DNA of 64,000 nt from Paramecium tetraurelia (Eukaryota). The position numbers and the translations under genes are program-made. The DNA lies in contig CT868009.1 in assembly GCA_000165425.1 (NCBI GenBank), forward strand, positions 1 through 64,000, written 5' to 3'. The notes under the pieces were generated by a model. The model had not been told where the DNA came from. It saw nothing but the letters and a program-made list of their open reading frames with translations, and did not search any database. Positions 1 to 64,000 of the stretch are shown one piece after another. How positions within the stretch are numbered: the stretch's first letter is position 1; each line of letters starts with the position of its first letter.

Positions 1-525
1 TATGTGCTACATTTTTATTGTTTAGGTGCTGCATTAAAGAATTAAAATAAATATACGGAGGCAATTGAGTGTTACGAATAAGCTATTTCCATTATTCCTA
101 GTAATGATAGTGCATGGAATAATAAGGGTAACTAATGTGACATATTACTATTATTTAGGCTCTATCTTAAATGATCTAAATAAATATTTGGAGGCATTAG
201 AGTGTTACGACAAGGCTATTTCCATTAATCCTAAATGTGATATAGCATGGAGTAATAAAGGTAAATTATTTTATAATTAGGTTTTGCATTACATAATTTA
301 AAGAAATATCAAGATGCTGTCGATTGCTATGATAAAGCTCTGTCTATATGTATTAATCCTCTTCGTCTAAAAAGAAAAGGTACACCTATCTAAATTAATA
401 TATATATAGCTGATTCGCTATTTGAGTTGCAGTAGAAAGAAGAAGCTAAAAAGTTATATTAGGATGCTTTAAACAAAGGATCAAATGAGAGGGATTACAT
501 ACAAAGATAACTCGCCAAATTATGA
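1..525 (+). CDS. TPR-repeat protein, 3' part (5' end outside window)
   Basis: Ciliate-code exons 26-127, 159-260 (102 nt each), 281-379 and 410-525, with GT..AG introns 128-158, 261-280 and 380-409. Repeats such as YLEALECYDKAISINPKCDIAWSNKG. TGA at 523-525. Confidence 0.9.
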
Positions 526-544
526 AACACCTTATTTTAATAGA

Positions 545-1720
545 TCAAATCCTTAAGAATTAAATCTCTTCAGTTAAATTCTAAGAATTTTTCAAGTCAA
601 ATCAATTATTTTAGACCTCTTCTTTTAAAATTGATAGGGGAATTAGTTTGAAACAATGTTCATAAGCAAAGTCTGCTAAGGACAAGGGTATGGTATGTTG
701 TTAATTTTGTTAAATCAAAATTAATTACCTTTTGAGATCCAAGTAATGGCATTAAAATATTGTCCTTATTAAATTAAGCATTCCCCTTAAAAATGACATA
801 AACATATTCACCTTTTCATCGCAACGCATTAACATAGTTTGAATCATATTTTAGAACATTGTCTACCTATTATTCCGACTCTTCATATTTGTCGAGCATA
901 TATAAGCACTTAGCTAATATTTATATTAAAATCACCTTTGCAGTATAATGATTTAATGTGATTTGGATCAATTTGTAAAGCTTTATCTGCCCATTTTATA
1001 GCTTCTGCAAATTGGCCAAGTGATTTTAAAGTTAATGCTAAATTTAATGATGATCAATAACATTTCATAGATAATGCAGATAAATTTTCAGCATTCAAAA
1101 CCTAAGATTAATTTAACATCTTAATTGTTGATTCTAACATTTCTTTCTCATTTAAAATGCCTTGTTATTTGCCTAATTAAATTAAAGTCTACCTCCAATT
1201 CCATTCATTTCCAACTATTTGTTATTGTTTTCATTTTATAAACGAAAATTCAAATCTTCTATTCTCAACTTAACAATCAGTTTGATTAAATCATTTTACA
1301 ACTTTTTGACACGGTTAGTTATAGAATACTATGCTTATACTTTAAATTCTTAGAAATATATCATTTCACCAATTGCTACGTTTAATTATTAAACGTTCAT
1401 TCTTACTCTTTCTTTGTTTAGTATAAATTTCAAATTAATCCCTTACTTGAATTTTTCGAATGAGTGAAAGATTGACTCAAATTACTCTGAAATATTATCC
1501 AATAATTTCAGACAATCCTACTCTTAATTACTTAGTTGTTCATTAAATTGAGGCATGTCAATCCATGATTCTAAATGAGCATTTTGAAATTTATTTTAAA
1601 CACATTTCATAAAACAATAATATCAAATCTTTACAAAACTCCTTTAAGCATATCATTTTAATGTTATATTCATGCTCACTATTTTTGGCATTTTATCTCT
1701 AAACATTTCCCTTTACTCAT
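545..1720 (-). pseudogene. Disrupted Cys/His (B-box-like)-coiled-coil-TPR gene
   Basis: ATG at 1718-1720 is followed by frameshifts in the Cys/His N-terminus. TPR exons 936-1037 and 812-913 are 102 nt (FAEAIKWADKALQIDPNHIKSLYCK). There is an in-frame TGA at 816-818 inside a TPR exon, and the 3' end is degenerate (end coordinate approximate). Confidence 0.7.
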
Positions 1721-1973
1721 TTTATTATATAAAAATTTTATATTAACCTAGAAAACATTTTATAAACTCTATTATATAGATGAATATTATTGTTATATTC
1801 AATATAAAAATTAACAAAACCAATCTCAAAAAATTATGGATTTAACAAATATGTAAATAACTATTTATTAGGCTTGTCTGTGGATAATCAAAGAAAATAC
1901 AGATCTAACAATATTGACACAGTAAAATAACTTAATCCTTATTTAAACATAAACAATTAGATTTATAGAATAC

Positions 1974-4262
1974 TCATATAATTACATTTGCAACTTTTTC
2001 TATAAATCTTTTAGCATAATCATCTGGATTTTGAGCAGAAGTATCTAAGGCAATATTTACATGAATAGCCTTTTTAGTGTGCTTTTCGATGATTTTTTAT
2101 GCATTCCACTCTTATAAGTAATCAATTATGGCTATGTGATAAAAAATTCCTTTTTCAACCGCATTTATGCATGGTATACATTACAGATCACATGAGAAAT
2201 AATTAGGAATCTAAGAAATATGAAATTAGTTTTACATCTGCTTCTTTAATATGTGAGTTATTCTAGCTATATGAATACCAATCCATTTTAATAATCAGGA
2301 GGGAATAATCCATCAACTTGATTCTGCTAAAAAAGTTGGCGTCATTAATTAAACATTTTCTCAATCTTTCTCTATGTTGTTAAGGTATATGCAGTTATTA
2401 TTCTAAATTCTGGAAATCAATGTCTTTTAACGTAATTTTCTTTAATTCAATATCATTAGTTTTTTTGTTTTTCTTTAAGACTTATCTTGAGTGTTCAGAT
2501 CCTTTGATATCATAAGTTCTGACTCTGTAGATGGAAGGTATTTACATAGCATTTCTCATCACGACTACATTGATCGATTCTTCAACCTAAATTATTGAAT
2601 AAATATAATACGTTTTATCTGAATAACTTGTAAATGCCATAGATTGGCGAAATAACTGTTTCATTTTCACTTAAATGAAGGAAGTAAGGTATCAGATTTT
2701 TTCTAATAACAGCTAATTCTTAATCAGACAATGTTTTGATGATTAATTTGTTATCATGAGTGAAAAAGAAGAAAGCACCCCCTTTGCCTCCATCTGGTCC
2801 TTTGAATTACTTAATTTGATCTTAATTGGCAACGAGATCAAATGATTTGAAATGATTAATCATTTTTATATCCCTCTCTCTGATCTTCTGGAATATGGCT
2901 GGAGCATAAACAGTAAATGTTGATTGTAACAATTTTAATTCAACTGTGCTTTCATTCTGAGACCCTTTGTTATCTATTTCGTAGAGGATTTCTTCAATAA
3001 AATCATCAGTATCTAAATTGTAATTAGATTTCAATTTAGCATTATCATTATTCGAAACTGAGTCATTTGAGAATTTATAATCTGTATATCTTCTAAGAAT
3101 ATTAATTTGATCAAATTCATCTTGTACAGATATTTCTGCCTTTACATCTGATTTGCAAACAGCTCTTATGCCAAAAATGATTGTATTGACTTAATCAAAT
3201 TTAAGATTTTAATGGATAGTATCGTAAAAGTTAGCATCGTCATCCACTAGAAGAATAGTTAATAATATTACATAATTCACTTTAGACATTGTCCCTCCTC
3301 CAAACTTTCCTCCACAATCTTTTGACTTGATCTTTAATAGTTGGATCATTGTATCTTAAAATGGATAATACTATTGGAGTGCATAATTTGGCTGAATTGC
3401 CTATAGTTATAAAAATCAGGAGAAATCCTTCATGAAAATATGAGCAATTGAAGCCTGCAATTGTAAAGGATACTGCCTCGCATGTCCATATAATACATGA
3501 CCCTTTGATATAACGATAGTAATATTTTGCAAAAGTATCCTTGATTTCTCTGTATTTCTCATCATCAGGAATGGCTTTATTGAAGTACCATATTGTATAC
3601 AATGAAATGAGAGTGTATAAAAATACCAGTACGATACCAGCCAACGGAAACCCAGGATGATATTTGAAACTGCAGGTGCCAAATATTGAAAGACCATTGT
3701 TATTAGTAAACTTAGCTAAGAGTGGAATTGAAATCATTGCTAACCATGCCAATGAATGCAGTATCGTAGGCAATTTGGGTATTACTTTGAATTGAGTTTT
3801 TAGAGTTAATCGAATGTAAATGCAAAACACTACATTATAAGATACTTCTCCTGTTCCAGCGAATATACTAAACATCGAATTGATCTGACAGAATAAACCT
3901 GAACTCAAAGGATTCTAACCATATGTAGTGTAGTAACAAGCAGTCACAAACCAATGTATACATAATATTGCATCAGACAGAGATATAAAGAAAACTATAT
4001 CCCCAGGCATTTTCCTTGTATTCGGATACTTGATAAAGCTGTAGGTGATGAATATAGTGCACATAAAGGCTAATGGGGCTAAATGATGATAAAATTTTCA
4101 AATACAAACTATAAGAAATATATATTGATCTAAGGGTTGCACTTTAATCTTTTCAGACAGTTCCTAATCAGTCAAATTATCGTAACAATAAAACACATCA
4201 TCATCACTATAAATCCCTAAGGCTGAGCTCAATAATAAAAAGTAGATTATCAATTTTATCAT
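1974..4262 (-). CDS. GPCR-PIPK: signal peptide + 7TM receptor-like domain fused to phosphatidylinositol phosphate kinase (RpkA-like)
   Basis: The MIKLIIYFLLLSSALG leader is followed by several TM helices (FISLSDAILCIHWF, FCQINSMF, YNVVFCIYI). PIPK motifs follow: GGKGGAFFFFTHD..IIKT, DLKGSEHSR, LKDIDF, MDYSLL, IIDYLQEW and SAQNPDDYAKRF. TGA at 1974-1976. Confidence 0.9.
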
Positions 4263-4590
4263 AAATATTATTATTAATACATAATCTTAATCTATCTCTA
4301 TTACTTACCAAATTTTATGATGATCTCCACTTCAATCTCTATAGAAAATTATCATATATCTAATATCTCTCAAATATCACAATAATTTAATAAAGTAGAT
4401 ACTATTTTAATGAATATTACTGATGGATATTCAGACAAGTTATTCAAATTTCTATAAAAATCAATTATGTAGAATGTATATTCTTGATTTCGAAATCTAT
4501 ATAATTTATAGTACATTAAATCTCTTAATTTAATCAAAAACCCACAATTATTTATCATTTTTCACCAAATCTAATCAGAAAACAAATTAG

Positions 4591-5906
4591 ATGAAAGAAT
4601 TATTTCTTTGTATAAAGGATAAGCAGGAATCGAATTAGGAAATAATTGTTGGGAACTATTTGTTTTAGAACATCGGATTTAAGTAGATGGGTATAGTATA
4701 TAAGTTAAGAAATTGGGAATTATCGATGATGCATTTCAGAATTTCTTTTCAGAAACTGGAAATAACAAACACTCCCAAAGATCTTTATTTATTGATTTAG
4801 ATAGGAATACTATTGATGAATTGAAAAGAAGCCAATTTAGAGAATTATTTAGACCTTAATAAATGATTTTAGGAAAGGATAGTGCTATAGACATTTATGC
4901 AGGAGGCTACTATGGAGTTGGAAAAAAATATTATAGATGCCGGTATGGATCGAATTAGATAATTTAAGGAAGATTGCATGGGTTTTTAGGGATTTATAAT
5001 ATTTCATTCTGTTGGAGGAGGTACTAACTCTGGATTTGCATATTTATTATTGGAAGCAATACGCAATACACGAAGAATTTGGTAAGCAATCAATCAATAG
5101 CGTTGCTACTTTTCCATCTCCTTAAATTGAATCATCTATAATTGAACCATACAATACATATTGTGTGAAAGTGCATTAAATGATCATAACGATGTCTTTA
5201 TCTTATTAGATAATGAGGCCATCTATGATATTTGCAATAGGCATTTGGAGACAGAAAGGTGTTCTTATACAAATTTAAATGGAATTATAGCTTAGGAATG
5301 TTCAACTTTAACACTTTCATTAGGATTTGATGGATAGTTGAATTTATAGTTGGATGATTGTCAGACAAATTTAGTTCCTAAAATTCCTTTTATGCTTTAG
5401 AAAAATAATAAATCATTAAATCAAATGTATCATCATATGCATCAATTGTTGCAATTTCAAAAATCGTGACATCTCTTTTTTTCAACCTTAGAACATAATG
5501 GTTAAATGTGATACAAATCATGGAAAATATATGGCAAGTCCATCTGTATTATAGAGGGGAAATAATACCAAAAGAAGTTAATGCTGCACTTGCATAAATA
5601 AGATTTATTAAATAAGTATATGTAATATTAGATTGGTGTACTAAAGGATTTAAATTAGATATTAATTATAACCTCCTGCCAGCATATATGATCTCGAATA
5701 AAACTGCAATAGAAGAAGTTTTTGCAAGAATAGATTATAAGTTTGATCTCATGTATTCCAAAAAGGTGCTCATTTATTGGTTCATATAAGAGGGAATGGA
5801 AGAGGGAGAGTTCATTGAAGCAAGAGAAAATATTTCAGCTCTTGGAAGGATTATTTTTTTTCGAGTGAAGCAGCTGAAAGAGACGGAGAGTACTTTGAAG
5901 GACTGA
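4591..5906 (+). pseudogene. Divergent alpha-tubulin-like pseudogene
   Basis: Recognisable blocks GQAGIELGNNCWELFVLEH, FFSETGNNKH, FHSVGGGTNSG, IEPYN, LDNEAIYDIC, KFDLMYSKK and EGMEEGEFIEARE lie in shifting frames. At least 4 frameshifts are present, including a 7-bp tandem duplication GCAATAC at 5056-5069. Confidence 0.85.
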
Positions 5907-6637
5907 GTATATATAAAAATTAAATCTTATGATAAAGAGACTAATTTCAAATAGATCTTCTCTTTTTGTTCAGAGGTCATAGAGATATCAAAATCGCAGG
6001 CATCTTTATAAAGGAAAATGCTTCATAATAAGAAGTTCATATAATTATTTCCAATTTATAATTTCCAATTGAATTAATATTCATAATGTATCTAAAGTTA
6101 TTATTATAGAAGCAAGTAAACAATAATAGCAGATATATCATATCAAGCAAATTTAACTTTATAATTGATTGAATTTTGAAAATTTACTACTTCTTATTTA
6201 TAATTAAATTCTTGCTTGTTTACTAACAATATTTTATGATCTAAAAGATGATAAAATATTGAAATCTTCCAATCATATTATTTTGCTCTTTCTATGATTT
6301 TCCATACTTCAACATTCTGCTCTTCATAGATTATATCCCGTATTTTTGGATGGGAATTGTATAAAAAAATTTCCACAAAACAATTGGATATCTGTATAAA
6401 AAGACCAATATTCTAGATTAGTATTGATTTCAATACTATATGGGTGGTTGATTAGCAATAATAATGACAGATTATATACACCATTAATTAATAATTTATA
6501 GATTCTATGATATTGATTATTGTAATTGTCAACTAATCATCAGTTCATTCTGTCAGAAATCAATATATTCATTTATCTAACATATTTATATGCGATTTCA
6601 TTAATAAAACAGTTATTTATTATAATACAAAATTTGT

Positions 6638-9600
6638 ATGTAAAATATATTATTCGGTGGAGCACAAAAAGCAGCTAATGGAATAGTTGATGAGTTCTCT
6701 AAAAGACCTTCTAGAGCGCTGAGTTTAAGAGTTCACAATTAAAAAGGAGAAAAAAAAGGATAAAAAAAAGCGAAGTTCACTTTTAAACCCGATTTGCCTT
6801 TAGAGTAGTAATTTGCTCAGTTAGAAGTATATTGAGGTTAATTTGTTAGATATATGCATTACAGCACAATCGAAGAAGACTGTAGATAAAAGGATTCAAA
6901 GGTACATTTAAGATTGAGAACTGGATTAATATAGAAACTAAGTTAAGAAATATGTAGGGATTGAAAGCAATCGGATTTATAGATACATAGTTAGATAAAG
7001 TTCATTTGGATGTATTAAGCAGATGGCTTTCCTGGGTGGATCCATAAAAATTAATTATTGAATTATAACAGAATGAGCTTGATAATGAAGATGTTGCTGA
7101 ATTCCTTTACTTTTTATTTGAAAGAAACATTGATGTCAGAAGTGTAAACATATAATATATGTTAGATATATATAATGGGCAACCCTGGAATTTATAAAGG
7201 AGTCTTACTAAAAGAATTGAACGATTATTTATTTAAAAAGTTCGAGAAGAACATGATACATTATTATAAATTGATTAAGAATAAATAAGCTCTTTCGGTC
7301 GCGATCATCAGGTTGTTGAGGAGGAAAAATGATGAAGCAAAAAGTAAAAGAATACACAGAGCTGAAGTTAAAATAGATTAAACCCAATATTATAAACTTT
7401 AATTGAAAAACTGTTTTACAGATAAGAATTGGAAAGGCTTTTAAGATCTTATACAAACAACATATAAAGAGGATAATCTAGAACAATTAACATATTTAGA
7501 TATTAGTAACAATTTTTTAGGCACTCAGAATGCTTTTAATAACATGTGTACCTCAATGTCTTCTGCCAAAGGTTTACTGGTCCTAAAAATTGCTAATTAA
7601 CCCTTGATTCATAATTCTTAAACTATTGAATTATTGATGGGGAATAGGTACGACAATCTAAAGCTAAGAGAATTCGACATCTCTGATAATAAGGATATGT
7701 TGGAGAAAACTTTCAAAGCCCTTTCAGATAACATTTTCAAATTTTGCAAGATTATTACATTTACAGGGAGTATGCCTTAATAATTGTCAACATTATTTAA
7801 AATGTTTGTTCTGACTGAAGCATTTGCAGACAAAACTAAAGAAAGTAAATAAATCTATAGAGAAAGTAATTTATTCAATTTATTCAAATAGAAAAATATT
7901 TCAGAAAAGATTATTTATAAATTTTAGATTTAAGTAGTATTGAGAATTACAATCGTCATGATTTAGTCGAGAAACTACTCCTAAATACAGTATTCACAGA
8001 ATTTACCAATATAAGAACACTACGTAAAATAAATATGTATCATTTCAGATGTGTAAAATTTTGATGTTGGAAGGTGTTAAGGATATGTCAAAGCCAAAAA
8101 GAAATTTCTAACATACATGGAGAAGAAGAAATAAGATGATACTTTCTTTAAAAATTATAAGCATCCTTTGAAGCATATTGTTTATCCTAAACAAACATAT
8201 AGAATGGAAATATAAACAAAAAAAGAATTCTTTTTAGAATATCTATTTACAGAAAAAGGTAGCATTATAGAAATTGAAACAATCATAATCCAATCAAGCA
8301 CATTTAGGTAAGCAAATAGAGCTGAGGGATTATAGGAGGCATGTGCTTTAGTTATAGAAAAAACAAATGCCAATGCAGATGTTCGATATTCAATTAAAAA
8401 AATATCAATGGATGATAGTGATTACCAAATGAATTACCAGACTTTATAATGTTTTTTGTGTTTGGCTTCAGTACAATTGGAAGAATTTAGTTATTCTAAT
8501 GACTCTATGACATTTGAATGGGATGTTTGGTATCAAGAAATGAAATCTTATTGTACCAAGCTTCAAACTGATTAATTTCATAGTTTGAAAACACTAAAAC
8601 TTCAAAACATTTCAGATATGTATATAGAAATCAATTAATTTATCGAACTGCTTGTTTTTAATCCAAAAATATAACTTAAAGAACTCGTAATGATTGATGT
8701 TTACACCAGCAATATTTAAGAGAATTATGAATCTTTGAAAAGCATAGTTGATTAGAGTGGAAAGGTTACACTTGAAAAGTTAGCACTGGGAGAACTTCAA
8801 GCAGGTTAAGGAGAAGAAATGATATTTGAATAAGTTATTTTTAACAAAAGAGTTCAACTAAAAAGCTTAGTATTAAAAAATGTAAAGCTTCAATAATTTT
8901 TAAATAAAATAGAAAAATTAGTAGAAGAAAATATACATGACAATCCACTGTAATTTTTGACTTATTTAGAGATTGATAAAATTAACATATAGTAAAAGGA
9001 AGATTGGAGAAAAGTGATTCAAATTTTTATAATTAATTAAAGACTGTCACTCTAACTTTTGAAAATAAAGAATACAGTATTAAATTAATAATTCTCTGAA
9101 ATACTAAATTAATTACTTTTTCCGTTTGAGTAAGAATTATTTAACATAATTAAGTCAAAAAAAGAAACAGCAGGAATGGTGATAGATTTAAATGAACAAA
9201 ATATGCTGTCATAAATTTAAAATGAAAGTATAGGGTTACCATTTGTTTTGTATGAATTGAATTATGAAAATTGTACAATCTAAGACGATGTCTTGAGCGG
9301 ATTCTTAGTCATTTGTGAACTGAAGAATCTCTCATTCATCAATTGTCAAGATTTAAAGATTGGAATCAAAAAGAGTATGGAAATAATCAAACGCTTAGAA
9401 TTAGATCAATATTATTCATACAAAATTAAGTCTTTCTCCTGTGAAAGAACTGAAATACAGGATGTTGAAACTTTTCAATCATTGATTAAAGAGATAGCAT
9501 TAAACTCAAATAGATAATTATTAGAAATGCTCAATTTAGACAGCTGCGCTTTGAATGATGAAATGATGCAAGCATTATCCAAATAACTTATGGCCATAAA

Positions 9601-12600
9601 GGAAGAACAGAAATTATATAATAGAGTCTTCCTCCTTAGAGATCTAAATTTAAATAATAATAATAAAATTTCGGTAAGCTCTTGGCAATAACTTTGGGAT
9701 GTTATATTGAACGAAAGCAAATTAGAAAAAAAGGAAGAAGCGCATATGGAACAATCAATAACTGTAGTTAACCCATCATTCTTATTAAGTACTTTTGAAA
9801 AGGAAAAAGAAAATATTATAAATGAGACCTAAAAACTAATTGAAACCTCACAATTATTTTTAAAAGAAAAGATACTATATAATTATAAGAAATTCACTCC
9901 TTAATTCCCAAAACAAATAACAAGTTTAGTTATCAGAATGGATTTCAAAACTCTCAATGATAATGAATTAAAATATGAATATTATCGATTGATTGTTGGC
10001 TTTATAATTCATCCTGAAAGTGAATTAAAAACTTTAGAACTAGAATCCCTAAATATGATTGTCTTCATTAAGGCTTGTATTGAAGCTTTTGAATTCTCTA
10101 AATATTATTTAGAATCAGCATTGAAATAATCTAAACATGATCATAAAAGTTAGATAAAATCTGTAACCATTAAATCATTAACAGCAAATGATGCAGAAAG
10201 TACTGAGAAATTCATTTAAATATTTCTTTGTTCTACCCATATTGAATTAAGTAAACTATCTGTATTTGGATGTACTTAGCCTATTTTACATTTAATTCTA
10301 AAAAACATTGACAGAAAAGAGGTTTACCAATTAGAAGAATTATCTCTTCCAGATCTCGAAGAAACTTTAGATTTAGAAGATACAATAAATTATTGTTAAT
10401 GGTTAGTATTTGGTTAGAGAATGCCTATAAAAAAACTAAGCAGTTGTCCAAATTTAGCAGATATGAATTAAGAATAATTTAATCAATTCAATCTTTCGAA
10501 AGTCAAAGTAGAGTCTATAAATTTAAAATATAAATAAGATACTTCTAGCAATGTTAAATAATACAGTCTTCTTTTAGCTAAATTAATTTTAAATGGGTTG
10601 TAAGAAATAACAATTGATAAGTCTGATACCACTTCAATTATTGTTGAAACCTTCAATAAAGTCAATAATTTAGATAATTTGAAGTTAAAAAAATTAATTT
10701 TTAAAGGAGATTTTAAGCTTAATAAAAACTTATTTGAAAAAATTTCTAAATTATTTGAGAAATTAGAATTTTTCTAGGTTTAGAAATTACTATTAGAGAA
10801 TGAATTTGAAATTTATGACATCTGCTAGCTAATGGATGTGCATAAAACTAAAAATCTTAAATTTGATATTAAATCAGTAACATGCAACAACCCAGGTGAA
10901 TTTTACAAGAAATTCCTTTTCAACCCAAATGTTGGTATAACAGAAATCATTCTAAAAGATCCTTAACTGTTGGAAAATAAATTTGATATCTATGAATTAG
11001 GATAAAAAATAAGATATTTCAATCTAAACATGGGTTTATTATACAATTCTAGTACATAGCTGAATGTCAATGCGCTTTAAATTATTAGCAAAATGCTGAT
11101 CTATAATGAATCAAGCAATTTAGAAGAGTTAGTCCTACATTAGTGCCATTTCAAATTAGCAGGAATAGAAGCACTATGCAAATATTCTAATAGCTTAAGA
11201 GAGAAGATCAAAAGTGACGGGAGAGAAAAAACTGCTTAATTGAAATTAAACAGAATTACACTCTATTATTCATTGTATATTGGTGATGATGGAGTCCAAA
11301 AATATGTTAATGATTTATTGTATTTTGAATACATCAATATAGAGAGATTTGAAGTATAAGTGACGAATTGGAATGATGCAATGACAAATAGCCTATGTTT
11401 GGCAGCATAAAATTGGTTTTAATTCTAAAAGGATAAGTAAAGATAATATTCAACAAAATATCCAATAAAATATATCGACATTGGAAGAAATGAATTTATT
11501 GAGGAACAAGAAACCTGGTCAAACTTTTTAAAGACGTTTGTTTTCACTGATAACACTCCTGATTTGGAAACCTTGAATATTCATTTTATGGCATTGAATG
11601 ATCTAAAAACAAGATATCTAATAGCAGAAGCACTCTAATTCTTCTCCAAGAAACCATCAAACTATAAATTTAATGTTAAGAAGGTTAATTTTTCTTAAAA
11701 CAATTCATTGACTCATCTAGGATGGTAAAATTTATTTAAAAACTTCTTCTTTCATCCAAAGGTTTACTTGGAAGAATTAAATATGATTAGTACGATGTTA
11801 GATAGTCAAATAAAGCTAGATGTCATAGCGTAAGTAATAAAAGAAAGAGCTCTTGATTCTCCTAATAAAAAAGTGCCACTTCACACATTCTTATGTTATA
11901 ATGTTAGTCTAAAAGATTATATTGCTGACTATTTATCTGAATAACCACAAAATTACTAAACTCCTTATGATATTCCTGTTGAAATAGAGTATAATAATAG
12001 TCTAAATTTTGGATATTTTGATGGAGTCCCAGAGGCATTTGGTGATATTTTATAAATGTTTTAAAGAATTCTCAAAACAAGGTAGAATATCGTATATATA
12101 AAAGACTGGAAACTCACTAGATCAAAATATTCACCTTATCATTTAAACATGTGTGATCATTATTTAAATATTCTAAATTAGTATTATACTACCAAAAAGA
12201 ATGATTTAATTGATATCTGCATTAGTTTGTAGTCTTTAGATAATTTTGCAAATTATTTTGGATACATAACTGAGTATCCAGGCTCACCTTACCCATATAA
12301 TTTATTATTTCAATAAAATTCTTTTAATTATTTTAAAGAGAAAAGTTGTAATATCTTTAAAATTAAGATTATCTAAACAGAATTTGCTGAATTAGAATAA
12401 ATTAACTAATTTCAAATTTTGAATATATGGAATCATGTAAAACATAGCAGCACTAGTATTGATTAGATTTAAGTTGAATATGATTTAAACGATGACCTTG
12501 TTGATGAAATGTTTAGGCAAGGCTTCGATGAAAGAGATATAATTTCTCTAATTAGATTGATTCCTCCTTCAAAAATTCGAATTTAGAACTCTCTTAGTAT

Positions 12601-14201
12601 TTAAGCCATAAAAGGAATATACTCTATTCTTTACGACACTTATTATTTTAAATATGCAATGATAAGTTATAGTTTTGATAACTTCCTCAATATTGGTATT
12701 GGTTACTCATTAAGAGAAGTATTTTATAACTATAAGGCTGTTGGACCCATTCGAAAATTCTTTAAAATCGCATTTTATAAGTTCTTTAACTTTTTTGTTA
12801 TACCCACAAAGAGATACATATTTAATGATGAAGTAAAACGATTAAACGATTATTTATCTTAACAAAAATTCTACTTTTTTATTATCGTCATTACAAACAT
12901 ATTATTTTTTGTGATAACTTTAGCTGGACCTTATTTGCTAACATATAAGTTATTAGATAGAGATGCTGTTTAATTAACGAAAAATTATATCTGCGCTAAT
13001 GGAACAAGCAAAGAAGCCTCATATTTATATTACTCATTTGCTTTCATTACACTTATAACTGAGGCAATACTATATTATAAAGTGGCTTAAATAGTTCCAA
13101 ATCACACTTAAAGAATTATTGTTAGTAAAATAACAAATGAAAAGGAGTAAAATGAGGAAAATTAATAGTAACCTGATGGGCAAATCCAAGAAAAACATAA
13201 TAATAAGGTACTCCCTTCAAGTGAAGAAGATGCAAGCATGCTTAAAAAGTAAAAGTAAACTCAAAACCAAAGCCAAAACTTTGACATGGGAAGACACAGC
13301 ATCTTATAAAAAATGGCTACTGCTGTTAATAAAAAGATTACTTAATATGCTGGTAAATTTACAACTGCAGTCACTGCATAAGCAGAAGAATTCACATAAT
13401 CAAAATGGGGGATCCTATTAAGTTATGGAATAACTTTATTATCTTCTTAATTATTCAAATTCGATCTATATAATGATGTTGTCTTCATTTTAAATGCCTA
13501 CAATTGTGAAGAATTTATAGTATTTATTTTAGCTCTTATTACAACTGCATTCTCATAAGGAATTTACATTTTACAATTCTTCTATCTAATAAGTGTCAGA
13601 GTAGTTTAAAACTAAAAAACGGCAAAATTGCTGTCAAGCAAATTTATTAATGATTTCTATGCTATCAGTTTTCTTGGTAGAAATGCAGCACTTTCAACTC
13701 TCCTAGATTCTTCTGCCCCGTTTAATGTTATTATTATTCCAAATACTCGAATAGGAAGATATTTTCTCCCTCATCATGCTGGAAAAGCAATGAGCAATTT
13801 AGTTAAATCCTATTTCTTTTAATTTTTATGCGAGGATTTACCTTAAACTTTATTATAAATGTATTTTGTTGTTAGTTAAGCCATTAGAAGAACAAAAGAG
13901 CTTTAAGTGTAAGTTTATATTTCGATTTGCACGGCTATCCTAACAGCCTTATTATCATTTTATAAGTAAATTATATGATTTATCACTTAGATTTTTATCA
14001 ATTAGACCCACAAATTTATTGTAAGAAAATTTTGATGAATTGTCATCCAAACTATCCAGTGGATATAATTAATTAATTTAAAATAACTTGCAGTAAGAGA
14101 ATGATTAGATTAAAACTTATATTGATTTATATAACACGGTTGATTATGAGATTGTCAATGTAGAGTAATCATAAGAGGAAAGACAATCATTATTGAATTG
14201 A
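6638..14201 (+). CDS. Giant (~2,500 aa) RNI-like leucine-rich-repeat protein with C-terminal multi-TM XK-like domain
   Basis: Long ciliate-code ORF with few tiny introns. LRR-like units include LTYLDISNNFLG, LEMLNLDSCALND, LRDLNLNNNNKI and LEELVLHQCHF. About 6 hydrophobic helices lie at 12860-14010, with FDLYNDVVF and FLCEDLPQTLLQMYF. TGA at 14199-14201. Confidence 0.8.
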
Positions 14202-14721
14202 GTTTATTTATAATATAAACTCTACCCAATTATAATATTGGCTAGATGTTTCTTAATGATTAATAACATCTGTTATTTTTTCAATTAATTTTTGTTTAAA
14301 ATTCAGAGGTGAATTATGGTAAAATTTGTTCACCTTTCAACTTGTTTTTATATATATTCAAAATATTACTTATTCGATTCTTGGTGTCTTTATTTAAAAA
14401 TGAGCTCATTTAGAATAGCTCTTTTGATAATACAAAAATTAAAATAAAGTAAATTATATATTAATATATATGAGATTAAATTTATAAAATAAATTACAAA
14501 TAAATAGTTAAATTTCTAGAAAATAACATAATATTATTCATTTGTATAAATAAATAATAATCTTATAAATATTATTAAATAATATATATATGTAATATAT
14601 AATTGAAAAGTTATAAAGTGAACTAAGAAATCTAGAATTTAATGATATTAATGAATTATATATATTACAAGCTTCTTAACGTAACAGATAAATAATGGCA
14701 ATAATGATAGATTTATATATT

Positions 14722-16170
14722 TCAAATAATTTTATTCAGAAGATAATAGTCCCCTTCATTATAGATTTCTTCAGGAATTATTTCACCATATTTTTGGCTT
14801 TCCCTTTTTGGAAGTGATAAAAGTTCGGCATCATCCTCATTCAAAAGAAAAGGATCTGTTTCTTAATTTATTCTTTGAACAGACATAACATTAGAAAGAC
14901 AATTAACTTCTTTTTATATTGAGAGATTTAATTTAATTCCAATTTGATGGGATTTTAATAGTTCCTCTTTTGATTTCGAAGATCTAATGATTAAATATAA
15001 CCTTGATATTTCATACAATAAATTCATATAACATAATTTTTATTGCATTTAATTTTTAATTTTATCTAAGAATTTGTTAAACTCAATCTAATCTACCTCC
15101 TTATTGTTCAAAGTAACTTTGGTTACTTTAAATCTCCAATTTTTAATGATTTTAATATATTTAAATTCTGGATAATATATTTTCATCAAATCAGATAGTA
15201 TTTTTTAATTTAAAAAGTATTGATTGCCATAAATAATAAAATATTTAATCATAAAAAGTATTGATACAATAGATCCGATATTTGCTAAAAGATCTCCTAA
15301 ATATGGATATTCAAATATTGTTTTTGTTTAAGTTCCATTCATAGCGACATATACTACAGCGAGGGCTTGATTTTAATACGATAATTTGCACCTTTCTGCT
15401 GAAAGAGACTAAGTTTGTACTTTTGCTCCACTAATATATTCTTTTTATTTAGATGTCCCAAATAATAAATAATCCTAAAGTTCAAAAAAGTTTGTCTCTA
15501 AAAATGTATTTATAGAATAACAACTCTACAATTCTAGTTCGATATATATATCTTAAATTGTAGTTTGTTCTGATCCATCTCTAGAATCTAAAGTTGTCGA
15601 TTCTACTTGTATACCGAAAAAATTAAAGCGCTGTTAAAAAAATTATTCTCTTAATTAAGCTGAACCACATGTTTCATTTTCTTTTAAATACTTTTCTTCG
15701 CATAGAGATATGAATAAATACATTTATTTTGATGTTTGTAAATATCCATCAATAAAAGAATAACCCAAATCTAAATTTGGTACATACTATTTTCCAATAG
15801 AAGACTCTATGTAATTTTCGATTATCATTGGCTCAGTAGGAGCAAATTGATCAGTATACATTACTAAAGGTAGTAAAATTCGCGATTCAAATGGATCCAC
15901 CTATCCCTCAAAAACCTCATAATAGACACTGATTCTTCCTGAGTTGTAGTCGAGTAGTTTGTAATCTGAAACATATTTTGAATTAGAAATCTTTGGACTC
16001 ATTTAATTACTTTTCCATAAATAAATTATCCAAAATGCGTAAGCCAAGCTTGTCACACTTATTAATAAGCTTAATAATCCTCCTAATGTGCTTTTAAACA
16101 ATGCTTATTGCTAATTTATATTTTGTAAGAAAGGAACACCAAAGAAGTCAGCCTTTTTTAAAAAATTCAT
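14722..16170 (-). CDS. Two-TM membrane protein with large Cys-containing loop (ciliate DFFG...GG family)
   Basis: Span of 483 codons. TM1 is MNFLKKADFFGVPF...STLGGLLSLLISVTSLAYAFWIIYLW and TM2 is EYPYLGDLLANIGSIVSILFMIKYFII. TGA at 14722-14724. Confidence 0.8.
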
Positions 16171-16988
16171 ATAATAAATTTAAATGTAATATATTCATCA
16201 ATTATATTAGACAAATTTATATAATCAAATAAATATAGTTATTTCAATTGAACTTTAATTTAAATCAGTATCATATAATATTACTATTTTTTCTAGAACA
16301 ATATTATAAATTCAAATCTATTATTACCCATTTATTCTAATTTTTTCATTCATATTTCTAAATATTTACTTGTTTTTCTTTTGCTTGTAGAATTTACACT
16401 TCTTATTTCACCATCCATCAGAAATTGATCTATATGATTTTATAGCTTATAGATGAAACACTTTCATATTATTATTAGTTCCGAAATATCATCCATAGTT
16501 GAACAATTTTTGATAATTAATTACAATATTTCAAAATTGCTTTGGAGCATCTAAATTCCTGTTCTTGTACGCAAAATGAAACATATTAATTTATTAATGA
16601 TATCATAAAACTTGTAAATATAATCTAATTGGTATTTCAATGATTTTCATTCAGATTTTGCATAATATAGCTTATCAGCCAATCATTTGATTTCAATCAT
16701 TAAACTTAATATAAATATCTTGATATATTATAACTCATTAATTGCTTAAACGACATTCTATTTTACATTTAATTTTGAACGCTCTTGAATTAAAATGATA
16801 CATACTTCAAGGGCAATTTATGTATCTATATAAATACATAAATTATATTTGTGCTTTTTCATCTATAATAAAACAATATTATGATACATTCTCTATTTTG
16901 AGTATATCTGAATAAGTATATAATAAATAGATTATGAATCATTATGTGAAGGCAGTATTAATATTTATAATAAGAATAAATTTAATTA

Positions 16989-19900
16989 ATGTCTGAATAG
17001 CATTTGCAGGAGAATAAATTTACTTATGTAAATATATTGTAGCTAATTATCTATAGAGTTCAAATCTTGTGATTCAGAGAGAATCTGGACCAAGGACTGA
17101 TGAGCCAACAGGCGAGCCTGAATCATTAGTTGGAAAGATCAACCCAAGAATGATGGGTACGAAAGCTGTGAAAGATAAACCAGTGAAGAGTAAGAGGGAG
17201 CAGAGTTTAAATTTAGGAAAGCAAGTGAACATGGAAATAGAGGAAGGAGTTGGAATGCCAACTTATGAAAATCTATTGTACATCCCGAAAACAAAAGATA
17301 ATAGATTACACTATGAGCGATTATTGTCCATAGTTTATGGACTATTTTAGGAATAATCATAAGATGTGATAAAGTCTATAGTTGATGAAGTATTGGCTAT
17401 AATGAAAAATGATAATTTGAAAGACTCTGAGAAGAGGTAGGAAGTAGAAGCAATAATTGGAAAGTTGACAAATGAGCTATTTTCTGATATAGTATTATCA
17501 AGTAAAGCAATTACTGATTATAATCCTGAAATAACTCAAGGAAATACAGATGAGATGCAATTGCCATTGAATTTGGAAGAAGAACAAGATTCAAGTGATA
17601 TGGAGGAAATAATAGAAGAAGAAGACGATTCTTAGGAATAAAATGAATAAACAATCAAGGCAAAAGTTTAGGTTGAGGAGACAAGAAACAAAGTAGTTGA
17701 TATAGATGGATTTTGGTTATAGCGGGAATTGCAGAAAATATATTAAGACCCAATAGTTGCATAATAAATGGAATAGACAGTCTTAGACATTTTGAAATTA
17801 CAGACTGACATCGAATGTGAAAATTAATTGGTTTCATTGTTTGGCTAGGATCGCTTTGATCTTATCAGATTATTACATGCCAACAGACATAAAATATTTT
17901 ATTGTACTCTCTTAAGCAAGGCCTAGAGTGCTGAGTAAGTAGAATAAATTCATTCTCAAATGAGATAGACATAAGAGGGTCTCTAAATCTTAATGGAATT
18001 ACAGAAAAAAAAGAAAAACGATGCTTAATTTTAAATTATTTAGGAGGAAAACGAGAAATAATATTATGAGTCTATAAATATTACTGATCAAGATCTTTAA
18101 GGACTTTCCAAAAAGATTGTTGATTTAGAGTAATTGCAGTTTGTATCTCAAGGACATTTGATGTCAAATGAGAAATGTCATTTACCTCCTCATTCTTTTA
18201 AAGTAACAAAGAAAGGATATGAAGAGATATACATTCCTGCCCCAAAGCCTAATGTTCATAAAGACAACTTGGTATAAATAGGCGAGTTACCTGAGTTTGC
18301 CTAACAAGCATTCAGAGGATTCAAAGAACTCAATACTATTTAAAGTGTAGTTTATTAAAAGGCATTATTAAGTAATGAGAACATGCTAATTTGTGCTCCT
18401 ACTGGAGCTGGTAAGACTAATATTGCACTTCTAACAATGTTATAAACTATTGGTGATTATTATCAAAATGGTATTGTGGATATTTAGAAATTTAAAATTA
18501 TTTACATAGCACCTATGAAAGCATTAGTAAATGAAATGGTACATAATTTCCAGAATAGATTAGAACCTTATAATATTAAAGTTGCTGAGGTTACTGGAGA
18601 TACTCACCTAACCAAGCATTAGTTGAACACTATCTAAGTATTGATAGCTACTCCAGAGAAATGGGATATTTTAACAAGAAAGATTTAACAAAACGATTTT
18701 ATATCATTGGTAAGATTAGTCATTATTGATGAAATTCATTTATTACATGACAGTAGAGGGCCAGTTATTGAATCAATAATTGCAAGATAATTGAAATTAA
18801 TGGAAGAGAGACAAGAAGTAGTTAGAATCGTGGGATTATCAGCAACACTACCAAATTATTCAGATGTGGCAACATTTATTAGGGTTAAATAAAGTGGAGT
18901 GTTCTTTTTTGACAATTCTTATAGACCAGTTCCATTATAATAATAGTATATTGGAATCAATGAAAAGAAACCAATTAGAAGAATGTTATTAACCAATGAA
19001 ATTTTATATGAGAAAGTCATAGAAAGGATTACAAAGTCACAAATCTTAGTGTTCGTACATTCTAGAAAGGAAACTGTCAAGACAGCTAAAACACTTAAAG
19101 AAATGGCATTTTCAAAAGATGAGTTATCTAAATTTATCAGAGAAGAAAGTTCTTCAAAGAAGATCCTTGAGACAGTAATTGCATAAGAAGATATCAAATC
19201 TGCTGATCTCAAAGAGCTGTTGGCTAGTGGAATAGCCATTCATCATGCTGGTTTATGCAGAGGAGATAGAGATTTAGTTGAAAGTCTTTTTGAAAAGAAG
19301 AATATACAGATTTTGATATCTACTTCTACTTTGGCATGGGGAGTGAATCTTCCTGCTCATACAGTTATCATAAAAGGAACACAAATTTATTCACCGGATT
19401 AAGGAAAGTGGATAGAGTTAAGTCCTTAGGATATATTACAAATGATGGGTAGAGCTGGTCGACCTAGATACGATACATCTGGGGAGGGAATAATATTGAC
19501 TACATATTAAGAACTCAAATATTACTTATCATTATTGAATGTTCAATTACCAATAGAATCATAATTTGTATCTTAATTAGCTGACCAATTAAATGCTGAA
19601 GTTGCCTAAGGTAATATCAAGAATCTGAAGGATGGAGTAAATTGGTTAGGATATACTTATTTATATGTAAGAATGCTAAGAAATCCATAATTGTATAATA
19701 TTCCAGACTATAGCAATGATTAGGCATTAATCAAATATCGTGCTGATCTAATTCATTCTGCATGTTTACTATTAGATAAGAATAGTTTGGTGACTTATGA
19801 TAAGAAAACTGGAAATATCGAGAGTACCATCTTAGGTAAGATTGCTAGTAATTATTACATTAAATATCCAAGTATGCAAGTGTACAATCAACATTTAAAA

Positions 19901-22900
19901 TAGAATATGGGTATGATTGACATTTTCAAAGTGTTTTCATTATCACATGAATTCAAATTGATTCCAATTAGAGAAGAGGAGAAGATGGAGTTGTAAAAAC
20001 TAATGATGAGTGTACCTGTTCCAATAAAAGGATCTCCTGAAGATTCAACAACAAAGATCAATGTATTGTTGTAAGCATACATAAGCAGATTAAAATTAGA
20101 AGGATATGCTTTGAATTCAGACATGGTTTATATTACATAGAGTGCTGGTAGAATTATGAGAGCATTGTATGAAATATGTTTACAGAAAGAATGGGCTTAG
20201 AGTGCATTGCAATGTTTATAATTATCTAAGATGATTGAGAAAAGAATGTGGAGTTGCATGACTCCACTTAGATAATTTAAAGGATTGCCAGATGATTTAT
20301 TAAGAAGAATAGAAAAAAAGGAAGGAATTACATGGGATCACTTATATGCGATGTCATCATAATAATTAGGAGAACTTATTAGATATTAGAATTAGAATAT
20401 GACAAAGTTGATTCACAAATATATTCACAAATTCCCTAAGATTGAAATCTAAGCATTTGCTTAACCTATAACTAGATCCTGTTTGAGAATAGACCTTCAT
20501 TTGAGTTGTGATTTCTAATGGGATGAGAAGATTCATGGAAGATAGGAACCATTCCACATTTTTGTATTGGATTCTGATGGAGAGAAAATATTGTATCATG
20601 AAATGTTCTTAATGAAACAGAAGAATTAAGAAATGGAATTCACTTTAACAGTTGCATTATTTGAAGTAATGCATCCAATCTACTATATCAAAGTGATATC
20701 AGATAAATGGATATCATGCGAAAGTGAATAACCAATTCCATTTAAAAATCTCATCTTACCAGAACCATTTAATAGATGCACAGACTTATTATAACTAACA
20801 CTGTTGTCAATTGATTAAATAAAGCATCAATAGATTGAGAATATATTGGCCAAAAAGATATTGTAGAATAGGTATTTCGACTAGATTCAAACCTAAGTGT
20901 TCTAATAGATATATTAGTCAAATGATAATATCTTCATTGGATCATCCACTTATTAATCTAAGAATATACTCCCTATTTTGGCTATTCTGTAAATGATTAA
21001 CATTTAGAAAGGATATAAGGCTGTATATGTTTCATCAATCTAAACTAATTGTGATATAAAATACAATTAATTCCTTTAAATATTCAATAAAACTATGTCT
21101 TTAAAAGTAGGAAAATTGACGGGACAAACTTAAAGTGACAATAAAATCTTAGAGTAGTGTGATATCATAGTATCAAATGCCATCAATTGGGATATCATCA
21201 GTAGAAGATGGAGAGCAAAAAAAGGATTCAAAGATATAAGAGTTTTTATTGCTGATGATCTACATACTCTTGGATAATCTGGCAGTGTGTTAGAAGTGAT
21301 TGTATCAAGAATGAGAATGATTTCAATGGAAATTCCATTCAGAGTAGTGGGATTGTCTCTATCTGTAGCTGATTATAAGGAAATGAGCGAGTGGATTGGA
21401 AGCAAACACACTTTCAATTTCCAACCCATTGTTAGACCTAACAATATTCAAATACAAATCTAATCATTTGATCAATGTCAGAGACCTTTGAGAATCCAAG
21501 CAATGATCAAATAATTAAAAACCAACATTTCAAATACAGATTTAAATATCATATATGTATCTGATCGTAAACTAGCTAGAGTATGTGCTCTAGAACTCAT
21601 GATTAACAATAATAATTCATTATCAGGTTTTTCAATCAAAGAGGATTAATATCTTTAACATACACTCCAGTCATCAGTTGGATTCCTATATGAATGTATG
21701 GATCCTTAAGATGAGAGTGAAGTTCTAAGGTTTATATCTTCTGGAGAATTAAGAGTTGTTGTGGTCACCTACAAATTAGCATTGTACTATAATCTTAAAG
21801 GAAAGGTCTTTATTTTAGATAACTAAAAATATGATGGAATAGACAAGAGATATGTTGATTATACAATTGCTGAGATGCTAGAAATGATAGAAAGTACTAC
21901 TTCCTAATGTCATGTATTCACCTATGGTCCAAAGAAGGAATACTATAAGAAGTTCCTATATGAACCAATGCCAATAGAGTCTCATCTTAATCATAATTTA
22001 GCTAATCATTTGAATGCTGAAATTGTAGCAAAAAATATTCACAATACATAAGATTGCATTGATTGGATCACTTGGACTTTTATGTACAGAAGACTAACCT
22101 AAAATCCAAATTATTACAGTCTACATGAAATTAATGGAGTAGCCATTAACAATTATTTAAGTGAATTAATAGAAACCACTATTGATGAATTACATGAGAG
22201 TAAATGCATTGCTGTTGAAGAGGATAATGAACTAGAAGCTATTAATTCTGGTATTATTGCCAACTATTACTACATTAATATTGAAACAGTCAAGAACTTT
22301 TCAGATAAGATTAATGCAAATAGCAAACTCAGAGATTTACTATTTATCTTATCTGAAGCTAAAGAGTTTGAAGTATTGAATATTAGAAATGGAGAAGAAA
22401 TTCTTTTGGCTTAATTACTTCAGAAGATACCTTTCTAACCTACCAATGTTAAACTAAATGAACCAAACACAAAAGCCCTGATTTTATTATAAGCTCATTT
22501 CAGCAGAATCAAATTAAATTCTGATTTGAAGTCTGATTTAACAATTTTAGAATTGGCAATCAGATTAAGTACTGCCATGGTTGATATTGCTTCTTCAAAT
22601 CTTTGGTTAAAGCCTGCTATTCTATCAATGCAAATCTGCTAGATGATCGTTTAAAGTCTTTGGAAGGATGATGACAGTGTATTATTGCAGTTACCTCATT
22701 TTAATAAAAATACTATTGAACAATTAAAATCTATGAAGGTCTCTGATTGGGCTGATTTCTTTGATATGGAAGAGTCTGATAGAACTCAAGTTTTAGGTCA
22801 ATTTACATAATAACAAATTGACGACATAGCCTAAGCTGGCAACAGGTATATTATATATTTATATTAGACTACCTTCTGTTGAAATCTCAGATATTATTGC

Positions 22901-23240
22901 TGAAGAGGAAATTGTGCAAGGGGATATATTCCACGTTTAAGTAGTCTTAAGCAGACAAGATAACATTTACACAGATTATGTGATAGCTCCCAATTATCCT
23001 AAATAAAAGGAAGAGCAATGGTGGGTTTTATGCGCTGATAGGAACACTAATAGGCTGTTTGGAAACAAGAAGGTCTCCTTTTAATAGAGCATTAAAGTTG
23101 ATCTTAGATTTTAAGCACCTGAAGCTGGAGATTATGATTTAACTATATATGCCATTTGCGATTCCTATATGGGTGTAGATACAACATCATAATTCTAATT
23201 GAAGGTTAATCCTATCATTGAATAAGAGTAAGAATAATGA
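16989..23240 (+). CDS. BRR2: U5 snRNP 200 kDa RNA helicase (Brr2/SNRNP200)
   Basis: N-terminal [18 protein letters not shown]. Motifs [57 protein letters not shown] and QMMGRAGRP. Two helicase-Sec63 cassettes, the second degenerate (ADDLH). TGA at 23238-23240. Confidence 0.97.
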
Positions 23241-23670
23241 TATATTACAATGTTATAATATCATAATTAAATTAATTAATATATTGAAGTCGATTAGCTT
23301 TGTTTCTGCTAATTGCTGATTTTCTTATTTTTAATTTGCAACATTATTTGACATATAAAATACTCTATTTTCACCCTATTTCCTAAGAAATCTTATTAAT
23401 TAATTAAAGAAAATTCAAAGAAAAGAGTTTACCAATTAGTCAATTTATTCATATGATTTAAATTTAAATCATATTTCAATATAACATGACAATATTTTAA
23501 CAGGGATTATATGTTTTATTAAAAATTTCTCATACACTTTCTATCAAACTACCTATGGATAATGCGAATAAGCCAGAAATATTGATAAATCAAAGAATAT
23601 ATTGAAATCTGATTTGTCTAGACAAAAAGTGGTTATATAATCTTTAATAAGATAATATTGATAGGATTAT

Positions 23671-26000
23671 TCACATACTTTTAGATAAATCAGTAGTGCA
23701 TGATCTTCTTTTACTAGACATATACTTTTAGAAGCTTTATTTTCTTTGGACAATCTATTAGCTTAATCGTTTATTAACTAAATAATCGAATGATTGATTT
23801 GCTGTCTTTTGAGGAGTAATATTAGTATGAAATCGTTTGTCTTTGAGTTTAGTTGATTTTTCTATGGTTTTGGAATTGCTTATTTTCGTTGACTGTTGGG
23901 TACATAGTTCAATTTGTCTGTAGTAATTTAATTCTTCTTATAAGATGTTAACTTTTCGATAGAGTTCCTCATTCTCTTTTTTTAGTTTCTAAAAACTAAA
24001 TATCGAATGAATAATACATTCATTGTCTTTTTTGTATTTTTCAATAATTCATCTCTGTCTTACTCTAACTATTTGATTTGGTTTTTCATATCATCATATT
24101 TCTAATTCATTAGGTAGGATTCCTGAAATATAATATAGAATTACTCTAATATGCACTCTGACTTCGGATTCATACTTCTGCAATTACTTTTCTAATTCTT
24201 TGTAATCCTTTTTGATTGAGTTATTTTGAATATGTTCGATGATGATGGTCAATTATTGAATTAAGTTCTGGGATTTCACAAAATTTTAGAAGGAATTGAT
24301 ATCGCTATGATCAGCAACTAGATGGTATAATTTAATTAACAATTAGGACACTGACATATTTATATTAATATATAGTATATACAATCATTTCAATCTGGTT
24401 TTGAGTTTGGCTTAATAATCAAGATTGTCCTTTTGCACTTTTTCAAGTTGCTATGACTTTTCTAGAACTTTCATTCTCAATCTCTCGATTTCCTTATCTT
24501 ATAATTCACATTTGCTTTATAATTCATTAATGGTGATATTATTCATTTTGACATCCTCTGCAAATTTCTAATATTATTTGTGCTACAGAGCCAAGTGTCT
24601 GTAATTATCAGCTTGCCTTGATAGATCGTTTATCAAACTTTCATTTTATTACTTCAATAAATTAACTTCCTATTCTTTAATTTGAATGACTTCATTGATC
24701 TTATCTTCTTCTCTCTCTTAATAATTGGAAGTACTCTTCATCTACATTTCAATTATCACTAATTCTTGATCCTTTTAAGCAATGATGTTATTCAATCTAT
24801 TGCATTCACCCTCCAACGTATTAGTTTTACATTCTAAATCTCTGAAGTTGTACTGATAGAATTGTTTCAATTCTTTCAATTATTTATCTAAGACTTAATT
24901 ATCACTTCTCAACTGATGATTCTATTCCTTTTGTTACAATAACTCCGATTGTAAAAATTGAATTAGCTTAGCCTTAGATTCTTGAATTTCTTTCACTTCC
25001 ATCTCCCTATTCTTTTATTCATTTTCCAAATTGATTTGCAATCTCTTAATCAATTCTTGATCTCTTTGTTATTAGGTTTGAAGTAAACATATTTGTTCAG
25101 CTTATTTTCCAGTCGATAAAATTAATTCATCAACTCTTTATTACAATTAGGCTTTGTGTTCCTAATAGGTACTACTAACATGTTTGAAATCACTCTCCAA
25201 TTCTTTGACTCTACTACTTAAATTGGAAGCTTAAACAGTTTTGTTGTCAGCTACCTCCTTCAATTTCTTTACTGATGATAATAAATCAAGATTTTAATCC
25301 TTTTAAATCTAAAGCTTTTATTTCAATTCATTCAGATATTATTCCTAAGAGTTTATAATAGTTTGTTATTTCATCAAAGTAAATTCTTAGTCCTTTGATT
25401 AGAGGTCAAATTAAGAAATAGCTTATTCTAACTTTTCTTCTAATCCATTATTAATCTACTTAACCTAAATCAACTCATTTTCCTATAGATAAAATAAACA
25501 GATTACCAAAACTTGAACAAGGTTCTAATTATTATTCTCAACATTGGAAATCTTAGAAAGAGATTGTTGCAACTTAGCTATCTCTGATTTGTATTACATA
25601 ATTTCTTATCTTGAACTTTATCTATGGTTGATCTCTTATTGTTCCAATTAAAACTTTAAGGTAGCCACATCCTATTTCCAATTGATATCCAATTGTCTTA
25701 AGGCATCTGCATGGGTCTTGTCTTATACCTCATTTTTATGTTATAGCAACTCCATTTAATTCTAACGAATAACTATTGACATCTTACTTTTAGGTCTTGA
25801 TTCTCTGCAAGTACCTTTTGGTTTTCCAAAGTCATTGATATGGATGGCTATTATTTAAGACGGTCTTTCAACTTCTGATTCTCTCCTTACAATCTGTCTA
25901 TTTCTTTAAGGAATGTCTCGATTTCTGAAATAGACTTGCATGATTTCTCAGGGTTTCTCTCTACTGAATTATAAGATTAGAGTGGTTATCTAGTATTCAT
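23671..26000 (-). CDS. Long coiled-coil protein
   Basis: Starts MNTRQPLQSYNS.. and continues as E/K/Q/L-rich heptad sequence with several tiny introns. TGA at 23671-23673. Confidence 0.75.
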
Positions 26001-26089
26001 TTTGTTAACGGATAAATTAATTAATATTAAATTAAAAATTTTATTCACATATATATACAATTTAAAGGTGGGGGGTGACCAATGCCCAT

Positions 26090-26500
26090 TCACATTCCAA
26101 CTCTACTAATTATTTGAATATTATCCTGCTCTCCACTTTATTTAACTTTGTATCCACAACATTTGGCCTTTATAGAATTCTATTTAAGAATATAATTTAA
26201 TTTTATACTGCGGCCAATTTATTTCTTATCAACTCATTCTTAAAAGATTTTCGGTGTGCAAAAAGTATTGTCTTGGCCGACGAATACTTTATGCCAGCCT
26301 TGTTGGCTGCCTAATCACAAAGTTAAACAAAACATTACATCTTGGATTTTATAGCTTTCAAATAAAAAGAGCTGGAGGAACAATAACTTAGCCTCAGAAC
26401 TGATGTAAGTGTAATTTCTTGGTTTTTGTTCAAGTTTTCTCTTTTTTGTGAAGTGGCGATGCTTTATGAAGGTGAATTATGTCTAGTCAACCGAGGCCAT
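26090..26500 (-). CDS. Small helix-turn-helix (homeodomain-like) DNA-binding protein
   Basis: RNYTYISSEAKLLFLQLFLFESYKIQD|AANKAGIKYSSAKTILFAHRK across two tiny introns. Same motif as the 37401-38029 gene. Confidence 0.75.
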
Positions 26501-27572
26501 GACGTAATCAAATTACTATGAATTTATTAAAAAAAATATTTCCGAAAAATTATGAAAAAGTCAGTGTTCATTAAATTATACATTAGAAATTATCAATATA
26601 TAGAGTTTTATCATATCACTAATTTTAATTGTATTAAGCAATCTTCAATTTCAACCAAAATTTAAATTATAATTTAGAATTTCTACAATTCTTATTCCAA
26701 CCCTTTATCCATACTTACTCATTTTTAAAGAAATATGAGTAATAATGGAATTATGGGTATTATTCTATTCTTATTGTAAAATTAATGTATTATGATAAGT
26801 CATAAATTCATTCTCAAAAATTCAATAATTATTATTATCTATATAATAATATAAATTAAATTTATTGATTATTTAATCTTAACTTTTTATTATTTTTTAT
26901 AAAAAATTTATAAATTCAAATTATAATTTCTATATTAATATACACTCTTTTTTCCATCTTTTAACATCCTCTAAGAATAATTGTTTGTCTTATTCTATAC
27001 TTGATGAATCTAAAAATTGAAATCAGAAAAAACCATCTCCTTTAAAGATTGTTAAATGAAATCATCTTAAATTAGACCTCCAAATTATTTAATTTCTTAA
27101 TGTGCGGCAACCCTTTGTCAAATTTGTCTTATGTTTTGACCATTCAAAAAAGTTTTATTATAAGAAATATGAAGAAACCAATCATCAAAGAAGTTTAAGA
27201 ATTAAAATTTCTCAATTTTGTGTTGATATTATCATACTTATTCAATTTTTAGAATTTCTTCAAATATAATAGACAGAATAGGGAAATAATCTAGCGATAT
27301 CATTTTAAATTTTGTTGTTTATTGTTTATAGGTTTAGAAATACTTCTATGATGAATTCTTATTAGCAATTGGAATTAAATCTAGATAACATAATCTAATT
27401 AATTTAAAAGATTGGTTGTATTTTTTAATTCTTATTTCTTTTTTAATTTCAGCGGATTCATTTAAATTAAGTTTAATAGGATAATTAACATTGTATTAAA
27501 GTGATCATAATGACAATATTGAATATCGAGTTCCTTAAATTTATTTTTAAATATTTTAATATATAAATATTA

Positions 27573-28691
27573 ATGGAAAAAAGCCTCAATCCTGTTTTAA
27601 AATATCATAAGAAATTAAAATAATAGAAACAGCAAAAACGAAAAGAAGCTCATGAAAAACACAAAAAATATGAGAGAATGAAATAAGAGAAACTTTAAAT
27701 AAAGTAACAAAAGGATGCCGAAAAATAGTAGGATTCAGATGGAGAAAAATAAGAAGAAATAATTGTTAAAGAAAATGAATAACCAATTATTAATGAGCCT
27801 CCTATCAATTTAGAGTTAATAAAAGACGAAAGAATTAAAGTACCAGGTTATTCCTAAGAATTTTCAAAAAAAGCAATTGAAATAAATAGAGCATTTTTGG
27901 ATCCTTCAAAACGAAAATATGTTCCATCTCATGAAACAAAAATTGCATCATAGATTAATGATAAATTATTGGAGTATCAAGCGAAGCCTAATGAGAAAAT
28001 ATATAAAAGTAAAAATAATTATTGATCTAATCTAGATGCTGATGGAGTGATTATTACAGATGAAGTTTTAAAAATATTTGGGGGAAAAGTGGATCCTTCT
28101 AAAATAAAAATTGGATATAAATAAAAGTAGCTCTAAACATAATTTTCTACTTATGATCCATTTAGTAAAGTAACTGAATAGATGAACTTTGATTATATTA
28201 AAAATTTAGAAGAATAGAGATTACCTTAACCTCCATAATAACCTTAGGTTGAGGAAGTGGAGCCTTAGCCAGTGAAGAAAATATTTTTACCAGATGAAGA
28301 AAAAGAAGAAAAGCCTATTTGTCCAGATGTGATTGTAAAAGAGAGCACTGTTAAAAAATGCAAGATTGATTTAACAAAATAATAAGTTCCTTTGATACCA
28401 CTTCATCTATAAAGAAAGCAGAATTAATAATAATAATAATAACAATAATAGTAACAATAACAATAACAATAATAATAATAGCAATAACAATATCAATTAT
28501 AATAATAGTAATAACAATAGCATTTGCAATAACAATAACAATAATAATATTATCATTAGTAGTAACAAATAAAGCAAGAATAAATTATTAATAACTAAAA
28601 TAATTTTAGATAAATTGTAAAAGAAAGTCAAATTAAGAAAAAACCAGAAGAGGCTTTTTAAGATTTTATGAAGGATCTCGAAAAATTGTGA
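27573..28691 (+). CDS. WBP11/SIPP1-like splicing-associated protein with polyQ tract
   Basis: N-term SLNPVLKYHKKLKQQKQQKRK, internal LIPLHLQRK and C-term EEAFQDFMKDLEKL* resemble the conserved WBP11 termini. One intron near 28008-28035. Confidence 0.6.
28425..28568 (+). repeat. Coding TAA/CAA/TAG microsatellite = polyglutamine (41 of 48 codons; uninterrupted Q22)
   Basis: In frame with the flanking WBP11-like sequence. Mixes TAA, TAG and CAA triplets. Confidence 0.9.
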
Positions 28692-28808
28692 TTTATTTGA
28701 TATTGGGATAATTTTAAGCAACTTTGCTATTTTATAGAAAAATAACATAAAAATATAATAAATATTATATTCTAATAATTTTATATATATTATAAATTAA
28801 AATCAAAT

Positions 28809-28816
28809 CTGATTGG
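28809..28816 (-). promoter_or_regulatory. Inverted CCAAT (Y-box-like CTGATTGG) abutting the NF-YB start codon
   Basis: Sequence CTGATTGG|ATG, whose reverse complement is CCAATCAG. Function is untested. Confidence 0.3.
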
Positions 28817-29360
28817 ATGAATCAATTTCGATAAGAAGATAATTAAAAATAAGAGATCTAAGATGATAATCTAATGTTTAATATAATTTTTATTTTATAG
28901 AAGGCAAATACCAAACTATAGTAGGTTTCTGCCCATTGCAAATATAAATAGGATCATGAAGAAGGCACTCCCTGAAAATGCAAAGATTGCTAAAGATGCC
29001 AAAGAAACTGTTTAAGAATGTGTTTCAGAGTAAGGAATAATTAAATAGATAGATTCATATCATTCATAACATCAGAGGCTTGCGAAAAATGTAAGAATGA
29101 GAAAAGGAAGACAATAAATGGAGAAGACTTATTGTATGCCATTAATACATTGGGTTTTGAAAGTTATGTTGATATATTAAAACTCTATTTAAATAAGTAT
29201 AGAGAGGTATGATATACATAACATTCAATAGGCAGTTAAGGCTGTAGAGGGCACAACAGGGGCAACAAATTAAAAAAGGAAAAGACAAAATTCATCTGAT
29301 GATGATGAAGATGATGATGAAGAAGATGAAGAAGATAACGATGATGATGATCAATCCTGA
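28817..29360 (+). CDS. NFYB: CCAAT-binding factor subunit NF-YB/HAP3 (histone fold) with acidic tail
   Basis: [63 protein letters not shown]. Three tiny introns. TGA at 29358-29360. Confidence 0.95.
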
Positions 29361-29936
29361 ACATTTATATAGATATAATGTTAAGATGTTTATTTATTCG
29401 ATTCTAATCTTCATTTTAATTAAATGACAATATTCTAAGTTCAACATTTTTATTATTAAATTATCTTTAGGATTGTCTATAATTGTATTGTATATATTAG
29501 AATATATTAATAATCTCTTTAATTTTTATAGAATTCCAGATCATTAAAATTACATTAGTCTTAAATGTATATTATATTACTCTAAATTTAAAATGGTCAA
29601 TAAGAATTTTGTTATTTATTATTAGATCATTTTAGTGATATTCATTTTGATGAGCTAATATTTTATAATTCAGACATATTAAATAATAAAGAGAAGCTTG
29701 AATTTAATTCATTTAATATATCAGTCATTTATTATCTTTAATATTATTTTGGCATTACTCTTATAATTTTTTCGTTAAAATGTAAAGATTATTAAACTTT
29801 TTAAGTACTAGACTTTTATCATACAATTAAAAAGGTTTATAATTTAATTTTTGTTTTTATATTAGAAAAGGCTGGAAGTGGAATAGTAATGATATTTTAG
29901 TTTGTGTAAATATATAGATGATTAATATATAAAATA

Positions 29937-32220
29937 ATGAATTTCACAATAAATGAAATACGGAGATCGGGTACTCATGTAAAATAATTTATTATGACAG
30001 ACAGAAGAAGAACTCAATCAACTAACATTGGATGAGAACATGGGGGAGTTGAGAAGAGCATAATACATTCTTTAGAGAGGTCATCCAATTTAAAAATATG
30101 CAGTATGATGGATAATAATTAGATTTACTCGAACATTCATAAGTTATTTAAGGTGAGCGGATTTAGTTTACTATTTCCGATAATCAATGAGGATTTAGTG
30201 AAACAAGATGAAGACACGATTGCGATAGCCACTAAAGAATTGTTAATGATTGCAAAGTAGATGAAAGAGTAGGAGCAACAGATGTTGCTTAATTAGACAT
30301 TTCATTTTATGAAGAATTACAATTTGAAATTGGCAGAAGGATGGTTTGAGTTATTTGAAATGTTGTATTGTTGTGACATTCACAATTCAATAAGATTGAT
30401 AGATGAGTTAACTGATATTGAGGCTGAGACACATTGGAGATTGAGAGGAGCTCGGTTGCTACAGTACATCCCGTAAATCGAGCGAATACAATTACTTTGT
30501 ATGGATAAGGATCCTCAGGTAAGGTTTGAGATTGTGAAGACAATATAGATTGTTTACTGTAGTTTTACTCCTGAGAAATTTAGTACTTATTTGCAGATGA
30601 AGGTATATAAATAATATAACAATGAAGATTTTTGAGTTGATTTATGATTATGAAGTACAAGTAAGGATGGCAGCAATTGAGATGTTTTTTATGGTTTAAT
30701 CTCATTTATAAGATAGGGAAAAGATGATTACAAAATAATTCTTTGAATTCCTAAGTTCCCAGAATGTATAAATTATAACAATAATGTCAAGAATTTGTGG
30801 GAAAGTATTAATGGAAATCATGGATGTAAAACCTGATATTTAAAAATTTCTAAAAGTGTTCATTTCATTTGCTGAAAACACAAATGAGGAATATCGAATT
30901 AACTTTGCATACAATTTTCCTGCCATTCTCCAAATCTTAAAGGGAGATTGCTATGACTAACTAAAAGAACCTTATTTGCGATTGTTGCAATTTGATACAT
31001 CAACTCAAGTTAGGAACTTACTCCTGGCAAGCATCCCAGACGTGATCTCCACTTTAAAAATTCATAAGACTCAATCATTGATACCTTTGATTCGCAAAAT
31101 GCTGGATCATCCAATAATATAATACAATCTGTATTCAATAATCTATGCTCTTTGGCCGAGCTATGATTAACAGGAACAATTGATTCTATCAGTAATAATT
31201 AATTAAAATGACTTAGAAAATGTTGGTGAATGATATACTCATAGACTTAGTGAAATAGATTAATTGTAAAGCCAACGTTATGTTATTAGAGTAATTACTA
31301 AAGTAAAACTGCATTATATATACAGAGACTTCACGAATTCTTCTAATAATGCGATGCTTACCTGTTATTGTTGTCTCCCCTGATGAATTTATTATCAGCA
31401 GATTCTTAAAATATCAGAACATTGTCAGCTCAGAATGTAGCATATCTTGCTTATCATGATCAGTAATGGAAATATCAATATGTCATAGATCTATAAATAG
31501 TCAAATGATAAACTTGTGTATGAATAGTATCAAGTTCAGAATGCGTATCTGTTACATCGAATTTATTTCTTAAACTATAGATTTATGTTCCAAGAGATAT
31601 TTCCATCTCAATAATTTTATTAGTATATTGGCATTAAGTCAAGATAAGATCTACGATGTACGTATTAAACTAAGTCGTATCATGAAAAAGATATAAACAA
31701 TAATTTTAGATAATGATGAGACTGCATGTATTGCATATGATCAAGCTATTAAACAACTTTCTAGGGAACCAATCATCAAAGAAGTAAATAGTAATCTCAT
31801 TGAGTGTAGATTCTTAAGCAAAATGAGTCATTGCAATTTACTTTTGGAGATGATTTACTCAAAGAATAAAAAGAACATTTGTGCTTTGCCAGGATTTCAG
31901 CTGATGACATTGATGCTATAGAAAAAAATGAACACACTGGATCCATTTCGCCATTTATCATTAAGTCTAAGAATGGATATGGACATAGCAGAAAACGTTC
32001 GTCTGTGACTCGACAACCCATCAATAGATCTTAACCGAATGCTTCATTTACTTAAAAACTTACTCAAATTTAAACTAAATACAATCCTATCAAAGTTTCA
32101 GAAGATATGAGTCGTAGAACTTCTGTTCCTCCTGTTCCTGGTCGAAAATTACAACTCGCTCTAAAACCAACCAATACTCAATTCAAACCCAAATTAAACT
32201 AATAACGATTGAGAAAATGA
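29937..32220 (+). CDS. HEAT-repeat phosphatase regulatory subunit, PP4R4-like
   Basis: N-term TEEELNQLTLDENMGELRRAQYIL resembles the PPP4R4 N-terminus. HEAT signatures LCMDKDPQVR, DYEVQVR, NEEYRINFAYNFPA and LSQDKIYDVR. TGA at 32218-32220. Confidence 0.7.
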
Positions 32221-32238
32221 ATAATATATTATTATTAA

Positions 32239-33468
32239 ATGGACCCTGTACCAAAAAAGAAAAAGTCTGTCTCTTCCAAATAAGACAAATCCCAAGCAGG
32301 CAGTGTCAAATCTAAGAAGTAATAGCCTCCTGGAGAAATTTTGGAATAATAACGTATACTATAATTCAAATGTTAGATTCATAACATGATCTTCAAATTG
32401 ATGACCATCAATAGCATGATCCCTTTATTCCTCCTCCCATTTAAACATAAGTCAAAGTTTGCATTCATCACAATCTCCCATTCCAGTTTTTCTGTGAAGC
32501 ATGTGAAGATCCTATTTGTTAACAATGTACCATCCTAGGCCCTCACAATACTTAACTACATAGAATTAATAGATTAAGTGATTCATTCAAATTGCGATGT
32601 GCTAAAATTGAAGAATCAATCAAAGCCAATCTGTTAGGGAAAAGAGAATAACTGTTAGCATAAATTCATAGAGTAAATTAACTAATCATTCTCTAGATAG
32701 AATATAGAATCGAAGAGATTAAATATGTCAAAACCATCATTGAGAGAGATGCAAGAGCTGAATTTGGAGGAGTCTTGGAAAGATTAAAATAGAGTGAAGG
32801 ATAAAAGTTGGCAATCCTGAGTCATGAGATATCTGAATTATAAAGGTATATATCAATTTTCATTCTTAGAGATTTGGATAAAATCAATGAAGTAGGATCA
32901 TAATTCTATGATCTCAAAGAGATTCCTGATCCTTGTCCATTCCTTCTGAAATCAAGAAACATTTATGATTAGATTGAATATATGGTTGCCAAACCATTCA
33001 AAGTCTAAATTGATGTTTACCCATATGATTTACCAAGAGAACTTACTGAATTAAGATTGCAATTACAAAAGGCCTCTGCTTAATAATAATTGATCGAATT
33101 CAAAAATGAAATCATTTGGAAATTACTTAGTGAAAAATAAATAGATGAAGAAACAATCAAGTAAACTACCCATCTATATAAATTGATAGACAAGAATTGG
33201 AAAGACAAGCAAGTGAGGAGATAAATGAATGGAGTAAATTGGTTGACAAATTCTCATAGGAATTAAAGAGGTAATAGCTGGTTTGCTATTATTGTGGCTG
33301 TAAAATGGAAAAGTAATATGTTAATTCAGTCTGCGCATAAAATAGACAAGAATAAGATTGTAAAATACATTATTTAACATTTTAGATGATAAGGTGTTTT
33401 GTAATGAATAACCACCATAAAACTATCACGGCACTAGTAGGCATTATTTTGCAGATCCAATTTTATGA
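32239..33468 (+). CDS. B-box zinc finger + coiled-coil protein with C-terminal Cys-rich motif
   Basis: CIHHNLPFQFFCEACEDPICQQCTILGPHNTQLH, then a coiled coil and C-term CYYCGC..C. TGA at 33466-33468. Confidence 0.85.
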
Positions 33469-33524
33469 ATCTAAATTATATTTATTGATTTTTAATATTA
33501 AGATTATTTGATTTATTGTCAATT

Positions 33525-34450
33525 ATGAATGCAAAAATAGTAATCTATTAATTAATGAATATTTATACTATTATAGAAATTCTTAAACACACTGAATAGA
33601 GAGGCGTAGAATTACTTATCGATGCCTTGATTATTGGAATAGAAATTGGGAGAAAAAATCTTTAGAACCATTAAAAAATAGCTTAAATAGTTGGATCTCT
33701 ATCAAATTTGAAACATGGAATAGATTTCAGTTTTTCTTCACCTTTTCTTAGGGATGAGATATTTGATAGAGTACTCAATAAGAATGAGAAGGTAAACCTA
33801 TTTCAAATATTCAGTTAGAAGATATTCTCATGAATGTATAATAACAATGCTAAGAGAAATATTAATTACAATAATAATAAACAAATAATTGTAATATTTG
33901 CTCCTAAAGTATCGAAAATAATTCCGAAAAGAAATTTATCGCTGCCTGTTAACATCAATTTCACAAATAATGCGTAGAAAATGTATTGGCTTAAGGATTC
34001 AATATTAGAATTGGATTTAAATGTCCCATATGTGGGTAATCTACCTTTAAAGAGGATATTGAATATTAATTGAAAGCCAATAACAATTTTAAGACTTCAT
34101 GTTGTCCTACTCCTCAATGCAAGAAATATTTCTCATATATTGGCCAAGAAATTTATAGATGTTCAGAATGCGAAAAGAAATATTGTTTAAAATGTTAATC
34201 ACAGAATCATCCAATCAATGAATGTAAAACTGATATCAAAACTGCTACATTTGAAATGGGTGATAATTACAAGGAATGTCCAAAATGTAAATTGTGGGTT
34301 AAGTAATTGGAAGATGAAAAAATATTATATTGTTTGTGCAAATACACCTTTTGTTTTGGTTGTGGCAATAAGGATGGAAATTGTAATTGTAATAAAGATT
34401 ACAAAATTTTATAAAGTTTAACAAAAGGTTTCTTTCAGATGATATAATGA
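33525..34450 (+). CDS. RBR-type (RING-IBR-RING2) E3 ubiquitin ligase
   Basis: CNIC..CQHQFHKQC..CPIC, then CPTPQC..CSECEKKYCLKC..H..C, then CPKC..CLCKYTFCFGC. TGA at 34448-34450. Confidence 0.85.
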
Positions 34451-34534
34451 TCAATATAATTACATTCAATTTGTTGTATTTAATGAATTTAAATAATTAC
34501 TGGAGTCCTTAGTTTTTTATATCTTTATAAAACA

Positions 34535-34855
34535 ATGCATCCTATTAGAGATAGATAAATATCATTAAATAAGAATGACTATGTAAATTAGGATGCATTT
34601 CAAAAAGATGCTTCTAATAGATTGAGAAATTTTAGTTACTAAAAGATAGAATAATCAATAATCAATATGGATAATAATGTGAAACTTCCAAAAATAAAAA
34701 CTGTTAATTATGGAGTTAGCCCATTTATTGAGAGAAGAAGGTTAGGATTAATTGAATTAGTAAGGTAAAACATAAGACAAATAATTGATATAAGAAATAA
34801 AATTATATTATAAAATGAATTTAAGTCTAATATCTGGAGAATAAAGTTCAGATGA
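34535..34855 (+). CDS. Possible small hypothetical protein (boundaries uncertain; overlaps next gene start)
   Basis: Open ciliate-code frame MHPIRDRQ..NVKLPKIK.. with no recognisable domain. Confidence 0.3.
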
Positions 34856-36438
34856 TAGTGATGATTCACCTGAGTAAATTTAAATACACAGGGAAAGAAA
34901 ACACCTGTCAGAAATTGATGTACTTATTGCTACATTATAAATTGAACCTAAAAAAAGAACTTGGCAACAATTAAAGTTTCTTTGTGATACTCTCGAATCA
35001 AATGTCCATTATTTTTCATAATTACGTAACAAGCTTACTACTTAAATCCTTATTAAACTAATGGCTACAATTTCACTAGAATAATTTACTACATTTAATG
35101 TAGTGTTTAATTAGGGAGAGACTGGGAGAAAGATGTATATCATATTAAAAGGGGAAGTGGCTGTGCTTATAAAGACAGATGATCAAAATGAAACAGTTCT
35201 AAAAGAGGATAATAAAAGAAGACGTAAATTCATAGATATATTTAGGGGGCACAAGGACATTCGATGAATTGATTATGCATAGATTTTCAAACTATAGGGT
35301 TGTAGCCTATAAAAAATAATATGACTATTTTGGTGAAATAGCAATTGAGCAAAGGATTCCTCGCACAGCTACTGTAATTGCCAAAGAGCCTTGTACTTTG
35401 GCAATAATAACTTTTGATGCATATTAATCATTACTGAGCGAATTATAGGCAGATAATTTGTAATTAAGACAAGTGGTGATAGCTCGAATGTATCCCTTTA
35501 GTATTTTGAATGAATAACAGTTTTAACAGATCTTACACAATTATGAAGAACTCAATATACAAGGCGGTTGTTTGTTATATAGAGAACAATAGAATGCAGA
35601 TGCATTATATTTAGTTATAAAGGGAGAAGTGTTGGTTCAGATTAAAGAATTAGTTGACAATGCAGCTGCTTAGATTCAAGAACAAAAGTACTTTGTAAAT
35701 TTCTAAAAGTAACAGAGAATCAAAAATATTGGTCTATTTGGAATAGGACAAATTGTTGGTGATTATGAATTGTATTTAAATAAGAAATACAAACATAAGT
35801 TGATAAGAAGAACAATTTCAATAGTTAAAAGTGATTCTAAAATAATTAGGATTCCAATTAAATAATTTTTAGATGTAATAGAACATGGATTATCAGCAAA
35901 ATGGTTGTTGCGTTATTTGAATGAGAAGTATGAATAGAAGGAATAGTTACCAATATTGTAATTGAAGGATGAGTAGGAGAATAGGAAAGTACAATCATTC
36001 ATATCACCTCAATTCAAAAAAATGATACTTAGATTGAAGAGACATCATGATCATAATAAAATCTCAAGTGATCGGTACTAATAGGTCAATTACAAATAAA
36101 CTTTGGAATATGATAACAATGAGTAATAATTTACTGGATTAAAGAAGGAAATCAATTATTAAGATAAATCAGTGCTTAAATACCTTGCAAAGGATTAAGT
36201 GTTACATAAGAGAAAGAGTAATACTTTGACTGGATTTAGTATTGAGAAGTTTGCTTCAACTTTAAAATCAAGAGTTAGGGTTACTAAATTGTTAACTCAA
36301 ATAGATGAAGAATCAACTTGTTATAGGTTTCATTCTACTCCAACTAAAACAAATGGATTTTCATTTAAACAGGCAAAAACTCTTACTAATATTCAATCTC
36401 CATAATATAAATTCAACTAAACATTCAAATTGAATTGA
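34815..36438 (+). CDS. Cyclic-nucleotide-binding domain protein (two CNBDs, second degenerate)
   Basis: VFNQGETGRKMYIILKGEV and the phosphate-binding cassette YFGEIAIEQRIPRTATV. The second domain reads LYREQQNADALYLVIKGEV..IVGDYE. An alternative in-frame ATG lies near 34710. Confidence 0.85.
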
Positions 36439-37400
36439 TTATTATTTATTTATCAATTTTATAAATATAAATAATAATCAAATTGGCTTAAACCAGTAAA
36501 TTCCAATAACTTAATTAATATTACAATTATGTTAACAAAATCAAATAGTAAGAGTACTGAATATCTCATTCTTCAATTATTGGATACTATTGTATATAAT
36601 ATTTTATTTCAAAATTTCCATTAGACGCAGACTTGAATTTTCAGTATATCGAAATTTAATTGTTTACTAATAAATTATATTTGTTCAATTTTAGAAAAGT
36701 AACTTATAAAAAATTAAAAGATGTTGATTTTAAATCAATTGGCGAATATTAATTAATATGAAATGTATTAAAGTATAAATAATGTAAAAATATCAAGATA
36801 ATAAAGTTATACCTCGTTTTTATTAATATTAATCAATTTATATTTCTAATTTAACTAATTAAACAACTAGGATGTTTGTAGGAACACGCCTTCCATAAAA
36901 GAAACATTTCTTTTTCAATGAAATAATTATCCTTTTTATTTACTTAATTCTCAAAAGAGTAACCTTATTTTGAAGTGAGGGTCAACTTGAATAGTATACC
37001 AACCTCAATTAATGCTAATTGAATATGTATTAATATAATTCATTAAACCTCATTAAATAAAATCGTAAATATATTGAAAATCTCAAATTATAAAAATCCT
37101 AATCTATTCATTTTGTATATAACTCTATTTAGAATTAACAATGAAATTTTCGAATTTTTAGATTGATTTTAATTAAAATGCCAATGTGATATGTAAGTTT
37201 AGAGAATATTTGATAGAGTACCATCTAAATCTAGTATTGACGTTGATAATTTTTAAACATAATTCTCATAAAGTCTGATGCTTGCATAAAATAGAAATGT
37301 ACGAATATCTAGTTTATTCTTTAGTTTGAAAATTTGTCAAAATATTTAAAGTGAGATCCTGAATACTTTATATAATTTTATCTTCATTTATAAAATTTCA

Positions 37401-38029
37401 ATGATACATTCTGAGGAGGAGAGTGTAAATAGTTTTACACCTGAATCGTAATATTCATTTGTTATCTTTAGACAAGAGTAAAACCCTGAAGAGCATAAAA
37501 ATAAGGACTCCAAAAAATATGCCATTATTGATCAATCAATTCGTGTTCAATTACTACGCCGTATACTTTCGAAATAGGCAACAATAAAGGATGCTGCTAA
37601 AGAGTTTGGTGTTAATTTTTCAACTGCAAAAGCAATATTGCAAACTTATAGAAAGGAAGGAAGAATTGGAAAGAAAAAAACAAGAGAAAGGAATAAGATC
37701 AAATAGGAATCGGGAGAAAATAGTTCACCTAGAAAGATTTAATCTATGTATAATCTAGAATAGCCTTAATAAATGAGAGCAACATCTCCAGAGTAGAAAC
37801 CTTAAATACCACAAATTTAACCGATATTCCCCGTGATGAGTTCTCCAAATTTAGATAATAATGGGGCTTAGATAGCTTTAGCACTTTGCTAAAGAGAATT
37901 GGCTCAATAAAAATTAATTAATTTCTAATTATTGATGATGATTCAAGTAACCTAGAATCTTTATTAATTTAGAACTTCAAAAATATTTCACAATTATAAG
38001 TCAAAGAAGAACCCAATATAATTAATTGA
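37401..38029 (+). CDS. Helix-turn-helix (homeodomain-like) DNA-binding protein
   Basis: KKYAIIDQSIRVQLLRRILSKQATIKDAAKEFGVNFSTAKAILQTYRKEGRIGKKKTR. Two tiny introns. Confidence 0.85.
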
Positions 38030-38091
38030 ATTATAAGTAAATTTTATTATTTATTTATCCATCGTATTAAATATATATACAATATTAATAA

Positions 38092-38763
38092 TCACTATTA
38101 TTACGGAGCTCTTTCTGCTGATTGTAATTCCTCTAATGTATTTAATTAAATCAACTTTACCTATTGGCATTTTTTTAACAAAGAATAACATAGCAACAGT
38201 TATTGCAATCATGAAGAAATACTAATTTTGATAGATTTATGATAAGCTCAACTCATCCTCTTTCTAATGAAATATTTTATATGCTATTACTTCAAAGTAA
38301 TCTTTTCTTTAAATGATCTCAAATAGCATTGAATCCCTTGTTTGAATTCTCTATTATTTAGTTTATTATTGTTATTAAGGTTTTTATCTTGATATTGGGT
38401 GAATTTTAGATACAGAAACATTTGTACCTTTATTGTTTGTATATACATCAATAAATGCTGATTCATAAACAAAATATTTAGAATGAATCTCTAAGAAGTA
38501 TCTACCATTTGGAATATTGTAACTAGCAATAATGTTGAACAGTTTACAATGCAAAGATTCCATTTTTTTATGTGTATGCTTCATATTATCCATAATTAAG
38601 CGTTACTTTGAGAATTGGATCATCTTGTACAAATTCTCTTTGTAATTCTTGAATAAATAAAGGAAAGTGCATTACAATACAAAACCTTGCCTTCAATTTT
38701 GGATTAGGCTGCAAAAACAATCATGGGAAATGCAAGGAGTAGAAGATGATGAAAAATGGCCAT
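38092..38763 (-). CDS. ER membrane protein complex subunit 7-like (signal peptide, beta-sandwich, C-terminal TM)
   Basis: Signal peptide + KIEGK, then KVTLNYGQYEAYTQKNGIFA..NIPNGRYFLEIHSKYFVY, and TM NQYFFMIAITVAMLFFVKKMP. TGA at 38092-38094. Confidence 0.65.
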
Positions 38764-38797
38764 TTAATATATAATATATATTTGTTATAATTTGAAA

Positions 38798-39432
38798 ATG
38801 GAACAAGGAATTGAATAATTGATGTTTAGTAATCGAAATAGATAAGTGGGCTAAATTGTGAGTAATAGATAGAAGAAGGATACGAGAGAGGAAGAGGGTA
38901 TAAAAATAATAAGATTGGATAAACTGAGATAATAAATCATGAGTTTGGAGATTGAAACGAAGAAGCCAAAGTTGAAATTGAAGAAACTGAATAGTGAGAA
39001 CATGTTACTGAAGGAGAAGCAACAATTAGAAGATGACATAAAGGATATAAGTTAGAGATTAGAGAAAATGAAATAGATCAAGATATAGAGTAAATAGTAA
39101 TAGAGTGATTTGTTACAAGATAAATAAGTAAGTATGACTGAAACTTTGTAAATAGGATTTCGAATAAAGATGGAACAACATTTAGAATGAGGATGAGATT
39201 TAAAGCTTTTAGGAAAGAATGCAAAGTACATTATTATTGATATATTCTTAATTTGATACTAGCTTTACTCAACGAAGATTAGGAACCACCAAATCATGAA
39301 ATAGAGATCCTAACTAAAGAAGTTGAGGATCTTTTGTGTTTCAAAATAGATGAAGAACCAACAAAGTAAGGTAACACCAAATACAACCTGTTCACAATAG
39401 AGGAAGAACAATAAGATTAATCATTTACTTGA
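38798..39432 (+). CDS. Coiled-coil hypothetical protein
   Basis: MEQGIEQLMF.. ORF with two tiny introns. TGA at 39430-39432. Confidence 0.7.
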
Positions 39433-40004
39433 ATTATATATTTATATTAATAATAATTATGTTCATTAACATTTATTAAATGTAAGTTTGAAATAGAAAA
39501 TGATTACATCTTAAATCAAGACTATATTCTTCAGCCTATTATTTATTGTGCTATTTAGCTTAATGCAGTAAGTTTGCATCAATTATAATTTTTGGGATTT
39601 TAATAGTCTATTATTTAGAGTCAGAAAAGTAAATAATTAAAATCATACATAGATATGCTTGAAATCTCTAAGAAATATGAGGTTAAAAAGGTTAGTCCAA
39701 AATATTAAAAATAGCAAATGAAAGCTCTCAATTAAACACTAAATATGCTAGTCTTGGATCAGAATTATTTATTATTACTTGATCTTTCTTTTCCAATTTT
39801 ATATGTTATTTCTATTATAAACAACATTAATTTTGACAACTTTTTTTTGAAATTATATCCAGACTTCAATTAGATTTATCCAAATTCATTAGAGTCATTT
39901 GTTATTTGCTAATAATAAGAAATGAGGACAAATAAATTCATTAATAATACTTAAGTTGATTTTATTATATTTCATATTATTTATAATTAAAATTTTCTCT
40001 TTAG

Positions 40005-41466
40005 ATGATATAATTGCGTTGTAAAGTACCTTAACATAATGCAGGGATAATTGAATTTTATTGTTTTAGCAATAACTGCAAAGAGAATAGATTAAGCTGT
40101 TTATAATGCCTCGTAGATGCTAAACATAAAGGTCATCAAGTCTTGAAAATGTCATAAATGAGTGAACACACTTAAGAATTTCAAGGAAAATGTTAAGAAA
40201 TTATCGAAAACTTATCTATTTTTAAATTTCATTTAGATGGTTGTATTGATGAATTGATTAAAAACTTACAAGAAAAATTCTAATAAGAACCAAATAACAT
40301 AGGTCAATTCACTTATGATTAATTCTAATCTTATCTATCAGGGCTCCTAGATTTTGATAAAGATAAAAATATGATAGATAATGATGTGATTGAATTTCTA
40401 AAATTAACCACAAATAATATTAATGATGCTGTTGAGAAGCTTGAAGTAAAAGCAAGCTTGCATTACTAAGCTCCTCCTGAAATGCAATAAAAAGTGAGAG
40501 ATCTATAAAACTAGGGTTTATTCTTATAAGATATTTTTAGGGACTTAATTATTCTAAAATAACAATATCATGGGGGCTTAAGATATTATGAATTAAACCT
40601 TAATATTAGATCCTAACAACAAAGTTTCTTTAGTAATGAAGGGTATTCATTATACATTAAATTTTAGGTAAATTACTACTTTCTTAAACTAAAAATTGTG
40701 AAGCTTAAGCTACTTTTGAGAGATTGCTGAAAATTGATCCTAATAACATAGATGCAATTAATGGTTTAGGTATGAATTGATTTATGTCTAGGGGATTGCT
40801 TAAGAGAAAGATCTAAACATGAGGATGCACTAAAACAGTTCGAAAAAATACTTTAACTGGATTAAAACAATAAACAAGCCTTGCTCGGAAAAGGTATTAA
40901 ATGTAATTATAAAATTAAGCTTCTTGTTTAGGAAAATAGAGAAAATTTCCAGAAGCTAAATTAATATATGAAAGAATATTAGATTAAGATAAAAAGGAAA
41001 TTGAAGCAATTTGGGGTTTGGGTATTTAAATTATTAAATTTCAATAGCTGATCTCTTAAGAATTTAAGGGAAAGATGAAGAAGCAATAAAGTAATATAAT
41101 AAAGTATTATAATTAAATTAAAATCATTTGAATTCAATAAGTGGTTTGGGTATTATATGAATATTAAACAATTTCAATAGGTGAATGTTATAGACTACTT
41201 GGAAAACATGATGAGGCAATGAAATATTTGAAAAAAGCATTGCAAATAAATTCCAGACATGTATTAACTTTAGCTAGAATGGGTAAAACATGATTTATAT
41301 AATTAGGGGATTGCCTAAGACAACAAAAGAAATTTTTAGAGGCTATAAATTATTATAGCGAAGCCTTAGCCATAGATCCTCAAGATGAGTGGTCTCAGTC
41401 CAAATTGAGTAAGGTTTTATCTTATTTCAAGGTGAATGTAGAATAAATAGTCAAAGAATAATGTGA
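40005..41466 (+). CDS. B-box-like + coiled-coil + 7 TPR protein (copy A)
   Basis: N-term CKVPQH-x8-CFSNNC-x6-CLQC-x5-HKGH. Seven consecutive 102-nt exons: 40541-40642, 40668-40769, 40792-40893, 40920-41021, 41048-41149, 41181-41282 and 41307-41408. TGA at 41464-41466. Confidence 0.92.
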
Positions 41467-41506
41467 TTTTTAAAATGATATTAAGATTATTAACAAGAAT
41501 ATTATA

Positions 41507-42844
41507 TCAATCTTTACTGAGCTTAACTACTTTCGCTGGAGTATTGGCCCCTAATTTTTTGTTAGCAATTTTTCCATTAATCCATTAACCTTTAAAAGTA
41601 TTTCCATTGCATTTAATGATTTATCCATTTCCATGTTAAAGTCCTGCTTTCCAACATCCCAAATACTTTTAATTATTAGGCCAAATTAAAACACCATATC
41701 CTTCTCTCAAATCATTTATATATTGGCCATCATATTTTCTTCCATCTGGCCATTCGAAGACTCCTTTACCATTTTTGATACCATTTTTCCATTCTCCAGT
41801 GTATATTCTTCCATCAAAGAAGATTAAAGTTCCAAATCCTGAAATCAAATCATTTTCAAATCTGCCTTGATATATAGATCCATCGGGATATACCAATTTG
41901 CCCAACCCACTTTTAAATCCATCTATAAAACTTCCTAGCCTTGGAATACACATCAAAATTTACCCTCATATGTCCATCCACCAGAATACGTTTATACTCC
42001 ATGCCCATTAGGTAGGTCATTTTACCATTCACCATCATAATATGTGCCATTAGAGAATGTATACTTTCCTTTGCCTTAAACTTGCCCATCAACCCAAGTA
42101 CCTAAAAACAAATCTCCATTTGAATGTTAAAATGTGCCTTAACCATATGGTTTATTTTCAAACAATTCTCCTATGTAGAATGAATTTTCAGATAAAATAT
42201 ACTTACCAAAACCATGCATCATTCCATTCTTCCATTAACCTTCATAAAAGCAACCATTTTAGAGTTAGATACAAGGGAATTTCTGCTATTACTTGGTTGA
42301 GACTAATAATTAGTCTTATTTTTGTAACGGTATGTAGCATAGCCCATTCATTTCTGCAGAGATAGCTATAGGAGTGCTTGGAGGCCTGCTGATATCTGAA
42401 AAGGAACTAGCATCATCCTTAATGTCCTTATTTATGTGTAAAGTAATATCTGCAATGCAAAACTATTTTACATTGCTTTCTTGCTACTCATCCTATTTTT
42501 GAGGCAATCTTTTCTAGGATTATTGAATTTAAATAGTATTCTTTTTAATTTATGAAGTTTTCTCTATAATCAAACCATTGTGAGAACTCTTTTAATCTAA
42601 AATTGAAGAACTTTGTTTCTGAGCAGTTGATCTAGATAATTTAGAGTGAAATTTTCTATGTGAAATTAAGATAATACTTTCTAATTAAATAGCCTCTGAA
42701 ATGCGCTTGTATTTTAATCAATCCATTATATTCTTATTTGTCTATCTTCTTTTCAATTTGTTGCTTACTCTTTGTTGTTCTTACAGTCAATATCTCTTGG
42801 GTCTTATTTGGGGCAGAATCATTACACTGCTAACAATTTCCCAT
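41507..42844 (-). CDS. N-acylated IQ-motif MORN-repeat protein
   Basis: MGNCQQC (Gly2/Cys4/Cys7), IQ motif LIKIQAHFRGYLIRK, and about 9 MORN repeats (YTGEWKNGIKNGKGVFEWPDG). TGA at 41507-41509. Confidence 0.9.
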
Positions 42845-43481
42845 TTAACTAACTCAATTATTAATATTTATGAATGTTATCATCTAACCTACAAAACTAT
42901 AATTTTCTTATATAAAATCTTTTGTTTCAAACCATAAACATCAATCAAATTCAAAACCAAAACCAAAACAATTATATTGTCCTACTTAAGTATCATTTCT
43001 CGAAGAATTAGAATTTCCAAGGTGAAAGATAAATGAATTTATATCATCACTCTACTTCGCATTTACTAGAGATTAATTCAGAAGATCAGAATTTTTCATA
43101 AAATAAAGAAGAGTTATATGATTAAGAATTTTAGATTATTAAAAAGAATGATATAAAAATAAATATAAATTGATACACAATCGATTGTTTCATTTATAAG
43201 AAATTATTTAATCATCCATTGTTAATATAAGATCAAAAGTAAATAATGATTGGATTGAGATATCTTTAAGTAGTTTAAGTTAACCAAATAAGTAGATACC
43301 TAAGATTACAATTTTCTATGGAATCTAAATAAAGTAATATTCATATATATGGATTCATGTGTATCTATATTTTGAGTATGTTAACTATAAGAATAATTAA
43401 ATTTGTTATATACATTTGCAGTGAATCAATAATGATTGTTGATTAAATGTCATTTTATTATTAAATTTTAACTGTTAAGCC

Positions 43482-44309
43482 ATGAATACTTTCTATGCAT
43501 AGAATTTAAGTCTGAGTTAATTACGTTAATTGCCACAAGAACGTATGCATGTTAAAATGTACAAAAATGAAGAGTACTTTAAATATTGATTAAATAAGAA
43601 TAACATTGACACCTCAGAGCAATCGTAGTTAATTGAATGAAGTAAAGTGCTACTCATATTTATCAAGGCTATCGAAAATCTTGAAACGCAATGGCATTCT
43701 ATACGTAGATAACATCTAGAACAACGTTCTTGCAGTCGAAGTCCAGCCAAAAATAATCTCATGAATTAATTGCTAAAAAATAAGGATAAATAATAATAGT
43801 GTATTTTGAAAAAGGTTGTACCTTTATCAACCATAAACTTAGCCAAAATCTAAGATTAACAGCAACAATAATAAATTCAATACAATCCATAATAATCAGC
43901 TCAACGCAATCATCTTAAAGTAGTTCATTTTATATTTGTTTAGGATTCCTCCCACTTTTAATACATAGCCAATAAATACTGTAATATCTACAGAAGACCT
44001 AGTCCAGAATAATAATATTTAGTCAATTCCCTTAGAGATAATGAATAAATGAATTATTCAATAGGAAGAAATTAAGTCCCATAACAATAATACCAAAGAA
44101 ATAATCTTAAAATGTTAGATGAACGAGTGCGAGTCAATTCTCAAGATAAATACGCAGCCTAAGCATTATCCAACAGTAATATACTCAAAAAGGATGGACC
44201 TTAACGCAAAAGGGTTTCACAATATTATAAAGATGAAGAAAACAAGATGACATCTGTAAAATCACCAGCTATGTAAAATTAAAGAATTATTGCAAAAAAA
44301 AGAGCCTGA
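43482..44309 (+). CDS. Hypothetical low-complexity (Q/N-rich) protein
   Basis: Continuous ciliate-code frame after removing three 24-26 nt GT..AG introns. TGA at 44307-44309. Confidence 0.65.
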
Positions 44310-45260
44310 AGTAATGTACATTAAATCTATTTTATATTGATAAACTTGTACGTTACCCTATATATTTTTTGTTTATCCTAATATAAAATTAGTGTCTCAT
44401 TATTTTCAATAGACATTATTAACTATTTGTAATTTATGAGATAAAATAAACATCATAAAATTACTCTCTTTTCACGTAATTTGATAATTTATTAAAAGCA
44501 GTCATGCTTGAAAATGATTTTAATCTTCTTTGAAGGAACAATATAAATTAGGATTATTAATTTTAATTCATATATCGTTTAAGATTAATAATAGTCTTAC
44601 TTTTTAAATGGCAATAATCTGGAGATTTTTGTACAGAAAACAAAAACTACCACTATAAAAATCTAAAGGGGTTACATCAATATTTTAAAGTGATTTAGAA
44701 TTTAGCAATCATTTTTTGTCAATACAAATATATTTTAGGTTAGCATTTTTAAATGATATGATACTGATAAATTTCCAATCAATAATATCAATCTATACTT
44801 TAGAAATACTATGTCTCGTTATTTTACATAAATCTCAAATATTATAGGACTATGTAATCTAAAATTGAATTAGAATTAATGTTATTAGTCTATAAGAAAT
44901 TATTTATTATAAATTAATTATTTAATAAATTTAATTATGCAAACTATATATATTTGTTTTATTTAAATATCCTTGTTAAAAATTTAATTGATGAGTGCAG
45001 AGTTAATTAGTGGGTGTATAAAGGAGATATAAATTTTTAAATTGTTTATTTAAAAGCCATTTCGTAGAATGGTTTATTTTTCAAACAAAAGCAGAGTAAT
45101 AGATACGTTATAAGGGAGGTGATTCGTGTTTATATTAGAGTTTATTTATAAATTGTAATTATGTAATATACGATATGTAAAGTTCTTAATTCTCCTTAGA
45201 GTATGTGTTGTTTTTATTGATAAATATGTGAATTAGTTATATTTAACTGCAAAGTGTCTT

Positions 45261-47896
45261 ATGATAGATTTTGAATTTTCAGAAATTAGGAAGTTTATTG
45301 ATGAGAAAATAGTATTAATAAGTGAGACATAATAATACTATTGTCAAAGAGAGGAGAGTTAATTGAGAAAATTAATTAATATGGGAAAATTATGGAACTT
45401 AATTAAAAGTCAGCTTGTTATACTATTAATGAGCTTGCTTTTGATTCTTCAATGCATTTTTGGTTCAGATGAATACTACTATTTGTTTGCGGTGTTATTA
45501 TTGCAATTAGCTCGTATGGCTAGGGAGTATTTTGGAGCATCTTAATTTTAAGTGGTACTAATCATACAATATTTGGGATACATGACAGTTCTGTATTTTA
45601 GTAGTTAGAAAAATCTGTTATCGTGCATGTGTGTAATGTAGATAGGATAGACTTTAATATTTGAGAATGAATTCACGAACAAATGGTTAATAATATTGTT
45701 TTCGGTAGGAGCAGATATGCTTGTGTTATTATTATTTATGCCTGATGAAATAAGTCAAATCTATTTACCTTGTGTATCCATAGGCATAAAGACATTGACA
45801 CAATTGATCAACTAACCTAAATTAAATGGAAACTTTAACTTCAATTAAGAAAATTTGTTCGTGGATAGCAATCATCACTCTACTTATCGGATGTCAAAGG
45901 ATCGCAATTTTCATTCTGATAGTCAGCCTCCCACTCCTAAAAACGATCCTTATTAGGTGGAATTGCTGAGTTTTTTTCCTTAAGGGATAGCACTGGTTGC
46001 ATTAAATGATGATGTTTAGTTTTGCAATGAGAATATGAAAAAGATTTTTGTTTAAGATGGAAGTCAGCAATCAATTTTATAAGCAATATTTAGTTTGGAG
46101 GAGCAGCAGGTTGTGGAGTAAGCAGAGAAGTAATCAATAGAACAACCGAAATAATCGATGAGTTCTTTTTCAACATTTCAACCTGTACCTATTCAGAAGA
46201 CATAATTCACAAGTGCAGCAAGATCTCAAAATAAGTCATCAGGAACTGTGGTATAATAGTAGCTGAAGGAGAGACCATTGCCAAGAGCCTAGACATAGCA
46301 TAAATAAAATACATTGAAACTCCAGGACACTTTTATTACAGATTGTTGTGTATGAAGATCATAATAATTATTTAGGTAATCGAGTAAGAGATTCAGTGTA
46401 TGAAGAAGCAGATCTAAAGAAAGGAAGTCCAGAATTTGATGAAGACTACTCATGTGTAGGAACACATTGTGGTTTTGGGGTATATTCGATCGGAGAAACA
46501 GAAGAGAAGATAAATAGAAATCAAGTTGTATATAACATTGATCAACGACTGTCCTTACATTTTAATAGTTGCTAGAGACATAACTCATAGAGATTACATT
46601 CGAACTTTGAAGAATTACAGCAAATAGAAATCTAAGATGTTGGCCTTTGTCAGTCATGAATACAGAACTCCTTTGAATTGCATTATCGATCAATTGAATG
46701 AGAGTCTGAGAGATGAATGCAGAAATAGATCAGAGACTATCTTTTGTGAGAAGGATAAGGAGATCCATAAACATGTGAGGATTGCTTTGCATACAGCCAA
46801 ATAACTGTTGAATCTCTCCGATGATCTCCTTGATCTGGCACAAATTAGAGAAGGCAAATTTACAGCTGTCAAATAAAAGTTCAATCTAAAGAACATGATG
46901 AAGAGTTGTCTCGAGTTATTCTCAGCCACTGCTGAAAAGTAATAAATAGTCTTGAATTTGAATTACAATGCTCATGTTCCAAAGATTGTAGAACAAGATT
47001 CCAATAGAATCAAATAAATCATTATGAATTTAATAGGAAATGCCTTTAAATTCACTGAAAAAGGAAACATCACTTTGGAAGTCACCTAAGGCTCAGATAG
47101 AAAGAGAATCACCATTTCTGTGATTGACACAGGTATAGGTATTCCTGATGATGATAAGGTCAAACTATTTAAAGCTTTCGCTAAAGGCAGTAGTGAGGAG
47201 AGTAAGAAGATGAACACATAAGGAGTTGGATTGGGATTATTGATAAGTAACTAAATCTTATAAAATCTCAATGGAGACATTCAAAATGGATTAAAACTTC
47301 ATTCTCAAATTAATAAAGGATCTACTTTTTATTTTACAATTTAAATTTGCGATGTACAATAAACCTTCTCGCTTCATGATTTAGAAGAACGTAATCAGGA
47401 AAGTGAAAATTCAGAATAAAATTCTTTGTTCATTCCTGATGATGATGACAAACCTTAATAATTGAAAGTTATAACCAAAAATTAAAATATTAAAGCATCA
47501 ACTAAAGTTTCGATTGGAGATCCTAAAATTTTGATTGTGGATGATGTGTAATTAAATGTTGAAATGATTGCACGTATGATTCAAGACACTGCTGTCGATT
47601 GGGCCTTGAATGGGTATCAAGCAATACAAAAATGCAAAGAAAGAATCAAGCACAATCAGGAATTCTACAAAGTTATACTTATGGATTTAGAAATGCCAAT
47701 TATGAATGGATTTTAAGTGTCTTAAGCTATTATTACTTTGTGTGCTGAATTGGGAGCATCTACAACTATTATTGGGTGTTCGGCGTATGACTCAGAAGAG
47801 TAGATGCAAGAATGTTTAAAAGTAGGAATGACAGCATACTTACAAAAGCCTGTAGAATAGAAAGCCCTTAAAAAAATCTTATTTAAGTATCTATGA
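45261..47896 (+). CDS. Membrane-anchored hybrid histidine kinase (TM, PAS-like, HisKA, HATPase, receiver)
   Basis: N-terminal hydrophobic helices and VARDITHR. H-box FVSHEYRTPLN, N-box RIKQIIMNLIGNAFKFT, G1 DTGIGI and G2 GVGLGL. Receiver ILIVDD, ILMDLEMPIMNG and YLQKPV. TGA at 47894-47896. Confidence 0.93.
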
Positions 47897-47984
47897 ATTA
47901 TATATTCTTATTACTTATATTCTTTTCAGTTTTCTCAAATATAAATATTTTTGCCCGGAATTTTGTATAATTTAAAAATAATAA

Positions 47985-48261
47985 ATGGACCCACATCAGA
48001 TATGTAAGTAATTGCAGGAATAGTGTTATTAAGAGAACGACGATGTAACTACTTTCATTTCTAAAAGAGCTGAGAAATCGTGTGGCGGAGATGGAGGCCA
48101 AGAATGCTGAATATTAGGATCAAATTGAAGGGCTGAAATAAATAATTGAAGAAAAAGATGCCAAAATCAAACAATTAGAAGACACATTAGCTAATTTACA
48201 AAATAAGCCCATCAAAAAAACCATTTCAAAGAAGAAAGATAAGAAGTCCACTAAAAAGTGA
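47985..48261 (+). CDS. Small coiled-coil protein with basic C-terminus
   Basis: MDPHQICKQLQEQCYQENDD|LRNRVAEMEAKNAEYQDQIEGLKQ..KKKDKKSTKK*. One 25-nt intron. Confidence 0.65.
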
Positions 48262-48334
48262 TATAATAATTTACTTAAATTATCAAACACAGACCTTAAA
48301 TCAGCTGTCTTTAAACTCAAAACAGAGTTTTCAG

Positions 48335-49441
48335 ATGCTCTCTTTCTCTTATAAAATGGTCATTCTCATACAAAGAGGCTCCATATTCTCCTAATCAATA
48401 CGACATTTATCAAAAAGTACTTAATTTGAACAACCTCCATTAGAATTAGAAATTCAACTAAATAATATTTATGACTCTCAAACCAAGAACTCCAATCTAT
48501 CAATCACAGGTTTCTAAATAATTAGTGTCTATTCCTGATTCACATCACTCTAATTGATTAAAATAGATAGATAATGATTATAAGCAGATCCTTAAGGAAC
48601 GTCTTCCAGAAATCGAGAAGGATGTATTTTTTCCAAATTCAAAGTTAAAATATACCAATAATCCAATAAATAGAACAATTGACTATTAATCTACATTCTC
48701 AATAATGCAAATCTGGAAACCAGCCTTGTATTCTCGAAATGTAAATCAGATAAAAAATCAATATGAAGTAATCATCACAATAATATATTTTTAATAAATT
48801 GAACTTAAAATCATGGATCAATAGTAATAAATTAATTTCATAACATTCTAAGTTTGTTCAATGATTCTTTTATTTCTGAACATTGCTCAACTTACATCAA
48901 ACCATTAAAGTGCAATAGATTCAGATTAATCCATAGGAGATTAGGTAGTTAAATCCAAAATTTCAAGAATTATATGAATAAACAAAATAAAAATCTCATT
49001 ATTTTTAATAAAAAGCAAACAATCTACAAGAGTCTCATAAGATCAAGAAGGTAAACTTCAAATAAATAAGTATGAACTCTTAAAGTTCAGTGATATTCAG
49101 AAGAAATCCTACAAAAGATTTAATTAATCGTTAATCGCATCAAAATTAATTAAGGGAGAGCGGCAATATAATATCTCTGAGAACAAACCACTAGACAACA
49201 TTTAGCCTTTAAAGTATCCATTCTTATGTATCCAATTTGCAGCATTAAACTCAGACATAATAAACTAAACGCATATCAACCAAGTATGACTTTAGTACTG
49301 TTGGTTTAAATAACAGATGAGAATATGGAATAATAATAACAGCAGATAGAAAGAGATATTCTTACTTGCAGCTAACCAAAATTCTTGAGTCACTCTCTAA
49401 TTAGAAGTCTAAGTGACAAGCATAAATTTCCTAGTAAATGA
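48335..49441 (+). CDS. Probable coding or degraded coding region, structure unresolved
   Basis: Coding-like stretches and tiny introns end ..SLSDKHKFPSK* (TGA 49439-49441), but the 5' frames could not be joined cleanly. Confidence 0.35.
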
Positions 49442-49588
49442 AAATACTTGATTTATGCGATTAAAAATGTGAAAAAATCAGATAAATACTTGGTTATTGG
49501 TGTTGGAATTACCATAATTATTAAGAACCCTAGAAATTGAATAAAAGATCTATTAATATGAATTATGATATATATTATTTATAATTTA

Positions 49589-50170
49589 ATGCAAGAACAT
49601 CCTTTGGGATTGTTGAGTCAAGGAACAACTATATACTTAAAAAGGAGATTAAGTATTCGTTTTGATTATCTTCTGAGATCAAAACGTAGAACATCAAAAT
49701 TTCCATCTAAATATCTTTAAGGGTGGGGGAGACAACTGAATGGTGCAAGTAAGAGCACATTCAAGAATTCAAATTTATTTAAATGGTATATACTAATTGA
49801 TATTGCTTTGTTTATTAAGAGATTAAGAAAATTAAGAAATAGAAAAAACTTATCTAGAATTAATGTATTAAATGAAAAATCCAATAAGTAAATAAAAGCA
49901 GCTTTGTTTGCTATAACATTATCAATATTGTTATTGCCACTTTTATACGTTTTCAATATTGGTTTGAAGTCATATCAATATATCAATATTTATATCAGTT
50001 GTTGTCTATGTTATTAGGGAATGCTGAGATTCATTTTGTTTTTCACTCTGCCAGCCTATGTTATTTTGATAGTAATGGCAATCATTTTTGCAGGTGTAGA
50101 ATTAATTAGGTAAGTTCCGTTGTTGACCTCGAAAAAATAGAGTGTCCATTAAATACTATTTGGAAAATGA
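49589..50170 (+). CDS. Hypothetical membrane protein
   Basis: 194-codon open frame with C-terminal hydrophobic helices (AALFAITLSILLLPLLYVF; FILFFTLPAYVILIVMAIIFAGV). Small introns cannot be excluded. Confidence 0.6.
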
Positions 50171-50191
50171 TTGTATATAAAAATATTTTTA

Positions 50192-51531
50192 ATGTACTGT
50201 TAATAAGGTGGTTATCACAAGGGTAATGAGTTGCCATACATTATGAGATGAACATCTGGAGATGGTCTGTCTTCACAGTACTTGCATAGTGAAGGGAGAA
50301 GTTCTAAATTGCGTTGTTTGCATAGACGAAAGACACAAAGGTCACAAAATGATTCCCCTGTAGAAATTACTTAATCTAATTAAAAAACAAGAATCCTTAA
50401 TTATGTTAGTAACTATTACATTATCTACATTTTCAAGAACACTCTACACCAATCTCAACACTCGGAGATGCAGATTGCTCAATTAAATAAGTTGCAAGAA
50501 CAAATTAATTAGGCAATTTAAAAACAACGAGAATTGGTTGAATAACAACTCAAATTTGATAAAAGTACGTTGGCATCGTAAATTTAGTTATTATATCATA
50601 CTAGCTTATGACCTCGATTAATGAGGAAAAGCTGTTAGGCTAACTTATATAAAAATTGTTACTCAAACTTGAATACAACCCAAGAGCATAGTAATTGATC
50701 ACAAGAACTGAGTAATTAAAAGAAGAACAGCCATAAATTACCTAATTCTTGATGAATCTTACAAATTTTAAGGACACATTAAGAATCTCAAATCAGGACA
50801 CATAATTAGTACAAGCCTCAAGAACAAGTAGTACCTACCGACAAATTAGAAATAACTCAATCAACACTGAAGGCTATAGAACTATGAGATCTTTTGATCG
50901 TTCTCCCCTGTCTCCTTAACCATTTGAAGACCGGCTTTCTGTTACTCAATCTTTATCGAATCAATATTACAGACCAAATTCATAGGGAAAACCAATTATT
51001 GGGGAACCTAGTCCTCCTCCTCCTATGAGAGAAATTTCTTATAAGTTTCATTCTGAGTACCATGGTATTGGAGCTTAAGTTAAAGGAAAGCAGGTCAAAT
51101 AAGTGTTAAATACTGAAGGCAATTTGGCTTTGATTGGTCCATCAATATACGGAAATGGTTTGATTCGAGATAGTAATCTCAAATTATTGATCAGATCCTG
51201 TTAAAATTAAAACATAAGATATCCTATGGCCTTGGGAATAAGCGATTAAAAAAGAGTCAAAGAAAAACTATATCAAAAGGATTCAGAAGGATGTTATTTC
51301 CTGAATTCTCATGGATATATTACCTCTGAGAATTAGAGTAAAATTAAGTGTGGGAAACGCTTTTATAATGGAAGCTATGTGGAGTTGAAGTTCAAGCCTT
51401 TCTAAAGTGAGTTGCATATAACCATAGATGACGGAGAGCCCATAATAATTAAAATTTCATTAAGCCAATCTAAATTGATTTATTTCACTGTTAGATTAGG
51501 AGATTTGCATGATGCTATTGAGATTATGTGA
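50192..51531 (+). CDS. B-box-like + coiled-coil + SPRY/B30.2-like protein
   Basis: CQQGGYH-x8-CLHSTC-x8-CVVC-x4-HKGH, then a helical region. C-terminal beta-rich domain (MALGIS..YFLNSHGY..GSYVELKF..ELHITID..IYFTVRL). TGA at 51529-51531. Confidence 0.75.
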
Positions 51532-51636
51532 ATTGAAGATTTTGTTATAAGTTGAATTTCATAAAAATTGATAAGAATCTATTCAATTATTATATTAACA
51601 TAATTAATTAAAGTCATACTCGATAATAACTTATAT

Positions 51637-52819
<1,183 letters not shown>

Positions 52820-53880
52820 TAAATATTTTAATTAAATCCTGATAAAACGAATTTCAATTAAATTATGTAGTATCAATTATCTGCTTTCGTTTCTAATTAA
52901 TATTACTTCAATTTAAGATATAATCATTAAATATTATTAATGCTAACATTTTATGTAATTCTTAAGTTGTTACTTTACTAAAATTTGTTCTTATGGAATT
53001 TTTGAATTAATCAGATATTCATTTCTTATTTTTTAATTTTCATCAAGATTTTTAAGAAATTTAAACAATAACCGATAATGAAGATGGATGACTAAAATCA
53101 GAAAATTTGAATCTTCTAAAAAGAATGAACATTAAAAAGTGCTTCAAAAATAACATATTCTGCAAATTAACATTAACAAATAAAATAGTAAACGTTTAAA
53201 CATTATATTTAATTATATCAAACTAATTGCAATTCTAAATAGCCTTTCTAAAATTAAATAAATAAATTATCAGAAGCAACCAAAATACATAAAAATGCTT
53301 TAAATTAAATGCTAAATATGATAGTGAATCTTGAGTTTATCATATTCACTATTCTATTTGATCAATTATGTCCATATTAAAAACAGTATTAATATATTTT
53401 TCAGAAATCTTATTGAAAACAACAATACCTTATATAAAGAAACTATTTGATTATAAACTTGAAGTTTGTAATCTCCAAATAAATTATATCAAGATTTTAT
53501 TTAGAAAGCAAATGTAGTCGGAATATCGTCGGAGCCTGTGTTTTCAGAGTTGAACATAAATAATCATTATTGAGATGGTGTTATTACGGCAAATATTTTT
53601 AAGAAAATGAGATAATAATTAAAATAAATATTCTATTTAAAGCATTTGGAAAAAAGAATTCAAATAGCAAATAAAATAATTTAAGTGACTTGTTAGTTAC
53701 TATTTAGATTGAGATACCATAAAAAAAATCTATTAAACGAATAAGATTAATAATAATTTTTAAATGTATTTTAAGAATAAATATTTATTAATACATTAAT
53801 CCTATTATTTTTAAGTTCATCATAGATATTGTTTTTTAATATATTAATTAAAATATTCTTTTTAATTTAGAATCTTTACA

Positions 53881-55332
53881 ATGAGAATGTTTTCTTATAA
53901 TTGCATAGAATAAATACATAAAAATCACCAGATTGACTTTTATTGCTTCAATCCGGATTGTTAAGACAGAAAATTATTTTGTTTAGAATGTTTATAATCA
54001 GGAATGCATCTTGGGCATGCTCATAAATTAGATGATATTGATAGACATAGAATAAAAATTTATGATAAATGCAAAGCCCTTATTGACTAATTAAACGATT
54101 ATAAACTTCATATCCTAAATTTTCTGGAACTATTAACCAAAACTTTACAATAGAAATTCTAAACCCCACCAAAATCAAATTATAGCTTTGATCAATTAGA
54201 ATCTTACATTAATACGCTTTTAGATTTTGAAACCAATTAATCGTAAGTAGAAAATAAAGTAATTAAATACCTCTTGAAATCTTAAAGTAACATTTAGGAT
54301 GTTATTATACAACTTGAAGTAAAAGAACGTTTACATTACTAAGCTCCTTCTACGAGCTTACAAAGAGTGAGAGATTTATAAAGATAAAGTTTTATAATTT
54401 TTTATTTAGGTACTCAATTATTCTAAAATAATGAACTCCAGAAGGCTCAAGATATCTTGGATCAAACATTGGATTTAGATCCTAATAACCCAACTTCTTT
54501 AGCATTGTAGGGTATTCATTATTACAAAAACAATAGGTAATCTACTACTTTCTAAAGCTAAATATACTGAAGCCTATAATATCTTTTCGAAACTGAACAA
54601 GATAGATCCAAATCATATTTAAGGATTAAATGGATTAGGTATGCATACTTTTATATCAGGTGATTCTTTAAGAGCAATAAAAAATTGTTCTGTAGCATTA
54701 GAAGAATATAAAAAGGTACTTGCGTTAGATTCCCTAAATGTATAAGCCTTGATAGGAAAAGGTATTAAACTCAAAATATAAATTTTAGCATATTGTTTAG
54801 GGTAAAAATAAAAATTTCAAAAAGCCTAATAAATTTATGATTAGATATTATTTAAGGAACCAGCAAATGTCTAGGCAATTTTTGGTCAAGGTATTTTTGT
54901 AAATAAGATTACGAAAGCTGAGCTTCTAAGAATAAAAGAGAAATTTGATGAAGCTATAACCTTGTATGATAAAGCCCTATCATTAAATAAAAATCACATA
55001 GAATCATTAAGTGGAAAAGGTATTGTTATATTGTTTAACAATATGAATAGGGGATTGTTATAGATCACTTGGAAAATTTAGAGATGCAATGGTTTGTTTG
55101 AAAAAAGCAGAAGAACTAAATCCCCTAAATAGCTAAACTTTAATTAGAATTGGTAAAAATGATTTATACAATTAGGGGATTGCTTAAAATTAGAAGAGAA
55201 ACTTACAGAAGCCTATTCTTATTATGAAAAAGCCTTAAAAATCAATCCTCTAGACGAATGGTCTTAGTTAAAAATGGGTAAGCATTCATCCTATTTGAAG
55301 ATCAATGCAAAAACAATATTCGATTTATATGA
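53881..55332 (+). CDS. B-box-like + coiled-coil + 7 TPR protein (copy B, paralog of 40005-41466)
   Basis: CIEQIH-x8-CFNPDC-x6-CLEC-x5-HLGH. 102-nt exons 54410-54511, 54537-54638, 54660-54761, 54789-54890, 54918-55019, 55051-55152 and 55176-55277 have the same intron positions as copy A. Confidence 0.92.
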
Positions 55333-55365
55333 TTGTGAGGTTTTTCACATATTAACAATATTATA

Positions 55366-55740
55366 TCAATGATTTGTAATTTAACTACTTGCCTGGAATA
55401 TCAATGGTTAATTCAGTGGCAATTTTCCATCAACCCATTAACTATTAAAGTATTTCTTACCATTACATTTATAATTTTCTATTTCATGTTGATATCATTC
55501 TTTTCAAAACCTCTAATACCATTAACCACAAGTACGTATTAAACACGATATACTTCCCTCAAATCGTATAAGGTTTGATAATAATCAAATCCTTCCATAA
55601 GACTATTTTCATCTTCATTTACTTGATACTAGATCGATTATATTTATCAATATATTCAATCCACTTTATTCCATCTTTAAATCCTTCAACCCTTGGAGTC
55701 CATATCAAATTTTCTCTCAAACTTACCTTACATTTTCCAC
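55366..55740 (-). pseudogene. Truncated, degraded copy of the MORN gene 3' part
   Basis: Colinear similarity to 41500-41970, e.g. attatatcaa, ttaactactt, gcaattttcca, ccattaac..aaagtatttc, ctcaaatc and ccttgga..catcaaatt. No open frame remains. Confidence 0.7.
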
Positions 55741-56088
55741 TTTATATATGATAATTATTTAATTTTTAGTCAAGATACAATTTGAAAGGAAATTCAATCA
55801 TCTATTTTTATTTCATTCTGTTCTTGGATAAAATTGATTCATTATTCATATTTTATGCTTAATAGTTTTTAATTAAGAATCTACTAATAAATATATAAAT
55901 TTATAAGTATTAGTTTTAATAGAACTTCCTATAAATATTAAAAATGGACTTGTTATCCAATAATAACTAAATCCTTTATAATTATAATGACTTTATTTAT
56001 CAAATAGAAAGGATTTCTGCACATATTTTCATCTATTTAAGATATTATTTATAAGAATGAGTAAATAAAATAGATAATCAATATTATT

Positions 56089-56496
56089 ATGTCAGATTAG
56101 ATCAACGTGGCTATTATTCGTCTAAATTAAGAGAGAAAATTACTGAAGGAACGCTAGAATACTTTTAATTCTGAAAGCTCTCAAAATAATAGAACTGTGT
56201 ATTAAAAGTAGAGACTGTCCACTCTTGATCCTCCGAAGTTGTTCATGCAGATAATATAAGTTCCTTATATGAAAAATCAACGACCAATTAAGGTCAAGAC
56301 TAAATTGAAAGTCAATATAAATTTCAGGAGACGTAGTCTGAGTTAGAAGACAGAAAAGATTAGTAATGCAATGGTAGGAGTAGTAAGGAAATTCGATTTA
56401 TCTTTTTTAAACTATGATCCTTTGCCTATTGTGTATTATAATCAAGGGAAGATGTTGAAGTAGAAGAGATAGGGCTCAAATATAATAAGTATTTGA
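56089..56496 (+). CDS. Hypothetical basic protein
   Basis: 136-codon ciliate-code ORF MSDQINVAIIRLNQERKLL.. with TGA at 56494-56496. Confidence 0.6.
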
Positions 56497-56539
56497 TTTT
56501 TTAATGTTTATATAAATATTGTAAATGCTAATACAAAGA

Positions 56540-56801
56540 TCAAAATTAGTCTCTTAATTTGCAATCCAAATACTGGATAACCAAGATGGGTTTATCAACT
56601 TTGAATGTCTTTTTATTTGTTGGAGAGATGTTGCTGTCCCATGAATCATCCAAACTAAATGTTTCAATTTCTTCTGCCTAAGGACTTGGTAAGGGTCTAT
56701 TGGGATTAATAAAGTTGATACTTGGTTTTGATGTGTTGAGGAGTATCTGCATAAGGGAAGTGAGAGTGTGATTAAAGGTTGAGTTGATAAAAGCCTGACA
56801 T
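56540..56801 (-). CDS. Small hypothetical protein (~78 aa)
   Basis: MSGFYQLNLQSHSHFPYADTP.. with one 25-nt intron. TGA at 56540-56542. Confidence 0.6.
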
Positions 56802-57112
56802 CAAAAAGGAGTGATAAGAGTTATAGAAAATAAATAATGGATTTGATATTATTAAATCATTTATTTAAATTGATTTCAAACATAATAATTGAATAAAATT
56901 TGTTCTAGAAGGTACAAAATGTTTTAAGGCGTACTGAATATTACAAACAATATATATTTAAAAAATTACATAAAATTAAATAAAAATACGTTAACTAGAC
57001 CCATAATTCTTGTTGTTTAATATTTAAGCAAGTAATACTTGGAAACAATTATAGGAGTGGGTCTGTGGAAATGATTATATAATTTAATCATAATTAAAAA
57101 CTTTATATAAAA

Positions 57113-59803
57113 ATGAATAATGAAATGTTACAGGATGAAAATGACCAAAGTGATATGTATATAGAATCCTAATTTGATGAGCATAAAAAACACTTACAAC
57201 CGGATTGCTTTCTCATGGAGGACAAAGTGCAATTTTCCAATTTAAACATGAATGAACCTCTAGACATGAAATCAGCTTCTGAAACTGTATTTGTAGTAAT
57301 CAACTGTAGATTCAAGAGTTCATTTACACAGAAGAGAAATTAGAAGTGCAAGGAAAGGGTTTGGTTAGTACTTCGTTGGATTAGAATAAATTTGTCAATA
57401 TTAAACTTCTTGATTTATCTAGATGCAAGCTCTATTAAATTCCAGAAGATGTGAAGTAAAATGAATCATAAAAGTAGATAAATGATCAATTTATAAAAGA
57501 TGTATTTGAGTTAGAATGTGTTGGTAAATGTGCCACGATTTTTGGAATCCTTGAATTATTTAGAAGTCTTGGACTTGTCTTACAACTTAATCTAGAATTA
57601 TCAAGTTCATATAAAACACTTAAGACAACTCAATCTTGCTAGTAATTGTATTAAGCAACCTTATTTGGGTGAATTGGATGTTCTCTGTATTTAGATGAAT
57701 CCAATTACTCATCTACCGCAATAATTTCATAAAGCATTGGCAAATATGAATCAATTAGAATTTGATTGGTTTAAATATTGCAAGCCTCCATTGCCATTTA
57801 GACTCAATTTCAAGAAATATCCCTTGATTTAAGAGAAACTAATTAAAGCACTCACATAACAAACTTTGAGTTTCTAGGAATTCATCAAGTTATTGAGTCA
57901 GAATGAATAGAACTTTAGTTGTACTGATTACAAGGAGAGGAACTTGTATTGTCAAGCAGGGATGAATGATGAAATTGGAGTGTTGTATTGTTTAAATTCC
58001 ATCATTCCTTAGGATATCAACAAAACTGATTTTGATAATAATACACCCTTGTCAGTTTGTTATTTGGAAGGCAAAATGAGGTTAGTTTTCATAATAATAA
58101 AGATCAGTGAGCTTATTAAAGACTTTAGGTGGTAGATTTTCTTTGAATACCATTCATTGCATGAGTCAAAGAGCTGATGTGCAGAATTTAAAGTTTCTTT
58201 TGGGGGTAAAGGAAAATTTTCACTTGTAATTAAGGACTACAAACATCTAACATCCGATTAATGATGAATCCTTAGTGATGATGAGGAATATCGATGGTAA
58301 TACTCCATTGCATCAATTAATGATGAATTTTGATAAATATGAATAGAGTTCAGAGTTTGCTGAGATATTATTATTGTATGGAGCTGATCCAAACGTTGAG
58401 AATTGCGAAGGTTACACTCCTCTTGATATTGCAATAAGGAAATAATAAATAAAGGGCCTTAAATTTGGAAATTATTTCAATATGTCTCATCATGCTGATT
58501 TTGCTAATAATAGATTCTTTGATTTTTCCCATTAATCATCAATCACAGGTTATGGTCTATGTCACATTGCTGTAATGGTAGGAAATATTGAAATCTTGGA
58601 ATTCCTAATTTCAATCAATGCAGACTTTCTCCCCATTAGTAAATCTAACAAATTACCTAGAAATTTGGCTACTCAAAGTTTAGTTGCCTTAAAGAATATT
58701 CGAAAACTAGAAAAAAGGTACATTTTAAATAATGTGATCAAAGAGAAATCTCTATTGGAATAATAAGAAAAGTAAATTAACTAATTTAATTAGAAATGTA
58801 TATTAGATGAGACATTAAATCGAAAAGAATATTGTTTAAAGACATCATAATATGATCTAGAAGTATGCAGACTAAGAAGAAATTGAAGATGACCAATCCA
58901 TCGAAAGTTATAATGATTTTAGTCTCCAAGTAGGAAGTGAATGTACTGTCAGAGATACTGTTGCAGAGTCTGCTCCCATATTTAAAAAATAATTAAATCA
59001 GTAAAAGGATTCAAACACTTCTGTGTAGTAGAATTTTTAACAGTTGTCATCTCTAGAATTTTCTGACCATTATCCTGATGTTTTAAAATTATTGAGAAGT
59101 GGTAATATTGATACAGCAATCAAGAAAATAGAGAATGTCTTACAGTATGAGCAAATAAGTGTGGCTGAGAGACTCAAATATAAAAATCAGTTGTCCTTAT
59201 TGAAGTTAAAATTCAAATAAAAAAATATTGAATTAAAATCTAAAATTGGCTAGGATGTACAATTAATCTTAAATGAATACCAATTTAAATCATTAAAAAC
59301 AGACCTTAGAAGTAAGTTATCAAAGTATCATAGATAAATATTTCAAAAATGTTCAAACTATATTAAATGCCTAAATAGAAATGGAAATTTCTATAGCTTT
59401 AAATATAGTATCCAGATAAAAAATTATATGTTCATCCTATAATTTAAATAGGGATCTATAAGTTTCTGATCTCTCTCTTATAAATGATCTTAGAACCAGG
59501 TTGAGTGTAAATCTAGTCTATGACATAAATAACTATGCATCTCACTTATTTTCTTCATAAAATTAACTATATCAATGGCTCTATAGTTGCTTATCAAAAA
59601 AAGAAAAAATATTATTCTTAACTAGTTTTTTTAATCTACAAAACTACGAATATCTTTAAATGATGAAATTTAAGAAGAAAAGAGTACTTGTTGTAAAACA
59701 GGACGATCTCAGTATTGAGAAGGATATGGCTGAATTAAATAAAGTTCCAATCAACTAAATAATTAGTAATCATAACTAGTTTTGTAACAGTAAAAGAAAT
59801 TGA
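57113..59803 (+). CDS. LRR + ankyrin-repeat protein
   Basis: LRRs IKLLDLSRCKLYQIP, LEVLDLSYNLI and LRQLNLASNCI. Ankyrin repeats DGNTPLHQL, GADPNVENCEGYTPLDIA and HIAVMVGNIEILEFLI. TGA at 59801-59803. Confidence 0.88.
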
Positions 59804-59831
59804 AGCTAACAGTCTATATTTATTATTATAT

Positions 59832-61077
59832 TCATTATAAAGCTAATCATCATTTCAAAAATTTAGATAAATACTCGTATTTTAATCGATATTGAGAAAA
59901 TCACCATCAATATTTAAATTAAAATATTTTAATAGTTTTGCATATCCATATGTAAGGATAAGTCCACATAAGGCATTCCAAGGGATAGTCTTTCTTAAAT
60001 ACTATTAATTACATAACTGAAAATCATCACCCAAACATTGTCACTGTTAATAAAGTCTAAAAATTTCACAGTTGATAATGGAATTATTAGAAGTAAAAAG
60101 CGAAAACACTTTTATTTCCAATTCAACTTTGAATAATTTTGAGTGAATTCTTCTTCATTATTTTTCCCATGGCTGAGTTTGATTCCCAAAAATATGAAAA
60201 AGATAAAAGTGATTTCGAAGCTTTTATTCAAACAAAAACTTTGGAACACCTAAGAACTATGAATTGAAAGAAGTTCAGTTTAATTTGGACATTTCTTGTA
60301 AATATTCTATGTCCATTGTGTAAGTTTGGCTTAGTTTAAGTATAGATTCTTTCTATCCAAAAAGTAAAATAAAAATGAGATACCCAACCAACCTAAAGTT
60401 GATAAACCAACCATAAATACAAATTTCCAAGTTAGATCAATAGATGACAGTCTAGTTTTTAAATATTCCATTATAGGTTAATGCAAATAGGAGAGATAAA
60501 TTAAAATAAAATAACTCGAATACATCCAACCCAACAGAATCTAACCTATTGTATGCATCCCTAAATAGATGCGAGACAATGCAGTCATTACAGTCCATAT
60601 GGAAACAAAACATAGGATAATACTTTTGATTAGTTTTGGCTTTTTCACAAAGGTTGAAGGGAGAACCATCAAAGGCAATAAAAAACACATCAGCAATGAC
60701 CCCATAGCATGTCCTGAGGGTTTACCAAACTCTTTATTGCATGACAATGCAACAATATCGGGTTCAATCCAATAAGGTCTTGGTTGATGATATACATTTT
60801 TAAGAACTGAGTTAAATGAAATTGTAAATTATATTAAGCACATATATATGATGGAGGCCAATTTATTTTCTGTAAATATAAAGATTAATAAAGCTATTCC
60901 AGGAAAAATGTTTATCCAATTGGAGAAGAAATTAAACATACTTTACAGCCCAGGGGTTTGCTTCTGTTACATATATTTCGTAATCCTTGTATTAAAATCC
61001 CAGAGCTGCTGATCATAAATTACATCAAGGATCAAACAGGCTATGAAAATGATGGTTGCTGCTATGAAAATCTTCAT
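59832..61077 (-). CDS. PAP2-family multi-TM phosphatase, glucose-6-phosphatase-like
   Basis: C1 KNVYHQPRP, C2 PSGH and C3 SRIYLGMHTIGQ, plus multiple TM helices. The stop is at 59855-59857, or at 59832-59834 if a 32-nt terminal intron is spliced. Confidence 0.88.
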
Positions 61078-61186
61078 TATTGTGTAAATTGATAATAAAT
61101 ATATTATTTTGATATTGTCCTTCCATTTGATGTGATAATTAAGAATATATGTGTAATAATAAACAACAACAATTATTTTAATATAA

Positions 61187-62511
61187 ATGATTAAGAGATT
61201 CAAGAAACTATTTCAGGGTCAGAGTGAGTTCCAATCATTTCTAACTAAATCTAGTCTGACAAAAGATAACTTTGTATACAAACAAGAAGATGTGGAAATA
61301 TTGGTACCATTCTTAACTGATGACCAAAATATAATTGAATTTTTTTAGGTGTATCAGGAAGATAACTGTCAACCTTATACGATAAAAATGAAAATGCTCA
61401 TAACAATTCATCAGGTACTCAATATCAGTGACGAATTCGCGTAATAATTCATTAAAATAAATTTTGCATATTTTAATAAGTATCAATGATTGTATATTAG
61501 CAGACCTTCACAAAAACCAGAAACCTTTGTGTTTAAGCAGGTGACTAATGAAGTCTGGTTGCTGGAAAATCTGTAGATTCCATTCCTCCAGTATTTGTAA
61601 AAATTGGCATTGAATGTGTAGGAGATCAAGAGTTATCGAAATCACCACTTTAGAAAACCTATTCATTAATCGAAGTATCTAAATCTAGTCTATTTAAGTC
61701 TCGTAGTTGAATGCTTTAAATTAGAAAACCTCGTCAATTAAGGATTATCTCTTGTTCCCTAACTGAAAACGTCCCTCTCCAACTTCCCACACGACTTTCT
61801 CTTGAAGAAATTGGCTTGCAATCTTTATAGTGAATTGAGGCAATTTCAAAGACAATTGATTAATTCTCTCTCTGCTCTATTGGACACCAACTCTAGGGCC
61901 TCAAATATTGAGATATTTGAGTTCTTCAGAGAAGTAAGATCTCTCTCTCACAATACACATAGGTGCAAATGATAGAGAAGAAGACCATGTCCTATTACAT
62001 GTTACACAAATTGTTTGATCCTGGAAGAAAATTGATGCCTCCTTTGTAATTGAAAATTGATCTGAAAAGTGCAAAGCATCTCGAATAGTAAGCTTTCAAT
62101 GAACAATTAAAGATTAATTAGCAAAAGCAAATGAGAAGTCAAAGAAATTCCAGATCAAATAGTTTAGATCAGCAATAACGAGTCTCCTAAGGCTTTATTA
62201 GTTAAAGGGAGCGCCGCTTTATGATGTATAGCAGAGCAAAGAAGCAAGATACAATTCAAGAAGACATCGAAATGCCAACAGAGGAGCAACAACCATCAGA
62301 GAAGAAAAAGATCCCCCAAGTGGTGGACAATTAAGTCAATGATATTATTTCAAAACAGTTTGATCCTGAAGATAACAACAATGATAGCTAGATTTAAAAA
62401 AAAGAAAGTGGTAATGGGAGTGAAATCAATGAGATTAATAGTTAAAAGGAAACCAATGACATTGTTAAAAATCAAGAAAGCACAAGCTAAGCAGATTAGG
62501 ATGAAAGTTGA
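61187..62511 (+). CDS. ANTH/ENTH-like domain protein with disordered tail
   Basis: IKMKMLITIHQVLN and FLQYLQKLAL lie in a helical N-terminal domain, followed by a low-complexity C-terminus. TGA at 62509-62511. Confidence 0.6.
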
Positions 62512-62554
62512 GATATTTGATTAATTATAAAGTTGTTTTTTTGTATAATATTTT

Positions 62555-64000
62555 ATGAGTGCAGTCGAAGAAATAGAGAGATGCTTATCTTAAGCAATTC
62601 AACTGAGAACTGTTACTGAAATAGTAGCTACAATGGGTACAAAAGTGCTCACTCTACAGAACTTTTAATTATTGATAAAGAAATTCAATAAGAACATAAT
62701 CAATAAAGAAGTTGAAGAATATTACTACAAAGTCCTCACAGATTTTGATAGTCGGGTTGGGATTACCTAAGAAATATTCGAAAAGTTAGTAGAGAATTTA
62801 CCGAAACCTAAAAGACGACAAGATGTTGTAATGAGTTTAATTGAGGGGATACAATAGAAGAAAGCATCATTAGAAAGGATTTATAAATTTTTTGATTATG
62901 ATGGGGATGGAAAAATGCAATTAAACGAAATGAAAGAACTTTTGGAATATTTATACCCAGAAATTACCGAAGAAGATATCAAAATACTAATGAAAAATAA
63001 TAATGAAGTCTAATTTTCTTTCGAAAATATTAAAACTTTATTATCTTTTGAATAAAATATGAATGCCGAAATTGTTATTGTTAAAGATAAAAATGAACTA
63101 AGTGACAGCGAGGAAGATGATGAATATTACGATGAATATGGAATGTTTAAAGGAAATCAAGAAGAATTCTTTGATGAATAGAGTTTCTCACAAGATTCCC
63201 CATTTTATGAATCTTTTATTAATTTCAAAAATCTCTACTTCAAATTGAAAGAAAACAAAACAATTTTCGTTGATCCCGACTTCAAGCCTGATGAGACAAG
63301 CTTAGGAAATGTGGGGACTAATTTTGAATGGAAAAGACTTACTGAGATCTGGAAGAATGCGTAAATCTTCTAAAAAGACCTATATCATTCCAACAATGAA
63401 TTAGGAGTTCATACTTTAGTTTCACCAAGAGACATTAAATAAGGATCACTTGGAGATTGCTATTTTTTATCTTCTTTAGGATCAATTGCTAGTAAACAGT
63501 AAATATATTATTTAATATATAGTCCTGATAAGATTTTCGATCTATTTTAGACTCCTATTCTAAATCCTTACGGTATTTATGGAGTTTGGCTTTGTATCCA
63601 GGGAGTTTGGAAATTGATTACTCTAGATGATTATGTACCTGTCTATGATGATCAACCAGCATTTAGCGGGAGTGACTCTCAAGAAATGTGGGTTATATTA
63701 TTAGAAAAGGCTTGGGCTAAGTTGTTTGGAAGCTATGCGAATATTGTAAGTGGTGATCCAAGGGAAGTAATAGCAAGCATTACAGGAGGACCTACTTGGT
63801 GTATCAGTAGTGATGAAAGCACTTTTATTGAGAGATTGAAACAAATTATGAATTCGTATCAAAATTATATTGTCTGTGCAGGAACATACTCTGATAAGCC
63901 AGAATCAGAAATGATGGGCTTAGTTCGTAATCATGCTTATTCGGTGTTGAATTTTCGAACTATTAAATTGCCAAGCAAAGAAGAAGTTTAACTCATATAA
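62555..64000 (+). CDS. Calpain-family cysteine protease with N-terminal EF-hand (3' end outside window)
   Basis: EF-hand DYDGDGKMQLNE. CysPc motifs FVDPDF, QGSLGDCYFLS, LDDYVP, WVILLEKAWAKLFGSY and GLVRNHAYSVL. Confidence 0.93.

What the first reader, a model, noticed from the sequence alone, without database searches (positions are those of the whole stretch)
40541..41431. One exon = one TPR: arrays of exact 102-nt phase-1 exon cassettes
Seen: seven consecutive exons of exactly 102 nt (34 codons, one TPR period), each flanked by phase-1 introns that mostly split a conserved small-residue codon (G|GT, G|CT). The same geometry occurs at 54410-55277 (7 exons), 26-260 and 812-1037. Other repeat genes here (MORN, LRR, ankyrin, HEAT) show no such periodic introns. 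Inference: symmetric cassettes can be duplicated, skipped or swapped without frameshift, a ready substrate for diversifying binding surfaces. This is analogous to fixed-length repeat exons known from Tetrahymena LRR genes and brown-algal TPR/LRR genes.
Basis: partly seen in the sequence, partly recalled or inferred. Interest (0 to 1): 0.72.

Follow-up and report, generated by a model that had tools for sequence, protein, structure and literature searches.

The report
Paramecium TPR arrays, one intron each
This is an old, unchanged member of a large Paramecium gene family in which every protein repeat carries a tiny intron at the same spot, and whose young members are still gaining repeats and quickly changing their binding surface, as recognition proteins do.

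Summary
Observation confirmed: seven 102-nt phase-1 exons at 40541-41408 and seven in paralog B. No other exon length chains beyond 3 in the window. Genome-wide there are 75 paired matches at 102 nt, none at 99 or 105. The reading needs correction. Each intron splits TPR position 8, inside helix A, so an exon is one period, not one folded repeat. The focal gene is frozen: same seven repeats in B and two other species, groove conserved, no skipping in ~200 RNA reads (weak test). The family is dynamic: 72 arrays of 2-42 repeats, near contig ends. Young arrays duplicate exon plus intron within the gene, also recombine inside exons, and show dN/dS 1.5-2.2 at groove positions versus ~0.36 elsewhere (1.2, not significant, in one conservative test). 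Exchange between genes is not shown. New: gene A's head is a B-box-2-like finger plus coiled coil, TRIM-like but RING-less; relatives join it to TPR, WD40 or SPRY. The kind is known (Tetrahymena LRR, Ectocarpus); this Paramecium form was not found in ten literature searches. The scan noted repeat-per-exon TPR genes in two other protists, judged stable there.

The parts
40005..40515 (+). Gene A exon 1: B-box-2-like zinc finger (C6 H11 C20 C25 C32 C35 H41 H44) and coiled coil; ends in the first half of helix A of repeat 1
40516..40540 (+). Gene A intron 1 (25 nt, phase 1)
40541..40642 (+). Gene A 102-nt exon 1 (TPR position 8 to next position 8)
40668..40769 (+). Gene A 102-nt exon 2
40792..40893 (+). 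Gene A 102-nt exon 3
40920..41021 (+). Gene A 102-nt exon 4 (upstream intron ends in AAG)
41048..41149 (+). Gene A 102-nt exon 5
41150..41180 (+). Intron of 31 nt, seen spliced out in 5 RNA reads of 2 runs
41181..41282 (+). Gene A 102-nt exon 6
41307..41408 (+). Gene A 102-nt exon 7; its join to exon 6 is supported by loose read ends
41432..41466 (+). Gene A last exon, capping helix and TGA; protein 419 aa
53881..55332 (+). Gene B: intact colinear paralog, same head and seven 102-nt exons (54410-55277), 417 aa, about 70% nt identity to A
26..525 (+). Gene C: 3' end of a TPR array cut by the contig start; two 102-nt exons, one 99-nt exon, last exon
786..1700 (-). Gene D: decayed member; broken head, two 102-nt exons (1037-936 and 913-812, the second with in-frame TGA); 89% identical to a likewise broken copy on G000:C114; outer limits approximate

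Best explanation
Gene A is an old, expressed, stabilised member of a lineage-expanded Paramecium family of binding proteins. Its layout is a B-box-like zinc finger and coiled coil followed by a TPR superhelix. One small phase-1 intron once lay in the Gly-8 codon of a founder repeat (inferred). In-register unequal crossing-over and conversion within the gene then copied exon plus intron again and again, which by itself yields exact 102-nt symmetric exons. The unit of about 127 nt, not the exon, is what is copied, and breakpoints can lie inside exons. Young arrays near chromosome ends still do this, and selection diversifies groove residues 2, 5, 9 and 12. Older copies such as A and B have settled on a fixed repeat order. 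Shown: geometry, family breadth, intragenic duplication with introns, groove dN/dS above 1 among the closest copies, stasis of A. Inferred: dimerisation through the coiled coil, ligand binding in the groove, and a role in recognising fast-changing, perhaps foreign, molecules.
For: 72 arrays and 659 exons in the fetched loci; 633 of 716 junctions exact and 6 fused. The split codon is Gly/Ala/Ser in 592 of 612. Exon pairs at 90% identity or more: 229 within arrays, 22 between; all 9 identical pairs are within arrays. Intron similarity is 0.55-0.81 inside 12 young arrays, against 0.34 between genes and 0.27 in gene B. A recombination signal inside the exon appears in 7 of 14 arrays, and 3 of 260 exons are clean intra-exon chimeras. 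Codon model: groove omega 2.23 (72 pairs, 18 arrays; bootstrap 1.8-2.75) and 1.45 (170 pairs, 27 arrays), rest 0.34-0.38. Fourteen simulations with a neutral groove gave 0.69-1.16. The groove set 2,5,6,9,12,13 was fixed beforehand and is the ligand-contact set in PMC1261162. Head and array similarity correlate (rho 0.58, 29 genes). 32 of 52 arrays vs 2 of 16 intron-poor TPR clusters lie in the outer fifth of long contigs. The head profile hits the MID2 B-box at E 3e-4, and its model ranks TRIM chains first.
Against: With a separate synonymous rate for the groove, omega falls to 2.0 (p 0.011) for close pairs and 1.21 (p 0.15) for the wider set. Raw local pN/pS was 1.12 (0.88-1.58). The omega method uses spanning-tree pairs, not a full tree. 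The youngest arrays sit on small contigs or contig ends (15 of 72 within 400 nt), so mis-assembly could create some near-identical copies or chimeras and some 'arrays' may be pieces of one gene. Only 3 clean chimeras were found, and linkage within an exon (0.25) was not lower than across an intron (0.10; p 0.17). Fold matches to TRIMs are weak: no Foldseek E below 0.001, best Z 6.7. No ligand, location or induction data exist here.
Confidence: 0.68

Rival explanations
1. True exon-cassette system: exons are swapped between genes through the introns, or skipped by splicing, to build a combinatorial repertoire.
For: All cassettes are symmetric and skippable in frame. 22 exon pairs at 90% or more lie in different arrays. 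Within-exon linkage was nominally higher than across-intron linkage. One long array has a TGA in one exon (G000:C59), which skipping would bypass. Tetrahymena LRR genes are reported to shuffle (PMC6564038).
Against: No skipped joint in about 200 reads on gene A (mean depth about 4, weak). The between-array pairs are confined to C265/C593 and C60/C603/C618/C687, all assembly fragments. Arrays follow their heads. Intra-exon recombination exists. Introns of about 25 nt are a small target for crossovers and probably favour intron-defined splicing (recalled).
Confidence: 0.12
2. Non-adaptive churn: subtelomeric repeats expand and decay by drift, and the groove is merely unconstrained.
For: Decayed copies exist (gene D and its C114 twin). 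Groove omega is not significantly above 1 in the wider set with its own synonymous rate. Surface TPR positions are variable in all organisms (PMC1261162).
Against: Omega is 2.0-2.2 among the closest pairs, above 1 in 17 of 18 arrays, with positions 2, 5, 9 and 12 individually significant. Neutral simulations never exceeded 1.16. Only 2 of 659 exons carry a stop.
Confidence: 0.15
3. Ancient housekeeping adaptors with one shared intron position; the apparent youth of some arrays is assembly artefact.
For: A and B are stable across species. Long repeat arrays break this assembly.
Against: Young arrays differ at chosen codons and in their introns rather than being identical: only 9 identical pairs among 659 exons. 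Several lie deep inside long contigs (C24, C447, C678). Named relatives were all aurelia-complex Paramecium (19 of 20 looked up).
Confidence: 0.05

Closest known systems
Tetrahymena 90-bp-exon LRR genes (Xiong et al. 2019, PMC6564038; passages read)
   Same: Ciliate repeat genes with one fixed-length exon per period, a single intron phase, age classes, subtelomeric enrichment of young genes, and unequal crossing-over proposed.
   Different: LRR, 90 bp, phase 2, longer introns, thousands of genes, linked to a LINE element. The text has no '102' and says P. tetraurelia LRR genes lack the 90-bp peak. Here: TPR, 102 nt, phase 1, introns of 20-33 nt, at least 72 arrays, no sign of transfer between unrelated genes.
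Ectocarpus NB-ARC-TPR candidate immune receptors (Zambounis et al., PMC3341825; passages read)
   Same: One TPR period per exon, diversifying selection on the repeats, high gene birth and death.
   Different: 42-residue exons holding a whole TPR plus linker, an NB-ARC head, and spare exons inside introns. Here the exon is 34 codons cut in mid-helix, the introns are too small to hold spare exons, and the head is B-box-like plus coiled coil.
TRIM/RBCC and RING-less TRIM-like proteins (Sardiello et al. 2008, PMC2533329; passages read)
   Same: B-box-2-type eight-ligand finger followed by a coiled coil and a variable C-terminal domain; relatives of this head carry SPRY or WD40.
   Different: No RING. 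Ligand spacing is longer than in MID2. 'TPR' does not occur in that paper, which calls the tripartite motif metazoan-specific while noting B-boxes in some protists.
IES-rich TPR genes of P. tetraurelia (Vitali et al. 2019, PMC6771405; section 11 and passages read)
   Same: TPR genes with repeated 'TPR coding exons'; function stated as unknown. Probably the same family (inference).
   Different: That paper reports IES density (1135 IESs; IESs at the 5' end of TPR exons in one example gene) and temperature-dependent retention. In what I read it does not give the 102-nt phase-1 geometry, the head domain or selection on the groove. Its figure and supplements were not seen.

Membership tests
TPR repeat proteins | 34-residue helix-turn-helix repeats matching TPR profiles | tested here: met
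   5 of 7 gene-A exons hit TPR families singly; ortholog P0003 TPR_1 E 6.5e-32; paired helices at 34-residue period, top fold hits consensus TPR and OGT
Repeat-per-exon shuffling genes (Tetrahymena LRR / Ectocarpus type) | Tandem arrays of fixed-length exons with one intron phase | tested here: met
Repeat-per-exon shuffling genes (Tetrahymena LRR / Ectocarpus type) | Recent change in repeat number within genes | tested here: met
   Met for the family; not for focal genes A and B
Repeat-per-exon shuffling genes (Tetrahymena LRR / Ectocarpus type) | Near-identical exons shared between unrelated genes | tested here: inconclusive
   22 between-array pairs at 90% or more, all among assembly fragments of two subfamilies; 0 of 9 identical pairs between arrays; the sample is not the whole genome
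Repeat-per-exon shuffling genes (Tetrahymena LRR / Ectocarpus type) | Exon equals one structural repeat | tested here: not met
   Intron at TPR position 8, inside helix A
Repeat-per-exon shuffling genes (Tetrahymena LRR / Ectocarpus type) | Diversifying selection on the binding surface | tested here: met
   Young arrays: omega 2.0-2.2 among close pairs; not significant in the wider set under the conservative model; absent in gene A
Repeat-per-exon shuffling genes (Tetrahymena LRR / Ectocarpus type) | Alternative exon skipping | tested here: inconclusive
Ectocarpus NB-ARC-TPR | NB-ARC domain before the TPRs | tested here: not met
   Pfam on the heads of A and B and on P0003 shows no NB-ARC
TRIM/RBCC | B-box with eight Cys/His zinc ligands | tested here: met
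   Six invariant and two nearly invariant ligands in 33 heads; all align to the MID2 and MID1 B-box, E 3e-4 and 0.008; Pfam zf-B_box only below cut-off, 3 of 14
TRIM/RBCC | Coiled coil directly after the B-box, TRIM-like fold | tested here: inconclusive
   Model pLDDT 92 with helices 49-93, 104-115 and 117-150; TRIM72 and KAP1 rank first but at E 0.02 and Z 6.7, rmsd 5.2, 83 aligned; dimer not tested
TRIM/RBCC | N-terminal RING domain | tested here: not met
   The finger starts at residue 6 of A, P0003 and P0004; a RING pattern matched none of the stored proteins in their first 120 residues
TRIM/RBCC | Ubiquitin-ligase or restriction activity | not testable with these tools
   Needs bench work

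The most novel reading that the evidence does not exclude
Paramecium has a RING-less TRIM-like intracellular surveillance repertoire. A shared B-box and coiled-coil head clusters interchangeable sensor ends (TPR, WD40, SPRY) or effector ends (AIG1 GTPase, alpha-kinase). The TPR branch diversifies its groove in an arms race with symbionts, viruses or transposons through duplication of exon-intron units. If these are the IES-rich TPR genes of Vitali et al., each germline unit may also carry an IES next to groove codons 9-13, so programmed DNA elimination could tune the repertoire in each new macronucleus.
Probability: 0.25. Interest if true: 0.85.

Novelty: new variant of a known kind. Interest (0 to 1): 0.58.

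Why it matters
It gives Paramecium its own, independently built counterpart of the Tetrahymena LRR and brown-algal repeat arrays, with a different repeat and intron phase. This suggests that ciliates repeatedly evolve fast-changing binding repertoires. It also offers a testable identity for the abundant TPR genes of unknown function: B-box/coiled-coil proteins with a groove under selection, candidates for the poorly known recognition side of ciliate defence. Mechanistically it cautions that exact symmetric exons can be a by-product of repeat duplication and need not mean shuffling at introns. The gene at the given coordinates is itself an ordinary, stable member.

Tried and rejected
My own idea that the exchanged unit is centred on the intron, with helix-A halves travelling together, was not supported: across-intron linkage was higher in only 5 of 13 arrays, p 0.17. 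The first codon-model run left one parameter stuck at its start and was replaced. A metagenome scan for the two-exon TPR geometry gave 18 loci, none a cassette gene; one was a bacterial-type intronless TPR protein. This says little about range, since ciliate DNA is probably rare there. Two DNA runs laid on gene A showed no insertions, but their library type is unknown, so this does not test for IESs. A profile search of the own genome was not available, so the head family was sampled with one protein (33 hits, a lower bound). Atlas structure hits to TRIM clusters were all under the tool's bar and are leads only. The reversed control is not independent, because it matches inside the arrays, and was not used. 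Literature: ten searches found no description of 102-nt TPR exons or B-box-coiled-coil-TPR proteins in Paramecium. Term look-ups found no 'TPR' in PMC5014332 or PMC13685798. PMC3464196 mentions IES copies through TPR expansion and PMC8670300 calls the domain extremely abundant (one passage each). PMC13059789 overexpressed one TPR gene of another species (passages). PMC1553488 was read in passages for general context. No supplements were opened, those of Xiong 2019 and Vitali 2019 could bear on novelty, and subscription journals are mostly not in the library.

Full report
Setting. The window is G000:C26:1-64000 of a 72-Mb genome, about 27% G+C, read with code 6 and with introns of 20-33 nt. Named relatives are species of the Paramecium aurelia complex, so I treat it as a macronuclear genome of that group.

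Observation. Among exon lengths 30-300 on both strands only 102 gave chains above 3. Paralog B has seven as well. The two small sites are a gene cut by the contig start and a decayed gene with a TGA in its second exon. Across the genome a two-exon pattern matched 75 times at 102 nt and never at 99 or 105. Gene A is transcribed from the + strand in two RNA runs (90 and 109 reads). One intron was seen as a joint and a second through loose ends. No skipped exon appeared, but depth was only about 4.

Anatomy. Gene A runs 40005-41466 and encodes 419 residues. Each intron splits TPR position 8, a Gly, Ala or Ser codon in 592 of 612 family junctions. In a model of the P. octaurelia ortholog P0003, all eight junctions (residues 170, 204 ... 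408, by my count) lie inside a helix. An exon is therefore half of helix A, helix B and half of the next helix A, and the ligand-contact positions 2, 5, 6 and 9, 12, 13 (PMC1261162) flank the intron. The first exon encodes a finger with eight Cys/His ligands that aligns to the MID2 and MID1 B-boxes (E 3e-4, 0.008). A confident model shows long helices after it. TRIM72, KAP1 and other TRIM chains rank first in two fold searches but with weak scores. There is no RING.

The focal gene is frozen. A, B, P0003 and a P. pentaurelia protein (P0004) all have seven repeats, and 41 of 42 best matches lie on the diagonal. Groove identity of A to P0003 is 34/42 against 147/189 elsewhere. Exons within A are only 35-59% alike. 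The duplication that made A and B also copied the end of the neighbouring MORN gene, which has decayed beside B.

The family. I fetched loci from three seeds: the pattern, an intron-blind Pfam search and one head sequence. They held 90 TPR clusters: 72 cassette arrays, 17 intron-poor and 1 other. The pattern-seeded 42 are cassette by construction. The Pfam-seeded new loci split 15 to 17, so not all TPR genes are built this way. Of 16 TPR clusters in head-seeded loci 15 were cassette arrays and none intron-poor. The finger was found before 30 of 72 arrays (many are truncated) and before 0 of 17 intron-poor clusters. Of 716 junctions, 633 were exact, 39 intron-sized but irregular, 38 longer gaps and 6 fused; 2 of 659 exons carry a stop. 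Arrays hold 2-42 repeats, and 15 of 72 touch a contig end, so some may be pieces of one gene. On long contigs 32 of 52 arrays lie in the outer fifth, against 2 of 16 intron-poor clusters; the excess remains without the outermost 2%.

How arrays change. Exon pairs at 90% identity or more are mostly within arrays (229 vs 22), and the 22 involve assembly fragments of two subfamilies. Introns are homogenised within young arrays, so exon and intron are copied together. Recombination inside exons was detected in 7 of 14 arrays, with 3 clean chimeras among 260 exons. In the clearest (C22), the middle exon has the front of its right neighbour and the back of its left one, as expected from duplicating a unit that straddles an intron. 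A general linkage test did not separate exon-centred from intron-centred units. Arrays track their heads (rho 0.58; nearest head among the two nearest arrays in 22 of 29), while close paralogs differ in repeat count (8 vs 21, 8 vs 17). Inference: any in-register crossover keeps the frame, so exact symmetric exons follow from duplication of a repeat that already held an intron, and the introns need not drive it.

Selection. On spanning-tree pairs of close units within arrays (pairs above the distance cut-off and identical pairs were left out), groove omega was 2.23 at up to 10% distance and 1.45 at up to 20%, the rest 0.34-0.38. Positions 2, 9 and 12 passed correction in both sets, 5 in the close set. 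Allowing the groove its own synonymous rate gave 2.0 (p 0.011) and 1.21 (p 0.15). Simple counts gave 1.35 against global pS but 1.12 against local pS. Fourteen simulations with a neutral groove, five with conversion, gave 0.69-1.16. I read this as good but not final evidence of diversifying selection in the youngest arrays.

The head is modular. The same head precedes an intronless WD40 propeller in 6 of 7 non-TPR frames tested. A profile found 420 relatives. Of 153 stored proteins 71 had two or more TPRs. Among 17 picked by eye, 4 hit SPRY (2 above cut-off), 1 AIG1 and 2 alpha-kinase. Nineteen of 20 looked up were named, all aurelia-complex. B-box, coiled coil and SPRY is the TRIM order without RING; the family works like TRIM-type adaptors by layout but fails the membership test.

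Comparison and verdict. The kind is known from Tetrahymena LRR genes (PMC6564038) and Ectocarpus NB-ARC-TPR genes, whose exons are 42 residues (PMC3341825). Vitali et al. (PMC6771405) describe IES-dense TPR genes of unknown function in P. tetraurelia, probably this family; I could not test the IES link. My ten searches found no account of the 102-nt phase-1 geometry, the head or the groove selection. Two earlier scan notes describe repeat-per-exon TPR genes in other protists as stable (unchecked), which matches genes A and B but not the young arrays. Verdict: real; new variant of a known kind; interest 0.58.

Noticed in passing
window 41500-42300 (-) and 55330-55560 (-): A MORN-repeat gene converges on gene A; a decayed copy of its 3' end lies beside gene B, so A and B came from a local segmental duplication.
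   Followed up: partly
G000 cassette arrays (e.g. C678, C78, C8, C413): 12 of 626 junctions have GC instead of GT exactly at the donor position and 14 have other letters: possible GC-AG introns or dead splice sites.
   Followed up: partly
L037:1245-1346 (G000:C59): An array of about 37 repeats has an in-frame TGA in its fifth exon: pseudogene, sequencing error or a skipped exon.
   Followed up: no
G000 cassette arrays: 183 of 612 introns are multiples of three and 139 of these lack an in-frame TGA; this seems higher than the genome-wide share I recall, not checked.
   Followed up: no
P0038, P0108, P0119, P0133, P0063, P0012, P0084: The same B-box-like and coiled-coil head is joined to SPRY, AIG1-type GTPase or vWA/alpha-kinase domains in aurelia-complex proteins.
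   Followed up: partly
L107, L109, L114, L118, L122, L124: Single-exon genes of 460-480 codons with the same head and a WD40 propeller.
   Followed up: partly
window 40185-40298: Near-zero RNA depth in both runs inside exon 1 of gene A, although the stretch is conserved coding sequence in P0003; probably low coverage.
   Followed up: no
window about 18350-18450 (+): A frame with a Walker A motif typical of Ski2-type helicases (label recalled), seen as a chance candidate.
   Followed up: no
L064/L100 (G000:C11) and L088 (G000:C26): Two long colinear arrays at 66-82% identity without the zinc-finger pattern in the upstream stretch read; their best-match order is offset at two places, which may be repeat gains or losses.
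   Followed up: no
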